A DNA stretch of 64,000 bases from Chloroflexota bacterium (GTDB lineage: Bacteria; Chloroflexota; Limnocylindria; Limnocylindrales; CSP1-4): positions 36,655-100,654 of the forward strand of contig DAOTUU010000035.1 of assembly GCA_034436555.1 (NCBI GenBank). The letters are read 5' to 3'. The notes beneath the pieces are model-generated. The model saw only the letters and a program-made list of their open reading frames with translations. It did not search any database and was not told the DNA's origin. The number at the start of each line of letters is the position of its first letter. Positions within the stretch are counted from its first letter, which is position 1. Both the position numbers and the translations under genes were made by a program. This document shows positions 1-64,000 of this stretch, piece by piece.

Positions 1-693
1 GCGACCCTGCTTGAGCACCGCCACGCGGTCGCCGATGGCGATCGCCTCGTGGAGCTTGTGGGTGATGAAGATGATGGCGAGGCCCGCCGACTTGAGGCCC
101 AGCAGCACCTTCTGGAGCTCCGCGATGCCCTGCGGTGTGAGCATCGATGTGGGCTCGTCGAGGATGAGCACACGGGAGCCCTTCCAGAGCGCCTTGATGA
201 TCTCGATGTGCTGCTGCTGGCCCAGCGACAGCTGGCCGATGCGGGCTCCCGGGTCCACCGTGACCCCGAGCGTGGCGGACAGCTCCGCCAGGCGCCGCGT
301 CGCGGCGGCCTCATCGAGGACCAGTCCCGGGCTGGACCCGAGCATCAGGTTCTCCAGCACCGTGAGCGTCGGGATGAGGCTCAGATGCTGGTACACCATG
401 CCGATGCCCAGTTCGCGGCCGGCCTTGGGGGAATCGATGCGCACCTCGCGTCCCGCGACGCGGATGGACCCGCTGTCCGGCTGGTAGAGCCCCGACAGGA
501 TGCTCATGAGCGTGGACTTGCCGGCCCCGTTCTCGCCCAGGAGGCACAGCACCTCGCCGTGCATCGCCGCGAGCGAGATGCGGTCGTTGGCGACCACGCC
601 CGGGAAGGCCTTCGTGATGGCAGACAGTTCGACCGCGGGGACCGAGGCCCCCGCGGTCGACGCACCCGGACGCACCGGGACGGCGTCAGTCAT
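1..693 (-). CDS. ABC transporter ATP-binding protein (nucleoside/sugar type). Partial: N-terminal ATPase domain only, gene continues past the window start.
   Basis: My own minus-strand translation starts MTDAVPVRPG. It shows Walker A GENGAGKST, the signature LSLGQQQ and Walker B ILILDEPTS. ATG is the revcomp of 691-693. It lies downstream of, and in the same direction as, the BMP lipoprotein gene. Confidence 0.85.
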   Translation of the reverse strand, partial: MTDAVPVRPGASTAGASVPAVELSAITKAFPGVVANDRISLAAMHGEVLCLLGENGAGKSTLMSILSGLYQPDSGSIRVAGREVRIDSPKAGRELGIGMVYQHLSLIPTLTVLENLMLGSSPGLVLDEAAATRRLAELSATLGVTVDPGARIGQLSLGQQQHIEIIKALWKGSRVLILDEPTSMLTPQGIAELQKVLLGLKSAGLAIIFITHKLHEAIAIGDRVAVLKQGR

Positions 694-742
694 GGCGCCT
701 GCCAGCCGGACTCGCGACCGTGCCGCAGGTCACCGTGCCCCA

Positions 743-1807
743 TCAGCCGTTGATGAGCGCTTCGACGTCCGCCTGGCTGCCCGCCAGAGGAACCGTGATG
801 GTGCCGTCGGCGATGCCCGCCTTGGCGGTCTCGACGGCGGTCCAGGCCTCCGGCGAGATGTGGGGCGTCTGGAGCAGGTGGATGCCGCCGTTCGCGGCAC
901 CCAGGGAATACCCGGTGGAGCCGAACGTCCCGGCCGCCAGGTCGGCCAGCGCCTGCACGTACTGGCCGGAGAAGTCCCACAGCACCGAGGACAGCAGGAC
1001 GCCCTTGGTGTCGATGGAGCTCTTGTCGCCGATGACGTCGATGAACCAGACCTTGTCGGCACCCGCCGGCGGGGTGGCGTTCTCGACCGCCTGGAGCATC
1101 CCGAACGACGAGCCGTCGCCCATGCCGAAGATGATGTCCGCGCCGCCCGCGATGACGGTCTCGGTGGTGGTCTTGCCACCCGCCGCGTCACCGTAGCCGG
1201 CAGGCCCCACCTGGGCCCACAGGAACTTGAGGTCGGGGTTCACCGACTTGGCGCCCGCCACGAACCCGCCCGACTGCTTGTGCCAGTTGAGGTCGTCCGC
1301 GGAGATCACGATGCCCAGCGTGCCGGTCTTGGTGGCGTGCGCCGCGAGCACGCCCGCGAGGTAGCCGCCCTCCTGGCTGTCGGTCTCGAAGTTGGCGACG
1401 AGACCGGGCGTGGTCTGGTCCGGCTGATCCCAGACGATGCTGGGGATGCCGTTGTCGCGCGCGAACTGGGACGCCGTGGTGGTGTACCCCGACGCCTGGG
1501 CGACGATGAACTGGGCGCCGTCCTCCTTGAGCGAGGCGAGGATCGGTGCCGGGTCGTCGTACCCGGAGCCGGCCGCCTCGATGAGCGTGGCCCCCACGCT
1601 CTCCGCCGCGGCCTGGGCGCCCAGGAGACCCTGCTGGTTCCAGCCGAAGTCAGTGGCCGCCTCGGGCGAGATGTAGGCCATCGTGGTGATGGCCGTGCCA
1701 GCCGCGGGCGACTGCGCGAACGTCGGCAACGCGGCGACGACGAGCAGTGCGGCTGCCCCCAGGCCTGCCGTCCAGGCCCGGATGCGAGTGGTCCGTCCCT
1801 CGGACAT
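743..1807 (-). CDS. BMP-family (PnrA/Med-like) ABC transporter substrate-binding lipoprotein
   Basis: ORF 743..1897 (-). Internal Met MSEGRTTRIRAWTAGLGAAALLVVAALPTFAQS gives a signal peptide. Sequence is typical of basic-membrane-protein nucleoside-binding lipoproteins. Start is placed at the internal Met, so coordinates are approximate at the 5' end. Confidence 0.8.
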   Translation of the reverse strand: MSEGRTTRIRAWTAGLGAAALLVVAALPTFAQSPAAGTAITTMAYISPEAATDFGWNQQGLLGAQAAAESVGATLIEAAGSGYDDPAPILASLKEDGAQFIVAQASGYTTTASQFARDNGIPSIVWDQPDQTTPGLVANFETDSQEGGYLAGVLAAHATKTGTLGIVISADDLNWHKQSGGFVAGAKSVNPDLKFLWAQVGPAGYGDAAGGKTTTETVIAGGADIIFGMGDGSSFGMLQAVENATPPAGADKVWFIDVIGDKSSIDTKGVLLSSVLWDFSGQYVQALADLAAGTFGSTGYSLGAANGGIHLLQTPHISPEAWTAVETAKAGIADGTITVPLAGSQADVEALING

Positions 1808-1899
1808 CGACTTCCTCCTACCGGTGCGACCGACTGGGGAGCGCCCCGCGGCGCGGGCTCCCGTGACCCGGGTGCCAGGCACCCTTCCCTGGCCCACGA

Positions 1900-2637
1900 T
1901 CAGGCGATCGTGTCTGGATCGTCCTCGCCGAAGAACAGCCGTCGGCCGTTCTCGCCCAGGACGCGGTCAGCCAGATCCTGCGGCAGTCCGCTCACGCGCA
2001 CCTTCGCGAGCTCCACCGCCGGATGATGGAACGGAGCATCCGAGCCGTACAGGACTCGGTCGGGGCCCACGCGCTCGACCGCCTCGCGGATCTTGGCGTG
2101 CATGGGCATCCCTGAGGTCTCGAGGAACACGTTGGGGTTCCTCGCCGCCACGTCGATCGCGGCGTTGATGTAGATGATGTTCCCATGACCCATGTGGCCC
2201 AGGATGATGCGCGCCGCCGGAAAGCGACGGATCAACTCCTCGATGCTCCACGGAAGCGTGAAGATGGGGTGGCCGCAGTGGATGAGCGCCGGCAGGCCGC
2301 GCGCCATGAGCAGCTCGATGACCGGGTGGACCATCGGGTCGTCGGGGTGATAGCCGTCCAGCAGCGGGTGCAGCTTCACGCCCCGGAATCGGGATCCGGG
2401 TTCGTCCAGCAGCCGCCGCGCCTCGTCCACGGCCCCCGGCAGGCGCGGGTTGACCCAGACCAGGCCGTACAGTCCGGGAAAGCGGGCCGTGGCCCCGCGG
2501 ATGAGCTCGTTGTCCGGATGGAACACCATGCCCACGTCGATGCCCTGCTGGCGCATGAGCGCCACGAGACCGGCGTCGTCGGTCGCGACGTTGAAGAGCG
2601 GGAACGACCCCACGTGCATGTGGCTATCGAGAATCAC
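1900..2637 (-). CDS. Amidohydrolase-2 family metal-dependent hydrolase
   Basis: C-terminal 245 aa of ORF 1900..3327 (-). HxH motif VILDSHMHV is at the N-terminus. TIM-barrel amidohydrolase-like sequence. The upstream part of the ORF overlaps the GntR gene and is rejected. Start is GTG at 2637, TTG at 2673 or GTG at 2676 (uncertain); no clear SD. Confidence 0.6.
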   Translation of the reverse strand: MILDSHMHVGSFPLFNVATDDAGLVALMRQQGIDVGMVFHPDNELIRGATARFPGLYGLVWVNPRLPGAVDEARRLLDEPGSRFRGVKLHPLLDGYHPDDPMVHPVIELLMARGLPALIHCGHPIFTLPWSIEELIRRFPAARIILGHMGHGNIIYINAAIDVAARNPNVFLETSGMPMHAKIREAVERVGPDRVLYGSDAPFHHPAVELAKVRVSGLPQDLADRVLGENGRRLFFGEDDPDTIA

Positions 2638-2661
2638 ATGCGCTAGTATGGAGGCCAGATT

Positions 2662-2674
2662 GTTGACAGTCAAC
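2662..2674. promoter_or_regulatory. Perfect 6-1-6 palindrome GTTGACaGTCAAC in the divergent amidohydrolase/GntR intergenic region. Candidate GntR-family operator; it also contains a TTGACA -35-like hexamer.
   Basis: Read directly from the sequence. It fits the GntR/FadR operator pattern t.GT...AC.a. Confidence 0.4.
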
Positions 2675-2721
2675 ACACGCAACCCGACCGAGACCCAACC
2701 AATCCGCGGGAGAGCCGCCTG

Positions 2722-3435
2722 ATGGACCGGTTCGACAACCTGACGCTCCGGGAACGGATCACGGCGCACCTGCGCGAGGAGATCCTGGGCAACCGGATCG
2801 CGCCGGGGACCGTGCTCCAGGAGGTCCCCCTCGCGGAGCAACTGGGCACGAGCCGCGGACCCATCCGCGAGGCGCTGGGTGCGCTCGCCGCGGAGGGGCT
2901 GGTGACCATCAAGCCGCGGCGCGGCGCCGTGGTCACGATGCTCACCAAGCAGGAGTTCCGCGAGGCGTACCAGGTGCGCGAGGTCCTGGAGTCGCTCGGG
3001 GCGCGCCTGGCCGTGCCCATCATCTCCGCGGACGCGCTGGCGGCCATGAGCGCCGCCATCGGCGACATGGAGCTGGCCGCCGCGCGCCGGGACGTGGACC
3101 TGTTCTTCGATGCCAACACCGCGTTCCACGGGGCGCTGATGGACGCCTCGGGGAATCGCAAGCTGGTCCAGATCCACCGGCGGCTGGTCTCCCAGATGGG
3201 ACCCTACCGGCGCCCCTCCGCGCGCCTGCGCGGCAACCTCGAGCGGTCGATCGCGGAACACCAGGCCATCCTGGACGCGGTCCGGTCGCGCGATGTGGAG
3301 CGCGCCGCGGCGCTCGTGCTGGAGCACGTCCGGGTGCCCCAGCAGCGGCTGGAGACGCTGACCGAGGATCAGTTCGCGCGCGATGCCGGGCTGGCTGCGG
3401 GCGACGACGCGGACGGGGCCGACCAGGTCGCCTAG
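2722..3435 (+). CDS. GntR-family transcriptional regulator (FadR/FCD subfamily)
   Basis: ORF 2722..3435. N-terminal winged HTH (LAEQLGTSRGPIREAL) and C-terminal FCD-like helical domain. RBS GGGAGAG about 8 nt upstream. Confidence 0.9.
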   Translation: MDRFDNLTLRERITAHLREEILGNRIAPGTVLQEVPLAEQLGTSRGPIREALGALAAEGLVTIKPRRGAVVTMLTKQEFREAYQVREVLESLGARLAVPIISADALAAMSAAIGDMELAAARRDVDLFFDANTAFHGALMDASGNRKLVQIHRRLVSQMGPYRRPSARLRGNLERSIAEHQAILDAVRSRDVERAAALVLEHVRVPQQRLETLTEDQFARDAGLAAGDDADGADQVA

Positions 3436-3472
3436 GACGCCCCTCGGGCCGTGCCGGGTCGGACCGGCGTCC

Positions 3473-6121
3473 CTACGCGGGACTGCCCTGGGGCATCGGA
3501 CCGCCGGTCGGCACGGGTGCGTTCTGGAGCATCATGCCGCCCGCCTGGAGCTCGTCGAGGTCCACGGGTGGCAGATCGACCAGCGAGCCGGGACGCCCGA
3601 TGAGGTAGCCCTGTCCCGCCGCGAGTCCCAGCTCCCGAACGACCTTCAGCTGCGTGGGCGTCTCGATGCCCTCCGCGATGACGAAGGCGCCCCACCGCTG
3701 CGCCAGGTCGCGGAGCGACCGGAGGACGGCTCTCGAGGCGTCGTTGTTGGCACCCTCCTGGACCAGCGCCAGGTCCACCTTCACGATGTCGAACCGGAAC
3801 TGGGACAGCAGCCGGAGGCCCGCGTTCCCCGCGCCGACGTCGTCGGCGGCGATGCGCAGGCCCGCTCGCTGGAGCTCCGCGAGGTTGTCCCGCAGACGGT
3901 CCAGGTCCAGGACCTGCTCCCGCTCGGTCAGCTCCAGGATCACGCGCCCGGGGTCCAGGTCGTGGGCTCGCAGCACCTCGAGGACGCCGGGGACGCTGAA
4001 GTCGGCGGCCTCCATCGTGCGCGGCGAGAGGTTGATGGTGACGACGCGGTCACGGGGGATGGCGCGCGCACCGGCGGCGATCGTCTCGAAGCAGGCTGCG
4101 TCCAGCTCCACGGTGCGGCCCACCGCCTCGGCCGCCTCGAACAGCGCCCCGGGGTTCGTGAACGGCGCTCCGGGGCCGGGCCGCGTGAGGCCCTCGAATC
4201 CCACGACCTCGCCGGTGTGCATGTCCACGATCGGCTGGAACACCGCGCGGAGCGATCGCTCCGCGATGACCTGGGCCACGGCGGCCGCCTGCGCCACGCG
4301 CTCCGCGTCGGTCTGGCCCGCGTGGGTCACCGGGTCGTAGGCGAGCACGCTGGCGCGTCCGTGCGCCTTGCCCCATGCGAGGGCGGCGCGCGCATGCTCC
4401 AGGAGCTGGTCCCGGTCGTGGGCGGGCCCGGGGAATCCCGCCGCTCCCGCGGTGAAGGCGACGGCCGGGCCAGCGTCACCGACGCGCGTCTTGGCAAGGA
4501 GTCGCTGGCCCAGCTGCACGGCGCCCGTCGTGTCCGTGTGCGGGAGGAGCAGCGCGACCTCGTCGCCCCCGATCCGGAAGGCGCGGTCGCTGAACCGGAG
4601 GCCGCCGCGGACATGGCGGCCGAGGGTGGCCAGGAGCGCGTCCCCGGCATCGTGGCCCGAGCGCGCATTCACGATCTTGAGGTCGTCGACATCGATCAGC
4701 AGCACCGCGAACGGGATGCGGGTGCGCGCCCATCCCGCCATCAGGCGGTCGACCTCCTCGCCGAACGCACGCTGGTTGCCCAGCCCGGTGAGCGCATCCA
4801 CCAGCTCCTCCGGGGTCGGCGGATGGGCGGCGCGGTCGGGCGCGACCGAGGCGCTGACCTGTGCGTCGCGAGCTCGCAGCGGCGCCGGCGCCGGGGACCG
4901 GCGAGCCCACCCGAACCTGCCCCTCCGGGCGGCATTCGGCGATGCGATTCCCCCGTCCCCGACGCCGGACGCGATCGGCCCCGGGAGCGACGAGCCGGTC
5001 GGCGCGATCGCCTGCGACGCCGCGGAGGCTGTCGCGACTCCCGACGGGACGCCGGTCGCGGACGGTGCACCGGCGGGCTGTGCGTGGACGGACGGCGCGT
5101 AGGCTGGCGGCGCGTAGGCTGGCGGCCGCTGGGCGGCCGGCCGCTGGGCGGGTGCCGCCATGGGGTCGCCCGCGCCCGAGACGGCCAGGTCGATGGGCGG
5201 GCCGGACGGGACGGCTGGAGCGGGCCGCTCCGCGGTCGACGTCATCGCCGCGGTCGAGCCCGCACCCTGCACGGCGGGCGCGCCGCGGCGCGCGGGTCGG
5301 CGGGCCAGCAGCACGAGCGGCACGGCGAGCAGGGACAGCGCGGCGAGCGCCAGGAGCGCCTGTCGGGAGAGAACGGGCAGGATCCCGGACAGGCCGGTCG
5401 CGGCTGGCGACGGACCCGCGTCGGCCCGGCCGTCGGCGGGCTGGATCGCCCTGGTCGCGGCACCGGGGCCGATGAGCGCATCGATCGGCACGCTCGCCAC
5501 GAGGGCGCCCGCGGCGGTCCCGCCCGCGCGCACCGGCGCCGCGAAGAGGATCGACCGACCGTCCGCGCCGGCATTCTCGATGAGCACGCCCGACCGCATC
5601 TCCAGCACCCGCGCGAGGTCCCGATCGCGGCCCGCCAGGAGCGCGGCGGCACCCGCCGGATCCCCGCCCACGGCGACGCGCGCACGGCCCGACGCGTCGA
5701 TCAGGGCCACCGATCCGGCGTGGTCGGCGAGGGCGGCGTTGACCGCGCCGAGCGCGCCGCGAGCCCTCTGGACGACCGCCGCGGAGGCTCGCGGATCGGC
5801 AAGCACGCGCGCGAGCGGTGCGTCGGCGGCGCCACGGGCGACGACATCCTGGCCGCGCACGAACGCATCGGCGAGCATGCCCGCGGTGGCCGCGTCGGTG
5901 GCATCAGGTCGCGAGCCCGGTGGGGCCAGGGCCACGCTCAGGAGCGCCGCGCCCAGGACGATGGGCAGGATCAGCAGCAGCAGCAGCGGCAGTCGGCGCG
6001 CGGCAGCAGGCGCGGGAGACGCGGTCGTACGTTGGGATGCGGGCGGATTCCCGGGCTTGGCGCGCGATCGCACCTTCGAACGCTCCTCTCGGTCGGGGCG
6101 TGGCAGGGAGGTCCGAGGCAT
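3473..6121 (-). CDS. Membrane-anchored GGDEF-EAL protein (diguanylate cyclase/phosphodiesterase). Two TM helices flank a periplasmic-type segment.
   Basis: ORF 3473..7045 (-). GGDEF motif RIGGDEV; EAL domain (QPIVDMHTGE...ELTERE). TM segments LPLLLLLILPIVLGAALLSVALA and LLALAALSLLAVPLVLLA. Start placed at Met309 (MPRTSLP), because the upstream ORF part overlaps the + strand regulator gene. Confidence 0.8.
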   Translation of the reverse strand: MPRTSLPRPDREERSKVRSRAKPGNPPASQRTTASPAPAAARRLPLLLLLILPIVLGAALLSVALAPPGSRPDATDAATAGMLADAFVRGQDVVARGAADAPLARVLADPRASAAVVQRARGALGAVNAALADHAGSVALIDASGRARVAVGGDPAGAAALLAGRDRDLARVLEMRSGVLIENAGADGRSILFAAPVRAGGTAAGALVASVPIDALIGPGAATRAIQPADGRADAGPSPAATGLSGILPVLSRQALLALAALSLLAVPLVLLARRPARRGAPAVQGAGSTAAMTSTAERPAPAVPSGPPIDLAVSGAGDPMAAPAQRPAAQRPPAYAPPAYAPSVHAQPAGAPSATGVPSGVATASAASQAIAPTGSSLPGPIASGVGDGGIASPNAARRGRFGWARRSPAPAPLRARDAQVSASVAPDRAAHPPTPEELVDALTGLGNQRAFGEEVDRLMAGWARTRIPFAVLLIDVDDLKIVNARSGHDAGDALLATLGRHVRGGLRFSDRAFRIGGDEVALLLPHTDTTGAVQLGQRLLAKTRVGDAGPAVAFTAGAAGFPGPAHDRDQLLEHARAALAWGKAHGRASVLAYDPVTHAGQTDAERVAQAAAVAQVIAERSLRAVFQPIVDMHTGEVVGFEGLTRPGPGAPFTNPGALFEAAEAVGRTVELDAACFETIAAGARAIPRDRVVTINLSPRTMEAADFSVPGVLEVLRAHDLDPGRVILELTEREQVLDLDRLRDNLAELQRAGLRIAADDVGAGNAGLRLLSQFRFDIVKVDLALVQEGANNDASRAVLRSLRDLAQRWGAFVIAEGIETPTQLKVVRELGLAAGQGYLIGRPGSLVDLPPVDLDELQAGGMMLQNAPVPTGGPMPQGSPA

Positions 6122-6288
6122 CACACCACGCCCGGGGGCGCCCGACGATGGGCCGGACGTCCCAGATGCCTGCGCCGATCCGGGGGTACCGATGGCCCAG
6201 GGGCCCAGTCCAGCGGTCGCCCCGACGCGCGACGCCCCCCGGCCGTCGATGGTCCCCGACGGTGGCGGACAGCGACGGGCGGGTGATC

Positions 6289-6343
6289 CGCGCCATTTGA
6301 CAGCCCGCGCCATTTGACAGCCCGAGCGGGCTCCCTCCACAAT
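6289..6343 (+). promoter_or_regulatory. Tandem 17-bp duplication CGCGCCATTTGACAGCC x2 (each with a TTGACA -35 hexamer), followed after about 18 nt by a CACAAT -10-like box. Candidate promoter/operator for the downstream HTH regulator gene.
   Basis: Direct reading. Copies at 6289-6305 and 6306-6322. The spacer holds the dyad GCCCG-ag-CGGGC. Confidence 0.4.
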
Positions 6344-6419
6344 GCGGCCGTCCCGGGGACCATGCGGGACCCAGATTTGCCTAGATTCTCCGCACCTCGA
6401 TAGTCTCCAAGGAGTTCGG

Positions 6420-7070
6420 ATGCCCCCGGAACGTCCCGCGCCAACCGGCGCCGACCTCCTGTCCCTGGGGCCCGCCAGTCGCCTGGTGGGGGTCGATCCC
6501 GACACCCTCCGACGCTGGGCGGACGACGGGCGGGTCGATGTGTCCGTCACACCCGGCGGGCACCGCCGCTTCCAGCGTCGCTCCCTGGAACGGCTCCTGC
6601 GTGCCGGCACGGACGAGCGCCCGACGCTCGCACGCCTGGGGGGGACGCCGCAGCGACTCACCGCGGCGTATCGCCGGACGTACCGGACCACGCGAGCCGC
6701 GGTGCCGGACCCGGTGCGGGCGGTCCCCGAGGACGACCGACCGGCGTGGCGGGACTCCGGGCGCGACCTGGTGGCCGCGCTGGTGCGCCATCTCGACGCC
6801 TCCGATGCGCACGAGCGGGCGGCGGCGCTCGCGGAGGCGTCTCGGGGTGCGGCGTCCCAGGGTGCGCGCCTGGCCCGTTCAGGCAGCAGCCTGACCGACG
6901 CCGTCGCCCTGTTCGTGGCCGCCCGCCAGCCGTTCCTGAGCGAGATCGGCAGCCTGGGCAAGCGGCGCGCCATGGATGCCCGGCAGCTGGCGGACCTGTT
7001 CAGCGCGGCGTCCACTGCGCTGGATGCGTGCCTCCTGCGGTTCATCGAGGGTCACCGCTCGGCGACCTGA
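6420..7070 (+). CDS. MerR/excisionase-type HTH transcriptional regulator with a C-terminal helical domain
   Basis: ORF 6342..7070; start at the internal ATG preceded by AAGGAG. The motif RLVGVDPDTLRRWADDGRVDVSVTPGGHRRF is typical of MerR-like HTH. Confidence 0.65.
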   Translation: MPPERPAPTGADLLSLGPASRLVGVDPDTLRRWADDGRVDVSVTPGGHRRFQRRSLERLLRAGTDERPTLARLGGTPQRLTAAYRRTYRTTRAAVPDPVRAVPEDDRPAWRDSGRDLVAALVRHLDASDAHERAAALAEASRGAASQGARLARSGSSLTDAVALFVAARQPFLSEIGSLGKRRAMDARQLADLFSAASTALDACLLRFIEGHRSAT

Positions 7071-7107
7071 CCGCCACATCCCCAGTCCCCCCAAGGAGAT
7101 CGAACCC

Positions 7108-8076
7108 GTGCGTTCCCACCCTGCCCGCCTCGTCGCGGGCATCACCGCCGTGGCCCTCACGCTCGTGCCGGCGACCATCGTCGCGCAGAGCCCTGCCGGG
7201 TCACCGACCGCCGGATCGCCGACGGCCGCGTCGCCGGCCGTGGCCATCACCGTCACGGACGCGGACGGCAACCCCGTGACGATCGGCGACACCTCGAGGG
7301 TCGTGACCCTGGGTGGCGTCATCACCGAGACCGCGTTCGCGCTCGGCGCCGGCGACCAGATCGTGGGCGTCGACGCATCGAGCACCCAGGCCCACGACCA
7401 GGCGTCCACGAGGACGGTCGTGCCCTACTACCGGATGCTCTCCGCGGAGCCCGTGATCGCGCTCGGCCCCACGCTCGTGCTGGGCACCGATGAGGTCGGT
7501 CCGGCCGATGTCGTGCAGCTCATCAGGGACGCGGGCGTGCCGACGCTGCTGCTGCCCCAGGAGCTGACCACGGACGGCACCGTCGCGCTCATCACCGCCG
7601 TGGGCCGGGCGCTCGGTCGGGACGCGGAGGCGGCCGCGCTCATCGAGACCCTCCACGCCGACCTGGCAGCGGCCAGGGACCTCGTGGCGGGCGCCACCGC
7701 GTCGCCCACGGTGATGTTCCTGCTGCTGCCGCCGGGCGCCCCCCTGCTCGTGTCGGGCACCGGCACCGAGGCGGACACGATGATCGGCCTCGCGGGGGCC
7801 ACCAACGCGGTCAGCGCGTTCCCCGGCTACGTGCCGCTCACGCCGGAGGCCGCCGTCGCGGCCGCGCCCGAGATCATCCTGACCACGACCGCCTCGCTCG
7901 AGGCGGCGGGCGGCATCGACGGGCTCCTGGCGCTGCCCGGGATCTCGGACACGCCGGCGGGCGCGGCCAGGGCGATCGTGGCGATGGACGACCTGGAGCT
8001 GCTCAGCTTCGGCCCGCGCACCGGCCAGGCGATCGCCGCCCTGGCGGTCCAGCTGCACCCGGAGCTCGCCCGGTAG
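7108..8076 (+). CDS. Iron-siderophore/heme ABC transporter substrate-binding protein (FecB/HmuT-like)
   Basis: ORF 6976..8076. GTG start at 7108 with AAGGAG 9 nt upstream. Signal peptide VRSHPARLVAGITAVALTLVPATIVAQS. Periplasmic-binding-protein class III sequence. Confidence 0.8.
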   Translation: MRSHPARLVAGITAVALTLVPATIVAQSPAGSPTAGSPTAASPAVAITVTDADGNPVTIGDTSRVVTLGGVITETAFALGAGDQIVGVDASSTQAHDQASTRTVVPYYRMLSAEPVIALGPTLVLGTDEVGPADVVQLIRDAGVPTLLLPQELTTDGTVALITAVGRALGRDAEAAALIETLHADLAAARDLVAGATASPTVMFLLLPPGAPLLVSGTGTEADTMIGLAGATNAVSAFPGYVPLTPEAAVAAAPEIILTTTASLEAAGGIDGLLALPGISDTPAGAARAIVAMDDLELLSFGPRTGQAIAALAVQLHPELAR

Positions 8077-8194
8077 CCGGGCGACGCCACGCCGCGTCCG
8101 GGACGAGAACCACCTGAGCGGTCCGGCGCCGGTCCCCGCGGCCGGCATCCCCGCAGCTCGACGGGTCGCCGCCATCCGGCGGCGGCGCGTCGGC

Positions 8195-9241
8195 ATGCTC
8201 GTCGTGGCCCTGGTCCTGGCGATGGCCCTGTCGCTCGCGCTGGGTGCCGTGACCATCGATCCGGTGGCCATCGTGGGCATCCTCGCCGACCGGCTGGGGC
8301 TCACGGGTGTCTCGACGTTCGAGCCGCAGCAGGCATCGGTGCTCACCGGGATCCGGCTGCCTCGGGTCGTGCTGGGAGCGCTCGTGGGCGCAGCCCTGGG
8401 CCTTGCCGGTGCGGGCATGCAGGGCCTGTATCGAAGCTCGCTGGCGGACCCCGCGCTCGTGGGCATCGGCGCGGGCGCAGCCCTGGGCGCCGCGATCGGC
8501 ATCGTGGTGGCGCTCCTGGCGGGCGCCGCGGCCGTGTCCGGCGTCACCGCGGGCGGCAGCGACCTGGGGATCGCGGGAACGCTCGCACCGGTGCTGCTGG
8601 CGATCGCGGGTGCGGTGGTCGCGAGCGGGCTCATCCATCGCGTGGCGTCCGCGTCCGGCCGGACCATCGTCGCCGCGATGCTGCTGGGCGGCATCGCGCT
8701 CGATGCCCTGTTCGGGGCGCTGACCGGACTGGTGGTGCTGGCGACGCGCAATCCCCAGCTGCGTGACGTCTCGTTCTGGACGCTGGGCGGCCTGACCGGC
8801 GCCACCTGGCGGGCCGTCGCGATCCTGGTGGTGGTGCTCATCCCGGTGGTGATGCTGCTGTGGCGCGCCGGTCCGGGCCTGGATGCGCTGTCCCTGGGGC
8901 ACGCGGGCGCGGGTCATCTGGGCGTGGACGTGCGGCGCCAGGCGCGCCTCGTGCTCGTGCTCGTCGCGGTCCTGGTGGGCGTGGCGGTCAGCCAGGCGGG
9001 GGTCATCGCGTTCGTCGCGCTCGTCACGCCCATCGCGGCGCGCCGGCTGCTCGGCGCCTCCGCCCGCTCCGTCGTCGTCGGGTCGGCGCTCCTGGGCGCC
9101 ACCGTCCTCGTGCTCGCCGACCTCGTGGCCCGGATGGTCGTGTCGCCCGCGGAGGCGCCGGTCGGGCTGGTCACCGCGATCGCGGGTGCGCCGATGTTCC
9201 TGTGGCTGCTGATGCGCGACCGGGGGGCACTCGCGCGATGA
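8195..9241 (+). CDS. FecCD-family ABC permease (heme/siderophore/cobalamin type)
   Basis: ORF 8195..9241. Multi-TM protein with typical FecCD/BtuC composition. No alternative in-frame start upstream. Confidence 0.9.
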   Translation: MLVVALVLAMALSLALGAVTIDPVAIVGILADRLGLTGVSTFEPQQASVLTGIRLPRVVLGALVGAALGLAGAGMQGLYRSSLADPALVGIGAGAALGAAIGIVVALLAGAAAVSGVTAGGSDLGIAGTLAPVLLAIAGAVVASGLIHRVASASGRTIVAAMLLGGIALDALFGALTGLVVLATRNPQLRDVSFWTLGGLTGATWRAVAILVVVLIPVVMLLWRAGPGLDALSLGHAGAGHLGVDVRRQARLVLVLVAVLVGVAVSQAGVIAFVALVTPIAARRLLGASARSVVVGSALLGATVLVLADLVARMVVSPAEAPVGLVTAIAGAPMFLWLLMRDRGALAR

Positions 9242-10074
9242 CCCTGCGTGCGTGCGGCGTCGTGGTGCGGGCGGGCGGCGCGACCCTGCTCGAGGGCGTG
9301 GACATCACGGTCGAGGCGGGCGAGGTCGTCGCGATCGTGGGCCCCAACGGCGCGGGCAAGTCGACGCTTCTCCGAGCGCTCGCCGGCGACCGGCCGGTCG
9401 ACGCGGGATCGGTCGAGATGGACGGTCGTCCGCTGCGGTCCTGGTCACTCGCGGAACGGGCGCTCCGCCGCGCGGTCGTGGGCGCCGACGACGAGCCGGT
9501 GTTCTCGTGGCGGGTCGCGGAGCTCGTGACGCTCGGCCGGATCCCGCAGCACGGCGGGAACCCGGGTCCGCGGGACCACGCCATCGTGGCCCGGCTCCTC
9601 GCGGACGTTGACGCGCGGCACCTGGCGGACCGGGTCCACGCCACGCTGTCGAGCGGCGAGCGGCAGCGGGTCGCGCTCGCGCGGGCCCTCGCCCAGGTCT
9701 GGCCAGCCGCCCTCGCGCCCGAAGTCCCGTGGCCGGGGCCCGGATCGCGCACGGTGGACCCGGCCCCGGCCTGGCTGCTGCTGGACGAGCCGACTTCGAA
9801 CCTGGACCTGCGCCACCAGGCGATGACGCTCCGACTGCTGCGCGCCCGGGCGGCACAGGGCGCGGGCGTGCTCATCGTGCTCCATGACCTCAACCTTGCC
9901 GCCGCCCATGCGGACCGCATCGTGGTCCTCGCCGCGGGTCGGGTCGCCGCGGTCGGCGCTCCGGACGAGATCCTCCGGCCGGAGCTGCTGGATCGCGTGT
10001 TCGAGGTGCCGATGCTCCTCCTCCGCCATCCTGACCTGCCCCATCCGCTGGCCGTCCCGGCGCCCGAGGGTTGA
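9238..10074 (+). CDS. ABC transporter ATP-binding protein (HmuV/FecE-like)
   Basis: Internal ATG of ORF 8860..10074 overlaps the permease stop (ATGA). Walker A GPNGAGKST, signature LSSGERQR, Walker B LLLLDEPTSNLD. Confidence 0.9.
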   Translation: MTLRACGVVVRAGGATLLEGVDITVEAGEVVAIVGPNGAGKSTLLRALAGDRPVDAGSVEMDGRPLRSWSLAERALRRAVVGADDEPVFSWRVAELVTLGRIPQHGGNPGPRDHAIVARLLADVDARHLADRVHATLSSGERQRVALARALAQVWPAALAPEVPWPGPGSRTVDPAPAWLLLDEPTSNLDLRHQAMTLRLLRARAAQGAGVLIVLHDLNLAAAHADRIVVLAAGRVAAVGAPDEILRPELLDRVFEVPMLLLRHPDLPHPLAVPAPEG

Positions 10075-10128
10075 CGCCCTCGCGGCTGGGTGGGTCGACC
10101 GTCGGGGTGATGGGTCGGTCCGACCGCC

Positions 10129-10175
10129 GGGGCTCCGGGGGCGGGCGGGGCTCCGGGGGCGGGCGGGGCGCCGGG
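10129..10175. repeat. 18-bp GC-rich tandem repeat GGGGCTCCGGGGGCGGGC x2 plus a degenerate third copy, between the ABC ATPase and the PhzF gene.
   Basis: Direct reading of the sequence. Confidence 0.7.
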
Positions 10176-10217
10176 TGGTCCCCCGCCGGCCCGCCCGCGC
10201 CCTACCATGGACGTGAC

Positions 10218-11210
10218 ATGACCCGACGATTTCGATTCCGCCAGGTGGACGTGTTCACCGACCGACCGCTCGCGGGCAACCCGCTGGCCGTGTTCCCGGA
10301 GGCCGACGACCTGTCCGACGACGAGATGCAGGCGCTCGCGCGCGAGATGAACGTCAGCGAGACGGTGTTCGTCCTCTCGCCCACGCCGCAGGGCGCGGCC
10401 GAGGGGGCCGCGTACCGCCTGCGCATCTTCACGCCGGGCATGGAACTGCCGTTCGCGGGCCATCCGTCGGTGGGCACCGCGTGGCTGCTCGCGACGGAGG
10501 GGCGCTTCCCGGTCCAGGCGCCCGTGACCACGGTGCACCAGGAGCTGCCCATCGGCGTGCTGCCGCTCTCGATCGCCGTCGGCGCGGGTGACCCGCCGGT
10601 CATCGGCGACGTGACCATGACCCACGACGTCCCGGAGCGCTACCACGACCTCGATGACGACGAGACCGAGGAGCTCGCCGAGGCGCTGGAGGTCGCCGCC
10701 TCCGAGATCGGCTGGCCGGCGATCGCGCGGACGCGGGGACGCGGACGCGGTCTGCCGGCGACGCCCGCGGTCATCTCCACGGGCCTGCCGCACCTCATCA
10801 TCCCGTTCCGCGACCGTGCGGTGATGATGGACGTGGACCACGAGCGCAGGGCATACGTCGCCGAGCTGACCGACGCCTACGACTGCGACAGCGCGGCGCT
10901 CGTCGCGCCCGGGTCGTCCGGTGCCATCGCGGGTGCGGAGGTGAGCGTCCGGCTGTTCGACTCCGCCTCCATGCGCATCGAGGCGGATCCGGCGACCGGT
11001 GCCGCGGCCGGCCCCATCGCGGTCTACCTGGGCCAGGTGGCCGGCTGTCGGGACATGACGTTCCGGGTGGTGGTCGAGCAGGGGGCGGAGCTGGGGCGGC
11101 CCAGCCGCCTCGTGGCCGAGGCCGACTTCGACGACCACGGACGCGCCGTCGCCGCCCGGGTCGCCGGGTCCACGGTCCCGGTCATCGAGGGCTGGGTGAC
11201 GCTCCCGTGA
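10218..11210 (+). CDS. PhzF-family phenazine-biosynthesis-like isomerase
   Basis: Internal ATG of ORF 10071..11210 (MTRRFRFRQVDVFTDRPLAGNPLAVF). Canonical PhzF/DAP-epimerase-like fold sequence. Confidence 0.85.
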   Translation: MTRRFRFRQVDVFTDRPLAGNPLAVFPEADDLSDDEMQALAREMNVSETVFVLSPTPQGAAEGAAYRLRIFTPGMELPFAGHPSVGTAWLLATEGRFPVQAPVTTVHQELPIGVLPLSIAVGAGDPPVIGDVTMTHDVPERYHDLDDDETEELAEALEVAASEIGWPAIARTRGRGRGLPATPAVISTGLPHLIIPFRDRAVMMDVDHERRAYVAELTDAYDCDSAALVAPGSSGAIAGAEVSVRLFDSASMRIEADPATGAAAGPIAVYLGQVAGCRDMTFRVVVEQGAELGRPSRLVAEADFDDHGRAVAARVAGSTVPVIEGWVTLP

Positions 11211-11476
11211 CCCGTCCGCGCCCGGAGGAGGCGCAGCCGCCCGGGCCATCGACCCCCCAGGCGGAGGAGCGGACGCCAGGTGCGCTGCGCCCCGTGCAGG
11301 GCGAGTCGGTCGCGGCCGCGGTCGGGTCGTTCATGGCGGGCATCGAGCAGCAGGTGTTCCAGCGTCGACCGCCCGCCATCGAGCTCGTGCGCGAGACGCA
11401 GCCCGTGCGCGGCACCAGCGGCGAGGGCCTGGAGATCACGATCAGCCTGCCCGGACCGACGCGCCCGGATCCGTGA
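11207..11476 (+). CDS. Hypothetical small protein (89 aa); weak call
   Basis: ORF begins with GTG overlapping the PhzF stop (GTGA). No recognisable domain. Confidence 0.25.
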   Translation: MTRPRPEEAQPPGPSTPQAEERTPGALRPVQGESVAAAVGSFMAGIEQQVFQRRPPAIELVRETQPVRGTSGEGLEITISLPGPTRPDP

Positions 11477-11547
11477 GCGCGGCCGATCGGGTACCCTGAG
11501 GCCTCCCGGCCCGCGGTCCGCGGCGCCGGCACGCGAAGGAGAGCCCG

Positions 11548-12054
11548 TTGCCCAAGCAGTACGACCGCCCGTTCGCCCAGACCGTCGACGCGTCGAAGAC
11601 GTACACCGCCACCATCGCCACGACCGCCGGCTCGATGACCGTCCAGCTGTTCCCCAAGGACGCGCCGCGCACCGTCAACAACTTCGTGAACCTGGCGCGC
11701 GAGGGCTTCTACGACGGCGTCATCTTCCACCGCGTCATCAGCGGCTTCATGATCCAGGGCGGCGATCCCACGGGCACCGGGCGCGGCGGACCGGGCTACC
11801 GCTTCGATGACGAGCCGGTCAAGCGACGCTACCTGCGCGGCACGCTGGCGATGGCGAACGCCGGACCGAACACGAACGGGTCGCAGTTCTTCGTCATGCA
11901 CGCCGATTACTCGCTGCCCCCGAACTACACCATCTTCGGCAAGCTCAGCGAGGGCGAGGAGATCGTGGACGCGATCGCCACCGCGGCGACCGGCGCCCAG
12001 GACCGGCCGGTGGATCCGGTGAGCATCACCGGCATCACCATCACGGAGGCCTGA
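11548..12054 (+). CDS. Peptidyl-prolyl cis-trans isomerase, cyclophilin type
   Basis: ORF 11548..12054. TTG start preceded by GAAGGAGAG. Cyclophilin motifs FHRVISGFMIQGGD and NTNGSQFFV. Confidence 0.9.
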   Translation: MPKQYDRPFAQTVDASKTYTATIATTAGSMTVQLFPKDAPRTVNNFVNLAREGFYDGVIFHRVISGFMIQGGDPTGTGRGGPGYRFDDEPVKRRYLRGTLAMANAGPNTNGSQFFVMHADYSLPPNYTIFGKLSEGEEIVDAIATAATGAQDRPVDPVSITGITITEA

Positions 12055-12082
12055 GCGTCGTCCCGGAGTCGAGGAAGGGCGC

Positions 12083-12116
12083 CCGGCCATGTCGCCGGAC
12101 GCCCTTCGGTGCGGCC
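12083..12116. terminator. Long GC-rich hairpin (GAAGGGCG...CGCCCTTC with an inner CCGGC/GCCGG stem) between convergent genes; no U-tract.
   Basis: Inverted repeat read from the sequence. Placement between the convergent cyclophilin and amidohydrolase genes. Confidence 0.35.
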
Positions 12117-12206
12117 GAGGTGATCGGGACCTGGCCGGTGGGAGCGAGCGATCGTCGCTCCGGAGCGTGCCGGAGGCTCATGAGAGGGGCCTGAGAGCAG
12201 GCACCG

Positions 12207-13574
12207 TCATGGCCCGCGCGGCAGCCACGCGCCGCGCGGCTCGCCGTGCAGCTCCCCCTCGCGCATCACGACGCGGCCGCGCAGCACGGTGAGCACCGGA
12301 CCGCCGCGCGTGGCCATGCCCTGGAACGGGGTCACCGACGCGCGCCCGTGGAGCGCGTCCTCTTCGATGCGCCCCTCGCGGTCCGGGTCCACCAGGACCA
12401 CGTCCGCATCCGCGCCCACCCCCAGGTGGCCCTTGCGCGGCCACAGTCCCCAGGCACGCGCGGGTCCCTCCGACGTGGCCCCCACGAGCCGCTCCAGCGT
12501 GATCCGCCCAGCGTGGACTCCGTGCGTCAGGAACACCGCGAGGGATGTCTCCACCCCCGCGTATCCCGACACCGACCGCCAGATGTCGTCGTGGAGCTTC
12601 TCCTCGCGGGTGTGCGGCGAATGGTCCGTGGCGATGCTCGTGACGGCGCCGCGCGCGAGTCCGTCCAGCAGCGCGTCCGCGTGCCCCTCCGCGCGCGCCC
12701 GGATGGGCGGGTTGATGCGCATCCGGGCGCCCAGGCGGGGCATCTCCTCCGCGCCCAGGAAGCAGTGCTGCGGTCCCACCTCGCAGGTGATGTCGGCACC
12801 CCGCGCCCGCCACGCCTCCACGGTCGCAAGCCCCTCCGCGGAACTGAGGTGGAAGATGTGGATGGGACACCGCGTGCGCAGCGCGAACAGCGCCATCCGG
12901 CCCACCGACTCCTCCTCGGCGAGGGCGGGCCGGGCGTCCAGGTGGGCGAGCGGGTCGGTGCGACCGGCTGCCCGCACACGCGCCGTGTGGTGCGCCACGA
13001 TCGCGCCGTTCTCCGCGTGGAACCCGAGCCGCATGCCGAGGTCGCGGACCGTCGCCAGCGCGTCCAGGATCGCGCCGTCGGAGGGCGCGTCGATGCCGCC
13101 CGTGGTGGGTCCCAGGAACGCCTTGAAGCCCACCACCAGGCCCGCCCGTGCCATCGGCGCAAGGGCATCCCGGTTCGCCTCGGTGACCACGCCGATGAGC
13201 CCCACGTCGCACCAGCTCGCACCCAGGGCACGCGAGCGCTTCAGCCGCGCGTGGCCCACGGAGTCGGTCGGCGGGTCGGTGTTGGGCATGTCCAGGACCG
13301 TGGTCACGCCCCCCATCACCGCCGCATGGCTCCCGGACCCGAAGTCCTCCTTCCAGGTGAAGCCCGGGTCGCGGAAGTGGACGTGCCCGTCCACGATGCC
13401 CGGCATCACCAACAGGCCGCCGGCGTCCACGGTCTCGCGCGCCGCGACGCCGACGGACCCGGGTGCCAGCTGGGCCACGATCCGGCCATCGCGGACCGCG
13501 AGGTCCATGCGCCTCCGGCCGATGGACGACACCACGGTTCCGCCGCGGATGAGCAGGTCGGCGGCGAGTGGCAT
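12207..13574 (-). CDS. Cyclic amidohydrolase (dihydroorotase/allantoinase/hydantoinase family)
   Basis: ORF 12207..13574 (-). Metal-binding DGHVHFRDPG and carboxylated-lysine region. Typical DHOase-like sequence. Confidence 0.85.
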   Translation of the reverse strand: MPLAADLLIRGGTVVSSIGRRRMDLAVRDGRIVAQLAPGSVGVAARETVDAGGLLVMPGIVDGHVHFRDPGFTWKEDFGSGSHAAVMGGVTTVLDMPNTDPPTDSVGHARLKRSRALGASWCDVGLIGVVTEANRDALAPMARAGLVVGFKAFLGPTTGGIDAPSDGAILDALATVRDLGMRLGFHAENGAIVAHHTARVRAAGRTDPLAHLDARPALAEEESVGRMALFALRTRCPIHIFHLSSAEGLATVEAWRARGADITCEVGPQHCFLGAEEMPRLGARMRINPPIRARAEGHADALLDGLARGAVTSIATDHSPHTREEKLHDDIWRSVSGYAGVETSLAVFLTHGVHAGRITLERLVGATSEGPARAWGLWPRKGHLGVGADADVVLVDPDREGRIEEDALHGRASVTPFQGMATRGGPVLTVLRGRVVMREGELHGEPRGAWLPRGP

Positions 13575-13650
13575 GGTCGGTCCTCCAGGCGCGCGAGGGG
13601 CGGGCGCTCATCGTATGCCGCCAGGCGCGCCGAGGGACGGGCTAGACTCG

Positions 13651-13674
13651 CCCCACCGCCCCACCGCCCCACCG
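13651..13674. repeat. CCCCACCG x3 perfect tandem octamer, directly upstream of the secreted-protein gene.
   Basis: Direct reading of the sequence. Confidence 0.8.
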
Positions 13675-13687
13675 CACGGAGTTCCCG

Positions 13688-14590
13688 ATGATGCCCTCCC
13701 CCCGACGCGGTCTCCCGACGCTCGTCGCCGCATCGGTCGCGGCCGCGCTTGCCCTCGCGGCTCCCGCCGTCGCCCAGAGCCCGACACCCGGCGAGGGTCC
13801 GTCCGCGCCTTCGGGCACCTGCTTCCTCGTGGAACCGGGCACGACTCCGCCGCCGCAGCCCAGTCCCGGACCCAGCGATCCGCCCCCGGCCGTGCGGGAG
13901 GGCACGATCCCGGCGGCCGGCGGACGGCTCACCCCCGGCGAGACCTATCAGGACTGGTCCCTGGGACCCACCCTCACGTTCACGGCGGGTGGCTGCTGGG
14001 CGGCCACACCGGTCGATGCGGGGTTCGGGCTGGCGCTCGTGTGGGGCGGCGAGCCGTCCCCCTCGGTCCTGTCGCTCACCGACTTCCAGGGACTGGTGTT
14101 CCAGGACCCCTGTCTCGCGGCGTCCGAGGAGACCCTCGCCATCGACGCCACGCCCGAGGGGATCATCGCGGACATCAGCCAGAACCCATCGCTCATCGTG
14201 TCCGCGCCGGTCGTGGCGGATCTGGGCGGCCTGCCGGCCCTGCGCGTCGAGGTGGCCACCCAGTCGCCCATGGCCTGCGAACTGCCCCGGACCTGGATCT
14301 GGGCGTCACCGGGTGGGGGCGGGTTCGTCCTGGAGGACGGCGAGGAGGCCACGCTCCTGTTCGCCGAGCTGAACGGGAGGACGCTCGTCGCATCCTGGGA
14401 GACCTATCTGGGCGGGGACTTCGAGACGTTCTCCGCGGAGGCGGAGGCGCTCCTCGACACGCTGACGGTCGATGCCTCCACCGACGACTTCGACCCCACC
14501 GCCACCTTCCCGCCGCGGCCCAGCCCGCGACCGGTCCCCTCCGACGCGTCGGAGACCCCCGACACCTCACCCGCCGGACGGGTCATCTGA
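13688..14590 (+). CDS. Secreted hypothetical protein (signal peptide, Pro-rich N- and C-terminal tails)
   Basis: ORF 13688..14590. Signal peptide MMPSPRRGLPTLVAASVAAALALAAPAVAQS. GGAG lies upstream. Confidence 0.7.
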   Translation: MMPSPRRGLPTLVAASVAAALALAAPAVAQSPTPGEGPSAPSGTCFLVEPGTTPPPQPSPGPSDPPPAVREGTIPAAGGRLTPGETYQDWSLGPTLTFTAGGCWAATPVDAGFGLALVWGGEPSPSVLSLTDFQGLVFQDPCLAASEETLAIDATPEGIIADISQNPSLIVSAPVVADLGGLPALRVEVATQSPMACELPRTWIWASPGGGGFVLEDGEEATLLFAELNGRTLVASWETYLGGDFETFSAEAEALLDTLTVDASTDDFDPTATFPPRPSPRPVPSDASETPDTSPAGRVI

Positions 14591-14642
14591 GCGAGTCTCC
14601 GCGGACCCTTCCCGCGGACTGACGCCGGGAGGCGGACGGACG

Positions 14643-14665
14643 AGACAGGATGGGCCATCCTGTCT
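14643..14665. promoter_or_regulatory. Perfect 11-1-11 palindrome AGACAGGATGGgCCATCCTGTCT, 40 nt upstream of the acetaldehyde dehydrogenase start. Candidate operator. A separate 7-7-7 hairpin at 14598-14618 likely terminates the upstream gene.
   Basis: Direct reading of the sequence. Confidence 0.45.
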
Positions 14666-14704
14666 ACGATAGGCTGCGTTCTGTATCCATCAAGGGAGTC
14701 CTCC

Positions 14705-15613
14705 ATGCGCCGCCTCCCGGTCGCCGTCGTCGGCTCGGGGAACATCGGGACCGACCTGCTCAAGAAGCTGCTGCGCTCCCCGGTCCTCGAGCCCGCCGTC
14801 ATGGTCGGCATCGACCCCGCGTCTGACGGACTCGCACGGGCGCGCAGCGCCGGCGTCGAGACGACCGCGGAGGGGGTGGACTGGCTCCTGGCGCGGGCGG
14901 ACCGCTACGCCATCGTGTACGAGGCGACGTCCGCCGCGGTGCACGCGGAGAACGCCCCGCGCTACGACGCCGCGGGGCTGGTCGCGATCGATCTCACGCC
15001 AGCCGCCGTGGGGCCTGCGGTCGTGCCGCCGGTCAATCTGCGGGCGCATCTGGAGCTGCCCAACCTCAATCTCATCACGTGCGGTGGCCAGGCGACCATC
15101 CCCATGGTCGCCGCGGTGGCGCGCGTGACGCCCGTCCCCTACGCGGAGATCGTGTCCACGGTCGCGTCGCGCTCGGCGGGCCCGGGGACCCGCGCCAACA
15201 TCGACGAGTTCACCGAGACGACGGCACATGGCCTGGAGACGATCGGCGGTGCGGGCCGCGGCAAGGCGATCATCATCCTCAACCCCGCCGATCCGCCGAT
15301 CCTGATGCGCAACACCGTCTACTGCGCGCTGGGCGCGGATGCCGACCAGGCCGCGATCTCGGCGTCGGTGGCCACGATGGCCGCAGAGGTCTCCACCTAC
15401 GTGCCGGGCTACCGGGTGAAGGGAGTGACGTTCGATGACGGTCCGTTCCACACGCCGGCGGGCGAGGCGGCCGGTCGCGTGTCGGTGTTCCTCGAGGTGA
15501 CCGGCAACGGCGACTACCTGCCGCCGTTCGCGGGCAACCTGGACATCATGACGGCCTCCGCGGTCCGGGTCGGCGAGACGCTCGCCGCCGCGCGGTTCGG
15601 GGTGGCGGCATGA
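14705..15613 (+). CDS. mhpF: Acetaldehyde dehydrogenase (acetylating), MhpF/DmpF/HsaG family
   Basis: ORF 14705..15613. N-terminal Rossmann motif [13 protein letters not shown] and family-typical sequence. RBS AGGGAG. Confidence 0.9.
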
Positions 15614-16662
15614 CCGGACCGTCGACGTCGCTGCCCGACGCGCCGCCGGCCTCGCCGCGCACCTTCCGCCTCACCGATTCCACGCTGCGCGACGGGTCGC
15701 ACGCGCTGCGACACCAGTTCACCCCGCAGCAGGCGGCCGCGATCGCGGGCGCCCTGGATGCTGCGGGCGTGCCCGTCATCGAGATCAGCCACGGCGATGG
15801 GCTGGGCGGCTCGTCGTTCAACTACGGGTTCTCCGGGACCGACGAGCGGGAGCTGCTGCGCGCGGCGGCGGCGGCGGTCAGCCGGGCTCGGCTGGCGGTC
15901 CTGCTCATCCCGGGCATCGGCGTCGCGCGGGACCTCCACGAGGTCGCGGAGATCGGGGTGGGCATCGCGCGCATCGCGACGCACTGCACGGAGGCGGACA
16001 TCAGCGTCCAGCACCTGCGCACCGCGAAGGACCTGGGCATGGAGACGGTGGGCTTCCTGATGATGTCCCACATGCTGGAGCCCGACGGACTGCTGGCCCA
16101 GGCGCGCATCATGGAGGACGCGGGCGCGGACACCATCTACGTGGTCGACTCCGCCGGCGCCATGACCACCCATGACGCACGCGCGCGGGTGGCCGCGCTG
16201 AAGGCCGGGCTGCGACCCACCACGCTGGTCGGCATCCACGCCCACAACAACCTGAGCCTCGCCGTGGCCAACACCATCGGCGCCCTCGAGGAGGGGGTCG
16301 ACCACGTGGACGGCTGCTCCCGCGGCCTGGGCGCGGGAGCCGGCAACTGCCCCACGGAGGTGCTCGTCGCGGTCGCGGACAAGCTGGGCTGGGCCACGGG
16401 CGTGGACCCGCTCCGGATCATGGACGTGGCGGAGGACGTGGTCCGGCCGGTGATGCCGCGCGAGCAGATCATCGACCGGCCGGCGTTGACGCTGGGCTAC
16501 GCGGGCGTGTACTCCTCGTTCCTGCTCCACACGGAGCGCGCTGCGGAGCGCTACGGCGTGGACCCGCGGGAGATCCTCCTGGAGCTCGGTCGCCGGAAGG
16601 TGGTGGGCGGCCAGGAGGACATGATCGTGGACGTCGCGATGGAGCTCGCGCGGCGCTCCTGA
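15610..16662 (+). CDS. mhpE: 4-hydroxy-2-oxovalerate aldolase, MhpE/DmpG/HsaF family
   Basis: ORF 15610..16662. ATGA overlap with the upstream dehydrogenase gene. DRE-TIM aldolase sequence (TLRDGSHA...). Confidence 0.9.
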
Positions 16663-16672
16663 CGCCCGACGC

Positions 16673-17254
16673 TCAGGAGGGCACGACGTCCGAGACGAAT
16701 CCGGCGCAGCGATTGGCCACGCCGCCGTCACGCTTGGCGTGGTAGTCCACGAGGATGGTGCGCGTCCCCTGCACCGATGCATCCGCGCGATACCAGATCA
16801 GCCTCAGGGCGAGCCGGAAGGGCCGCTTCGGCTGGTCCTTGGGGCCGAACGTGGTGAGACCGCCGGGCAGCGTCGCCGCATGGGCGGAGGTGGCGCCGCC
16901 GCTGATGAGGGCTCCCTTGCGGACGGTGACCCACGCATGACCGATCTTGTGCTGGATGATCGGCCGGTAGCCCACCGAGCGGACGGACGCGCTCGTCCCC
17001 TTGATCTTCACGGGGTTGCGCAGGCGGATCCCGGTGAGGTACGTGCCGCCGGCCGTGCCGCCCCCGTCATAGGAGCAGTCCGCCGCGGGGTTGGATGCGC
17101 TGTCCTTCAGGGTCCAGGTGCCCGGCGAGCCGGTGTGTGAGACCTGATGGTCGGCCAGGGCGGCGCCGCTGGGCAGGGCCAGGGCGGCGATCGCGAGCGT
17201 GGTGACCGCGAGGGGGCGGAGCGAGGGGCGCAGGGGGCGGAGCGAGGGGCGCAT
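16673..17254 (-). CDS. Secreted hypothetical protein (193 aa). N-terminal 7-aa tandem duplication RPSLRPL x2.
   Basis: ORF 16673..17254 (-). Strong RBS AGGAGGA 7 nt upstream. Signal peptide present. The 21-bp DNA tandem duplication at 17211-17252 abuts the ATG. Confidence 0.65.
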   Translation of the reverse strand: MRPSLRPLRPSLRPLAVTTLAIAALALPSGAALADHQVSHTGSPGTWTLKDSASNPAADCSYDGGGTAGGTYLTGIRLRNPVKIKGTSASVRSVGYRPIIQHKIGHAWVTVRKGALISGGATSAHAATLPGGLTTFGPKDQPKRPFRLALRLIWYRADASVQGTRTILVDYHAKRDGGVANRCAGFVSDVVPS

Positions 17255-17335
17255 GAGCGGTTCCTCCTGTGGATGACCCGGCCGGGGGACCGGGGTCTCG
17301 ATCCTACTCCCATTCCGGCGACGGGTGCGTCGGCG

Positions 17336-18199
17336 TCAGGCCTGGAACGGCTCCGCGGCGCGCGGGTAGCAACCCATGACGCGCACGTCCACGGCGGCCG
17401 CGCGCAGGGCCTCCAGCGCAGGCGCCGCTGCGGGCGCTGCGAGGTCCGCATCGAGATCCATCCAGAACACGTACTCCCAGGCGTGGGAGCGGCTCGGCCG
17501 CGACTCCAGCTTGGACATGTTCAGGCCATGGTCCGCGAGGACCCCCAGCACGCGATGGAGCGTGCCCGGCTCGTTGCGCACCGACACGAGCAGCGTGGAG
17601 CCGGGCGTGCCGCTGGCCCGATGGACGCGCGGCGGCGCCTCGCGGTCCGGCCGGGTGAGGATGAGGAAGCGCGTGCGATTGCGCGCCTCGGACTGGATGT
17701 CCTCTGCGAGCACCTCCAGACCGAACAGCGCGGCGGCGCGTGGCGAGAGCACCGCCGCCGACCCGCGCTCGTCGCGCTCGCGGATCATCTTCCCCGCTCC
17801 GGCGGTGTTCGTGGACGCGAGCAGGCTCCACGGGCGCGTGCGCAGGAACGCCTCCGCCTGTCCCAGCGCCTGGATGTGCGAGTAGACCCGCTCGATCCCC
17901 TCGATGCGCTCGCCCGGCAGCGCCGCGAGGCACAGCCGGACCGGCACGATCACCTCGCCCACGATCCGCAGCCGGGACTCGGCGAGCAGGTCGTAGTTCT
18001 CGCGGACCGTGCCGAACAGGACGTTCTCGATGGGCAGCACGCCCGCGGGCGCCCCATCCGCGTCCAGCGTCACCGCGACGTCCCGGAACGTGGGCACGGG
18101 CGCCGCCACGACCGAATCGCCGAACGCGGCGAGGACCGCGTCCTCCGCGAACGACCCGGGCTCGCCCGGGAAGATGACCACCGGGCGGTCGTGGGACAT
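17336..18199 (-). CDS. pheA: Prephenate dehydratase
   Basis: C-terminal 287 aa of ORF 17336..20011. PDT domain plus C-terminal ACT domain (ESRPSRSHAWEYVFWMD). Confidence 0.85.
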   Translation of the reverse strand: MSHDRPVVIFPGEPGSFAEDAVLAAFGDSVVAAPVPTFRDVAVTLDADGAPAGVLPIENVLFGTVRENYDLLAESRLRIVGEVIVPVRLCLAALPGERIEGIERVYSHIQALGQAEAFLRTRPWSLLASTNTAGAGKMIRERDERGSAAVLSPRAAALFGLEVLAEDIQSEARNRTRFLILTRPDREAPPRVHRASGTPGSTLLVSVRNEPGTLHRVLGVLADHGLNMSKLESRPSRSHAWEYVFWMDLDADLAAPAAAPALEALRAAAVDVRVMGCYPRAAEPFQA

Positions 18200-18207
18200 C
18201 GTGGGCC

Positions 18208-19860
18208 TCAGCGACGCGCGCCAGCCGGCGCCGAGAACCAGCGGCCCTCCGGCGACTGCGGCTCCGCCCCACCCTTCCAGATGGCGTACTCCAGGGAGTC
18301 CACGAGGGCGCCCGCGGATGCCGCGATGATGTTGCCCGCGGAACCCATCGTGGACCAGGTCCGCTCGCCCAGGGCAGAGTCGATGACCACCCTGGTTCGT
18401 GCAGCGGTGGCCGCCGTGGAGCCGTCCAGGATGCGCACCTTGTAGTCCACCAGATGCACGCCGTCGAGGCCCGGGTAGAACGCGCCCAGGGCCTTGCGCA
18501 GGGCCGCGTCCAGCGCGTTGACCGGACCGTTGCCGTCCGCGGCGGTGTGCAGCACCTGGCCACCCACCTCCACCTTGACGGTCGCCTCGGCCAGCAGGTC
18601 GCGACCCTCGCGCTGCTCGGAGAGCACCGTGAAGTCCACGATCCGGAACGGCGCGGCATAGTCGGGCGTGCGGCGCCGGATGAGCAGCTCGAAGCTGGCC
18701 TCGGCGCCCTCGAACGCGAGGCCCTGGGCCTCCAGCTCCTTGATGACCTGTGACAGCACGCGCGGGTCGACCACGCCGTCCAGTCGATGCCCCAGCTGCT
18801 CCGCGCGGATGCGCGTGTTCGCGCGGCCACCCAGCTCTGACACCACGAGGCGCGATTCGTTGCCCACGAGGCCCGGGTCCACGTGCTGGTAGGAGCGCTC
18901 CACCTTGGCCACCGCGGCACCGTGGACGCCACCCTTGTGGGCGAACGCGGAGCGACCGACGAAGGGCTGCCACTCGCTGGGGTCCACGTTGGCGATCTCC
19001 GCCACGCCGCGCGACAGGGAGGTCAGCCCCGCCAGGTCGCCGCCACCGACGGGCAGCAGCGGCAGCTCCGTCTTGAGCGCGAGGTTGGCGAGGATGCTCA
19101 CCATGTTCGCATTGCCGCAGCGCTCGCCGTATCCGTTGATGGTGGCCTGGACGTGGCGCACCCCCGCCTGGACCGCGGCGATGGAGTTGGCGACCGCGAG
19201 CTCGGCGTCGTTGTGGGTGTGGATGCCCCAGGTCACCGCGGGTGCGTCCTGGTCGCCCTCCAGGGCCGCGCGCGTCGCGGTCAGGATGCGCACCAGCTCG
19301 TCGGTGAGCGTGCCGCCGTTCGTGTCGCACAGCACGATCTGCCGGGCACCGGCCTGGCGCGCCGCACGCAGCGTGTCGAGGGCGTAGCCCGGGTCCGCCC
19401 GGTAGCCGTCGAAGTAGTGCTCCGCGTCGTAGACCGCCTCGCGGCCGCGGTCCGCGACGAATGCCACCGACTCCGCGATCATGTCCAGGTTCTCCTGGCG
19501 CGTGGCGCCCAGCACCTCCACGACGTGCAGCAGCCAGCTCTTGCCGAAGATCGTGACCACGGGGGTCTCCGCGGCCACCAGCTCTCGCAGGTTGGGGTCC
19601 GCCTCCGGCCGGTTCGCCCGGTGGCGCGTGGACCCGAACGCGGCCAGTCGCGCCGTCTGCCAGCGCATGCCCCGTGCAGCCGCGAAGAACTCGATGTCCT
19701 TGGGGTTCGACCCCGGCCAGCCGCCCTCGATGTAGGGCATGCCGTACTCGTCCAGCATCCGCGCGATGCGCAGCTTGTCGGCCAGCGACAGCGTGATGTT
19801 CTCGCCCTGGGTGCCGTCGCGCAGGGTGGTGTCGTACAGGATGACCGGGGCGTCGATCAT
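18208..19860 (-). CDS. cimA: (R)-citramalate synthase (LeuA-like family, CimA type)
   Basis: ORF 18208..19860 (-). N-terminus MIDAPVILYDTTLRDGTQGENITLSLADKLRIARMLDEYGMPYIEGGWPGSNPKDIEFF matches CimA-type rather than canonical LeuA. The subtype call rests on remembered similarity. Confidence 0.75.
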   Translation of the reverse strand: MIDAPVILYDTTLRDGTQGENITLSLADKLRIARMLDEYGMPYIEGGWPGSNPKDIEFFAAARGMRWQTARLAAFGSTRHRANRPEADPNLRELVAAETPVVTIFGKSWLLHVVEVLGATRQENLDMIAESVAFVADRGREAVYDAEHYFDGYRADPGYALDTLRAARQAGARQIVLCDTNGGTLTDELVRILTATRAALEGDQDAPAVTWGIHTHNDAELAVANSIAAVQAGVRHVQATINGYGERCGNANMVSILANLALKTELPLLPVGGGDLAGLTSLSRGVAEIANVDPSEWQPFVGRSAFAHKGGVHGAAVAKVERSYQHVDPGLVGNESRLVVSELGGRANTRIRAEQLGHRLDGVVDPRVLSQVIKELEAQGLAFEGAEASFELLIRRRTPDYAAPFRIVDFTVLSEQREGRDLLAEATVKVEVGGQVLHTAADGNGPVNALDAALRKALGAFYPGLDGVHLVDYKVRILDGSTAATAARTRVVIDSALGERTWSTMGSAGNIIAASAGALVDSLEYAIWKGGAEPQSPEGRWFSAPAGARR

Positions 19861-20969
19861 CGGCGGAGCCGCTCCACCACCGCGTCGCGGAACCCGTCCG
19901 TGCCCACGACCGTCTCGCCCGCGGCAGCCGGGTCGCGCGAGGCGAGGTCGCCGGTCCGGACGCCGTCCGCCAGGGCACCGCGCACGGCGCCTTCCAGCGC
20001 GTCCGCGACATCGCCCCGGCCGAAGGACCAGCGCAGCATCATCGCGGCGGACAGGATGGTGGCGGCGGGGTTCGCCGTGCCCTTGCCGGCCTTGCGGGGC
20101 GCGGAGCCGTGACCCGGCTCGTACACCCCGTGGGTGCCGAACGCGGTCCTGCGCTCGCCCAGGGACGCCGAGGGCAGCATGCCCAGAGAACCCGCCAGCA
20201 CCGAGGCCTCGTCCGACAGGATGTCCCCGAACATGTTCTCGGTGACCACCACGTCGAACTCGCCGGGCTGGGTGATGAGCTGCATCGCGCAGGAGTCGAC
20301 CAGGCGGTGGTCAAGGGCCACGTCCGGAAAGGCGGTCGCGACGTCCGTGACCGTGGCGCGCCACAGGCGCGACGACGCGAGGACGTTCGCCTTGTCGACG
20401 CTGGAGACCTTGCCCCGGCGACCGCGCGCGAGCTCGAACGCCAGGACCGCCACCCTGCGGATCTCGGTCTCCGTGTAGGTGAGCGTGTCGATGGCCGTCC
20501 GGCCGCCGGGGCCGTCGTGGGCCTCCTTCCGCTCGCCGAAATACAGGCCGCCCGTGAGCTCCCGCACGATCATCAGGTCCACGCCGCGGACCAGCTCCGG
20601 CCGCAGCGGGGACGCGTCGATGAGCGACGGCTCCGCCACGACCGGGCGCAGGTTCGCGAACAGGCCCAGGCCCTTGCGCAGCGCCAGGAGCCCCTGCTCG
20701 GGGCGGACGGTCGCTGCCGGGTCGTCCCATTTCGGCCCGCCCACGGCACCGAGGAGCACCGCGTCCGCGTCCGCGCAGGCCGCCAGGTCCTCGTCCCGCA
20801 GGGCGGTCCCGTACGCGTCGATGGCGACGCCGCCCATGAGGATCTCAGACCAGTCGACCGCGTAGCCGTACCGCGCGCCCGCGGCGTCCACGACGGACCG
20901 CGTGGCGCTCACGATCTCCGGTCCGATGCCGTCGCCGGGGATGGCGACGATCTTCCATGCATCGGTCAC
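19857..20969 (-). CDS. leuB: 3-isopropylmalate dehydrogenase
   Basis: ORF 19857..20969 (-). Isocitrate/isopropylmalate dehydrogenase family sequence. ATGA overlaps on both sides. Confidence 0.9.
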   Translation of the reverse strand: MTDAWKIVAIPGDGIGPEIVSATRSVVDAAGARYGYAVDWSEILMGGVAIDAYGTALRDEDLAACADADAVLLGAVGGPKWDDPAATVRPEQGLLALRKGLGLFANLRPVVAEPSLIDASPLRPELVRGVDLMIVRELTGGLYFGERKEAHDGPGGRTAIDTLTYTETEIRRVAVLAFELARGRRGKVSSVDKANVLASSRLWRATVTDVATAFPDVALDHRLVDSCAMQLITQPGEFDVVVTENMFGDILSDEASVLAGSLGMLPSASLGERRTAFGTHGVYEPGHGSAPRKAGKGTANPAATILSAAMMLRWSFGRGDVADALEGAVRGALADGVRTGDLASRDPAAAGETVVGTDGFRDAVVERLRR

Positions 20970-22594
20970 GGGGTGGTGACCTGGACGGGCGCCGCGACGG
21001 GCTCCTCCGCGAGGAGCTTCTCGAGCGCGTTCACATAGGCCTCCAGGGACGCCTCGATGATGTTCGTCGAGAGGCCGTGGCCGCTCACCGTCTCACCGGC
21101 GCCCTGCGTGTCGGTCGATCGCCGCGCCCGGACCAGCACCTGGCCCTGCGCATCCTCGCCGCCAGACACCGCCCGGATCTCGTAGTCCACGAGCTTGGGA
21201 TGCCAGCCGATGACCGGCTCGACCGCCGCATCCACCGCGCCGTACAGCGCGTCCACGGGACCGTTGCCGCTCTGCTCGGACGTCACGTCGCGACCCTGGA
21301 GGCGGAGCGCCACGTTGCCCTTGGACGTGCCGCCGTGGCTGCTCGTGACGCTCCAGCCCTCGAGGGCGACCGGTGCGTCCGGCAGTTCCACGGTGCCCGC
21401 GGCCTGCTGGCCCACGAGCGCCATCAGGTCCGCGTCGGTGACCTCCTTCTTGACGTCCGCGAGCGCGATCGCGGCCCGGTAGATGACATCGAGCGCCTCG
21501 CCCTCCACGCTGAAGCCCAGGTCCTTGAGCTTGCTCTGGAGGCCGCGCCGGCCCGACAGCTTGCCCACCGTCAGACGGGTCCCCGCGAGGCCCACCGACT
21601 GGGGGGTCATGATCTCGAAGTTGAGGGGGTTCTTGAGCATCCCGACCTGGTGGATGCCCGACTCGTGCGCGAACGCGTTGCGGCCCACGATCGCCTTGTT
21701 GGGCTGGACCGCGAACCCGGTGAGATAGCTCACCATGCGGCTGGTGGGCACGATGTGCTCGGTGACCACGCCCGTGGTGTGGCCGCCCAGCGCCCCGGAG
21801 CGCGTGGCCAGGGCCATCACGACCTCTTCGAGCGCGGCGTTGCCGGCCCGCTCGCCGATGCCGTTGATGGTCACCTCCACCTGGCGCGCGCCCGCCATGA
21901 TCGCGGCCAGCGTGTTGGACACCGCGAGGCCCAGGTCGTTGTGGCAGTGGACGCTGATGACCGCGTCTCGACCGACCAGGTCCACGGCGCGCTTGATGAG
22001 CGGCCCGAACTCGGTGGGGATGGCGTAGCCCACGGTATCGGGCAGGTTGACCGTGGTGGCGCCCGCCTCCACGACCGCCTCGACCACCTGCATCAGGTAG
22101 TCCGGGTCGCTGCGCGTGGCGTCCATGGCGCTGAACTCCAGCTCCGCGTCGCGGCCCAGCTGCTGGCGGCCGTAGCGGACCCACCGCACGGCCTCCGCCA
22201 GGGCGTCCTCGCGGGACATCCGGATCTGGTGCTGGAGGTGGATCTCGGACGTGGAGATGAACACGTGGAGGTGCGGCCGCTCCGCATCGCGCAGGGCTTC
22301 CACGGCCCGCTGGGGGTCGCCGTCGCGGCAGCGCGCCAGACCGGCCACCGCCACGCCCCTTGTCTCCTTCGCGATGCGGTTGACCGCCTCCCAGTCGCCC
22401 GGGGACGCCGCCGGGAAGCCTGCCTCGATGACGTCCACGTTGAGCCGGACGAGCTGGCGCGCGACCTCCAGCTTCTCCGGGATCGTGAGCGACGCACCGG
22501 GCGCCTGCTCACCGTCCCGCAGCGTGGTGTCGAAGATGCGGATGCTGCCCTTGGCCCCCGCCGAGCGGGGGCCGGCTACGTCGGCCGTGCTCAT
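20966..22594 (-). CDS. leuA: 2-isopropylmalate synthase
   Basis: ORF 20966..22777 (-). Start at Met62 ([30 protein letters not shown]) with GGGAGGA RBS. HMGL-like TIM barrel plus LeuA dimerisation domain. Confidence 0.85.
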
Positions 22595-23646
22595 CGCTGT
22601 CCTCCCGCCGCCGAACCCTCGGCGGATGCCTGCGCCTGCCCGGCCTTGACCTCGACCGGGTTGAGGAACGCCATCTGGCCGCGCAGCTGCGCGCCGACCT
22701 GCTCGATCTGGTGTCCCCGGTCCTGGTCCCGGAGTCGCCGGAAGCCATCGCCGCCGCCATCCATCTCGGCGATCCACTGGGCCGCGAACTGGCCGGTCTG
22801 GATGTCCGTGAGCACGTCCTTCATGGCTGCCTTGGCGCCCTCGGTGACGCGCGGGCCGGAGACGTAGTCGCCGTACTCCGCGGTGTCGCTGACGCTGAAG
22901 CGCATGAAGTTGAGACCGCCCCGATACATCAGGTCGACGATAAGCTTGAGCTCATGCATCGTCTCGAAGTACGCCAGCTCCGGCTGGTAGCCCGCCTCGA
23001 CGAGCGTCTCGAAGGCCGCCTTGATGAGCGCCGAGACGCCGCCGCACAGGAGCGCCTGCTCGCCGAACAGGTCGGTCTCGGTCTCCTCCGCGAACGTGGT
23101 CTCGAGGATGCCCGCGCGCGTGGAGCCGATGCCCCGCGCGTACGCCATGACGCGCGCCCGGGCGGTGCCGCTGGGGTCCTGCTCCACCGCGAACAGGGCG
23201 GGCACGCCGCCGCCCGCGACGTACACCGAGCGGAGCAGATGACCGGGCCCCTTGGGCGCGACCATGCCCACGTCCACGGTGGCGGGGGGCACGATGCGCC
23301 CGAACCGGATGTTGAAGCCGTGAGCGAACATCAGCAGCTGTCCGGGCCGCAGGTTCGGCGCGATCTCCGCGTCATAGACCGCCTTCTGGACGGTGTCCGG
23401 CACCGCGACCATGATCACGTCCGCCGCCTTCACGGCGTCCGCCACGTCCGCGACCCGGATGCCCGCGGCCTCCGCATGCGCGCGACTCTTGCTGCCGGGC
23501 GCCAGGCCCACGACCACGTCGACGCCCGACTCGTGGAGGTTCTGCGCGTGCGCGTGGCCCTGGGAGCCGTAGCCGATGACCGCGACGGTCTGGCCGGCGA
23601 GCGCCGACGGGTCGGTGTCGGCGTCGTAGTACATCTTGGCGGGCAT
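22591..23646 (-). CDS. ilvC: Ketol-acid reductoisomerase
   Basis: ORF 22591..23646 (-). NADPH-binding motif [13 protein letters not shown] and class I KARI sequence. Confidence 0.95.
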
Positions 23647-24299
23647 CAGCGGGATTCCTCCTGGGAGTTGGCCTGGACCTGGGTGGTGACGGGTGCGACC
23701 GGCACGCTGCCGGACCGCAGGATGCTCTCGATGTCGACGACGCCCGAGCCGCGCGACATGGCCACGGATCCCGTGCGCACCATCTCGCGGATCCCGAAGC
23801 CGCCCAGCAGCGCGACCAGGGAGTCGATCTCCTGGACCGTGCCGCTGTGCTCGACGATGACCGTGTCGCTGCCGATGTCCAGGACGCGGCCCTTGTAGAG
23901 CTCGACGACCTTGAGCACCTCCGCCCGGACGGCGGCGGAGGCCCGCACCTTGATGAGCGCCAGCTCATGCTCCACGACCCCCTCGGCAGGGAGGTCCTGG
24001 ACCTTGAGCACGTCGATGAGCCGGTACAGCTGCTTGGCCATCTGCTCCACGGCGAAGTCGTCCCCGCGGAGCGTGATGGTCATCCGGCTGATGCCCGGCC
24101 GCTCGGTGTGTCCGACGGCGAGCGACTCGATGTTGAAGTTGCGCGCGCGGGTCAGGCTCGCGACCCGGTTGAGGACGCCGGGGCGGTCGTTGACCAGCAC
24201 CACGATGGTATGCCGATGCTGCTGTCCCGTGCCGGGGACGTAGCGCTCGATGGTCGCGGACGGCGCCGCCAGGGGATCGTTCATGGCCGCCATGATCAA
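23646..24299 (-). CDS. ilvN: Acetolactate synthase small (regulatory) subunit
   Basis: ORF 23646..24299 (-). ACT domain plus C-terminal domain typical of IlvN/IlvH. Start overlaps the ilvB stop. Confidence 0.9.
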
Positions 24300-26149
24300 G
24301 CCTCCTCGTCCGGCTGCTGCTCCTCGATGAGGTCGGACAGGCCCTTGCCCGCAGGCATCATCGGGAACACGTTCTGGGTCTCAGCGATCTCGAACCAGAC
24401 CATCGCGGGGCCATCGTGAGCCTGGGCGGCGCGGATCGCCGGGTCCACCTCGGCCGGGGTGCGCGCCCGGAAGCAGGGCAGCCCGTAGGCTTCTGCCAGC
24501 TTCGCCCAGTCCGGTCCGGGCAGGTGCGAGGAGTGGAAGTTGCCGCCGTACACGATCTCCTGCCACTGGCGGATCATGCCCAGCTTCTTGTTGTCCATGA
24601 GGGCGACCTTCACGGGGATGCCGTCCGCCACGCAGGTCATCAGCTCCTGGCTGACCATCTGGAGGCCGCCGTCCCCGGCCACCGCCCAGGCCTCCTTGTC
24701 GGGCCGGCCCAGCGCGGCGCCCATGGCCGCGGGGAGCGCGAAGCCCATCGTGCCCAGGCCGCCGCTCGAGAGGTGCGAGTCGGGTCGCCGGAACCCCGCG
24801 TAGCGCGCCACCCACATCTGGTTCTGGCCCACGTCCGCGACCAGGTTGGCGTCGTGGTCGGTCAGCTCGCCCAGGCGCGCCATCACGTAGTCGGCGGACA
24901 GGAGGCCGTCCCGCCAGGCACCAGAGCCGTGCCAGCTGGCGCTCTCGGACGCCGTGCGCCACTCGGCGAGCTGCGCGCGGTAATCGGCCCGCTCGGCCGG
25001 TTCGCGCTGGCGCATCAGCGGCGTCAGGGCGCGCAGGACGCGCTTGACGTCACCCACGATGGGCACGTCCACCGCGACGTTCTTGCCGATCTCGGACGGG
25101 TCGATGTCGACATGGACGATGCGGGCCTGGGGCGCGAACGTGGAGACCTTGCCGGTGACCCGGTCGTCGAAGCGCATGCCCAGGGCGATCAGCAGGTCGG
25201 CCGACTGGATCGCCCGGTTCACGTGCTTCCAGCCGTGCATCCCCAGGTAGCCATAGGACAGCGGGTGCTGCTCGTCCATGGCGCCCACGCCCAGGAGCGT
25301 GTGGGCGACCGGGATCTGGGTCCGTTCGGCGAATGCGGCGAGCTCCGCCACGGCGTCGCCCAGCAGGATGCCATGGCCCGCGATGATGATCGGGCGCTGC
25401 GCCGCCTCGATCTCCGCCGCGGCGACCCGGATCTGGCGGGGGTGCCCGTCGAAGGTGGGCTTGAAGCCCGGCAGGTCGATGGAGTCCGGGTGGCCTGCGC
25501 GCGTCTCGGAGGTGAGCGCGTCCTTCGTGATGTCCACGTGGACGGGACCCGGACGTCCGGTCTGGGCGATGTGGAACGCCTCCGCGATCACGCGCGGGAT
25601 GTCGTCGGCGCTGCGCACCAGGAAGTTGTGCTTGGTCATCGGCAGCGTGATGCCGGTGATGTCGATCTCCTGGAAGGCGTCCTTGCCGATGAGCGCTCCG
25701 GGCACGTTGCCGGTGATGGCGACCATGGGGATGCTGTCCAGCTGCGCGGTGGCGATGCCGGTGACCAGGTTCGTGGCGCCCGGACCGCTCGTGCCCAGGC
25801 ACACGCCGACCCGTCGGCTGGCGCGCGCGTAGCCGTCGGCGGCGTGTGCGGCACCCTGCTCGTGACGCACCAGGACGTGACGGATCTGGGGGTAGTCCTG
25901 CCACAGGTCGTAGAGCGGCAGGATGACCCCGCCGGGGTAGCCGAAGATCGTGTCGACGCCCTGGCGGATGAGCGCCTCGCACAGGGCGTCCGCACCGATG
26001 CGCGTGCGGTTGCGCGGCCGCGCGTCGGACAGCATCGCGGTGCGGGCGCGCTCGATCTCCGCGGCCGCCTCCGTGCCTGCGTTCGGGACGTGGCGCCCGA
26101 CGCCGGTCGCGGGCGCCCGCCCGGACCTGGGTTGCTGCTCGGTGGTCAT
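24296..26149 (-). CDS. ilvB: Acetolactate synthase large subunit
   Basis: ORF 24296..26224 (-). TPP-enzyme motifs GDGG and GYPGGVILPLYD. Start set at MTTEQQ (26149), because the upstream 25 codons run through a terminator hairpin. Confidence 0.9.
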   Translation of the reverse strand: MTTEQQPRSGRAPATGVGRHVPNAGTEAAAEIERARTAMLSDARPRNRTRIGADALCEALIRQGVDTIFGYPGGVILPLYDLWQDYPQIRHVLVRHEQGAAHAADGYARASRRVGVCLGTSGPGATNLVTGIATAQLDSIPMVAITGNVPGALIGKDAFQEIDITGITLPMTKHNFLVRSADDIPRVIAEAFHIAQTGRPGPVHVDITKDALTSETRAGHPDSIDLPGFKPTFDGHPRQIRVAAAEIEAAQRPIIIAGHGILLGDAVAELAAFAERTQIPVAHTLLGVGAMDEQHPLSYGYLGMHGWKHVNRAIQSADLLIALGMRFDDRVTGKVSTFAPQARIVHVDIDPSEIGKNVAVDVPIVGDVKRVLRALTPLMRQREPAERADYRAQLAEWRTASESASWHGSGAWRDGLLSADYVMARLGELTDHDANLVADVGQNQMWVARYAGFRRPDSHLSSGGLGTMGFALPAAMGAALGRPDKEAWAVAGDGGLQMVSQELMTCVADGIPVKVALMDNKKLGMIRQWQEIVYGGNFHSSHLPGPDWAKLAEAYGLPCFRARTPAEVDPAIRAAQAHDGPAMVWFEIAETQNVFPMMPAGKGLSDLIEEQQPDEEA

Positions 26150-26200
26150 CGTTCCCTCTCTGGTGTCGTCGCTGCCGTGGTTGGTGCTCGTCGGGGTGAG

Positions 26201-26237
26201 GGACAAACAAAAGACCCTCGCCATCCCGGCGAGGGTC
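26201..26237 (-). terminator. Rho-independent terminator-like hairpin (10-bp GC stem GACCCTCGCC/GGCGAGGGTC, 5-nt loop) followed on the minus strand by UUUUGUUUGU, about 50 nt upstream of the ilvB start. Candidate leader attenuator.
   Basis: Direct reading. Orientation and position match classic ilvB leader attenuators. Confidence 0.5.
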
Positions 26238-26639
26238 CGCTGGTGGTTCGCGGTGTCGGGTCCGCGCTCGCGGCGCGCCCTACCTCCGCCTTCCGCCAGA
26301 CTCCCGCCGGGAGCCGGTGAGAAGGGCGAGAAGCCCGAGCGCTACGAGCTCGAGCTTCGCCAGGATGGATACCTCGGCCGGATCGGGCAGGCGAACGGGC
26401 ACGCGAGAACCGTCAGCGCGGATGGCGATGGCGGCGAGCTTGCGGTTCCGATCGGTCTGGCCCATTGGCCGAGAGCGCTCCTTCCTGATGGAGGTGTGCG
26501 GCGACTGTACACGACTCTCCGCCTGCGTGTCCAGCATGGACGGGGGTCCCTGCTGGCTCCGACGATGGTCAGGGTGGGTGCGGTGGGGTTCGGTTCGGAG
26601 GGTTGGGTTCCCGCGACGGGTGCCCGCGATGGCCGCTGC

Positions 26640-27065
26640 CACCGGCGGGCGGCCGTGGTCGACATGTCGGCCGGGGGCGGGGTGCGGCGCGGGCGGCGGC
26701 ACTCCCACGCCCGGCCCCGGCGGCCCAGACCCGGCGTCGGCGGCACTGGTCGGGGGCGGCCGACCCGGCCGCGGCCGTGGTCGACATGTCGACCGGGGGC
26801 GGGGTGCGGCGCGGTCCCGACGCCCGGCGACGCCCGCCACCGGCGGCACTGGTCGACATGTCGACCGCGAGCGGGTGCCCGGGATGCACCTTCCGCCATC
26901 AGGCCGGGTGTCGGTCGGCATGTCGACCGGGAGCGGGGTGCGGCGCGGCCCCGACCCGGCGTCGGGCATCTGCCACCGGCGGCCCTGGTCGACATGTCGG
27001 CCGGGAGCGGTACCCGGGATGCACCTTCCGCCATCAGGCCGGGTGTCGGTCGACATGTCGACCGT
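26640..27065. repeat. GC-rich tandem repeat block with 6 copies of the 14-bp palindrome GTCGACATGTCG(A/G)C. Includes a 135-bp higher-order unit x2 (26780-26913 and 26914-27048) plus a related 122-bp copy.
   Basis: Palindrome copies at 26658, 26780, 26852, 26914, 26988 and 27049. Two alternating spacer types, A (CGGGRGCGGGGTGCGGCGCGG...) and B (...GGGATGCACCTTCCGCCATCAGGCCGGGTGTCG). Confidence 0.85.
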
Positions 27066-27102
27066 CCCGCCCCCCACCTATCCACATCCGGTGAAGTCCG
27101 AG

Positions 27103-27894
27103 ATGAGTGCCACCGTGCACGATCGACGGATGCCTGCGATCACACAAGCACGGACCCGACCCGCACGCGCGGGCGCACGCCTCGGCCGCGATCTGCGGTA
27201 TGACGTCGGACGCGAGATCCGCCGGATGCGGATGGACGCCGGACTCTCTGCTCGCGCCGTGGCACAGGCGGCTGGGATCAGCCACTCCACGCTGCTCGCC
27301 CTCGAGGCAGGGACCTTCGACCCGACCGTCGAGGTAGTCGCGCGCGTGAGCTCGGTGCTCGGATGCCGGGTCGGACTCCGTCTCCACCCGGGCGCGGGTC
27401 CGGCGCTCCGCGATCACCTCCAGACTGCGATGGTCCAGGGATTCCTGCCGGACGTCGGAGCGGGATGGCATCGATCCTTGGAGGTCCCAGTCTTCCGACC
27501 GATCCGCGGCTACATCGATCTCGCCCTGGAGCGCGGTGCCGACCCGATCGGAGTGGCGGTGGAGTCGCACTCCATCCTCGAGCGTGCCGAGCAGACGCTG
27601 CGCTGGATCCATGCGAAGTCCGATGCGCTCGAGACGCGGCTGGCGGAGGATGGCCGCCCCATGCCCGTCTCCCGCATCCTCCTGTTGCGCTCCACACGCC
27701 AGAACCGGGAGGCCGTGACACTGGCGCATGACCTGTTCGCGCAGGCGTTCCCTGCTGGAATGGCAGATGCCCTGGCCGCACTCCGTGACCCGGACAGACC
27801 ATGGCCGGGGGCGGCCATCATCTGGATGGATGTGACGGGCGGCGTCGCGCGCGTGCTCAAGCACCCTCCCCCGGGGATCCGCCTCGGACGATGA
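27103..27894 (+). CDS. XRE-family HTH transcriptional regulator with a roughly 190-aa C-terminal domain of unknown function
   Basis: Internal ATG of ORF 26317..27894. HTH_XRE motif [30 protein letters not shown]. Codon usage is noticeably less GC3-biased than neighbouring genes. The last about 17 codons plus stop lie inside a repeat unit. Confidence 0.7.
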
Positions 27895-28330
27895 CGGTTC
27901 GCCGGGGGCCACAGACCCCGGGGGGCGCCGCGGGGCCGGGCGCCGGTCGACATGTCGGCCGCCGGCGGGGGCGGCGGGGCCGCAGACCCCGGGGGGCGCC
28001 GCGGGGCCGCGCCGGTCGACATGTCGGCCGCGGACGGGGGAGGCGGGGCCGCAGACCCCGGGGGGCGCCGCGGGGACGGGCGCCGGTCGACATGTCGGCC
28101 ACCGGCGGGGGCGTCGCGCGCGTGCTCAAGCACCCTCCCCCGGGGATCCGCCTCGGCCGATGACGGTTGCCGGGCGCCGCGGGGCCGGGCGCCGGTCGAC
28201 ATGTCGGCCGCGGGCGGGGCGTCGCGCGCGTGCTCAAGCACCCTCCCCCGGGGATCCGCCTCGGCCGATGACGGTTCGCCGGGAGCCGCAGACCCCGGGG
28301 GGGGGGCGACGGGCCCGCCGCGGACCACCC
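27841..28330. repeat. Second GC-rich tandem repeat block. 4 more copies of GTCGACATGTCGGC sit in roughly 70-bp units. A 58-65-bp unit carrying the XRE gene 3' end (GCGTCGCGCGCGTGCTCAAGCACCCTCCCCCGGGGATCCGCCTCGGMCGATGACGGTT) is triplicated.
   Basis: Palindromes at 27946, 28015, 28086 and 28195. The 3'-end unit lies at 27841-27905, 28110-28175 and 28218-28285. Confidence 0.85.
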
Positions 28331-28411
28331 CGGCGCGACCGCGTGCTACGCTCGACCCTCCCCGACCGCCCGCGCGGGTCCGTGCGACCCCGCCCACCAC
28401 CCAAGGGACCG

Positions 28412-29881
28412 ATGACGCACCCGACCCCTCTCCCCTCGACCCCCACCACCGGACCCCGCACCCTCGTGCGCAAGATCTGGGATGACCATGTCGTCCTGGA
28501 GGAGCCCGGGGCGCCCACCGTCATCGGCATCGACCTCCACCTCGTCCACGAGGTCACCAGCCCCCAGGCGTTCGAGGGCCTGCGCCGCCGCGGCCTCAGG
28601 GTCCGCCACCCCGAGCGGACCGTGGCCACCATGGACCACAGCACGCCCACCACGCCCGTCGGGCTGCCCATCCTGGACCAGCAGGCCGCCTTCCAGGTCG
28701 CCCAGCTGGAGCGCAACTGCGCGGAGTTCGGGGTGCCGCTCCACGCACGAGGTTCGGACACGCAGGGCATCGTCCACGTCATCGGTCCAGAGCTGGGCCT
28801 GACGCAGCCGGGCATGACCATCGTCTGCGGCGACTCCCACACCGCCACGCACGGCGCGTTCGGCGCCCTCGCCTTCGGCATCGGCACCAGCGAGGTGGAG
28901 ATGGTGCTGGCGACCCAGACGCTGCTCCAGCGCCCGCCGCGCTCGTACGCGGTCAACGTCAGCGGCCGCCTGCATCCGGGCGTCACGGCGAAGGACATCA
29001 TCCTCAGCCTCATCGCGCGCATCGGCGTGGGCGGCGGCACGGGTCACGTCTTCGAGTACGGCGGCGACGCCATCCGCGGGCTCTCGATGGAAGAGCGGAT
29101 GACCATCTGCAACATGTCCATCGAGGGTGGCGCGCGGGCGGGCCTGATCGCTCCCGACGACACCACCTTCGACTACATCCACGGCCGACCCCATGCCCCG
29201 ACCGGCATGGCCTGGGACCAGGCGGTCGCCCGCTGGCGCACCCTCCCCTCGGACCCCGGTGCGGCCCACGAGCTTTCGATCGACATCGATGCGTCCGCCC
29301 TGGAACCCATGGTCACCTACGGCACCAACCCCGGCATGGGCATCGGCATCACGGGCAGGGTGCCTGCTCCCGAGGACGCCGCGGATGCCAGCGCACGCCG
29401 GGGTCTGGAGAGCGCGCTCGCCTACATGGGCCTCCAGCCGGGCCAGGCGCTCCTGGGCCAGAAGGTCGACATCGTGTTCATCGGCTCCTGCACCAACAGC
29501 CGCATCAGCGACCTGCGCCAGGCCGCCGCGATGCTGGATGGTCGTCGCGTCGCGGACGGCGTGCGCCTGATGGTCGTGCCCGGCAGTCAGCAGGTGAAGG
29601 CCCAGGCGGAGCGGGAGGGGCTCTCGGAGATCTTCAGGGCCGCCGGCGCCGAGTGGCGCGAGTCGGGCTGCTCCATGTGCATCGCCATGAACGGCGACAT
29701 GGGCCAGGCCGGCCAGTACATCGTGAGCACCAGCAACCGCAACTTCGAGGGGCGCCAGGGCAAGGGCGCGCGCACGCTCCTCGCCTCCCCTCTCACTGCC
29801 GCCGCGTCCGCGATCGCGGGAGCGGTGAGCGATCCGCGGCCCCTCGTGGACGGCGCGCCCGCCACCGTCGGCGGCCGCTGA
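28412..29881 (+). CDS. leuC: 3-isopropylmalate dehydratase large subunit
   Basis: Internal ATG of ORF 28160..29881 with AAGGGA RBS. Aconitase-family motifs including SMCIAMNG. Confidence 0.95.
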
Positions 29882-29923
29882 CACGCGCCACGCGATCACG
29901 ACGAGCGACCAGGAGCCAGCCCG

Positions 29924-30553
29924 ATGCCCGAGCCCTACCGCAACTTCACCAGCAAGCTCATCCCGCTGCCGAACGAGAACGTCGACACCGACCAGATCAT
30001 CCCCGCTCGCTTCCTCAAGACCACCGAGAAGTCCGGCCTTGCGGATGCCCTGTTCAACGACTGGCGCTATCTCGCGGACGGCTCGCCGAACCCCGACTTC
30101 GTGCTCAACCAGCCCCAGAACCAGGGTCGCAGGGTGCTCATCGCGGGCGACAACTTCGGTTGCGGATCGTCGCGCGAGCATGCCCCCTGGGCGCTCACCG
30201 CGTGGGGCTTCCGGGCCATCGTGAGCACCAGCTTCGCGGACATCTTCCGCAACAACTCGCTCAAGAACGGCCTGCTGCCGATCGTGGTGGACCCCGAGAC
30301 GCATGCCCGCCTGTTCGCGATGCTGAACGCGGATCCGGACGCGGAGGTGAGCGTCGACCTGGTGGAGCAGGGCCTGCTGCTGCCGGACGGCAGCACGACC
30401 GACTTCGACATCGACCCGTTCGCCCGCTCGATGCTGCTGGCGGGCACCGACGAGATCGGCTGGGTCCTCGAGCGCGCGGAGGCCATCGAGGCCTGGGAGT
30501 CGACGCACCCGGCACGCGTCGACACCCGCACCAGTCCGGCCGCCGCCGGATAG
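29924..30553 (+). CDS. leuD: 3-isopropylmalate dehydratase small subunit
   Basis: ORF 29924..30553. Aconitase swivel-domain sequence. Confidence 0.95.
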
Positions 30554-30586
30554 CCGCCCAGCCCTCGCCACCGCAAGGAGCCCTCG

Positions 30587-30973
30587 ATGCCCGCCGATGC
30601 CAGCGTCGTCCGTCGCCTCTACGAGGCACGCGAGGCCCGCGACCTGGATGCGACGGCACGGCTCATCGCCCAGGACGTCGTGTGGCACGAACCGTACGAG
30701 TACCTGGGCACGCTGCGCGGCCGCGATGCCGTCATGAGCGCCATCCGCCAGTCGATGGCCGAGACGCATGACACGTTCAGCCTCCGCGTCAGCGACCTGC
30801 TCGCCTCGGACGAGCACGTCGTGGCGCTCGTGGACTTCTCGGCGGAGCGCCACGGAGGCCGCATGAGCGGTCGCGAGATCGGCGTGTTCAAGGTGCGCGA
30901 CGGCCAGATCGTCGAGGTCTGGTTCTACACCGCCGAGGACCCCGACGCGGTCTCGGAGTTCATGCGCGGGTAG
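30587..30973 (+). CDS. SnoaL-like / NTF2-like (ketosteroid-isomerase fold) protein
   Basis: ORF 30587..30973. AAGGAG RBS. The length (128 aa) and sequence fit the NTF2-like superfamily. Confidence 0.65.
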   Translation: MPADASVVRRLYEAREARDLDATARLIAQDVVWHEPYEYLGTLRGRDAVMSAIRQSMAETHDTFSLRVSDLLASDEHVVALVDFSAERHGGRMSGREIGVFKVRDGQIVEVWFYTAEDPDAVSEFMRG

Positions 30974-31258
30974 CCGCTTGACCGGGCGGCCGGGTGCGCA
31001 TCGCCCATGTACGGATGAACGCCGTACACGAGGCGATCCATTCGCCCAGGAACTCGATCCACTTCGGACAGAGCCTCTGCCAGTGGTCCTGCCGGGATCG
31101 ACATCGCCGAGGACCTGCGAAGCCAAGACCGGCGGCCGTGAATCCAGCGTCGTGCCCACGTCGCATCCGGGCCCAGGCCCCGGGAGCGCGGTGCCGCGTC
31201 ACCCGTCACGCGCGCTGCGTCCACCTCCTCGGACGATCTGGCCCGACGCCGAACGGCG

Positions 31259-31555
31259 TCAGCGGCTGCGCAGCCAGCGTTCCAGGTCACCCCGGTCGAC
31301 GATGCCGAGGATCAGGACGACCCGTTCGGGCTCGATGATGTCGTACATCACGCGGTGATCGCCCACCCTCAGGCGGTGGAACGAGTCGCTCACTCCCTTG
31401 ATCGACTTGACCGACTTCCCGGCGATCCGACCAGGCCGAGCGACTTCGGTGGCGAGGCGGAGCAGGGCACTGCGTACCCGCGCCCGCAGTTCTGGGGCGA
31501 GGTCCTCGAAGGCCCGGGCGGCTGCTGGGGACAGCCGGACCTCGTACGGGTTCAG
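31259..31555 (-). CDS. RelE/ParE-family type II toxin. No canonical start codon; possible CTG overlapping the antitoxin stop.
   Basis: My minus-strand translation reads NPYEVRLSPAAARAFEDLAPELRARVRSALLRLATEVARPGRIAGKSVKSIKGVSDSFHRLRVGDHRVMYDIIEPERVVLILGIVDRGDLERWLRSR* directly downstream of the antitoxin. The frame is open upstream with no ATG, GTG or TTG. Confidence 0.6.
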   Translation of the reverse strand: MNPYEVRLSPAAARAFEDLAPELRARVRSALLRLATEVARPGRIAGKSVKSIKGVSDSFHRLRVGDHRVMYDIIEPERVVLILGIVDRGDLERWLRSR

Positions 31556-31788
31556 CCGAGGTCGCCGAGGCTGATGCTTCGGCCCTGTGCGTGGGCGACC
31601 CGCGACTCGCGGCGCATGCGGACGTACTCATCCACGTTCGCCAGGACCAGGTCTTCGGCCTCCTCGATCGGCAGCAGCACCGCCGCGGCGCGGCCGCGCT
31701 TCGTGATGACGTACGAGGCACCGCCTTCCACACGGTCGATGACCGCCGATGCGGTCGCCTTCAACTCCTTGACCCCGATCTCGGCCAT
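31552..31788 (-). CDS. Phd/YefM-family type II antitoxin
   Basis: ORF 31552..31788 (-). MAEIGVKELKATASAVIDRVEGGASYVITKRGRAAAVLLPIEEAEDL is classic Phd/YefM. Confidence 0.8.
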   Translation of the reverse strand: MAEIGVKELKATASAVIDRVEGGASYVITKRGRAAAVLLPIEEAEDLVLANVDEYVRMRRESRVAHAQGRSISLGDLG

Positions 31789-31898
31789 CGCCTCGACTCC
31801 TTCAGGTGACCACCTCGGTGGTCACTCTAGCAGGGACGGAGGCGGTGCACCACCATTCGCCACGGGACGGCGCCACTCCCCGTAGTCTTGTCCTTCCC

Positions 31899-33617
31899 AT
31901 GCGACTCTCCAGCCTCTTCTTCACCACCCTCCGCGACGACCCCTCCGAAGCGGAGATGCCGTCCCATCGACTGCTGCTCCGAGCCGGTTACGTCCGACAG
32001 CTCGGCGCGGGCATCTACTCGCTGCTGCCGCTCGGCTTCCGCGTCAATGCGCGCGTCGAACAGGTCATCCGCGAGGAGCTGGATGCCATCGGCGGCCAGG
32101 AGATGGAGATGCCCGTGGTCCACCCGGCGGAGCTGTGGCGCGAGACCGGCCGCTACGACGCGATCGGTCCAGAGATGGCCCGCTTCAAGGATCGCGGGGA
32201 CCGGGACATGGTGCTCGCGATGACCCACGAGGAGGTGGTGGCTGACCTGCTGCGGGACATCGTGCGCAGCTATCGCCAGCTGCCCGTGATCATCTACCAC
32301 TTCCAGACCAAGTTCCGCGATGAGCCCCGCTCGCGCGGCGGCCTCATCCGGGTGCGCGAGTTCGTGATGAAGGATTCCTACTCGGCCGACCGGGACGAGG
32401 AAGGGTTGGACAGGAGCTACTGGGCGCACCACCGCGCCTACACCCGGATCTTCGAGCGGCTGGGCCTGGATGCGATCGCTGTGTCCAGCGACGTGGGCAT
32501 GATGGGCGGTTCGCTCGCCCACGAGTTCATGTTCCTGAATCCCGCGGGCGAGGACGTGCTCGTGCTGTGCGAGGCGTGCGGCTACGCCGCGAACCGCCAG
32601 GTGGCGCCCACGACCACCGCCGCCCCGGACGCGGAGGACCTGCGGCCGGTCGAGGAGGTCCACACGCCCGACGCCACCACGATCGACGCCCTCGCGCGGT
32701 TCCTGGGCATCCACGCGTCGCGGACCGCCAAGGCGGCGTTCTTCGTGACCGGCGACGGTCGCTTCGTGACCGCGGTCGTGCGTGGCGACGACGACGTCAA
32801 CGAGACCAAACTGGTCAACGTCGTGAAGGCCGTGGGCGGATTGCGGCCGGCCCAGGTGGACGAGATCAAGGCCCGCGGCATGGAGGCGGGCTACGGCTCG
32901 CCCATCGGCGCGACCGACACGCTGGTCGTGGTCGACGCCTTGGCTGCGGCCAGCCCGAACCTGGTCGCGGGTGCCAACCGGCCCGGATACCACCTGCGCG
33001 ACACGAACGTGGGCCGCGACTACACGCCCGACATCGTCGCAGACATCGCGAACGTCCAGGAGGGCGACGCCTGCCCCACCTGCGGCGGCGCCGTGATCCT
33101 GCGCAGCGGCATCGAGATCGGCAACATCTTCAAGCTGGGCACCAAGTACACGGTCGCACTGGGCGCCGAGTACCTGGGCGAGGACGGCGAGCGTCATCCG
33201 ATCGTGATGGGCTCCTACGGCATCGGCCTGGGCCGCAACGTGGCATGCATCGTGGAGGGCCACCACGACGCGAAGGGCATCGCGTGGCCCGCGGAGGTGG
33301 CGCCGTACCGGGCGCACCTGGTGGCGATCGGCGCCAACAAGGAGCCGCGGGTCAAGGAGATCGCGGAGCGACTCCACGACCTCGCGGCCGCGGGCGGCTC
33401 CTGGAACGAGATCCTGTTCGACGACCGGGACGAGTCGCCCGGCGTCAAGCTCACGGACGCGGAGCTGCTGGGCATGCCCTGGATCCTCACGGTCAGCCCG
33501 CGCTCGCTGGCCGCCGGCGGCGTGGAGGTCACGAACCGCGCCACGGGAGAGCGGCAGACCGTCGCCCTCGAGCGGGTCGAGGCCTTCGTGTCGGGGGACG
33601 TCGCCACGCCGGTCTGA
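31899..33617 (+). CDS. proS: Proline--tRNA ligase (bacterial-type ProRS lacking the editing insertion; archaeal/eukaryote-like architecture)
   Basis: Internal ATG of ORF 31806..33617. Class II aaRS motifs and a C-terminal zinc-binding region (CPTCGG). Length 573 aa. Confidence 0.9.
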   Translation: MRLSSLFFTTLRDDPSEAEMPSHRLLLRAGYVRQLGAGIYSLLPLGFRVNARVEQVIREELDAIGGQEMEMPVVHPAELWRETGRYDAIGPEMARFKDRGDRDMVLAMTHEEVVADLLRDIVRSYRQLPVIIYHFQTKFRDEPRSRGGLIRVREFVMKDSYSADRDEEGLDRSYWAHHRAYTRIFERLGLDAIAVSSDVGMMGGSLAHEFMFLNPAGEDVLVLCEACGYAANRQVAPTTTAAPDAEDLRPVEEVHTPDATTIDALARFLGIHASRTAKAAFFVTGDGRFVTAVVRGDDDVNETKLVNVVKAVGGLRPAQVDEIKARGMEAGYGSPIGATDTLVVVDALAAASPNLVAGANRPGYHLRDTNVGRDYTPDIVADIANVQEGDACPTCGGAVILRSGIEIGNIFKLGTKYTVALGAEYLGEDGERHPIVMGSYGIGLGRNVACIVEGHHDAKGIAWPAEVAPYRAHLVAIGANKEPRVKEIAERLHDLAAAGGSWNEILFDDRDESPGVKLTDAELLGMPWILTVSPRSLAAGGVEVTNRATGERQTVALERVEAFVSGDVATPV

Positions 33618-33664
33618 GGCCGCACACGCCCGACCGGGTCGCGCGCGATGTATGCTCCTGACAT

Positions 33665-33922
33665 ATGAAGCGCACACAGGTCTATCTCACCGAACAGCAG
33701 GATCGGCGACTGGCCGAGATCGCAGCTGAGCGCGGCACGTCCAGGGCCGGCGCCCTCCGCTGGGCCCTGGACTCGGTGCTGGAGACCGGGGACGTCGAGG
33801 CGGAGGCGCGCGCGGTGATCCTGGCCACCGCCGGCCTGCTCGAGGACTACCCGGACTGGCCGGAGTGGCAGCGGACCGTCCGCGGCCGGACCGCCGCAGC
33901 ACGCTTGGACGATCTCGGGTGA
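33665..33922 (+). CDS. Type II antitoxin (VapB/RHH-like)
   Basis: ORF 33665..33922. MKRTQVYLTEQQDRRLAEIAAERGTSRAGALRWALDSVL is a ribbon-helix-helix-type antitoxin. Confidence 0.7.
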   Translation: MKRTQVYLTEQQDRRLAEIAAERGTSRAGALRWALDSVLETGDVEAEARAVILATAGLLEDYPDWPEWQRTVRGRTAAARLDDLG

Positions 33923-34290
33923 TCGTGTTCGACAGCTCGGTCCTGATCGCGCATCTGCGGGGTGATGACCGGGCGACCCAGCTGCTGCTCGACACGCCGA
34001 CCTCCGCGCGTCTGGCGAGCGTGCTGACCCGCGTCGAGATCGAAGGTGGCATGCGCTCGGATGAGCGGCGATCCGTCTCGAGCCTCTTCAGCTTCATCCG
34101 GCTGCTGCCCGTGACCGATCCGATCGCGCGGCGGGCGGGCGCGATGCTGCGCGAGCATCGCCGATCGCACCCCGGCGTCGACCTCGTGGACTACGTGATC
34201 GCGGCGACCGCGGAGCTCCACGGCGCTCGACTCGCGACGCTGAACGTCCGGCACTTCCCGACGATCGCCGGGTTGCGGCCGCCCTACTGA
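33919..34290 (+). CDS. PIN-domain toxin (VapC family)
   Basis: GTG overlaps the antitoxin stop (GTGA). VIVFDSSVLIAHL... is a PIN-domain N-terminus with acidic residues. Confidence 0.8.
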   Translation: MIVFDSSVLIAHLRGDDRATQLLLDTPTSARLASVLTRVEIEGGMRSDERRSVSSLFSFIRLLPVTDPIARRAGAMLREHRRSHPGVDLVDYVIAATAELHGARLATLNVRHFPTIAGLRPPY

Positions 34291-34477
34291 ACCGTGGTCT
34301 CGTCTCGGATGACCTGCGCCGGGTGCGTCGGATCATGGCGACACCCCCGGTCGGCGACGCGGCCGCGGCCGCCGACGTGAGCGCGGCCCGCATGCGACCG
34401 GCACCGACGTCACCCCGGGCGCATGCCTACACTGGCCACACGCCCGCCGCGCACGCGGCTTCACCGACGAGGATCCC

Positions 34478-36187
34478 ATGTCCCAGCTGCCCTACGACCG
34501 CCCCACCGACCCTGCCAAGCGGCACTCCGCCGTGCTCACCGAGGGCCCCGACCGGGCCGGCGCCCGGGGCATGCTCAAGGCCATCGGCTTCACCGACGAG
34601 GATCTCGCCAAGCCCATCATCGGCGTGGCCACCCAGTGGATCGAGACCATGCCCTGCAACTACAACCAGCGGGAGCTGGCGGAGCAGGTGAAGGCGGGCA
34701 TCCGCGCCGCGGGCGGCACGCCCATGGAGTTCAACACGATCTCCGTGTCGGACGGCGTGACGATGGGCACGGAGGGCATGAAGGCGTCGCTGGTGAGCCG
34801 GGAGGTCATCGCGGACTCCATCGAGACCGTCACGCGGGGACACAGCTTCGACGGACTCGTGTGCATCGTGGGATGCGACAAGACCGGACCCGGCGCGGCG
34901 ATGGCGCTGATGCGCATGGACCGTCCCGCGGTCGTGCTCTACAACGGCACGATCCTGCCCGGCCGCCACAACGGCCAGGACATGGACATCGTCAACATCT
35001 ATGAGGCGATCGGCGCCTATCGCGCGGGCAAGATCAGCCTGGATGAGCTGTACGAGATCGAGTCGGCGTCCTGCCCCGGCCCCGGCGCCTGTGGTGGCCA
35101 GTACACCGCGAACACGATGAGCATGGTCCTGGAGTTCCTGGGCCTCTCCCCTGCCGGCCTCAACGGCATCCCGGCCACCGATCCCGCCAAGGGACCAGCC
35201 GCGTATCGCTGCGGCGAGCTGGTCATGGACCTGGTGCGCCGAGACGTCCGGCCCCGACACATCGTGACCGAGACGGCCCTGCGCAACGCGATCGCGTCGG
35301 TCGCCGCGACCGGTGGATCCACCAACGCCGTGCTGCACCTGCTCGCGATCGCGCACGAGGCGGACCTGCCGCTCTCGATCGACGACTTCGACCGGATCTC
35401 CGAGGCGACCCCGGTCATCGCGGACATGCGCCCGGGCGGCCGCTACCGCGCCGCGGATCTCCAGAATGCGGGCGGCATCGAACTGGTGATGCGCGAGCTG
35501 GTCGCGGGCGGCAAGGTGGATGGGTCGGCCACCACGGTCGACGGCAGGACGCTCGCGGACATCGGTGTGTCGGCGGCCGAGACACCCGGCCAGCAGGTGG
35601 TCAGGCCCGTCGCCGCACCGTTCAAGTCATCGGGTGGCCTGGCGATCCTCAAGGGCAGCCTCGCGCCTGATGGCTGCGTCATCAAGCTCGCCGGCCACGA
35701 GCGGCGGGCGCACACCGGACCGGCGCGCGTCTTTGACTCCGAGACGAGCTGTTTCGAGGCGGTCAAGAACGGCGACATCAAGCCAGGCGACGTCGTCGTC
35801 ATCCGCTGCGAGGGACCCGTCGGAGGCCCGGGCATGCAGGAGATGCTGGCGGTCACCGGGGCGATCGTGGGCGAGGGCCTCGGTGAGACCGTGGCGCTGC
35901 TCACGGACGGCCGCTTCTCCGGCGGCACGCGCGGCCTGATGATCGGCCATGTGGCGCCGGAGGCGGCGCTGGGCGGCCCCATCGCGTTCGTCCAGGAGGG
36001 CGACACGATCACCATCGACGTGGACCGGCGAGAGCTGAACCTCGAAGTTGACGCGGCCGAGCTGGAGCGGCGCAGAGCCGGCTGGACGGCGCCCGCGCCA
36101 CGCTACACGAAGGGCGTCTTCGCCAAGTACGCGGCGCTCGTCACGTCCGCCTCCAAGGGCGCGGTGACCACGCCGGGTGCCCGCTGA
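34478..36187 (+). CDS. ilvD: Dihydroxy-acid dehydratase
   Basis: ORF 34478..36187. IlvD/EDD family motifs CDKTGP and SGGTRG; Fe-S cysteines. Confidence 0.95.
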
Positions 36188-36225
36188 ACGACCCGCGGGC
36201 ATCGTCCTTCATCCGCGGATCGCGA

Positions 36226-37404
36226 TCAGGACTCGCGGTGGAACCGGATGCGATTGGGGCCCTCCCAGTCGGTCCAGTCGTCCCACGCCTCCACGATCCG
36301 CGGGGCCGCCGCAGAGCCGCGATACGCCCCCATCCGCTCGCCCTTCGTGCCGACCTTCCTGCGAGAGAAGGTGGCGCCGCCGTCGGCGCTGCGGAACCGC
36401 CACTGCTCGGTGTAGACATCCACGTCCCCGTACGCCTTGCCCGCCAGCAGCAGGACCCTGGCGCCCACGATGTCCAGCGAGTTCGGATAGCCGACGAAGC
36501 AGCAGGTGGCGTCGCCATCGATACGCTTCACCCGTCCGCTGAACGATGATCCGCCGTTCGTGCTGCGGCGCGTGTACAGGTCGTTGTCGCGGGTGTAGGC
36601 GACCACCACGCGCTGCCCGGCGATGGCGACCTTGACCGAGTAGTCCGGATCCAGGTCGATGGCCTGCCGCGCTGACGCGCTGAGCGAGACGCCCGCGCCA
36701 GGCGCCACGGAGAACCGCTGGAGGACCGTCTTCCCGCTGCGGCCCCACGCCGCCACGACCCGCCCGTTCGTCGCATCGACGGCAGGCTCCACGGCGCGCA
36801 TCCCCGTCCCCAGATCCAGCCGCACCTCCTCGGCACCGCTGGAGGGCAGGGCAGGCTCGATGCTCGGGGTCGGATCGAACACGGAGAGCCGCGCGTGCCA
36901 CGGCGCCCCCGCGAGCTTCTCCAGCCACACCACCGCGAGGAAGCGATTCCCGACGCACGCGATGGCCGGATCGCGCGCGGTGACGGACGCGTACGGATCG
37001 GTCAGGAGGTGACCACTCGTGATGGTGCCGTCCAGGCTGCGCCCGTCGACCACGATGTCCCAGCGGTCGGCCGGCTCGCCCGGCACATGCAGCTCGCTGG
37101 CGACCCACAGCGTGCCTGCGCAGATGGCCGCGGACGCGGAGCGATTCGGTCGACCATCCAGGCGCACCCGCGGCGCGAACGTGGCGCCACCGTCCTGCGA
37201 GATGCGTACCATGATCGCCGGGCCGCCGGCGGGCTCCTCCTGCCACACAACGCCCACGCCGCTCCCCCTCGCGGCGACGTCCTGCAACAGCACGCTGTCC
37301 GCCTTCCGCAGAACCTGCGTGGGCCCGAAGTCCGCCGACACGGGCGCGGCGATCGCCACGCAGGCCAGCGAGGCGATGAGAACGGCTGCGACTCGCGGCC
37401 TCAT
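36226..37404 (-). CDS. Secreted BNR/Asp-box repeat protein (sialidase-like beta-propeller). Paralog of the gene at 40520..41686.
   Basis: ORF 36226..37467 (-). Start at internal Met with signal peptide MRPRVAAVLIASLACVAIAAPVSA. Asp-box repeats SQDGGATF, STNGGSSF and SADGGATF. Confidence 0.75.
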   Translation of the reverse strand: MRPRVAAVLIASLACVAIAAPVSADFGPTQVLRKADSVLLQDVAARGSGVGVVWQEEPAGGPAIMVRISQDGGATFAPRVRLDGRPNRSASAAICAGTLWVASELHVPGEPADRWDIVVDGRSLDGTITSGHLLTDPYASVTARDPAIACVGNRFLAVVWLEKLAGAPWHARLSVFDPTPSIEPALPSSGAEEVRLDLGTGMRAVEPAVDATNGRVVAAWGRSGKTVLQRFSVAPGAGVSLSASARQAIDLDPDYSVKVAIAGQRVVVAYTRDNDLYTRRSTNGGSSFSGRVKRIDGDATCCFVGYPNSLDIVGARVLLLAGKAYGDVDVYTEQWRFRSADGGATFSRRKVGTKGERMGAYRGSAAAPRIVEAWDDWTDWEGPNRIRFHRES

Positions 37405-37520
37405 TGGGTGCGACCTCCGAACGACCTCCGACCGGCCAAGCGTGCACCACCGTGCCGTGGCGGTCAAGGCATCACCGGTGCGCCAGGCATCACCGGCACG
37501 CCGCAGGACACCCGGAGGGG

Positions 37521-38027
37521 TCAGCCAGCCGCCTTGATGAGCCTGCCGCGCCGGGTCATGGCGTGGGACGCCAGTGCCGCCACGCCCATCGCCACGAGCG
37601 CGCGCTCCGCCATGGGCAGCGGCCGGACCACCGCGAGGAACTGGTCGGCGCGGCCGCGATCCACGCCCGCGAGGAGCGTGGCGCCCGCCGGGGTCAGGGC
37701 GAGGGCGCGCTGGCGCCTGTCGGCCGACTCCGTCGTCCGCTCCACGAGACCCCGCTCCGCGAGCTCCGACACGATGCGCGACGTGGCGGACGGCGACCGC
37801 CCGATGAGCTCCGCGAGCCCGGTGACCGAGAGCGTCTCCGTGCCACTCACCGCGTACAGCGCGGCGAGCTGCGTGAAGCCCAGGTCCAGCTGGCCCAGCT
37901 CCGCCGCGAACCCGATGACCAGCTCGCGCCAGAGGGCCCGCCCCACCGCGATCCGGTCGGACAGCAGGCGCGGGTTCTGGAGCTCGTCCCGGGCGGCCTG
38001 GACGACGGGGCTCAGCAGTTCATCCAT
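37521..38027 (-). CDS. MarR-family transcriptional regulator
   Basis: ORF 37521..38189 (-). Start at internal Met MDELLSPVV. Winged-HTH region LSVTGLAELIGRSPSATSRIVSELAERGLVER. Confidence 0.85.
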   Translation of the reverse strand: MDELLSPVVQAARDELQNPRLLSDRIAVGRALWRELVIGFAAELGQLDLGFTQLAALYAVSGTETLSVTGLAELIGRSPSATSRIVSELAERGLVERTTESADRRQRALALTPAGATLLAGVDRGRADQFLAVVRPLPMAERALVAMGVAALASHAMTRRGRLIKAAG

Positions 38028-38047
38028 GCGTGCATGATTGCACGCAT
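38026..38047. promoter_or_regulatory. 9-4-9 palindrome ATGCGTGCAtgatTGCACGCAT overlapping the MarR start codon in the divergent marR/fabD intergenic region. Candidate MarR operator.
   Basis: Direct reading of the sequence. Confidence 0.45.
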
Positions 38048-38113
38048 TCAGGGCACGGGTCCGTCGCCGGCTGGTAGGGTTCTCGCGACACGGGTGCGCA
38101 GGAGGGACATGGC

Positions 38114-39058
38114 TTGACGGTCGCGGCGATCTTTCCCGGCCAGGGCTCGCAATCGGTGGGCATGGGCAGGCCGCTCGCGGAGGCGTCACCGGAGGCCCGG
38201 GCGATCTGGGAGCAGGCGGATGCCGCGCTCGGCGATCGGATCTCGACGCTCGCCTGGGAGGGCCCGGCGGAGCAGCTGGACCTGACCGAGAACGCGCAGC
38301 CCGCCATCCTCGCCGCGTCCATCGCGATCATGAGCGCCCTGGGCGCGGGATGGAGGACCGCCGGCATCACCGCACCCGTCCCCGCCTTCTACGCCGGCCA
38401 CTCCATGGGCCAGTACAGCGCCCTCGTCGCGTCCGGTGCGGTCGACCTGGCGGATGCGCTCCGGCTGGTCCGGCGCCGCGGGCAGCTGATGCAGGCGGCA
38501 CCGGACGGTGCCATGGCCGCGATCATCGGCCTGGACGACGCCCGTCTGGCGGACCTGGAGGCCGCAGGCGCGACCCACGGCACGTTCACCATCGCGAACC
38601 GCAACTCCCCCGGCCAGGTCGTCGTGAGCGGCGAGAGAGCGGCCGTCGAGGCGGCCGCGGCGGCAGCCAGGGGCCTGGGCGCCAAGCGCGCGATCGTGCT
38701 GCCGGTGAGCGTCGCGGCACACTCGCCGCTGATGGCGGAGGCGGCGGCAGGGATGCGCGCAGCGATCGACGCGGTCACGTTCCGCGATCCCCGCTCGCCG
38801 CTCCTCGCCAACGCCGATGCCCGCCCCCTCGTCACCGCCGACGCGTGTCGTGGCGAGCTCGTGGAACACCTAACCCGCGGCGTGGACTGGGTCCGAGCCG
38901 TGGAGGCCATGCGGGCGGCAGGGGTGGGCACCTTCCTGGAGGTGGGCCCCGGCAAGGTCCTCACGGGCCTGATCAAGCGCATCGCCCCCGACGCCACCGC
39001 CATCGCCCTCGACGAGCCGGCCGCTCCCGGCGCGATCCGCCTCCCGTTCACCGACTGA
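38114..39058 (+). CDS. fabD: Malonyl-CoA:ACP transacylase
   Basis: ORF 38114..39058. TTG start with AGGAGGG RBS. Motifs IFPGQGSQ and GHSMGQY. Confidence 0.9.
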   Translation: MTVAAIFPGQGSQSVGMGRPLAEASPEARAIWEQADAALGDRISTLAWEGPAEQLDLTENAQPAILAASIAIMSALGAGWRTAGITAPVPAFYAGHSMGQYSALVASGAVDLADALRLVRRRGQLMQAAPDGAMAAIIGLDDARLADLEAAGATHGTFTIANRNSPGQVVVSGERAAVEAAAAAARGLGAKRAIVLPVSVAAHSPLMAEAAAGMRAAIDAVTFRDPRSPLLANADARPLVTADACRGELVEHLTRGVDWVRAVEAMRAAGVGTFLEVGPGKVLTGLIKRIAPDATAIALDEPAAPGAIRLPFTD

Positions 39059-39099
39059 CCGCCCGGTCCCGGGCACACATCCGAGGAGATCCCCCGCCC

Positions 39100-40365
39100 A
39101 TGCGCCGACCCGACTTCTCCCGCCGCGTGGCCGTGACCGGCCTCGGCATCGTGAGCCCCGTGGGCACGGACGTGCCGACCGCGTGGGACAACCTCATCAA
39201 CGGACGGAGCGGCCTCAAGGAGGTCACCTATTGGGACCCGGACGTGGTCGACTGCCGTGCCTCGGGCGAGGTGCGGGACTTCGACGCGACGCGCTGGATG
39301 GACTTCAAGGCCGTCCGACGCACGGACAAGAACGTCGTGTTCGGCGTGGCCGCCGCCAAGCAGGCGGTGGAGATGGCCGGCCTGGAGATCGGGACCCACC
39401 ACGCCAGCGAGGATGTGGGCGTCTATTTCGGGTCCGGGGTGGGCGGTCCGGGGCTGATGGCGGATGCCATCGAGACCATGAAGTCGCGCCCGCGCTCGGT
39501 CAGCCCATTCTTCATCGCCAACATGCTCCCCGACACGGCCTCCGGCCAGATCGCGATCGAGCTTGGCGCGCGCGGCGCCAACATGTGCGTGGTCACCGCC
39601 TGCTCCACCGGCACCCACAACATCGGCGAGGCGGCGGAGGGCATCCGACGCGGCGATTTCACGGCGGTGGTCTGCGGCTCCACCGAGACGCCCCTCTATG
39701 AGGTGGCGTATGTCGGGTTCACGAACATGCGGGGCATGGGCACGCCGCGCGAGGGTCGTGACCTGACGGACATCTCCCGCCCCTTCGACCGCTCGCGCAA
39801 CGGGTTCGTGCTGGGCGAGGGCGCCGGTGCCCTGGTCCTGGAGGACCTCGAGATGGCCAAGGCACGCGGTGCCACCGTCTATGCGGAGGTCGTGGGCTAC
39901 GGCTCCGCAGCGGATGCGTGGGACCTCATCCAGCCCATCGAGAAGGGCGATGGCGTTCGTCGCGCGATGGAGATGGCGCTCGAGCGCCACGGCGTGCCGC
40001 GCGACGAGGTGGACCTCATCAATCCCCACGGCACATCCACGCCCCTGGGCGACCTGCGGGAGGCGCAGGCCATCTGGTCGGTCTTCGGCGATCGGACCAG
40101 GGAGGTCGCCATCAGCGGCACGAAGTCCGTGACCGGTCACCTGATGGGGGCCGCGGGCGCCGTCGAGAGCGTCCTCACGGTCCTCTCGGTCCACCACCAG
40201 ATCGCGCCGGTGACCCTGAACTACGAGGAGGACGACCCGGAGATCGACCTCGACGTGGTCCACGGCGCTTCCCGGGAGATGCGCATCCGCTACGCCCTGT
40301 CCGACAACATCGGCCTGGGGGGGCACAACGGCGCCGTCATCTTCAAGCGCTACCTGGGCGACTGA
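39100..40365 (+). CDS. fabF: Beta-ketoacyl-ACP synthase II
   Basis: Internal ATG of ORF 38038..40365. Active-site Cys in VTACSTGTHNIGEA; His-His in HGTSTPLGD and GHLMGAAG. Confidence 0.9.
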   Translation: MRRPDFSRRVAVTGLGIVSPVGTDVPTAWDNLINGRSGLKEVTYWDPDVVDCRASGEVRDFDATRWMDFKAVRRTDKNVVFGVAAAKQAVEMAGLEIGTHHASEDVGVYFGSGVGGPGLMADAIETMKSRPRSVSPFFIANMLPDTASGQIAIELGARGANMCVVTACSTGTHNIGEAAEGIRRGDFTAVVCGSTETPLYEVAYVGFTNMRGMGTPREGRDLTDISRPFDRSRNGFVLGEGAGALVLEDLEMAKARGATVYAEVVGYGSAADAWDLIQPIEKGDGVRRAMEMALERHGVPRDEVDLINPHGTSTPLGDLREAQAIWSVFGDRTREVAISGTKSVTGHLMGAAGAVESVLTVLSVHHQIAPVTLNYEEDDPEIDLDVVHGASREMRIRYALSDNIGLGGHNGAVIFKRYLGD

Positions 40366-40515
40366 CCGGCTCGATCGCGAGATCGCGGGGCGAGGGGCGC
40401 CGGGCGCGCAGCACACGGCGACTGACCGGCTCGATCGCGGGGCGCGGGGCGCGGGGGCGCGAGGCGCGGGGCTCGATCGCGGGGCGCGGAGCGCGGGGCG
40501 CGGGGGCGCCGGGCG
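40360..40515. repeat. GC-rich tandem repeats. A 20-bp unit GACTGACCGGCTCGATCGCG carries the last fabF codons and stop, and recurs 60 bp downstream. GCTCGATCGCGGGGCGCGG recurs with a roughly 40-bp period.
   Basis: Direct reading: 40360-40379 and 40420-40439; 40430-40448 and 40471-40489. Confidence 0.75.
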
Positions 40516-40519
40516 AGGG

Positions 40520-41686
40520 TCAGCTCTGGCGCCGGAAGCGAAGCTTGTCCGTGGCCGGATCGGCGATCCAGCGGTCCCAGGCCTGGACGAGCAGCGGGTT
40601 GCCCGCCGAGCCGCGGTAGGCGCCCACGACCTGACCGTTCGCGACGGTCGTGCCGGGCACGCGCTTCCAGGTGCCGCCCGCGTTCTTGGAGCGCCGCAGG
40701 AACCCCTCGCCCGAGAGATCGTCGAAGATGCCGCCCACGATCGTGCCCGCCACCAGGTAGCGGGTGCCCATGACATCCGCGGACGTGGGGTAGGCACCGA
40801 CCTCACCCGGGAACGGCATGTTCTCCAGGATGCGCTCCGGTCCCCAGCTGACGCCGCCGTCCGTGCTCACGCGGGCGCGCAGGTCGGCCCGGTTCATGTA
40901 GGCGAAGACCAGCCGGTCGCCGTCCACGCCCAGCTCCGGGGTCTGACCGTACTCCATGTCCGGCAGCACCGGCGTGGGCACGCCGAACAGGTCGTGGTCC
41001 GGTCCCGCACCGATGCTCCAGTGGCGCAGGCGCACCTCCTCCTCATCGAACCAGGCGAGGTGCAGGTCGTCCCCAGAACCGGCCAGTGCGAGACCCTTCT
41101 GCATCGACCCCTCGCCCAGGTCCAGGTCGATCGCGGGCAGCGAGTCGCCCTTGGCCTCGTCGTTCACGCCGCGGGCGTGGAGCATCACATGCCAGTCACC
41201 GCCGACCTTCTGGAACCAGGCGACCGCGAGTCGCTCGCCGGCGCAGGCCACATCCGGCCTGCGCGACTGTCCATCGAGGGTGATGGCGTTCTGCTCGTGG
41301 GATGGCCCCGTGAGCGGCAGCTTGTCCAGGCCCACGAGCCAGGCACCTGACTCCTTGAAGGTGTAGGCCGCGAAGGCCCAGCCGCCACAGGTCTCCACCT
41401 CGATGTCGCGCGACGGACGGTCGTCCAGGCGGACCGCCGGGCGGAACGTGGCGCCCCCGTCTGCACTGCGGCGCACCCAGACCCGCTTCACGCCACCCGG
41501 CGCGTTCTCCTGCCAGCCCACGACCACGCCGGACCCGCGCGCGGCGATGTCACCGACACGGATCTCCGTGCCGGACGCGGCGGTCCGGATGACCCGCGTG
41601 GCGCCGAACGTGCCGGCGCTCACGGGGGCGGCGGCCAGCAGTGCCGCGCTCGCGAGCACGGCGGCGAGGATGGGACGCTGGGTCAC
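40520..41686 (-). CDS. Secreted BNR/Asp-box repeat protein (paralog of 36226..37404)
   Basis: ORF 40520..41755 (-). GTG start at 41686 with AAGGAGG 7 nt upstream. Signal peptide VTQRPILAAVLASAALLAAAPVSAG. Asp boxes SADGGATF, STDGGVSW and SKNAGGTW. Its C-terminal ...KLRFRRQS parallels ...RIRFHRES of the paralog. Confidence 0.75.
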   Translation of the reverse strand: MTQRPILAAVLASAALLAAAPVSAGTFGATRVIRTAASGTEIRVGDIAARGSGVVVGWQENAPGGVKRVWVRRSADGGATFRPAVRLDDRPSRDIEVETCGGWAFAAYTFKESGAWLVGLDKLPLTGPSHEQNAITLDGQSRRPDVACAGERLAVAWFQKVGGDWHVMLHARGVNDEAKGDSLPAIDLDLGEGSMQKGLALAGSGDDLHLAWFDEEEVRLRHWSIGAGPDHDLFGVPTPVLPDMEYGQTPELGVDGDRLVFAYMNRADLRARVSTDGGVSWGPERILENMPFPGEVGAYPTSADVMGTRYLVAGTIVGGIFDDLSGEGFLRRSKNAGGTWKRVPGTTVANGQVVGAYRGSAGNPLLVQAWDRWIADPATDKLRFRRQS

Positions 41687-41781
41687 GAATCGCCTCCTTG
41701 GCGGGCTCCGGCCTCGGGGGGTGCTGGCTGGCGACGCGTGGGCCAGATGCAGCATGTGCCGACACCCGCCACCATGGTGAC

Positions 41782-42150
41782 ATGTCCGAACACCCGTCCG
41801 CCACCCTGACTGCCGCCTACTTCTACAAGGTCCGATGGGGCTATCACGATGAGTGGCTGGAGCTGTTCCGGCGCAACCATTGGCCGGTCCTCCGGGAGCA
41901 GCTGTCGACCGGTCGCCTCACGGATGTGCGGCTGTCCGTGCCGCGCTTCCACGGTGATGGGCGCGCCGACTGGGATGTGATGGTCACCATCACGTATCGC
42001 GACTGGGCCGCGCTCGAGGGCCACAGCGAGGAGGCCATCAAGGAGCGCCTCTACCCCGACCAGGAGACGTTCCGGCGCGAGGAGCAGCGACGCTTCGAGC
42101 TGCTCGAGGCGCACTGGGACGTTCCGCTCCAGGAGCTGCCGCTGCCGTGA
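41782..42150 (+). CDS. Hypothetical protein (122 aa), likely co-transcribed with the MpaB-family gene
   Basis: Internal ATG of ORF 41641..42150. Its stop overlaps the downstream GTG (GTGA). No domain recognised. Confidence 0.5.
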   Translation: MSEHPSATLTAAYFYKVRWGYHDEWLELFRRNHWPVLREQLSTGRLTDVRLSVPRFHGDGRADWDVMVTITYRDWAALEGHSEEAIKERLYPDQETFRREEQRRFELLEAHWDVPLQELPLP

Positions 42151-43052
42151 CCCGGGGTCCCTGGCCGCAGCCGGACCCGGTGCTCGGGTTCTACGGTCCC
42201 GCGTCACGGATGTGGCGCATCAACCGGGAGGCGGTGCTGCTGGGCGCGGGCCCCGCGGCACTGCTGCTCCAGGTGGCGCACCCGCTCGTGGCGGAGGGCG
42301 TGGCGCAGCACAGCCGCGTCGCGGATGATCCGTTCGGGCGGTTGCGGCGGACGCTTCGGACCACCCTGGACATGGTGTTCGGCGACGGGCCCACGGCAGA
42401 GCGCGCGGTGCGCAGGCTGAACCGGGTCCACGGTGGCGTGCGCGGGCCCGTGATGGATTCCGTGGCACGCGCGGCGACCGGCGCCGACCACTACCGGGCG
42501 ATGGACCCAGACCTGCTGCTGTGGGTCCAGGCGACCCTGGTCGTGACGAGCGTGGACGCGTACACGCGCTGGGTGCGGCCGCTGTCCGCGGGTGACCGGG
42601 ACGCGTTCTGGTCGGAGGCGCGCAGGGTCGGCGTCCGGATGGGGATCCCGCTCGATCGGTCACCGTCGAGCTGGTCGGACCTGCTCGCGTGGTGGGACCG
42701 GATGCTGGCCGCAGACGGGCCCATCCAGGTGACCCCGACCGCGCTGACCCTCGCACCGCTCATCCTGCGCCCCGCGCTGCCGCTGGCGCCGGCGGGCCTG
42801 GTCGACCTGCTCGCGCTGCCGGGCCTGGCGCTGCTGCCGCCCCGGATCCGCGACGCGTACGCCATCCCCTGGACCCCGCGCGCAGCACGGACCGCGGCGC
42901 TCGTGGCGAGTGGCGTGCGCGTCTGGACACACGCGGTTCCCGCGGACTGGCGCTCGATGCCGCCGGCACGGCGGGCGTTCCGGCGGGCACGGGCGGTCGC
43001 GCGGGCGAGCACCGGAACGGACCGGACGCCCCCGTTCGTCGGTGGCCGCTAG
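42147..43052 (+). CDS. MpaB/DUF2236-family (ER-bound-oxygenase-like) protein
   Basis: ORF 42147..43052. The family call is from remembered similarity of the conserved His/Arg-rich core (WRINREAVLLGAGPAALLLQVAHPLVAEGV). Moderate confidence. Confidence 0.6.
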   Translation: MTRGPWPQPDPVLGFYGPASRMWRINREAVLLGAGPAALLLQVAHPLVAEGVAQHSRVADDPFGRLRRTLRTTLDMVFGDGPTAERAVRRLNRVHGGVRGPVMDSVARAATGADHYRAMDPDLLLWVQATLVVTSVDAYTRWVRPLSAGDRDAFWSEARRVGVRMGIPLDRSPSSWSDLLAWWDRMLAADGPIQVTPTALTLAPLILRPALPLAPAGLVDLLALPGLALLPPRIRDAYAIPWTPRAARTAALVASGVRVWTHAVPADWRSMPPARRAFRRARAVARASTGTDRTPPFVGGR

Positions 43053-43089
43053 AATCGGGCCCTCCCCACCGACCAGGAGACGCCGCCCC

Positions 43090-44355
43090 GTGCCACCGTC
43101 CGATCTCTCCCGCCGCGCCGTCGTCACCGGCCTCGGCGCCGTCACGCCCATCGGCAACGATCACCCGACGTTCTGGCGCAACCTGGTCGGCGGCGTGAGC
43201 GGCGGCGGTCCGATCACCCACTTCGATGCGGACGCGTATGACGTGCGCATCGCGGCGGAGGTCAAGGGGTTCGACCCGACCACCGGCATGGACCGCAAGA
43301 TGGCGCGCCGGATGAGCCGCTTCATCCACTTCGGGATGGCCGCGGGCAAGGAGGCGGTGCGCGACGCGGGCCTGGACTTCCAAGGCTGGTCCCCGGAGCA
43401 GCTGGACCGGGTCGCGGTCGCGGTCAACACCTCGGGTGGTGGCCAGGAGCAGGTCATCGATGGCACCGCCGTGCTCAACGCCAAGGGCCCCGGCCAGGTC
43501 AGCCCGTTCGCGATCCCGGCCCTGTCGGGCTCGATGGCCGCCTGCATGCTGTCCATGGAGTACCACCTCACGGGACCCGTCATCACCCAGGTGGCCGCCT
43601 GCGCCAGCTCCGTCATCGCGTTCCTGGACGGCCTCCGGATGATCCAGCGGGGCGAGGTGGACGTGGTCATCACGGGCGGCTCCGAGGCGCCGCTCCTGCC
43701 GGTGGGGTTCGCGGCGCTCGCGAACATGGGCGCGCTGTCCAAGCGCAACGACGACCCGGAGCATGCATCCCGACCGTTCGACCGGACCCGGGACGGGTTC
43801 CTGTTCGGCGAGGGGGCGGGCGTGGTGGTCCTGGAGAGCGCGGAGCATGCGCTGGCCCGCGGCGCGGCCATCCAGGCCGAGGTCATCGGCGCGGCGCTGA
43901 CCGCGGACGCGTTCCACATCTCGGCACCGGACCCCACGGGTCGCGGCGCGGCGCTGGCGATGACCAAGGCCCTGCGCGACGCGGACGTGGCGCCGGACGA
44001 GGTGGACTACATCGTCGCCCACGGCACGTCCACGCCGCTCAATGATGTGACCGAGACACGCGCCATCAAGCGGGCGTTCGGCGACCATGCGGGACGGGTT
44101 GCGATCTCGTCACCCAAGTCGATGGTGGGGCACCTGCTGGGGGCGGCCGGCGTGATGAGCGCGTTGACCGCGATCGGCGCGATCCGGGAGAACATCGTCC
44201 CGCCCACAGCCAACCTGCGCGAGCCCGACCCCGACTGCGACCTGGACTACACGCCGGTGGTCGCGCGCCAGAAGCGCGTGGACACCGCGATCATCAACGG
44301 CTTCGGGTTCGGCGGCCAGAACGCCGTCGCGGTCTTCCGACGCTTCGAGGCCTGA
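43090..44355 (+). CDS. Beta-ketoacyl-ACP synthase II (second paralog)
   Basis: GTG at 43090 inside ORF 42910..44355, with AGGAGA 9 nt upstream. Cys in AACASSVIAF; His motifs HGTSTPLND and GHLLGAAG. Confidence 0.85.
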   Translation: MPPSDLSRRAVVTGLGAVTPIGNDHPTFWRNLVGGVSGGGPITHFDADAYDVRIAAEVKGFDPTTGMDRKMARRMSRFIHFGMAAGKEAVRDAGLDFQGWSPEQLDRVAVAVNTSGGGQEQVIDGTAVLNAKGPGQVSPFAIPALSGSMAACMLSMEYHLTGPVITQVAACASSVIAFLDGLRMIQRGEVDVVITGGSEAPLLPVGFAALANMGALSKRNDDPEHASRPFDRTRDGFLFGEGAGVVVLESAEHALARGAAIQAEVIGAALTADAFHISAPDPTGRGAALAMTKALRDADVAPDEVDYIVAHGTSTPLNDVTETRAIKRAFGDHAGRVAISSPKSMVGHLLGAAGVMSALTAIGAIRENIVPPTANLREPDPDCDLDYTPVVARQKRVDTAIINGFGFGGQNAVAVFRRFEA

Positions 44356-44651
44356 CCGGCGAACGGCTGGCCAGCCATCGCACTCGTGGACGATCAGGGG
44401 CACCCGGGATGCCACCGCGGGGGTGGCCACGACCGGCAGCGCCGCGGGATGTCTGGTCCGGGGCCCCCTCATCGGTGACTCCCTGGTCGTCCTGAGCGAG
44501 GGCTGTCGATCGTGGAGTTCCCCCGCGGGTCGCTGACCGCGGCCGGCTCGCGGTCTGGTGGACGGCCCGGACTCCGTGATCAGGCTGGAGCTCCGCGACA
44601 CCTGGCGCCGCCTGAGGAAATGAGGAGGCGCCTGAGGAGACTCCCGATGGC

Positions 44652-45330
44652 GTGCGTGTCCTCACCGGCGAGTCTGCTGCCATCACCCGCGACCACTGGC
44701 CGATCGACCGCCGCACGACCCGCCGCACCGGGATCCGGGCGGGGCGACTGCTGATCCTGGCGCTGTCCGCGATGACAGCGCTCGGCGCGACGGCCGGCGG
44801 TGCGCAGGCTCGGGGAGCGACCCCCGGCCATCTGCCGGCCCTGGGCGCCGGGCCCGGCGGCGCCACGGCCCACGCCACCCCCGGCGGTCGGCAGGCACGC
44901 CCCACGTTCGCCACCAATGGCGACCACCTTGGAGCCACGATCAACTGCAACTCGTACGACCACAGCTTCCGCCACACGCCGTACGCGCTCCCGGCGGACG
45001 GCCTCTACAGCCAGACGATCTGGTACCGCATCTGGGTCTACAACCTCGACACCCGCATGTACCAGGCTCCCATCCCGCGGAACGGGTACCTGTCCTTCAC
45101 CAGCGCCTTCAACGGCGGTGGCGCGCCCGCCCGCACCGTGCGTCCGGGCCCAGGCCGCTACATGGTCGCGACGGAGTACTGGTGGAACACGAACGGGCGG
45201 TGGTACAAGGCCACCGACTGGACTCGCTGGTACTGGCAGGACGCGTGGTCGACCCAGATCAAGGATGTGTGCCGGGTCCGAACCCGCCATCCGCTCGGAC
45301 GGGACCCCCGGTGGACAGGCGCCCGCCGGG
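44652..45330 (+). CDS. Secreted Trp/Tyr/Asn-rich hypothetical protein. 3' end undetermined: no in-frame stop until 46232.
   Basis: ORF 44652..46232. The first roughly 225 codons have a coding-like composition and signal peptide (RAGRLLILALSAMTALGATAGGAQA). The remainder has wrong-frame composition (R/S/W/C rich) and overlaps the LAL regulator frame. Confidence 0.4.
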
Positions 45331-45430
45331 GGTCCGCTGCTGGCCCGCCGCTCACCTGCGACAATCCCCATGCATCGCCCGTGGGGCGCCCGGGTTCCGA
45401 CGCGCGCGGTGCGGAGCGGAGCGACCGGCC

Positions 45431-46945
45431 GTGGTGGGGACGGATGCTGGGGGCGCGGCGATCGAGGGTGGTGGCTCCGACGTCATCGGCCGGGACGCGG
45501 CCATCGCGCTCGTGCGCGAGCGGTCGCGCCACACCCGGATGGTCACCATCACCGGTCCGGGCGGCATCGGCAAGACGCGCCTGGCCGAGGCGCTCGCCGA
45601 CGGCGGCGTGGTGGTGGACCTGGTGGCGGTCACGGATGCGCGGCTCGTCCCGTCCGAGATCGCGCGGACGCACGAGCTGCGCCTGGACCCCGCGCTGCCG
45701 ACGCTCGAGGCGCTCGTCGCGGCCCTGGACGGCTCCGAGCGAGGGCTCGTCCTGGACAACCTGGAGCAGATCGAGGGGGTGGCGGCCGTGGTGGACGCGC
45801 TCCTGCAGCGTGTCCCGGGCCTGCGCGTGCTCGCGACCAGCCGCGTGCCCGTCGGCGTCCGGGGCGAGGTGGAGGTGCCGCTCGCGCCGCTCGAGCTCCC
45901 GGCCACGGACGCGCCGGACGACGTGGAGCGATCGCCGGCTGGGGCGCTGTTCCTGCGGCGGGCGCGGGGCATCGGTGCCCTCCGCACGCTGGACGAGCCG
46001 AACGCGCGCGACGTGGCACGGCTGTGCCGCGCGGTGGATGGCATCCCCCTCGGGCTCGAGCTCGCCGCGCGCCGGCTGCGCGTACTGGCACTGCCGGAGG
46101 TCCGGCGCCGCCTGGAGACGGGCGATGCCGCGCTCCTGCGCGACCCGGATCGACCCGAACGGCAGCGATCGCTCGACGCCGTCCTGGACTGGAGCCTGTC
46201 GCTCCTCTCGCCGGAGCAGCTCCGGGCGCTGACCGCGGCATCCGTCTGCCCCGGGGGATTCGACCTGGACACGCTGGCCGCCCTCGTGCCGACCGCCGAG
46301 GCAGACGACACGATCGACTCCCTGGACGCGCTCATCACATACGGCCTGGTGCGTCGGACCGACGATGGCACGGCGCCACGGTTCGCGCTGCTCGAACCGA
46401 TCCGCGCGGCGGTCCGCGCGCGGACCCCGGATCCAACGCTGGTCGCGCTCGCGCAGCGCCATGTCGACCTGATGGTCGCGCTCGTGCGCCGCCACGGGTG
46501 GCGCTTCGAGGACGGCGACGCGTTCGAGTTCGCGCCGCTGGATCGGGAGCGGGACGGCATCCGGACGGCGCTCGCGACCGTGGACGGCCGCGAGGACCGG
46601 ATGCTCCTGCTCGAGCTCACGGCCAGGCTGGGCGGCTACTGGTTCCACGCCACGGCGGTGGCGGAGGGCGTCGGGTGGCTGGACCGAGCGCTCGCGGATG
46701 CCGGCGCCGACCCAGACCTGCGCGTCCACGCCCTTGCCACGCGCGTCTACCTGGCGCTCGACTGGAGCGACCGCATCGAGCAGGACTCAGCGGCGCTGGT
46801 GGCGGCAGCGGGTGCTGCCGGAGGTGCGCCCGCCGCGGTGCGAGGCCTGGTATACGCGGCCTTCCCGATGATCGAGCGGCGCTTCGGAGACCCTCGGGGC
46901 TGCCTGTTGGCGGCACGCGCGCGAGCGGCGGCCGCCGGATTTTGA
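45431..46945 (+). CDS. LAL-type regulator, N-terminal AAA/NB-ARC-like ATPase plus helical portion. Ends at a stop 10 nt before, and in a different frame from, the LuxR portion.
   Basis: Within ORF 45182..46945. Walker A GPGGIGKTRL; Walker B LVLDNLEQ. Start GTG at 45431 is tentative. Confidence 0.6.
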   Translation: MVGTDAGGAAIEGGGSDVIGRDAAIALVRERSRHTRMVTITGPGGIGKTRLAEALADGGVVVDLVAVTDARLVPSEIARTHELRLDPALPTLEALVAALDGSERGLVLDNLEQIEGVAAVVDALLQRVPGLRVLATSRVPVGVRGEVEVPLAPLELPATDAPDDVERSPAGALFLRRARGIGALRTLDEPNARDVARLCRAVDGIPLGLELAARRLRVLALPEVRRRLETGDAALLRDPDRPERQRSLDAVLDWSLSLLSPEQLRALTAASVCPGGFDLDTLAALVPTAEADDTIDSLDALITYGLVRRTDDGTAPRFALLEPIRAAVRARTPDPTLVALAQRHVDLMVALVRRHGWRFEDGDAFEFAPLDRERDGIRTALATVDGREDRMLLLELTARLGGYWFHATAVAEGVGWLDRALADAGADPDLRVHALATRVYLALDWSDRIEQDSAALVAAAGAAGGAPAAVRGLVYAAFPMIERRFGDPRGCLLAARARAAAAGF

Positions 46946-46955
46946 CCGCTGGCTG

Positions 46956-47816
46956 GTGCGCATCGACATGGCCGTCGGGCTGGAGGCGATGGCACGCAGC
47001 GATATGGCCGAGGCACGCCGGGCACTGGCGGATTCCGCTGCGACCGCGCGACTCGTGGCCGACCCAGGCACCGAAGCCCAGGTGCTCACGAACCTCGCGC
47101 TGGCAGAGATCGCCGAGGGCGACGCGTCCGCGGCTGTCGTCACGGCACGGCGCACCGTCGATCTCCTGGCTGATGATACTCGACCCATGGGTCGAGTCTG
47201 GGCGTCCTGCATCCTCGCCCTCGCGCTCGCGGAAGCTGGCGACGGCGACGCGGCACGGGAAGCGCTCGCCCGGGTGATGCCGCTCGTCATCGAGCATCCC
47301 GCTCCGTGGTCGCTGGTCGTCGCGCTGGACACCGCCGTGGTCGTGCTCGCGGCGTGCGGGGTCGACGAGCTCGCCCTGCGCGCGCATAGTGCGTCAGATC
47401 GACTTCGCGGCGAACTGCGCGTGGAGCTCTCGCCCACCGAGCGCGCGCTGCTCGAGGCGGCCGTCCGCCGCGCCACAGGCCGGATGGGCGCCGTGTCCGC
47501 TGCGCTTGCCATCCGGAACGGAGCGAGCGACGACCCCCAGGCGCTCGTCAGGAGCGTCGCGGAAGCCCTGGTGGCTGATCGGCCGCGCGCAGTCGGTCGC
47601 GACTTGCGTCGTGTCCGCCATGGCGAGCTGACGCGCCGGGAGGTGGAGATCCTGGGCCTGCTGGCGCAGGGCCGCTCGGATGGCGAGATCGCGCAGACGC
47701 TGGTCATCAGCCCCAAGACCGCGAGCGTGCACGTCGCGAACATCAAGGCGAAGCTGGCGGTCGAGACGCGCCTGGAGGCCGCTCTCGCCGCCCGCGAGCT
47801 CGGGTTCGGCAGCTGA
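46956..47816 (+). CDS. LAL-type regulator C-terminal TPR-like plus LuxR HTH portion. Frame open upstream to 46872, so it was probably once fused to the ATPase portion.
   Basis: ORF 46956..47816. LuxR HTH LTRREVEILGLLAQGRSDGEIAQTLVISPKTASVHVANIKAKL. Confidence 0.65.
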   Translation: MRIDMAVGLEAMARSDMAEARRALADSAATARLVADPGTEAQVLTNLALAEIAEGDASAAVVTARRTVDLLADDTRPMGRVWASCILALALAEAGDGDAAREALARVMPLVIEHPAPWSLVVALDTAVVVLAACGVDELALRAHSASDRLRGELRVELSPTERALLEAAVRRATGRMGAVSAALAIRNGASDDPQALVRSVAEALVADRPRAVGRDLRRVRHGELTRREVEILGLLAQGRSDGEIAQTLVISPKTASVHVANIKAKLAVETRLEAALAARELGFGS

Positions 47817-48099
47817 ACGTCCTCAGGGGCCGGGCGGCAGCTCCCCGGCGATCGTCGCTCCCCAGGTGGTCTGGGTGACGCGCCCGGGCGCTACCCGACG
47901 ACCCACCCCTCCCCTCGTCGAGGGTGAACACGATCCGGGCACGGTCTTCGCCCATCAGCACCGCGCGGAGCGTGTCGAGGGCGGCGGCCGCGGCTGCCAG
48001 CTCAACCGGTACTACGCCGCGTCGCTGATGTTCGTCGGGTACCGCTTCGGCAGGAACGCGCTCGAACAAGGACGGCTGTTCCCGACGTCAACCGGGCCC

Positions 48100-48200
48100 T
48101 GCGAAGCGCGGATCGCGTACGCGCCGGCGGACATCGCGCTGTGGGACCTCGCGGGCAAGCTCTGCGATGCCCCGATTCATCGTCTCCTGAGCGGCTCCCA
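48100..48200 (+). pseudogene. Remnant of an enolase-superfamily (mandelate racemase/muconate lactonizing enzyme) N-terminal domain
   Basis: The translated frame gives ARIAYAPADIALWDLAGKLCDAPIHRLLSGS, matching the MR/MLE N-terminal hallmark (DIALWDL.GK....PI..LLGG). No full gene is present. Confidence 0.3.
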
Positions 48201-48375
48201 GGACCGCTGCGAATGTCAGGGGGGAATCGGTCCCACCGTGATGGCCGAAACCAGGACCACCCATGGATGGGGTGGGGCCAGATCAGGTCGGGTGGGCTCC
48301 CGTCAACGTCGCAACACGGACGCGACGGGGTCGATGTCCCGTGCCACACTGAATCGTGCTACACGGGAGGCAGAG

Positions 48376-48609
48376 ATGGCGAATCTGATCGTCACCCTCG
48401 ACCCGGACGTCCTTCGCAAGGCACGCATCCGGGCGCTCGAGCAGGGGACCTCCGTCAATGCGCTGGTCGCGGAGTATCTGACCAGCTACGCGGATCTCGG
48501 CGATACCCGGAAGGCCGTCACGGAGTTTCTCGAGGTCGCGCGGCAGGCGCGGGCGACCAGCGGCCCAGGCGGTCGGACCTGGCGACGCGACGACCTCTAC
48601 AATCGGTGA
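48376..48609 (+). CDS. Type II antitoxin (RHH/VapB-like), 77 aa
   Basis: ATG with GGGAGG 5 nt upstream. MANLIVTLDPDVLRKARIRALEQGTSVNALVAEYL. Local GC is lower. Confidence 0.6.
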   Translation: MANLIVTLDPDVLRKARIRALEQGTSVNALVAEYLTSYADLGDTRKAVTEFLEVARQARATSGPGGRTWRRDDLYNR

Positions 48610-48866
48610 CCGGTGGCGCATTCATCGACACCAACGTCTGGGTGCACGCCGTCGATGGCGCGGACCCGCGCAAGCAGCAGCGCGCCATCAAGGCCATCGA
48701 ACAGGCGGCAGGTTCCGGGATCGTGCTGTCGACCCAGGTCCAGGGCGAGTTCCACGTGACCGTCGCTGCGCGGACGGCGGGCGTGACCAGATTCCTCACC
48801 GAGGACCTGGCGGACGGCGCGACCTACGGCTCGGTGCGAGTGGAGAGCCCGTTCCGGGGCGGATAG
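48606..48866 (+). CDS. PIN-domain toxin, short (86 aa) and possibly C-terminally truncated
   Basis: GTG overlaps the antitoxin stop (GTGA). FIDTNVW is a PIN N-terminal motif. The later acidic residues are missing. Confidence 0.5.
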   Translation: MTGGAFIDTNVWVHAVDGADPRKQQRAIKAIEQAAGSGIVLSTQVQGEFHVTVAARTAGVTRFLTEDLADGATYGSVRVESPFRGG

Positions 48867-49381
48867 CGGCCCTCGACGGACGGTCGCAGGGACCGGAGCG
48901 CGACGGCCAGCCGCGGATCGTCCGCGCGGGCGATCGCCGCGTCCCAGGCGAACCAGCCGATGGCCTGGCTCTCACCCGTCGGAGGGGCGGGGTCGGCCTC
49001 GCCGCCGTCGATGAGGTACCGCAGGTCGAGGTGCGTGTGGCCGCGCGGGCCGGGGTGGACGTCGACGTGGACGAGGCGTGGCGGGACGTCCGCGAACGCC
49101 ACGGCGAGCCCGGTCTCCTCGGTCGCCTCACGCAGCGCCGCGTCCCACGGCGTCTCGCCCGGGTCCACGTGACCGCCCGGCTGGAGCCAGATGCCCACCC
49201 GCTTGTGGCGAAGCAGCACCACGCCCCGAGGACCGACCACGATGGCCGAGCCCGTCACATGCACCGGGTCGGCATGCTCGTCGAAGGGCCGCGCCAGCGC
49301 GTCGTACCACCGCAGGAACGTCGCGAGGCTCGTCCGCTCGTCCTCGTCGATGGGGATGCGTTCGGCGACCGCCAGTCGCAC
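48824..49381 (-). CDS. NUDIX hydrolase
   Basis: C-terminal roughly 185 aa of ORF 48824..49741. Nudix box GIWLQPGGHVDPGETPWDAALREATEETGL. GTG start at 49381 is tentative. Confidence 0.7.
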   Translation of the reverse strand: MRLAVAERIPIDEDERTSLATFLRWYDALARPFDEHADPVHVTGSAIVVGPRGVVLLRHKRVGIWLQPGGHVDPGETPWDAALREATEETGLAVAFADVPPRLVHVDVHPGPRGHTHLDLRYLIDGGEADPAPPTGESQAIGWFAWDAAIARADDPRLAVALRSLRPSVEGRYPPRNGLSTRTEP

Positions 49382-49410
49382 CGCGGCGCGCAGACCAGGA
49401 TCGACCGCGG

Positions 49411-51198
49411 TCACCGCGATGCGCGCGCCAGGTCCAGCGCCGCGCCGATCAGCGCGAGGTGGCTGAACGCCTGGGGCGTGTTGCCCAGGTGCCCGCCGGT
49501 GGCCGGGTCGACCTCCTCCGCGAGCAGCCCCAGCGGTGAGGCGTAGGACGCCAGCCGCTCGAACAGCGCGCGTGCCCGGTCCACCTCGCCCATCCGCGCG
49601 AGCCCCTGGACCAGCCAGAAGGAGCAGATCATGAAGCTGCCCTCCTCGCCCCGGAGCCCGTCGTCCGCGGTGTCGGTCCGGTAGCGCAGCACCAGGCCGT
49701 CCTCGGTCAGCTCGTCCGCGATGGCATGGACCGTCGCGCACGCGCGCGGGTCATCTGGGGGCAGGAACCCCAGGAGCGGGATGAGCAGTACCGACGCGTC
49801 CAGCGCCGCGACCCCGTACGACTGCGTGAACACGCCGCGGGCGTCCGTGCCGTGTGTCTCCAGGTCGGCGCGGACGGCGGCTGCCTCCGCCGCCCAGGCC
49901 GCCGCCAGGGCGGTCTCCCCGCGCACCTGCGCCAGCCGGGCGCCCCGATCGAGCGCGACCCATCCATAGAGCTTGGAGCTGGTGAAGTGGCGCGGCTCGC
50001 CACGGACCTCCCAGATGCCCCGGTCGGGCAGGCGCCATGCCGTCGCAGCAGCTTCCACCTGGGGCACGCACAGGGCCCAGATCGCATCGTCCAGGGCACC
50101 GCCAGCGGACACGTCCCGCCACACCAGATCCAGCAGCGCGCCCCACATGTCGTGCTGGGCCTGGCCAGCGGCGCCGTTGCCGATGCGCACGGGACGGGCG
50201 CCCTCGTAGCCGCTGAGGTGGTCCAGCTCCTCCTCCGGCAGGTCCAGCTCGCCCCCGACGCGGACCATCAGCTGGAGCGGGACGCCCCGAGCATGCTCAG
50301 CGGCCAGGAAGCGGATGAACCGCCGCGCCTCGTCAGGGAACCCCAGGTCCTGGAGCGCCGCGAGCGTGTACGTGCCATCCCGGAGCCAGGTATAGCGATA
50401 GTCCCAGTTGCGCTCGCCGCCGGGCGTCTCCGGCAGCGATGTCGTGGCTGCGGCGACCGGCAGGCCGGTGGGCGCGTACGTCAGGCCGCGCAGCACCAGG
50501 GCGGATCGCTCCAGCAGCTGGCGCCACGGTCCCTCCGGGAGCCGTCCGCCAGCCAGCCACGCCGCCCAGGCACGATCCGTGGCGTCGATCGCCGCACGGG
50601 CCGCCGTCGCGTCCACGGGGGCGCGGTCCATTCCGTCACCCCACGCGAGCACGAGGGCGCGCACCTCGTCCTCGCGGACCGTCATGGTGGCCGGAGCAGG
50701 CGGGCCGTCCGGTCCAGCGTGGCCCGTCAGCCGCACCGGCGTGCCGTCAGGCAGATCGGCCATCCAGGACCCGGCGCCGGCTGAATGCCAGGCCACCGGC
50801 GAGCGTCCGTAGTCGGCCACGGGGGCACACTCGCTCCGGAACGTCACCGCACCCCGCCTGCCGGCCACCCACCGCACGAGCGCGCGGCGGGCGCTGGAGA
50901 CATCCGACAGCAGCGCATCGACAACGACGGCATCCCCGCTCCCGGTCTGCCAGGTCGTCTCGAGCACGAGGCTGCCGGCGTGGTAGCGGCGGGTCGCGGT
51001 CGCAGCGGGATCCTCCGGCCGCAGCGACCAGCGACCGGCCGCGCGATCCAGGAGCGCCCCGAACAGGCTGGAGCTGTCGATGCGCGGCAGGCACAGCCAC
51101 TCGACCGTCCCGTCCGGGCCCAGCAGGGCCGCGGTCTCGCCGTCGGCGAGGAACGCGAGGTCGGCGATGGGCGGGAAGACGTCAGGGGCGGGATCCAT
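49411..51198 (-). CDS. Glycoside hydrolase family 15 protein (glucoamylase/trehalase-like (alpha/alpha)6 barrel)
   Basis: ORF 49411..51198 (-). Length 595 aa and sequence are typical of bacterial GH15-related proteins. Confidence 0.8.
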   Translation of the reverse strand: MDPAPDVFPPIADLAFLADGETAALLGPDGTVEWLCLPRIDSSSLFGALLDRAAGRWSLRPEDPAATATRRYHAGSLVLETTWQTGSGDAVVVDALLSDVSSARRALVRWVAGRRGAVTFRSECAPVADYGRSPVAWHSAGAGSWMADLPDGTPVRLTGHAGPDGPPAPATMTVREDEVRALVLAWGDGMDRAPVDATAARAAIDATDRAWAAWLAGGRLPEGPWRQLLERSALVLRGLTYAPTGLPVAAATTSLPETPGGERNWDYRYTWLRDGTYTLAALQDLGFPDEARRFIRFLAAEHARGVPLQLMVRVGGELDLPEEELDHLSGYEGARPVRIGNGAAGQAQHDMWGALLDLVWRDVSAGGALDDAIWALCVPQVEAAATAWRLPDRGIWEVRGEPRHFTSSKLYGWVALDRGARLAQVRGETALAAAWAAEAAAVRADLETHGTDARGVFTQSYGVAALDASVLLIPLLGFLPPDDPRACATVHAIADELTEDGLVLRYRTDTADDGLRGEEGSFMICSFWLVQGLARMGEVDRARALFERLASYASPLGLLAEEVDPATGGHLGNTPQAFSHLALIGAALDLARASR

Positions 51199-51330
51199 CA
51201 GGACCCGAGTCTACCCGGCAGCGGGCTGCACCCCGACACCACGGCGCGTTCACACCGCGTGCATACCGCGGCCTGAATCTTGGATCCATCGGTCGCACGA
51301 GGCGACCCTGAGCGATGAAGGAGACGCAGG

Positions 51331-51786
51331 ATGCGTCGGATCGGACTGATGGGGCTCCTGCTGGGGTCCCTCGCACTCGGTGGGGTGGGCATCATCGCCT
51401 ACCAGCTGGGTGTCTCGGCGGGTGCCGCGTCGGCGGCGGTCGCAGGTGGGGCCACGGTGGTCTACGCGGCACCCTGGGGTGCCGGCTTCGGGTTCTTCCC
51501 GGTCATCGGGCTGCTGTTCTTCGGGCTGCTGTTCCTGGCGGTCATCGGGAGCATCGGGCGTGCTGCCTGGGGTCGCGGCGGGCCCGGACGCGGCCCGTGG
51601 ATGGGCGGACCGGCGTGGGCCCACGGTGGCCCGGGCGCATGGGCTCACGACCGACCGGTGCCGCCGTTCGTCCAGGAGTGTCTGGCGCGCTGGCACGCGG
51701 AGGCCCATGGCGCGCCGCCCGCGGGCTCGCCGGACCCAGCTGGCTCGACCGGCTCGCCGGACCTGGCGCCGACCGACCCGGCCTGA
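51331..51786 (+). CDS. Small membrane protein (2 TM, Gly/Pro-rich tail), hypothetical
   Basis: ORF 51331..51786 with a strong AAGGAGA RBS. Confidence 0.6.
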   Translation: MRRIGLMGLLLGSLALGGVGIIAYQLGVSAGAASAAVAGGATVVYAAPWGAGFGFFPVIGLLFFGLLFLAVIGSIGRAAWGRGGPGRGPWMGGPAWAHGGPGAWAHDRPVPPFVQECLARWHAEAHGAPPAGSPDPAGSTGSPDLAPTDPA

Positions 51787-51849
51787 CCAGAAGCCACCCA
51801 CGCCCCGGGAGCGACCCCGGGGCGCGGCGCCGTGCGAGGATGCACACCG

Positions 51850-52539
51850 ATGGCCACGATCCTGCTGGTGGACGACAACCCCGAGATCCTGCGCATCGCC
51901 CGGGATGTCCTGGAGCACAGCGGGTTCGCGACCCTGTCCGCGACCACCGGCGAGGGCGCGCTCCAGCTCGTCGCCACCCGCCGGCCCGACCTGCTCGTGC
52001 TGGACCTGGGGCTGCCGGATATCGACGGCCTGGACGTGGCCCGTCGGCTGCACCGAGCCGGCGACCTGCCGATCATCATGCTCACGGCCCGTGCCGACGA
52101 GGCGGACACGCTCATCGGGCTGGAGCTGGGCGCGGACGACTACCTCACGAAGCCGTTCAGCCCGCGCGAGCTCGTGGCGCGCGTGCGGGCGGTGCTCCGC
52201 CGCGCGGAGAGTGCGCGCGCCGGCGCTCGCGTCCTGCACGCGGGAGACCTCATCGTGGACCGCGACGCGATGCGCGTCACCGCTGGCGGCCGGCGCGTGG
52301 AGCTGACCGCAACGGAGTTCGCGCTGGTCGCGGCGATGGTCGCGCAACCCGGGCGGGTGTTCACGCGCGCCCAGCTCCTGGACGCGATCCACGGCGAGGC
52401 GTTCGAGGCGTACGAGCGGGCGATCGACGCCCATGTCAAGAACATCCGGCGCAAGCTGGAGCCCGACCCGCGCGCACCGCGCTACCTGGAGACCGTCATC
52501 GGGGTGGGCTACCGCGTCGCGGACGGCCCCGGATCCTGA
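51850..52539 (+). CDS. OmpR-family response regulator
   Basis: Internal ATG of ORF 51832..52539. Receiver domain (LLVDDNPEI...DLGLPDIDG) and winged-helix domain. Confidence 0.9.
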   Translation: MATILLVDDNPEILRIARDVLEHSGFATLSATTGEGALQLVATRRPDLLVLDLGLPDIDGLDVARRLHRAGDLPIIMLTARADEADTLIGLELGADDYLTKPFSPRELVARVRAVLRRAESARAGARVLHAGDLIVDRDAMRVTAGGRRVELTATEFALVAAMVAQPGRVFTRAQLLDAIHGEAFEAYERAIDAHVKNIRRKLEPDPRAPRYLETVIGVGYRVADGPGS

Positions 52540-53726
52540 TGCCACCACGCCGCAGACCGCCGTGGTGGCCCGCCGACGAGCCGTGGCCGCCGCAGCGCTG
52601 GTCCGGGACCGGCGGCGACGGCGCCGCACCCGGGCACGGACCCTGGGGCCCCAGCTGGGGTCGGCACCCGCAGAGTCCGGCGTTCCTGGTGGGCATCGCC
52701 GTCCGGGCGCTGGGGTTCCTGCTCCTGGCCATCGCGTTCGTGACGATCCTGGGATACCTGGGCGCGGCGGTGACGGGGATCGCAACGGCGCCCCCGGTCA
52801 CGGTCGCGCTCGGCGCGCTCGTGGTGGTCGCGCTGGCGGTGGCCATGGGCCTCGCGTTCCGGGCGCTCCACCGGGCGCGGCGGCCGCTGGACCGGCTCGT
52901 GGCTGCGGCACGCCGTGTGGAGGCGGGCGACCTCTCGGCGCGCGTGCCGGAGGACGGCCCGCAGGACCTGCGCGACCTGGAACGCGCCTTCAACCGGATG
53001 AGCGCACGCCTGGAAGCCGCGGACGCGGCGCGTCGGACGTTCCTCGCAGAGGTGAGCCATGAGCTGCGCACCCCGCTCACGGTGATCCGGGGCCAGCTCG
53101 AGGCGATCGCCGACGGCGTCTACCCGGCCGACGCGACCCATCTGGCGCCGGTGCTGGCACAGACGGCAACCCTGGAGCGGCTGGTGGACGACCTGCGCAC
53201 GGTGGGGCTCGCGGAGTCGGGGGCGCTGGCGGTGCGGCGGGAGCCGGTGGACCTCGTCGCGCTGGCCGGCGCGGTGGTCGCGGGCATGGGCGCCGCCGGG
53301 GTCGAGGCCGGCGTCCGGCTGACGGTGACGCCCGCAGAGCGGACGGGGTCGCCGGCGGAGCTGCCGCCGATCGCCGCGGACCCGGCCCTCCTGCGGCGGG
53401 TCCTGGTCAACCTGCTCACGAACGCGCTGCGCCACACCCCGCGCGGCGGGAGCATCCACGTGGCGGTCCGGCCCGCGGATGCCGGCCACCAGTCGCTCAC
53501 CGTGACCGACACCGGGTCGGGCATCCCCGCAGAGCTGCTGCCGCGGGTGTTCGACCGATTCGTCACCGGGCCGGGCCCGCATGGCACCGGCCTGGGCCTG
53601 GCCATCGCACGCGACCTGGTGGCAGCCCACGGCGGCACGATCGCGGCGGAGCTGCCGCCCGAGGGCGGCACGCGCGTCGAGGTGGTGCTGCCGGTGGCGC
53701 CGGGATCGGCCACCACCGTGGGCTGA
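52539..53726 (+). CDS. Sensor histidine kinase (2 TM, HAMP, HisKA, HATPase)
   Basis: ATG overlaps the response-regulator stop (TGATG). H-box EVSHELRTPL; G-boxes DTGSGIP and GTGLGLAI. Confidence 0.85.
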   Translation: MPPRRRPPWWPADEPWPPQRWSGTGGDGAAPGHGPWGPSWGRHPQSPAFLVGIAVRALGFLLLAIAFVTILGYLGAAVTGIATAPPVTVALGALVVVALAVAMGLAFRALHRARRPLDRLVAAARRVEAGDLSARVPEDGPQDLRDLERAFNRMSARLEAADAARRTFLAEVSHELRTPLTVIRGQLEAIADGVYPADATHLAPVLAQTATLERLVDDLRTVGLAESGALAVRREPVDLVALAGAVVAGMGAAGVEAGVRLTVTPAERTGSPAELPPIAADPALLRRVLVNLLTNALRHTPRGGSIHVAVRPADAGHQSLTVTDTGSGIPAELLPRVFDRFVTGPGPHGTGLGLAIARDLVAAHGGTIAAELPPEGGTRVEVVLPVAPGSATTVG

Positions 53727-53734
53727 GGGGACGC

Positions 53735-54142
53735 TCAGGCGCCCCCGGTGCCGGGGCGCCCGCGCGGGACCGGCCGTCCCTCGAACGCCTCGATCGCGGT
53801 CAGCAGCTGGACAGGCATCCGGGTCACCCGGTTCGTGGTCAGATCGAACATGACCTGGACCGTGGAGCCGTCCGCGATGTGCCGCGCCGGGGCGATCGGA
53901 CCGCCCTCCGACACGACGCGGTACTCCAGGCCGAACGCGGACCGCGACGCCCATCCGACCCGGCACTCGCAGACCACGGGCTCACCGAAGTACGCCGGCG
54001 CGCGGTACGCGATGTGCGCCTCCGCGATCACGAACGTGAGGCGGTGCGCCTCCGGGCCCGTCCCGAACGGATGACCCGTGAGCGCGGCGTGGTACCCGGC
54101 ACGGGCCATCTCGAAGTACGAGAGGTACGTCGCGTTGTTCAC
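53735..54142 (-). CDS. Acyl-CoA thioesterase (hotdog fold, 4HBT/YbgC-like)
   Basis: ORF 53735..54142 (-). YbgC-like sequence. Confidence 0.7.
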   Translation of the reverse strand: MNNATYLSYFEMARAGYHAALTGHPFGTGPEAHRLTFVIAEAHIAYRAPAYFGEPVVCECRVGWASRSAFGLEYRVVSEGGPIAPARHIADGSTVQVMFDLTTNRVTRMPVQLLTAIEAFEGRPVPRGRPGTGGA

Positions 54143-54228
54143 ATGGCCCAGACCATCCGTGTCGACGTACCGGACCTCGATGGGATGACGGTAGCGGAAC
54201 GGCTCGTCCGCGCCCGGAGCCCGGCCGC

Positions 54229-55953
54229 TCAGGGGTTCGCCGCGATGTCGGCGAGCACCGCCGGCAGCAGCTTCTCCACGTCCGGGGAACCCACGCCCGT
54301 CGCGAAGTCCCAGCCCGGGGTCGCAGCATCCACCAGGTTGCCGCCCCGGGTCACGTCATGGAACGCACCTGGAGCGTCCTGCGCGATGCGGTAGTAGCGC
54401 GGTGCCATGAAGCCGAGCCGCTCCACGCCCTGGGCCGCCGCCGCCTGCTGCATCAGCGCCTGGATGCCCGACCACAGGGGCGCCGCCGCGCTCGTGCCAC
54501 CCATGACGTACCAGGATGCCACTCCCGTATCGCCGTCGGTGCCGTACATGAGGTAGCCGGTGTCCGAATCGGCCGCGGCGGCGACATCCGGACACTGCCG
54601 GTTGCCGTTGGACCGGTCGTTCTGCACGCCCGGGCCCTGCTGCCACGCGGGCATCGGGGCGAACGGGCTGATGCCCCCACCCGTGCCACTCGTCGTCAGG
54701 TAGTCCTGCCAGCCGGTCTCGCGGAGGTACGTGCCGTCGGCACGCGTCTCGAGGAATGTGCCGCCGACGCCGATGACGTTGTCCGCGCAGGAGGGGAAGA
54801 ACGTGGATTGCCGATGGTCGGTCGGGTCGAAGGTGTGGCACGTGAACGCGCCCCAGTCACCCGACGCCGCGTAGATGGAGACACCCGCGAGCGCAGCCGC
54901 CGCGAACGACACCCTGCCGAGCTCCGCCGTCGTGGCCGCAAACGGCGAATCCGCCACCTCGCACGAGCCGTAGGACACGCTGATCATCTGGGCACGGCCG
55001 TCCCCGACGATCCGGTCCACCGCCGTCGCGAAGCTCTCGTTGGTGGAGAACCCGTAGACCAGGATCTGGGCGGCCGGCGCCACTCCGCGGATGACCTGCG
55101 TGTCGAGCGCAGCCTCGATGGCGAACCCGCCGGGCGCATCCGCGAGGCCGTCTCCCACGGCGATCCGTTCCGGAGGCGGCCCGCTGATCCCGAAGGCCTG
55201 GTCGAACACGGCGAGGTCCGCGTCGGTGTCCACCCCGAACTGAAGGATCGCCACGTTCTGACCGCCGCCCGTGATCCCCTGCTCCCACAGGGGCAGGAAG
55301 TTGTAGACGATGGCCAGGTCGCGCGGCGCGAGACCCCGCGACGGCGGTCCGCTCGCGGCATCCTGGGCGGGGATCGTCGGTCGAGGAGACACGCCCACGA
55401 TCCCGGTCACGGTCGTCGCGAACACGGCCGGCACGATCGGGGGTGTCGCAGCCGCGACGTAGTCGAACCCGGTGCCCGGGTCGCGGAACAGCTGCAGCTC
55501 CAGGCCCAGCACCCGCTCCAGGTCCGCCACGGTGCCCCGCACCTTGAGGCTGGTGCGCTGCGGGACGCGCTGGGTCACGCTGAGGCCCAGGCCCTCGAGC
55601 GTGGCGACCAGCTGGTCCTCGTCGGCCGCAGGCAGTCCGAAGCGGTCACCGAACATCGCCGGGGACACGGTCTGTCCGTACGTCGGGCTGGTCGGATCGG
55701 ACATTCCCGCCAGTGCCTGCGCCAGGCCCTCCGGATCGCGACCGCGCAGCGCCAGGCCCACCTCCAGCACCTGGCCGGGGTCAGCCGGTCCCACCGCGAC
55801 CGGGGTGAGGTCCACGGGCAGTGGCGCCGACGGCGCTTGACTCGGCGCTGGCACCGGTCTGGTCTGACCGCCCAGAGCCATCCCGGCCACGAGCGTGCAC
55901 ACGAGTGCCGTGGTGCCGGCGAGCAGGAAGGTTCGTCGGGTGCGCAACATCAC
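54229..55953 (-). CDS. S53-family (sedolisin/kumamolisin-like) secreted serine-carboxyl peptidase with pro-domain
   Basis: ORF 54229..55953 (-). Signal/TM N-terminus; catalytic-serine motif GGTSAAAP. Pro-kumamolisin activation-domain-like N-terminal region. Confidence 0.8.
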   Translation of the reverse strand: MMLRTRRTFLLAGTTALVCTLVAGMALGGQTRPVPAPSQAPSAPLPVDLTPVAVGPADPGQVLEVGLALRGRDPEGLAQALAGMSDPTSPTYGQTVSPAMFGDRFGLPAADEDQLVATLEGLGLSVTQRVPQRTSLKVRGTVADLERVLGLELQLFRDPGTGFDYVAAATPPIVPAVFATTVTGIVGVSPRPTIPAQDAASGPPSRGLAPRDLAIVYNFLPLWEQGITGGGQNVAILQFGVDTDADLAVFDQAFGISGPPPERIAVGDGLADAPGGFAIEAALDTQVIRGVAPAAQILVYGFSTNESFATAVDRIVGDGRAQMISVSYGSCEVADSPFAATTAELGRVSFAAAALAGVSIYAASGDWGAFTCHTFDPTDHRQSTFFPSCADNVIGVGGTFLETRADGTYLRETGWQDYLTTSGTGGGISPFAPMPAWQQGPGVQNDRSNGNRQCPDVAAAADSDTGYLMYGTDGDTGVASWYVMGGTSAAAPLWSGIQALMQQAAAAQGVERLGFMAPRYYRIAQDAPGAFHDVTRGGNLVDAATPGWDFATGVGSPDVEKLLPAVLADIAANP

Positions 55954-57989
55954 TCCACCACCGGGTCGTTGGGCCAGATGAACGTGTTGTTCATGGTGTC
56001 AGCCATGGCCAGACCCCATCGCCGATTCTGAGCGGCCACCCAGACGGTGGTGACCGCGCTGATGCTGCCGTCGGTGGCCGCGACGCTCGCGACCGCCAGG
56101 TCCAGGCCGGGACCCTGCGGAGTGTCAAGGGTGCCGCCGAACAGGGCTGCGACACCCGACCGATGACCCAGGATCGGGGTGCCCAGCAACTGCCGCGCCG
56201 GCTCCCGGTCGAGCTGGAAGCCCAGCAGGTTCTGGGATGTCAGATCCCGACGCTTGTTGAACAGCTGCTCCGGCCCGAGAGCCTGTGCCTGGGCCGCCTC
56301 CACCACATACAACAGCGATCCATCATGTGCCGCCAGTTGCACCCACCCCGGACCCGACTTGCTGATCGCCAGCGCGTCCGGGTCGTATTCGAAGGCGAAC
56401 CCGGTCGTCGTGTCCGTGTACCGCTCCATGGGCGGGAAGGGCATCTCCGAGGATCGCGCCGCGACGCCCGTGATGGGTGCCAGCACCGCCGCGCCGCAGG
56501 GCGCGATGTCCTGGCACTCGGGCTGATCCAGGCCCTGCGACACGACGAAGGCGACCACGAGCGCGATGGCGGTGACAGCCCCGAGCAGCACCGCGAACAG
56601 GACGAGCAGCTTTCTCGGTCCCAGCCAGCCCTTGCTGGCCGGACGAGGGGCGACGACAGACCCGCCGGTCACCGTCGAGGGGAGGGCCTCGTGCGCCTCA
56701 GGAGCGGCAGGACGATCGGTGGTGCGCACCTCGTGTGGCGCGGCGATGTCCCCGACCCTTGCCGAGGCGGCGGCGACCCCGCCTGCTGCCTGCGCCACAG
56801 GCCGCGCCTTGGGCAGCGCCCGGAGCGATACGCCGCAGTCGCCGCAGTAGGAGTGCGTGGGCGTGGACCGGCCGCAGTTGGCGCAGCGGATGTCCGGACC
56901 GACCGGGATCTCCAGCGACTCCTGGAGCAGTCCCACGTGGATGATGCGCCGCAGCCAGACGAGCGCCACGATCGCGAGGATCGCGAGCGCCGCCAGATCC
57001 ACGAGCTGGCTGACCCCGTCCACGGGCTTTACCAGCTCCTGGACCAGTCCGGCGGCCACGAGCAGGGCCCCCGCGAGCAGCGCCGCGACCACGGGCTGAC
57101 CGAGCGGCCCGAGCATGTCCTCATGGGCATCCGGGCCCCGATAGCGCAGCCAGAGCACGCCCACGAAGCCGCCGATGGCGCCCGCCGCGATGACCGGCAT
57201 CGCCACACCCAGTGCCACGATACGCACGATCCATGGGAACACCTCGCCGGTGGGATGGAGTCCCGACTGGAACAGGCTGATGGAGGTCACGATCGTCTGG
57301 GCCCCCACGAACGCGACCGCGGACGCGACCCCGAATGTCGCCCCGTCGAGGACGTCGTTGAAACGCTTCTGACTCAGCAGCAGCGCCGGTCCCAGGGCCA
57401 TCAGGACCCCCGCCACGATGGGTGCCACGATGGTCCGCTCCCACGGGAACGGCGATCCACCGCCGCCACCCACCACGCTCCCGCCGATGGCGCTCGCCGC
57501 GGTGACCGGGACCACCTGGTCCAACACCCATGCGAACACCGCGCCCGTCACGAGTCCCCACAGGAAGGTGAGGGCCACGACGCGGACGGGCTCATCCTCG
57601 TAGGTGTCCACGTCGTAGAGGTAGATGACCGTGACGAGTGGGACGAGCACGGCGGCCGCGACGACGGCCACCGGGAAGAAGCCCAGCGCCGCAAGCACCA
57701 CCACCAGGATCGTGCCCGCGACGAGCGCCGTCTGGAACGTCCGGATCTCCTCGCGCGGCAGCGCGGGATAGAGCGTGGACACCAATCGGACGGCGCGCGC
57801 TGATTCTTCCGGGGCGGCCGCGTACGCCGTGCGCATCCGGCCGGCCGATCCCTTGCGCAGCTCCGGCTCCAAGGGATCGCCGCAGCGGATGCAGACGCGC
57901 ATCGCGGGCACCTGCTGGCCGCACTGCTCACAACGGATGGTGGGTCGGTCCGCCGCGGCTGGCGTGTCCGATCCGCGCTCCTCGGTCAC
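55950..57989 (-). CDS. Polytopic membrane protein with two zinc-ribbon (CxxC...CxxC) modules and a C-terminal extracytoplasmic domain
   Basis: ORF 55950..58028 (-). GTG start at 57989 with GGGAGG 5 nt upstream. Zinc-ribbon motifs IRCEQCGQQ...CIRCG and IRCANCGRS...CGDCG. About 8 TM helices. Its stop overlaps the S53 peptidase start (ATGA). Confidence 0.7.
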   Translation of the reverse strand: MTEERGSDTPAAADRPTIRCEQCGQQVPAMRVCIRCGDPLEPELRKGSAGRMRTAYAAAPEESARAVRLVSTLYPALPREEIRTFQTALVAGTILVVVLAALGFFPVAVVAAAVLVPLVTVIYLYDVDTYEDEPVRVVALTFLWGLVTGAVFAWVLDQVVPVTAASAIGGSVVGGGGGSPFPWERTIVAPIVAGVLMALGPALLLSQKRFNDVLDGATFGVASAVAFVGAQTIVTSISLFQSGLHPTGEVFPWIVRIVALGVAMPVIAAGAIGGFVGVLWLRYRGPDAHEDMLGPLGQPVVAALLAGALLVAAGLVQELVKPVDGVSQLVDLAALAILAIVALVWLRRIIHVGLLQESLEIPVGPDIRCANCGRSTPTHSYCGDCGVSLRALPKARPVAQAAGGVAAASARVGDIAAPHEVRTTDRPAAPEAHEALPSTVTGGSVVAPRPASKGWLGPRKLLVLFAVLLGAVTAIALVVAFVVSQGLDQPECQDIAPCGAAVLAPITGVAARSSEMPFPPMERYTDTTTGFAFEYDPDALAISKSGPGWVQLAAHDGSLLYVVEAAQAQALGPEQLFNKRRDLTSQNLLGFQLDREPARQLLGTPILGHRSGVAALFGGTLDTPQGPGLDLAVASVAATDGSISAVTTVWVAAQNRRWGLAMADTMNNTFIWPNDPVVE

Positions 57990-58099
57990 GTGGCCTCCCG
58001 TATCGGGTCTGGGCGCGCCGCTCGGCACGCGATGCGTGACTATCGCACGCCAGTGCCGCTCGTGTCACGCACGGGCCGTGATGCGGCATCGCCGACTCG

Positions 58100-58610
58100 A
58101 TGGTTGCCGCGGGGCGGGGCGCGACGCGGCGCGGGTCGCGTGCGGGGCCGCGGGGCGGGGCGCGACGCGGCGCGGGTCGCGGGCGGGGCCGCGGGGCGGG
58201 GCGGAGCCGGGGTGGGGCCATCGAGGGACCGCGGGGCGGGGCCGCGGGGCGGGGCCGCGGGGCGGGGCCGCGGGGCACCGTCGGCCGTGCCGGGAGCCCG
58301 GGCCGATGGACGGACACGACCGACGAGGCAGGGGCCGGCGCGTGCGGTCCGGGCCGGTCATCGGCCCGGCCCGCACCGTGCGTGCCTGGGCGGGCCGGAC
58401 AGCGGCCGAATCCGACCGGATCCGGCCCAGCAGGCGTCAGGCTTGGCCGCTGGGCGGACCGCGCCGGTCGCTGGGGGGACGGGGGTCGCGGGCGGGACGC
58501 GGCGTCCGGGCGGGGCCCAGCGGCCCGGGTGCGGCCCACGCGGCGTCCGGACGGCGCGTGGGCCGAGCGGGGCCCAGCGGCCCGGGCGGGGCCCAGCGGC
58601 CGAGGCGAAG
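58100..58610. repeat. GC-rich minisatellite block in an 860-bp divergent intergenic region. Contains a 41-bp unit x2, a 13-bp unit CCGCGGGGCGGGG x3.5 giving eight consecutive GGGG tracts at 58233-58276 (G-quadruplex potential), and GGGGCCCAGCGGCCCGGG x3.
   Basis: Direct reading. All overlapping ORFs have wrong-frame-like Arg/Gly/Ala composition. Confidence 0.8.
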
Positions 58611-58851
58611 CCCGTGACCGCGTGGACCGCCGAGGCCCGCGACGATCACGGCGTCCGGGCGGCGAACAGCGTCCCCATCCTCGGCACGGAGCCAGGCGGG
58701 CTGCGCGACGCTCGTCGGGAGCGCCGCCAGCACACGGAGGCCGACCGTCCGAGCACGTCGCTTCCCGACCGGGTCGCCTGACCGCGATCGCCAGGGCGCC
58801 TGTGGCGACCCGACCGGGGTCCCTGCGCCTCCCATCTCGTACCATCCGCGG

Positions 58852-59667
58852 GTGACCCAGGCTTCCTCCCCCGCCCACGCTCCATCCAGCCCCGACTCGC
58901 CGCCCGGTCTGACCTCGCCCATCGACGACGTGCACTCCGCCACGGCCATCGAGCGCGGCAGGCCCAGCTACTCCTGGCGGTCGGGCCAGGATCGGCGCCT
59001 CGAGATGGTCCGTCGATTCATCGACCTCGAGGGCGCCCGGGTGCTGGACGTGGGCTGCGGCATCGGGACGTACGTGCGGCGCTTCCGGCAGTACACCGAC
59101 CATGTCCACGGCGTCGAGGTGGAGGCGGAGCGCGTGGCACAGGCCAGCCGGGATCTGCCCGACATCGTGCAGGGCGTGGGGGAGGCGCTCCCCTACCCGG
59201 ACCGCCAGTTCGACCTCGTGTTCAGCAACGAGGTCATCGAGCACGTCCAGGACGATCGCCAGACCGCCCGGGAGATGGTGCGCGTGACGAGGCCCGACGG
59301 CCTGGTCGTGGTGTTCGCGCCGAACCGGCTGTACCCGTTCGAGACCCACGGCGCGTACCTCGGCGGACGGTACGTGTTCGGCAATGTGCCGCTGGTGAAC
59401 TGGTTCCCCGATCCCATCCGCGATCGGCTGGCACCCCATGTGCGCGCCTACACCATGCGCGGCATCGAGCGACTGTTCGCGGGCCAGCCCGTCCGCCTGG
59501 TCCATCACCGGGTGATCTATCCGGGCTTCGACAACCTGACCGAGCGCCATGCGCGCCTGGGCCCCATCCTTCGGCGCGCGCTGTACACCGCAGAGCAGAC
59601 GCCGCTCCACGCCTTCGGGCTGTCGCACCTCCTGGTGCTGCGCCGCACGGACGCGCCCATCCGCTGA
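58852..59667 (+). CDS. Class I SAM-dependent methyltransferase
   Basis: ORF 58852..59667 with GTG start. SAM motif VLDVGCGIGTY. An alternative ATG lies at 59005. Confidence 0.75.
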   Translation: MTQASSPAHAPSSPDSPPGLTSPIDDVHSATAIERGRPSYSWRSGQDRRLEMVRRFIDLEGARVLDVGCGIGTYVRRFRQYTDHVHGVEVEAERVAQASRDLPDIVQGVGEALPYPDRQFDLVFSNEVIEHVQDDRQTAREMVRVTRPDGLVVVFAPNRLYPFETHGAYLGGRYVFGNVPLVNWFPDPIRDRLAPHVRAYTMRGIERLFAGQPVRLVHHRVIYPGFDNLTERHARLGPILRRALYTAEQTPLHAFGLSHLLVLRRTDAPIR

Positions 59668-59716
59668 CACGGGCCTCCCGCGCGACGCTCCTGGGAGGCC
59701 CGGGTGACCGCGGCGC

Positions 59717-61966
59717 TCAGGCGGGCGGGGGCGAGAGGTCGGGAGCCGGGGACGCGGCATCCTCAGGGTCGGGCTCATCGACCGGCAGCACGGGCGGCTG
59801 CGTCGGCGACACGCTGGGCAGGGGCGTGGGCGTGGCCTGGGGCCGCGCGCCGGGACGCAGGAACACGTCGATCGCGAGCGGCGCCGACCAGTTGCCCGCG
59901 ACATCGCGCCACTGGACGCGGATCGTGCGCCTGCCGGCCTTCCCCGAGGGAGTCGGCTCCGACGGCGCTGACGGCGCGACCGACGGCACGGAGGACGGAC
60001 CGCTCGTCGGCGCGGGCTCGGCCGACGGCGAGGGAGGCGCTCCGGTCGATGGTGCGCCCGGTGCGGCGGACGCGGACGTCCCGGCCGGCGGCGAGGGTGT
60101 CGGGGCGGGCGTCTTGCGGGGGCGGGCGGGGCGCGGGGTGGCCAGGTCGTAGGCTGGTCCACCCGTCGTGAGGTCCACCGTGACCGCGTCGCTGACGGGG
60201 AACGTGGTCCCGTCGGCGAGCTGGCCGTCCGCGTCGAGCGCATCGGCGAGCGACACCCGCACGAACGCCGGCCCGGACCCCTCGCCATCCTGCGCCGTGA
60301 GCAGCAGCCGGACCCGCGGGCCCACGACCGGCAGGCCCTGCCGCTGACCCGTCACGCTGCCCGGATCGAGATCCGCGCTGCCCGAGGGCGGCGCATCGTC
60401 CGTCGCGCCGCCGATGGCCATCCGCAGCACCGACCACATCTCGGGACCCGCACCCTGATAGCCCAGGGCCCAGAAGCCGACGCCCCGCAGCTGCTGCTCG
60501 AGCGCGAAGTCGACCTTGGCCCGGGTGGCGTCCACATCGTCATACCAGAGCTGGCGCCAGGTGACGCGACACGCCTGGCAGTCCGTCAGCTTCGACGGGT
60601 AAAGCGACCAGGCGGACTGTTCCACCTCGTCGTACAGCCGGCCCGTCCGGGCCGCCTGGAGGATCGCGTCGTCGTAGTTGATCGTCACCGACACCGGCCA
60701 GCGGGCACCGGAGCGGGTGTCGGCGTGCGGCTGCGGGGAGGTGGTGGACCAGGCGCGGCCGTACCACGGCAGCCCCAGGATGACCACCGAGGGATCGACC
60801 GATGCCAGGATGTTCGCGACGTCGCCGGTCAGGTCGCGCGGACCGGTGACGCTCACCAGCGGCGCGTTGGAGCCGGTCCGCGCGGCGGCGCCGGTGAGGT
60901 ACTCGTAGCCCATCACGAACAGCGCGTCGGCGGCGTCCTCCGCGGTCAACGCGGCGATGTCGTAGTTCTCCACGCCCGGCATCACGTCGAACGTGAGCTG
61001 GAGCGTCGGATCCACGGCGTTCATCGCGGCGCGCAGCTCGCGCACGAACTGGGTGAAGTCGGCGCTGACCTCCGCGGGCAGCGGCTCCACGTCCAGGTTC
61101 ACGCCGTCCAGACCGCGCTCCGTGACGAGCGCCATGACCTGGTCGCTCAGGCGCATCCGCGCGGCGGGGTCGCTGAACAGCCGGATCGTGCGCCTGCGCT
61201 GGGAGTCGGTCCACGAGAAGCGCTGGATGGTCAGCACGGTCCGGACGCCGGCGGCCTGGGCCCGCGCCTGGAGGTCCCGCCAGGTCTCGCCGTTGAACCC
61301 GGCCCAGCCCGGCGTGTCCACGCCGCCCGCCTGCCGGATGAGGTTGCCCCGCGCGTTCGCCTCCACGCCGAAATAGGCGAGCGTGGTCAGCTGCGACAGG
61401 TCGAGCGTGTCCGCCTTGCCCATCTCCCAGTAGGGCAGGAACCCGTAGACCTCCGTCGACGCCAGGGCGCGATCGCGCGGTGGGCCGGGCGTCAGGACCG
61501 GCGCGGTCACCCCGGGGGTGGGAGTGGGCAGGGGAGACGCACCGGGTGCCTCGCTGCCCGGCGCCTGCGTGCCGGGCGATGCCGGTGCGCCGGCGGTCAC
61601 GGTCGCGGGCGCCGCGCTGGGAGGCGCCGACGAGCCCGCGGCGCCCTGGCTCGCGGACGGAGCGGCCGTGGGCGTGGCGGGCGGCGTGGGTCGTGGCGTG
61701 GGTGACGCGGTCGCCCGCGGCGTCCGCCCGGGCAGGAGCGTGCCGGAGGGAGCACTGGGCTCGCGCGTCGGCTCTGCCGCGGCCTGGGTGGGTGCGGCCG
61801 CGCTCGGCGTCGCCACGGGCACCGTCGACGGACCTCCGGACCCCGGGGCCGGCGTCACGGAGATGCAGCCGCCGAGCGCGATGGCGAGCGCCACCAGGGA
61901 GGCTGGCACGGACCAGCGGGCGCGCACGCGACGGCCGCGCGGCCCGAAGGGAGATGTGGAGATCAC
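59717..61966 (-). CDS. GH18-family (chitinase-like) lipoprotein with long Pro/Thr/Ala/Ser-rich linkers and a C-terminal domain
   Basis: ORF 59717..61966 (-). Lipobox LAIALGGC. GH18 catalytic motif LDGVNLDVEP. Start is uncertain (GTG). Confidence 0.8.
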   Translation of the reverse strand: MISTSPFGPRGRRVRARWSVPASLVALAIALGGCISVTPAPGSGGPSTVPVATPSAAAPTQAAAEPTREPSAPSGTLLPGRTPRATASPTPRPTPPATPTAAPSASQGAAGSSAPPSAAPATVTAGAPASPGTQAPGSEAPGASPLPTPTPGVTAPVLTPGPPRDRALASTEVYGFLPYWEMGKADTLDLSQLTTLAYFGVEANARGNLIRQAGGVDTPGWAGFNGETWRDLQARAQAAGVRTVLTIQRFSWTDSQRRRTIRLFSDPAARMRLSDQVMALVTERGLDGVNLDVEPLPAEVSADFTQFVRELRAAMNAVDPTLQLTFDVMPGVENYDIAALTAEDAADALFVMGYEYLTGAAARTGSNAPLVSVTGPRDLTGDVANILASVDPSVVILGLPWYGRAWSTTSPQPHADTRSGARWPVSVTINYDDAILQAARTGRLYDEVEQSAWSLYPSKLTDCQACRVTWRQLWYDDVDATRAKVDFALEQQLRGVGFWALGYQGAGPEMWSVLRMAIGGATDDAPPSGSADLDPGSVTGQRQGLPVVGPRVRLLLTAQDGEGSGPAFVRVSLADALDADGQLADGTTFPVSDAVTVDLTTGGPAYDLATPRPARPRKTPAPTPSPPAGTSASAAPGAPSTGAPPSPSAEPAPTSGPSSVPSVAPSAPSEPTPSGKAGRRTIRVQWRDVAGNWSAPLAIDVFLRPGARPQATPTPLPSVSPTQPPVLPVDEPDPEDAASPAPDLSPPPA

Positions 61967-62036
61967 CGGGTCACCCTACACCGGATGGTCGCGCCACGCC
62001 CTCGCCGGGGTCCGGCGGGCCCGGTGGGTCGCGGGG

Positions 62037-64000
62037 TCAGGAGGGCTGGGCCACCGCGTCTGACACTCGGCCATCGCGCGAGCCGCCGCGACCCGGACGG
62101 ACATCCGCGCGACGCAGGCGCAGCGAGTTGAGCACCACGCTCACGCTCGAGAAGGCCATCGCCCCGGCGGCCAGGGCGGGGTCGAGGGTGATGCCCAGGA
62201 ACGGGTACAGGACGCCCATGGCGACCGGGATGAGCACCACGTTGTACGCGAACGCCCAGAACAGGTTCTCGCGGATGATGCGCACCGTCCGCCGCGACAT
62301 CTCGATGGCCGACACCACCAGGCGCGGGTCCCCGCCCACCAGGGTCACGTCGGACGCCTCGATGGCCACGTCGGTGCCGGTGCCGATGGCGACGCCCAGG
62401 TCCGCCTGGGCGAGCGCCGGCGCATCGTTGATGCCATCGCCCACCATGGCCACCCGCCGGCCGCGCGCCTGGAGCTCCCGGACGGTCGCCTGCTTGTCAC
62501 CCGGCAGCACCTCCGCGGCGACGTGCTCGATGCCGACCTGGCGCGCCACGGCATCCGCCACGACCCGGTTGTCACCCGTCACCAGCCACACCTCGACGCC
62601 CCGCGCGCGAAGCTCTCGGACCGCCTCCGCGGCCTCCGCCTTGACCGGGTCGCTGATGCCGATGACCCCCAGGCACGCGCCGTCCGCGGCCACCAGCACG
62701 GGGGTCTGACCCTGCGCCGCGACCGCCGCCGCGGCCGCCGCCAGCGGCTCCGGGTCCACGCCCGCGTCCCGCAGCAGCCGGGCATTGCCGACCAGGACCG
62801 TCGAGCCGTCCACCTGGGCCCGGACACCGCCGCCGGTGATCGATTCGAACACGGTCGCCGCCGACAGCGCCTCGCCGCGGTCTCGCGCGGCGGCGACGAT
62901 GGCGGCCCCCAGGGGATGCTCCGACCCCACCTCCACCGCCGCCGCCAGGCGCAGCAGCCTGCCCTCCGCCTCGTCGCCCGCGCCGAGCGTGTCGAGCGAC
63001 GCGACCGCGGGCCTGCCCAGCGTCAGCGTGCCGGTCTTGTCGAAGATGACGGTGTCCACCCGGCCGGCCGACTCCAGCGCCTCGCCCCCGCGGATGAGGA
63101 TGCCCGCCTCGGCCGCCTTGCCGGTGCCGACCATGATCGCGGTCGGGGTGGCGAGCCCCATGGCGCAGGGGCACGCGATGATGAGCACGGTCACCATCGC
63201 GACGAGCGCGCGCGTGAGCTGCGGCTCCGGGCCCGCAAGGAACCAGATCCCAAACGTGACCGCCGCGAGGACGATGACGAGCGGCACGAATCGAGCGCTG
63301 ACGGCGTCCGCGAGGCGCTGGATGGGCGCCTTGGAGCCCTGCGCCGCCTGGACCATCCGGACGATCTGCCCGAGCACCGTGTCCCGACCCACGCGCGTGG
63401 CGCGGAACACGAAGGTGCCGGTGGTGTTGAGCGTGGCCCCGATGACATCATCGCCCACGCCCTTGGTCACGGGCATGGACTCGCCGGTGAGCATCGATTC
63501 ATCGACCGCGGACGAGCCGGACGTCAGGACGCCGTCCACGGGCACCTTCTCGCCGGGGCGGACGCGCAGCAGGTCGCCCGGCTGGACCTGCTCGATGGGG
63601 ACGTCCACCTCCTCGTCGCCGCGCACCAGCCGGGCGGTCCGCGCCTGGAGCCCGATGAGCGCCTTCACGGCGCCCGTGGTCTGGGAGCGGGCGCGCGCCT
63701 CCAGCCAGCGGCCCGCCAGGATGAGGCCGACGATGATGGCGCTGGAGTCGAAGTAGGTCGCGGGCTCGATGCCCGCGTGCATCACGAGCATCGGCCACAT
63801 CGTGACGACCACGCTGTAGCCCCATGCGGCGAGGGTGCCGACCGCGACCAGGGTGTCCATGGTGACCGTGTGATGACGCGCCGCGGCCCAGGCGCGCTGG
63901 AGGAACATGCCACCGGCCCAGAACTGGACGAACGTCGCGGGCCACAGCGCCAGCTTGTTGACGTCCTCCATGGACAGCCCGGACCCGCCCGGCCAGAACA
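62037..64000 (-). CDS. Heavy-metal (Cu-type) translocating P1B-type ATPase. Partial: its N-terminus lies beyond the window end.
   Basis: ORF 62037..63971 (-). CPC motif in a TM helix; DKTGTLT; GDGINDAP. The reading frame remains open to the window edge. Confidence 0.9.

Follow-up and report, generated by a model that had tools for sequence, protein, structure and literature searches.

A putative self-contained cassette of an HTH–nuclease-fold protein gene and its phased palindromic sites between the ilvB and leuC operons of a Chloroflexota bacterium

The divergent ilvB and leuC operons of a Chloroflexota bacterium are separated by a gene encoding an XRE-type protein and by two arrays of short palindromes, one on either side of it, within the 64,000-nucleotide stretch of DNA analyzed here as a whole (the window). 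With moderate confidence, we interpret gene and sites as forming a self-contained cassette: dimers of the protein would occupy helically phased operators, be bridged via their C-terminal domain and control the cassette itself. The cassette, probably a lineage-specific element of Chloroflexota, lies between conserved housekeeping operons, can be absent from its slot, and differs strongly from allele to allele, every allele having a site of its own. Comparison with relatives supports the prediction that the 10 palindromes of the window are operators of the XRE-type protein encoded between them.

The first-pass annotation had described about ten copies of a 14-bp palindrome around the XRE gene between ilvB and leuC. 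At up to one mismatch, GTCGACATGTCGAC indeed occurs 10 times in the 64-kb window (three copies are perfect), every time within 26658–28208, against a chance expectation of 0.04 copies on average in shuffles. The 14-mer cores are located upstream of the gene at 26658, 26780, 26852, 26914, 26988 and 27049 and downstream at 27946, 28015, 28086 and 28195. Outside the cassette, the window contains no copy at up to two mismatches and just five further, chance-level matches at three. The truly conserved unit is a 16–18-mer, (Y)GGTCGACATGTCGRCC(G). The upstream array (26649..27064, no strand assigned) consists of six 16-bp palindromes GGTCGACATGTCGRCC with centre spacings of 122, 72, 62, 74 and 61 bp; units of ~73 bp and ~62 bp alternate, producing a 135-bp higher-order repeat. 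The downstream array (27841..28302, likewise strandless) holds four palindromes GGTCGACATGTCGGCC spaced by 69, 71 and 109 bp. Tandem repeats were detected with periods of 135 bp (2.1 copies, 26779–27064), 62 bp (3.3 copies, 26851–27064), 69 bp (2.9 copies, 27905–28111) and 108 bp (2.1 copies, 28063–28289), in agreement with the units initially reported (135 bp twice plus a 122-bp relative upstream, roughly 70 bp downstream), 122 bp being the first upstream interval.

The 3′ end of the XRE gene had been noted as triplicated, and two extra copies of its last 17–18 codons (54 bp) with the stop codon are present downstream, at 28107–28160 and 28218–28268 (28110–28172 and 28218–28281 where the original is delimited as 27841–27904). 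They are identical to the original at the amino-acid level and interleaved with the downstream palindromes. The window is collinear with the orthologous locus L001 everywhere except inside the arrays: the upstream array is ~345 bp longer than its L001 counterpart, indicating a recent expansion, and the downstream array ~285 bp longer. Some upstream spacers of the window reach 93% pairwise identity, and the unit junctions, as read from the window sequence, have G/C-rich microhomology in common. Both window arrays are recent products of tandem duplication via G/C-rich microhomology, which copied the gene end as well. The suggestion of a novel minisatellite family captures how these arrays grew, but does not explain why they exist. 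A replication origin or terminus (Tus/RTP-like) was also considered and dropped because GC skew shows no switch across the window.

The XRE-type gene (27130..27894, plus strand) encodes a 254-aa protein; the conserved start is ATG 27130 (MPAITQ...) rather than the upstream in-frame ATG 27103. As first remarked, its GC3 (0.79) is below that of its neighbours (leuC 0.93, leuD 0.93, ilvN 0.95). A promoter inferred at 27081..27109 on the plus strand (TCCACA, 17 bp, TGAGTG) keeps its position in five orthologous loci and is not among the predictions of a sigma-70 scan. The protein is composed of an N-terminal Arg-rich arm, an XRE/Cro-type HTH domain (residues 35–89, numbered from 27103) and a C-terminal domain of PD-(D/E)XK fold (residues ~103–263). 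The former is a five-helix domain of HTH_3/HTH_31 type, structurally closest to the controller proteins of restriction-modification systems, and the latter possesses the alpha-beta-beta-beta-alpha-beta core of the PD-(D/E)XK superfamily. Only XRE-type HTH models of Pfam match the protein, leaving the C-terminal domain uncovered, and the NCBIfam and PADLOC matches are likewise confined to the HTH domain. The nuclease-fold domain did not figure in the first-pass annotation.

Conserved residues of the protein include E127, D139, E154-x-H/Q, E163, R167, K172 and R196. Of 82 sequences, 81 retain D139, 80 retain E154 and 81 retain K172, which sits on the following helix; the K position of the (D/E)xK motif is occupied by Q in 51, H in 19 and E in 8. 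Active enzymes with glutamine or glutamate at this position are known, BglII and BamHI among them. The active site appears intact, and the near-invariant D/E/E/K residues, which would be dispensable for bridging, point to catalysis, for which the mechanism proposed below has no role. The near invariance of C-terminal residues across 81 members, together with a dN/dS of 0.15–0.27 for the XRE gene, indicates that the protein is functional. A literature search for a regulator combining HTH and PD-(D/E)XK domains with phased arrays returned nothing relevant, and the family appears to be a previously undescribed fusion of an HTH with a nuclease fold.

At 50% identity, the family falls into ~254 clusters; it seems to be restricted to uncultured bacteria of high GC content, probably members of Chloroflexota. 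Metagenomes were scanned with a query alignment of 11 sequences. A palindrome search allowing up to three mismatches in any 16-mer yielded mostly GC-rich noise, and stricter criteria were used instead; by these, repeated palindromes are present in ~20 of ~75 non-redundant loci, many contigs being too short to judge. L001, whose protein is 74% identical, shares the 16-mer of the window, with two copies upstream and one downstream. L322 (73%) carries TTCGACATGTCGCACG at least four times upstream and three times downstream, and has response-regulator genes instead of leuC as downstream neighbours. In L324 (54%) the site is GGTCG-TCATGC-CGACC, found once upstream and three times downstream; in L323 (60%) it is GGTCG-N6-CGACC, with one copy upstream and another at the stop codon. 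More distant members (33–49% identical) have unrelated palindromes repeated beside the gene, such as GTTGACC-N3-GGTCAAC, GTTCGGGC-g-GCCCGAAC, GGTGCATC-g-GATGCACC and GAGGACTG-g-CAGTCCTC. The first downstream site is often located 1–28 bp past the stop codon, and duplication of the gene end across a site arose independently in the window, L001 and L322.

The palindrome appears to change together with the recognition helix. Over ~20 loci, half-site similarity correlates with similarity of the recognition helix at a Spearman rho of 0.41, versus 0.23 for the C-terminal domain, the pairs being phylogenetically non-independent here and in the spacing statistics below. Proteins only 53–59% identical overall but with 90% identical helices have half-sites that are 88% identical. 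In the window protein the recognition helix spans residues 59–68; among family members, the helix sequence ISHSTLL goes with the half-site GGTCGAC and IDHGFLS with GTTGACC.

The distance between sites is also regular. The 42 inter-site spacings form clusters at 61–63 and 71–74 bp, the rest falling at 41, 52, 83, 104, 135, 145 and 186 bp, with a Rayleigh peak at a period of 10.4 bp (R = 0.78, phase near 0) that none of 5000 random sets reached. The downstream spacings of the window fit this lattice less well than most. An autocorrelation blind to the palindromes, computed over 70 loci, has peaks at 62 bp (13 loci) and at 71–73 bp, which recur in 54 previously unused loci and are lacking in coding regions. 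In L002, the sites are 93% identical to one another and the spacers 53% (shuffled baseline 56%), and the spacings still amount to 62, 63 and 73 bp; sites and spacing that persist between randomised spacers are evidence of selection, not of mere duplication. Co-variation with the recognition helix and retained phasing thus favor the original proposal that the palindromes are operators of the embedded XRE protein.

The genes bordering the cassette in the window encode the large subunit of acetolactate synthase (three TPP domains) and an aconitase-family LeuC. In L001, the order is leuB-leuA-ilvC-ilvN-ilvB on one side and leuC-leuD on the other, with the 61-aa ORF described below, a SnoaL-type gene and proS as further neighbours; L002 lies beside lhr and dha/PTS genes. 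The left border of the cassette is a promoter-like site for a small ORF and the ilvB leader (26504..26533, minus strand; TGGACA, 18 bp, TACAGT), at which homology to a cassette-free relative stops. The small ORF (26280..26465, minus strand), conserved upstream of ilvB, encodes 61 aa without a Pfam match, is preceded by AAGGAG, and occurs with or without the cassette, hence outside it. A terminator-like hairpin with a T-run (26212..26238, minus strand) between this ORF and the ilvB start (ATG 26149, minus strand) looks like an attenuator. The right border is a conserved promoter/leader block of leuC (28336..28411, plus strand; 87.5% identity to L001), with a −10-like TACGCT at 28347–28352. Of 14 distinct filled intergenic regions checked, 11 have TGGTACGCT or a close variant 5′ of leuC and 11 retain a −10 element belonging to leuC, usually TACGCT; the empty relative shows both features as well.

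Loci L326 and L327 contain ilvB, the 61-aa ORF and leuC without the cassette. In the cassette-free syntenic relative (LeuC 85% identical), the divergent promoters are only ~40 bp apart, so the 1.8 kb found here is extra DNA, as had been suspected from the short promoter region expected at this place. The comparison of orthologous ilvB–leuC regions that had been recommended accordingly found the cassette in some of them and no cassette in the syntenic relative. The family palindromes identified to date are all missing from the one empty allele; the flank of this allele is ~79% identical to the closest occupied relative, which makes a homing-type empty-site comparison weak and does not allow exact cassette junctions or a target-site duplication to be drawn.

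The ilvB/XRE/leuC arrangement is found in ~25 of 88 loci, belonging to two clades of the family. Other clades adjoin Lhr helicase, FdhD/formate-dehydrogenase-type, deacetylase-type or response-regulator genes (identities partly read from sequence, part of them scanned against Pfam). Such largely clade-specific contexts suggest mainly vertical descent. A dS of 1.28 between XRE alleles beside 0.18 for the adjoining leuC genes indicates mosaic histories, and very divergent alleles with different site specificity replace one another next to near-identical leuC genes. Neither 72,556 plasmids and 50,697 phages, where only the HTH domain matched, nor viral contigs yielded a homologue, and the neighbours of L001 and L002 do not include a recombinase, a transposase or any other mobility gene. 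Transposon-like inverted ends were rejected: upstream and downstream sites are mutually inverted in L324, not in L322 or the window. The idea of a remnant of an integrated element is only partly borne out: presence/absence and allele mosaicism agree with it, and purifying selection together with the missing plasmid, phage and viral homologues speak against it.

We hypothesize that the cassette operates as follows. The operator would be the 16-bp palindrome GGTCGACA|TGTCGACC, each copy bound by a dimer of the protein encoded between the arrays through its XRE-type HTH. Adjacent sites would be six or seven helical turns apart (~62 or ~73 bp), placing all dimers on the same face of the DNA. The PD-(D/E)XK-fold domain would then bridge neighbouring dimers and make binding cooperative. 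Each of the two flanks would thereby be folded into tight loops or wrapped into a higher-order complex, and bridging may also extend from flank to flank and enclose the 0.8-kb gene. The main output would be control of the cassette itself, with autoregulation from the proximal upstream sites. The centre of the proximal palindrome is ~55–69 bp upstream of the inferred XRE transcription start, in a phase that is not conserved, and the site does not overlap the putative −35/−10 elements; simple steric repression is therefore not evident. The complex may additionally serve as a protein roadblock or insulator right past the stop codon, directly after which no intrinsic terminator is predicted.

Alternatively, the cassette may be selfish or mobile, with the protein acting as a site-specific endonuclease or nickase that cuts or synapses at the flanking arrays; this would drive exchange, excision or spread of the cassette, and break repair would yield the array expansions and gene-end duplications. 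We regard this as rather unlikely. It accommodates the PD-(D/E)XK fold with its near-invariant E127, D139, E154-x-Q/H, E163 and K172, the presence/absence polymorphism in a conserved slot, the contrast in dS, the low GC3, the sites on both flanks (the first often directly past the stop codon) and the independent duplications of the gene end. However, clade-specific contexts suggest mainly vertical descent, the plasmids, phages and viral contigs yielded no homologue, no mobility gene is adjacent, the sites of the two flanks lack the consistent inversion of transposon ends, the empty site is free of known family palindromes, and the canonical lysine is replaced by Q, H or E. Moreover, a homing endonuclease would leave the reverse situation, not intact cognate sites beside its gene. 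A broader version, speculative and probably not correct, would make these loci a new class of self-targeting, hypervariable HTH–nuclease elements: an active nuclease or nickase assembled on its own phased flanking arrays, whose cleavage or synapsis changes array copy number and exchanges or loses cassettes between strains, while protein and site specificity diversify together, in a manner loosely recalling incompatibility or kin-recognition systems. If true, such loci would represent chromosomal modules, selfish or immune in nature, for which no counterpart has been described.

The position of the cassette exactly between the two divergent promoters, and the recurrence of this arrangement in two clades, could suggest a dedicated regulator of branched-chain amino-acid genes, the arrays titrating or looping it over ilvB and leuC, as the first-pass annotation had envisaged. 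However, the nearest site is ~125 bp from the ilvB-leader promoter and ~120–140 bp upstream of the leuC −10 element in three genomes, overlapping neither promoter. In most filled loci, as in the empty relative, the leuC −10 lies directly upstream of its gene, and ilvB is equipped with a separate promoter, a small ORF and a terminator-like leader. The syntenic relative dispenses with the cassette altogether, whole clades occupy unrelated contexts, and alleles of differing site specificity replace one another beside near-identical leuC. Known regulators of ilv/leu genes include Lrp and, upstream of leuCD in Actinobacteria, the IclR-type LtbR/NdgR; neither an AsnC/Lrp nor an IclR architecture was recognized in the protein, for which Pfam returns an XRE-type HTH only. 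A tie of the cassette to branched-chain amino-acid genes is therefore not supported by these comparisons, and we consider such a regulator improbable.

Even less credence is given to a defence-type or restriction-like nuclease, for which the arrays would act as a storage or sequestration platform keeping it inactive, or as a sensor scaffold. The nuclease fold with conserved acidic residues, the resemblance of the HTH to restriction-modification controllers, and hypervariable alleles in a fixed slot, as in defence hotspots, fit this idea; the PADLOC match restricted to the HTH, housekeeping neighbours with no methyltransferase or partner gene, and a dN/dS well under 1 do not, and a 16–17-bp recognition site is almost never expected in a phage genome.

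That the palindromes form a generic repeat unlinked to the protein (REP/BIME or MITE, neutral GC-rich minisatellite, CRISPR-like or RNA element) is very improbable and largely refuted: other GC-rich tandem repeats are present in the window (at 10128, 17211, 40428, 58106 and 58506), unrelated tandem repeats occur in these intergenic regions in relatives, and the 61–74-bp period and the unique spacers of L002 resemble CRISPR, but the palindrome occurs nowhere else in the 64 kb or in those other repeats, co-varies with the adjoining protein over ~20 loci, is kept while spacers drift, and has no Rfam match (none in 25900–28700 at E up to 1, none window-wide at gathering thresholds). Beyond the window, a scan of a genome contig collection for YGGTCGACATGTCGRCCG gave at least 117 stretches from unrelated taxa, chiefly Streptomyces and Proteobacteria, each with a single match of the kind expected by chance and with no array among the matches listed; 14-mer matches in viral contigs are also single and of chance type. 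L001 (11.5 kb) has one two-mismatch match ~4.7 kb downstream, beyond the cassette, and in L002 (12.7 kb) no match lies outside the cassette.

Among characterized systems, a precedent for the proposed self-controlling cassette is provided by Cro/CI-type (XRE) repressors and LacI-like loopers, with multiple cooperative operators or loop formation. Here, however, the C-terminal domain has a PD-(D/E)XK fold instead of a LexA/S24-type or LacI-type oligomerisation domain, up to six sites are set at 62/73-bp intervals and continue past the stop codon, and there is no phage or prophage context. Compared with the controller proteins and C-boxes of restriction-modification systems (C.AhdI, C.BclI, C.Esp1396I), HTH and nuclease fold are joined in one polypeptide, long phased arrays on both flanks take the place of a C-box pair, and neither a methyltransferase nor a separate endonuclease gene is found among the neighbours of L001 and L002. 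Identity to FokI, SdaI, N.BspD6I and NucS/XisH-like/AF1548 nucleases is only 8–16%, with no Pfam match; relative to HTH-guided PD-(D/E)XK nucleases, the (D/E)xK lysine is Q, H or E, FokI-type enzymes are far larger, and nuclease activity of the protein is putative.

In the sopC locus of F, immediately downstream of sopB, a 43-bp unit containing an inverted repeat occurs 12 times in tandem. The arrays described here similarly consist of tandem units with one short inverted repeat each, adjoining the gene of a predicted HTH binder, and site and protein diversify together; unlike sopC/SopB, they are chromosomal, located between biosynthetic operons, have a 62/73-bp period and a protein of another fold, and the genes called next to L001 and L002 do not include one for a ParA-type ATPase. 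Free-standing homing endonucleases, e.g., the PD-(D/E)XK enzyme I-Ssp6803I and the products of T4 seg/mob genes, resemble the cassette in that a nuclease-fold gene is inserted between conserved ones, is polymorphic for presence or absence and has divergent alleles, but here intact cognate arrays flank the gene, no target was seen in the empty allele (flank only ~79% identical), and descent within contexts is mostly vertical. REP/BIME elements and MITEs are likewise short GC-rich intergenic palindromes, sometimes clustered, whereas these sites are not dispersed within the 64 kb, belong to one gene and co-vary with it. We also agree with the first assessment that the arrays are not CRISPR, as the window spacers themselves repeat (up to 93% identity), the repeats are degenerate, and the genes called around L001 and L002 include no cas gene.

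If our reading is right, these loci introduce an uncharacterised protein family of ~254 clusters. Their arrays have practical consequences as well: they break short-read assemblies, many contigs ending within them, and are open to confusion with CRISPR arrays or minisatellites. With a different 15–21-bp palindrome beside each gene, the family would provide a natural specificity table, from which about twenty helix/half-site pairs have been read off. The strict 62/73-bp spacing, persisting where spacers are randomised, would bear on DNA mechanics. Finally, a predicted, apparently intact nuclease site fused to a repressor-type domain, combined with presence/absence of the cassette and replacement of its alleles, may point to a possible new selfish or immunity element.

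The palindromes flanking the XRE gene (27130–27894, forward strand), which encodes a helix-turn-helix (HTH) protein with a PD-(D/E)XK-fold domain, almost certainly belong to this adjacent protein and not to ilvB or leuC. At up to one mismatch, GTCGACATGTCGAC has ten matches in the window (six at 26658–27062, four at 27946–28208), against a mean of 0.04 in dinucleotide-preserving shuffles; allowing three mismatches adds just five matches outside the arrays in the 64-kb window, a number inside the shuffled range. The true conserved unit is a 16–18-mer, (Y)GGTCGACATGTCGRCC(G). In Tandem Repeats Finder, the upstream array (26649–27064) has periods of 135 and 62 bp and the downstream array (27841–28302) periods of 69 and 108 bp; the 3′ end of the XRE gene (17–18 codons and the stop) recurs twice more downstream. 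GC3 of the gene is 0.79, compared to 0.91–0.95 in its neighbours, which are ilvB and leuC. The first-pass annotation had described this arrangement correctly in its copy number and 6 + 4 split, higher-order tandem units on both sides, triplicated gene end, lower GC3 and position.

Its proposal that the palindromes are operators of the embedded protein gains support from the sites of relatives and their co-variation with the protein. Locus L001, encoding a protein 74% identical to that of the window, carries the same 16-mer, GGTCGACATGTCGACC, in two upstream copies and one downstream, with the 3′ end of the XRE gene again duplicated across the site. Locus L322 (73%) has TTCGACATGTCGCACG in at least four copies upstream, where the contig stops within the array, and three downstream, with a period of 62 bp; its downstream neighbours are response regulators, not leuC. 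In L324 (54%), GGTCG-TCATGC-CGACC occurs once upstream and three times downstream with a period of 71–72 bp, and in L323 (60%), GGTCG-N6-CGACC occurs once upstream and once directly 3′ of the stop codon. More distant members (33–49% identical) possess quite different palindromes, also repeated beside the gene: GTTGACC-N3-GGTCAAC (L002, L012, L024), GTTCGGGC-g-GCCCGAAC (L006, L008; variant in L328), CGTTCCTCG-t-CGAGGAACG (L009), GAGGACTG-g-CAGTCCTC (L007), GGTGCATC-g-GATGCACC (L046), TTCGCTG-g-CAGCGAA (L014) and GTGAC-N5-GTCAC (L051). By strict criteria, repeated palindromes are found at only ~20 of ~75 non-redundant loci. Identical recognition helices go with identical half-sites, even between proteins 53–59% identical overall. 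Half-site similarity correlates with helix similarity at rho 0.41 and with C-terminal-domain similarity at rho 0.23; the 210 pairs are phylogenetically non-independent, so that the direction is reliable and the p-values are not.

The ten window copies evidently represent a recent expansion from a simpler arrangement, because array units reach 89–93% pairwise identity, the window holds extra DNA relative to L001 (~345 bp in the upstream array, ~285 bp in the downstream one), and L323 has a single site per side. Three blocks (26202–26657, 27048–27894 and 28336–28414) align collinearly between window and L001, and G/C-rich microhomology can be read directly at the junctions of unit types. The triplicated gene end appears to be a by-product of expansion, given the short distance from the stop codon to the first downstream site. 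Many metagenomic contigs with a family gene are ~1 kb or broken off inside an array, suggesting that expansions are common in the family and break assemblies; natural array lengths may thus be underestimated. Contigs end in or next to an array at L322 position 1, L324 position 14 and L325 position 1, and the ~1-kb contigs of homologues P0002, P0004 and P0006 likewise stop in or beside one. Five other GC-rich tandem repeats lie in the window at 10128–10175, 17211–17253, 40428–40519, 58106–58276 and 58506–58601 (periods 18, 21, 42/15/7, 41/13 and 19 bp, respectively), all lacking the XRE palindrome; GC-rich tandem repetition therefore seems a general habit of the source genome.

Across 19 arrays, centres of neighbouring sites are spaced by 61–63 bp (~18 cases) or 71–74 bp (~11), the other spacings being 41, 44, 52, 83, 104, 109, 122, 135, 136, 145 and 186 bp. 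The Rayleigh statistic is maximal at a 10.4-bp period (R = 0.78, mean phase near zero), a value reached by 0 of 5000 random spacing sets. A palindrome-blind test, scoring offsets with a repeated 12-mer in the flanks and counting each locus once per offset, has one maximum at 62 bp (13 of 70 loci) and another at 71–73 bp; both recur in 54 loci outside the site-defining set, and coding regions show no offset peak. In L002, sites are 93% identical and spacers 53% (shuffled baseline 56%), yet spacings are still 62, 63 and 73 bp, which argues that selection maintains site sequence and phase, rather than mere inheritance from recent duplication. Tight, phase-dependent in vivo loops by repressor tetramers are known at six or seven helical turns (PMC1762422).

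The open reading frame most likely starts at ATG 27130 (MPAITQ, 254 aa), as this start is common to homologues; residues are numbered here from the in-frame ATG 27103. The sole Pfam match is the XRE-type HTH domain (residues 35–89), with none for the remaining ~170 residues even at E-values up to 10. AlphaFold2 models are of high confidence, with a pLDDT of 90.7 (whole protein) and 94.9 (C-terminal domain modelled alone). Among 81 family members, D104, E127, D139, E154, E163, R167, K172, R196, W234, G236 and W241 are at least 98% conserved, and in the (D/E)xK motif, Q, H or E takes the place of lysine; unlike these C-terminal residues, the recognition helix is highly variable. At the N-terminus (27130–27230, residues 10–45), a conserved Arg-rich arm (P-R-T-R/K) leads into a long helix (model residues 19–46) that precedes the HTH domain, and this region might contact the palindrome centre or aid dimerisation. 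The putative XRE promoter is a TCCACA-N17-TGAGTG block, called from its conservation in the window, L001, L322, L323 and L324.

A word-indexed search returned 25 homologues, an exhaustive profile search of 1.84 billion cluster representatives 254 clusters at E-values up to 1e-30, and a metagenome scan 80 loci with DNA; nearly all full-length members are ~250 aa. The lineage is probably Chloroflexota/Candidatus Limnocylindria, because LeuC proteins 77–80% identical to that of the window carry these source labels. Between L009 and L013, leuC is 95.7% identical in DNA (dS 0.18; identical over 204 aa), and the XRE gene 66% (dS 1.28; 59% protein identity). Between window and L001, the XRE gene has a dS of 1.17 and a dN/dS of 0.19, compared with dS values of 0.53 (leuC) and 0.50 (ilvB). 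These comparisons indicate that the gene is functional, under purifying selection, and represented by alleles that long predate the flanking DNA; the two-fold dS excess can in part be put down to weaker codon bias, but the seven-fold one cannot. The alternatives are recombination via the conserved flanks, swapping entire cassettes, or long persistence of divergent alleles. Divergence between L009 and L013 (also L006 and L013) breaks sharply ~63 bp before the leuC start codon. A model of gene plus operators leaves both the allele mosaicism and the nearly invariant acidic positions of the nuclease-fold domain unexplained, which keeps alive the reading of a selfish or mobile nuclease cassette. 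However, full-length relatives are missing from plasmid, phage and viral-contig collections, adjacent mobility genes are absent, and genomic contexts are mostly clade-specific on a neighbour-joining tree: ilvB/leuC at ~25 of 88 loci, Lhr helicase genes in other clades, and FdhD/formate-dehydrogenase-subunit-like or deacetylase-like genes (partly read from sequences) in further ones.

The ilvB leader (26212–26533, reverse strand) looks like an attenuator, with a promoter-like site (TGGACA, 18 bp, TACAGT; 26533–26504), a conserved ORF of 61 aa, preceded by the ribosome-binding site AAGGAG and lacking any Pfam match (26465–26280), and a terminator-like hairpin (12-bp stem and T-run) just ahead of the ilvB start codon; a leader peptide of that length would be unusual. 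This leader is conserved both in relatives that have the cassette and in those that lack it (L001, L327, L008, L034, L013). On the leuC side lies a conserved block with a −10-like TACGCT; of the 14 distinct filled intergenic regions examined, 11 have this element or a near match to it upstream of leuC, as does the empty relative. The palindromes overlap neither promoter. Comparing related ilvB–leuC regions, as the first-pass annotation had proposed, reveals contigs lacking the cassette (L326, 4021–4501; L327, 1862–2342; LeuC 85% identical), with ilvB, the 61-aa ORF and leuC, and only ~40 bp between promoters. A relative sampled via LeuC, not the XRE protein, has the gene and four GTTCGGC-tg-GCCGAAC sites 69–76 bp apart. 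Immediately 5′ of the leuC TACGCT, the empty allele has a 14-bp palindrome without mismatches, GCCCGCGCGCGGGC; a related sequence, CCCGCGCGGG, lies in the leuC leaders of the window (~28372–28381), L001 and L325, and this may be a separate, conserved control element of leuC. An inverted repeat with two perfectly matching 12-bp arms, GCGTCTACGTCA-ga-TGACGTAGACGC, lies 3′ of the downstream array in L322 (~1203–1230); it bears no relation to the XRE palindrome and could serve as a terminator or as the site of another protein. The long-read contig L328 has 14 copies of GGCCGT near the ilvB 5′ end (2144–2227) and frameshifted ilvB and XRE genes, probably sequencing errors. Among the matches listed from a scan of genome contigs (L205–L321), the 18-mer YGGTCGACATGTCGRCCG is single-copy in many different Streptomyces genomes and may be a conserved coding segment rather than chance. 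The free promoters, the empty slot and the other contexts contradict a dedicated branched-chain amino-acid regulator, and with it the suggested titration or looping device over the ilvB and leuC promoters. Our tests likewise contradict a CRISPR-like array, already discounted at first reading, and, within the 64-kb window, a dispersed repeat family.

Best supported is a model in which gene and phased operators form a self-contained cassette. Dimers of the protein would bind these operators cooperatively, with the C-terminal domain probably bridging operator-bound dimers. The dimer–operator complex would regulate expression of the cassette itself and stop read-through at the end of the XRE gene, where no terminator is predicted.
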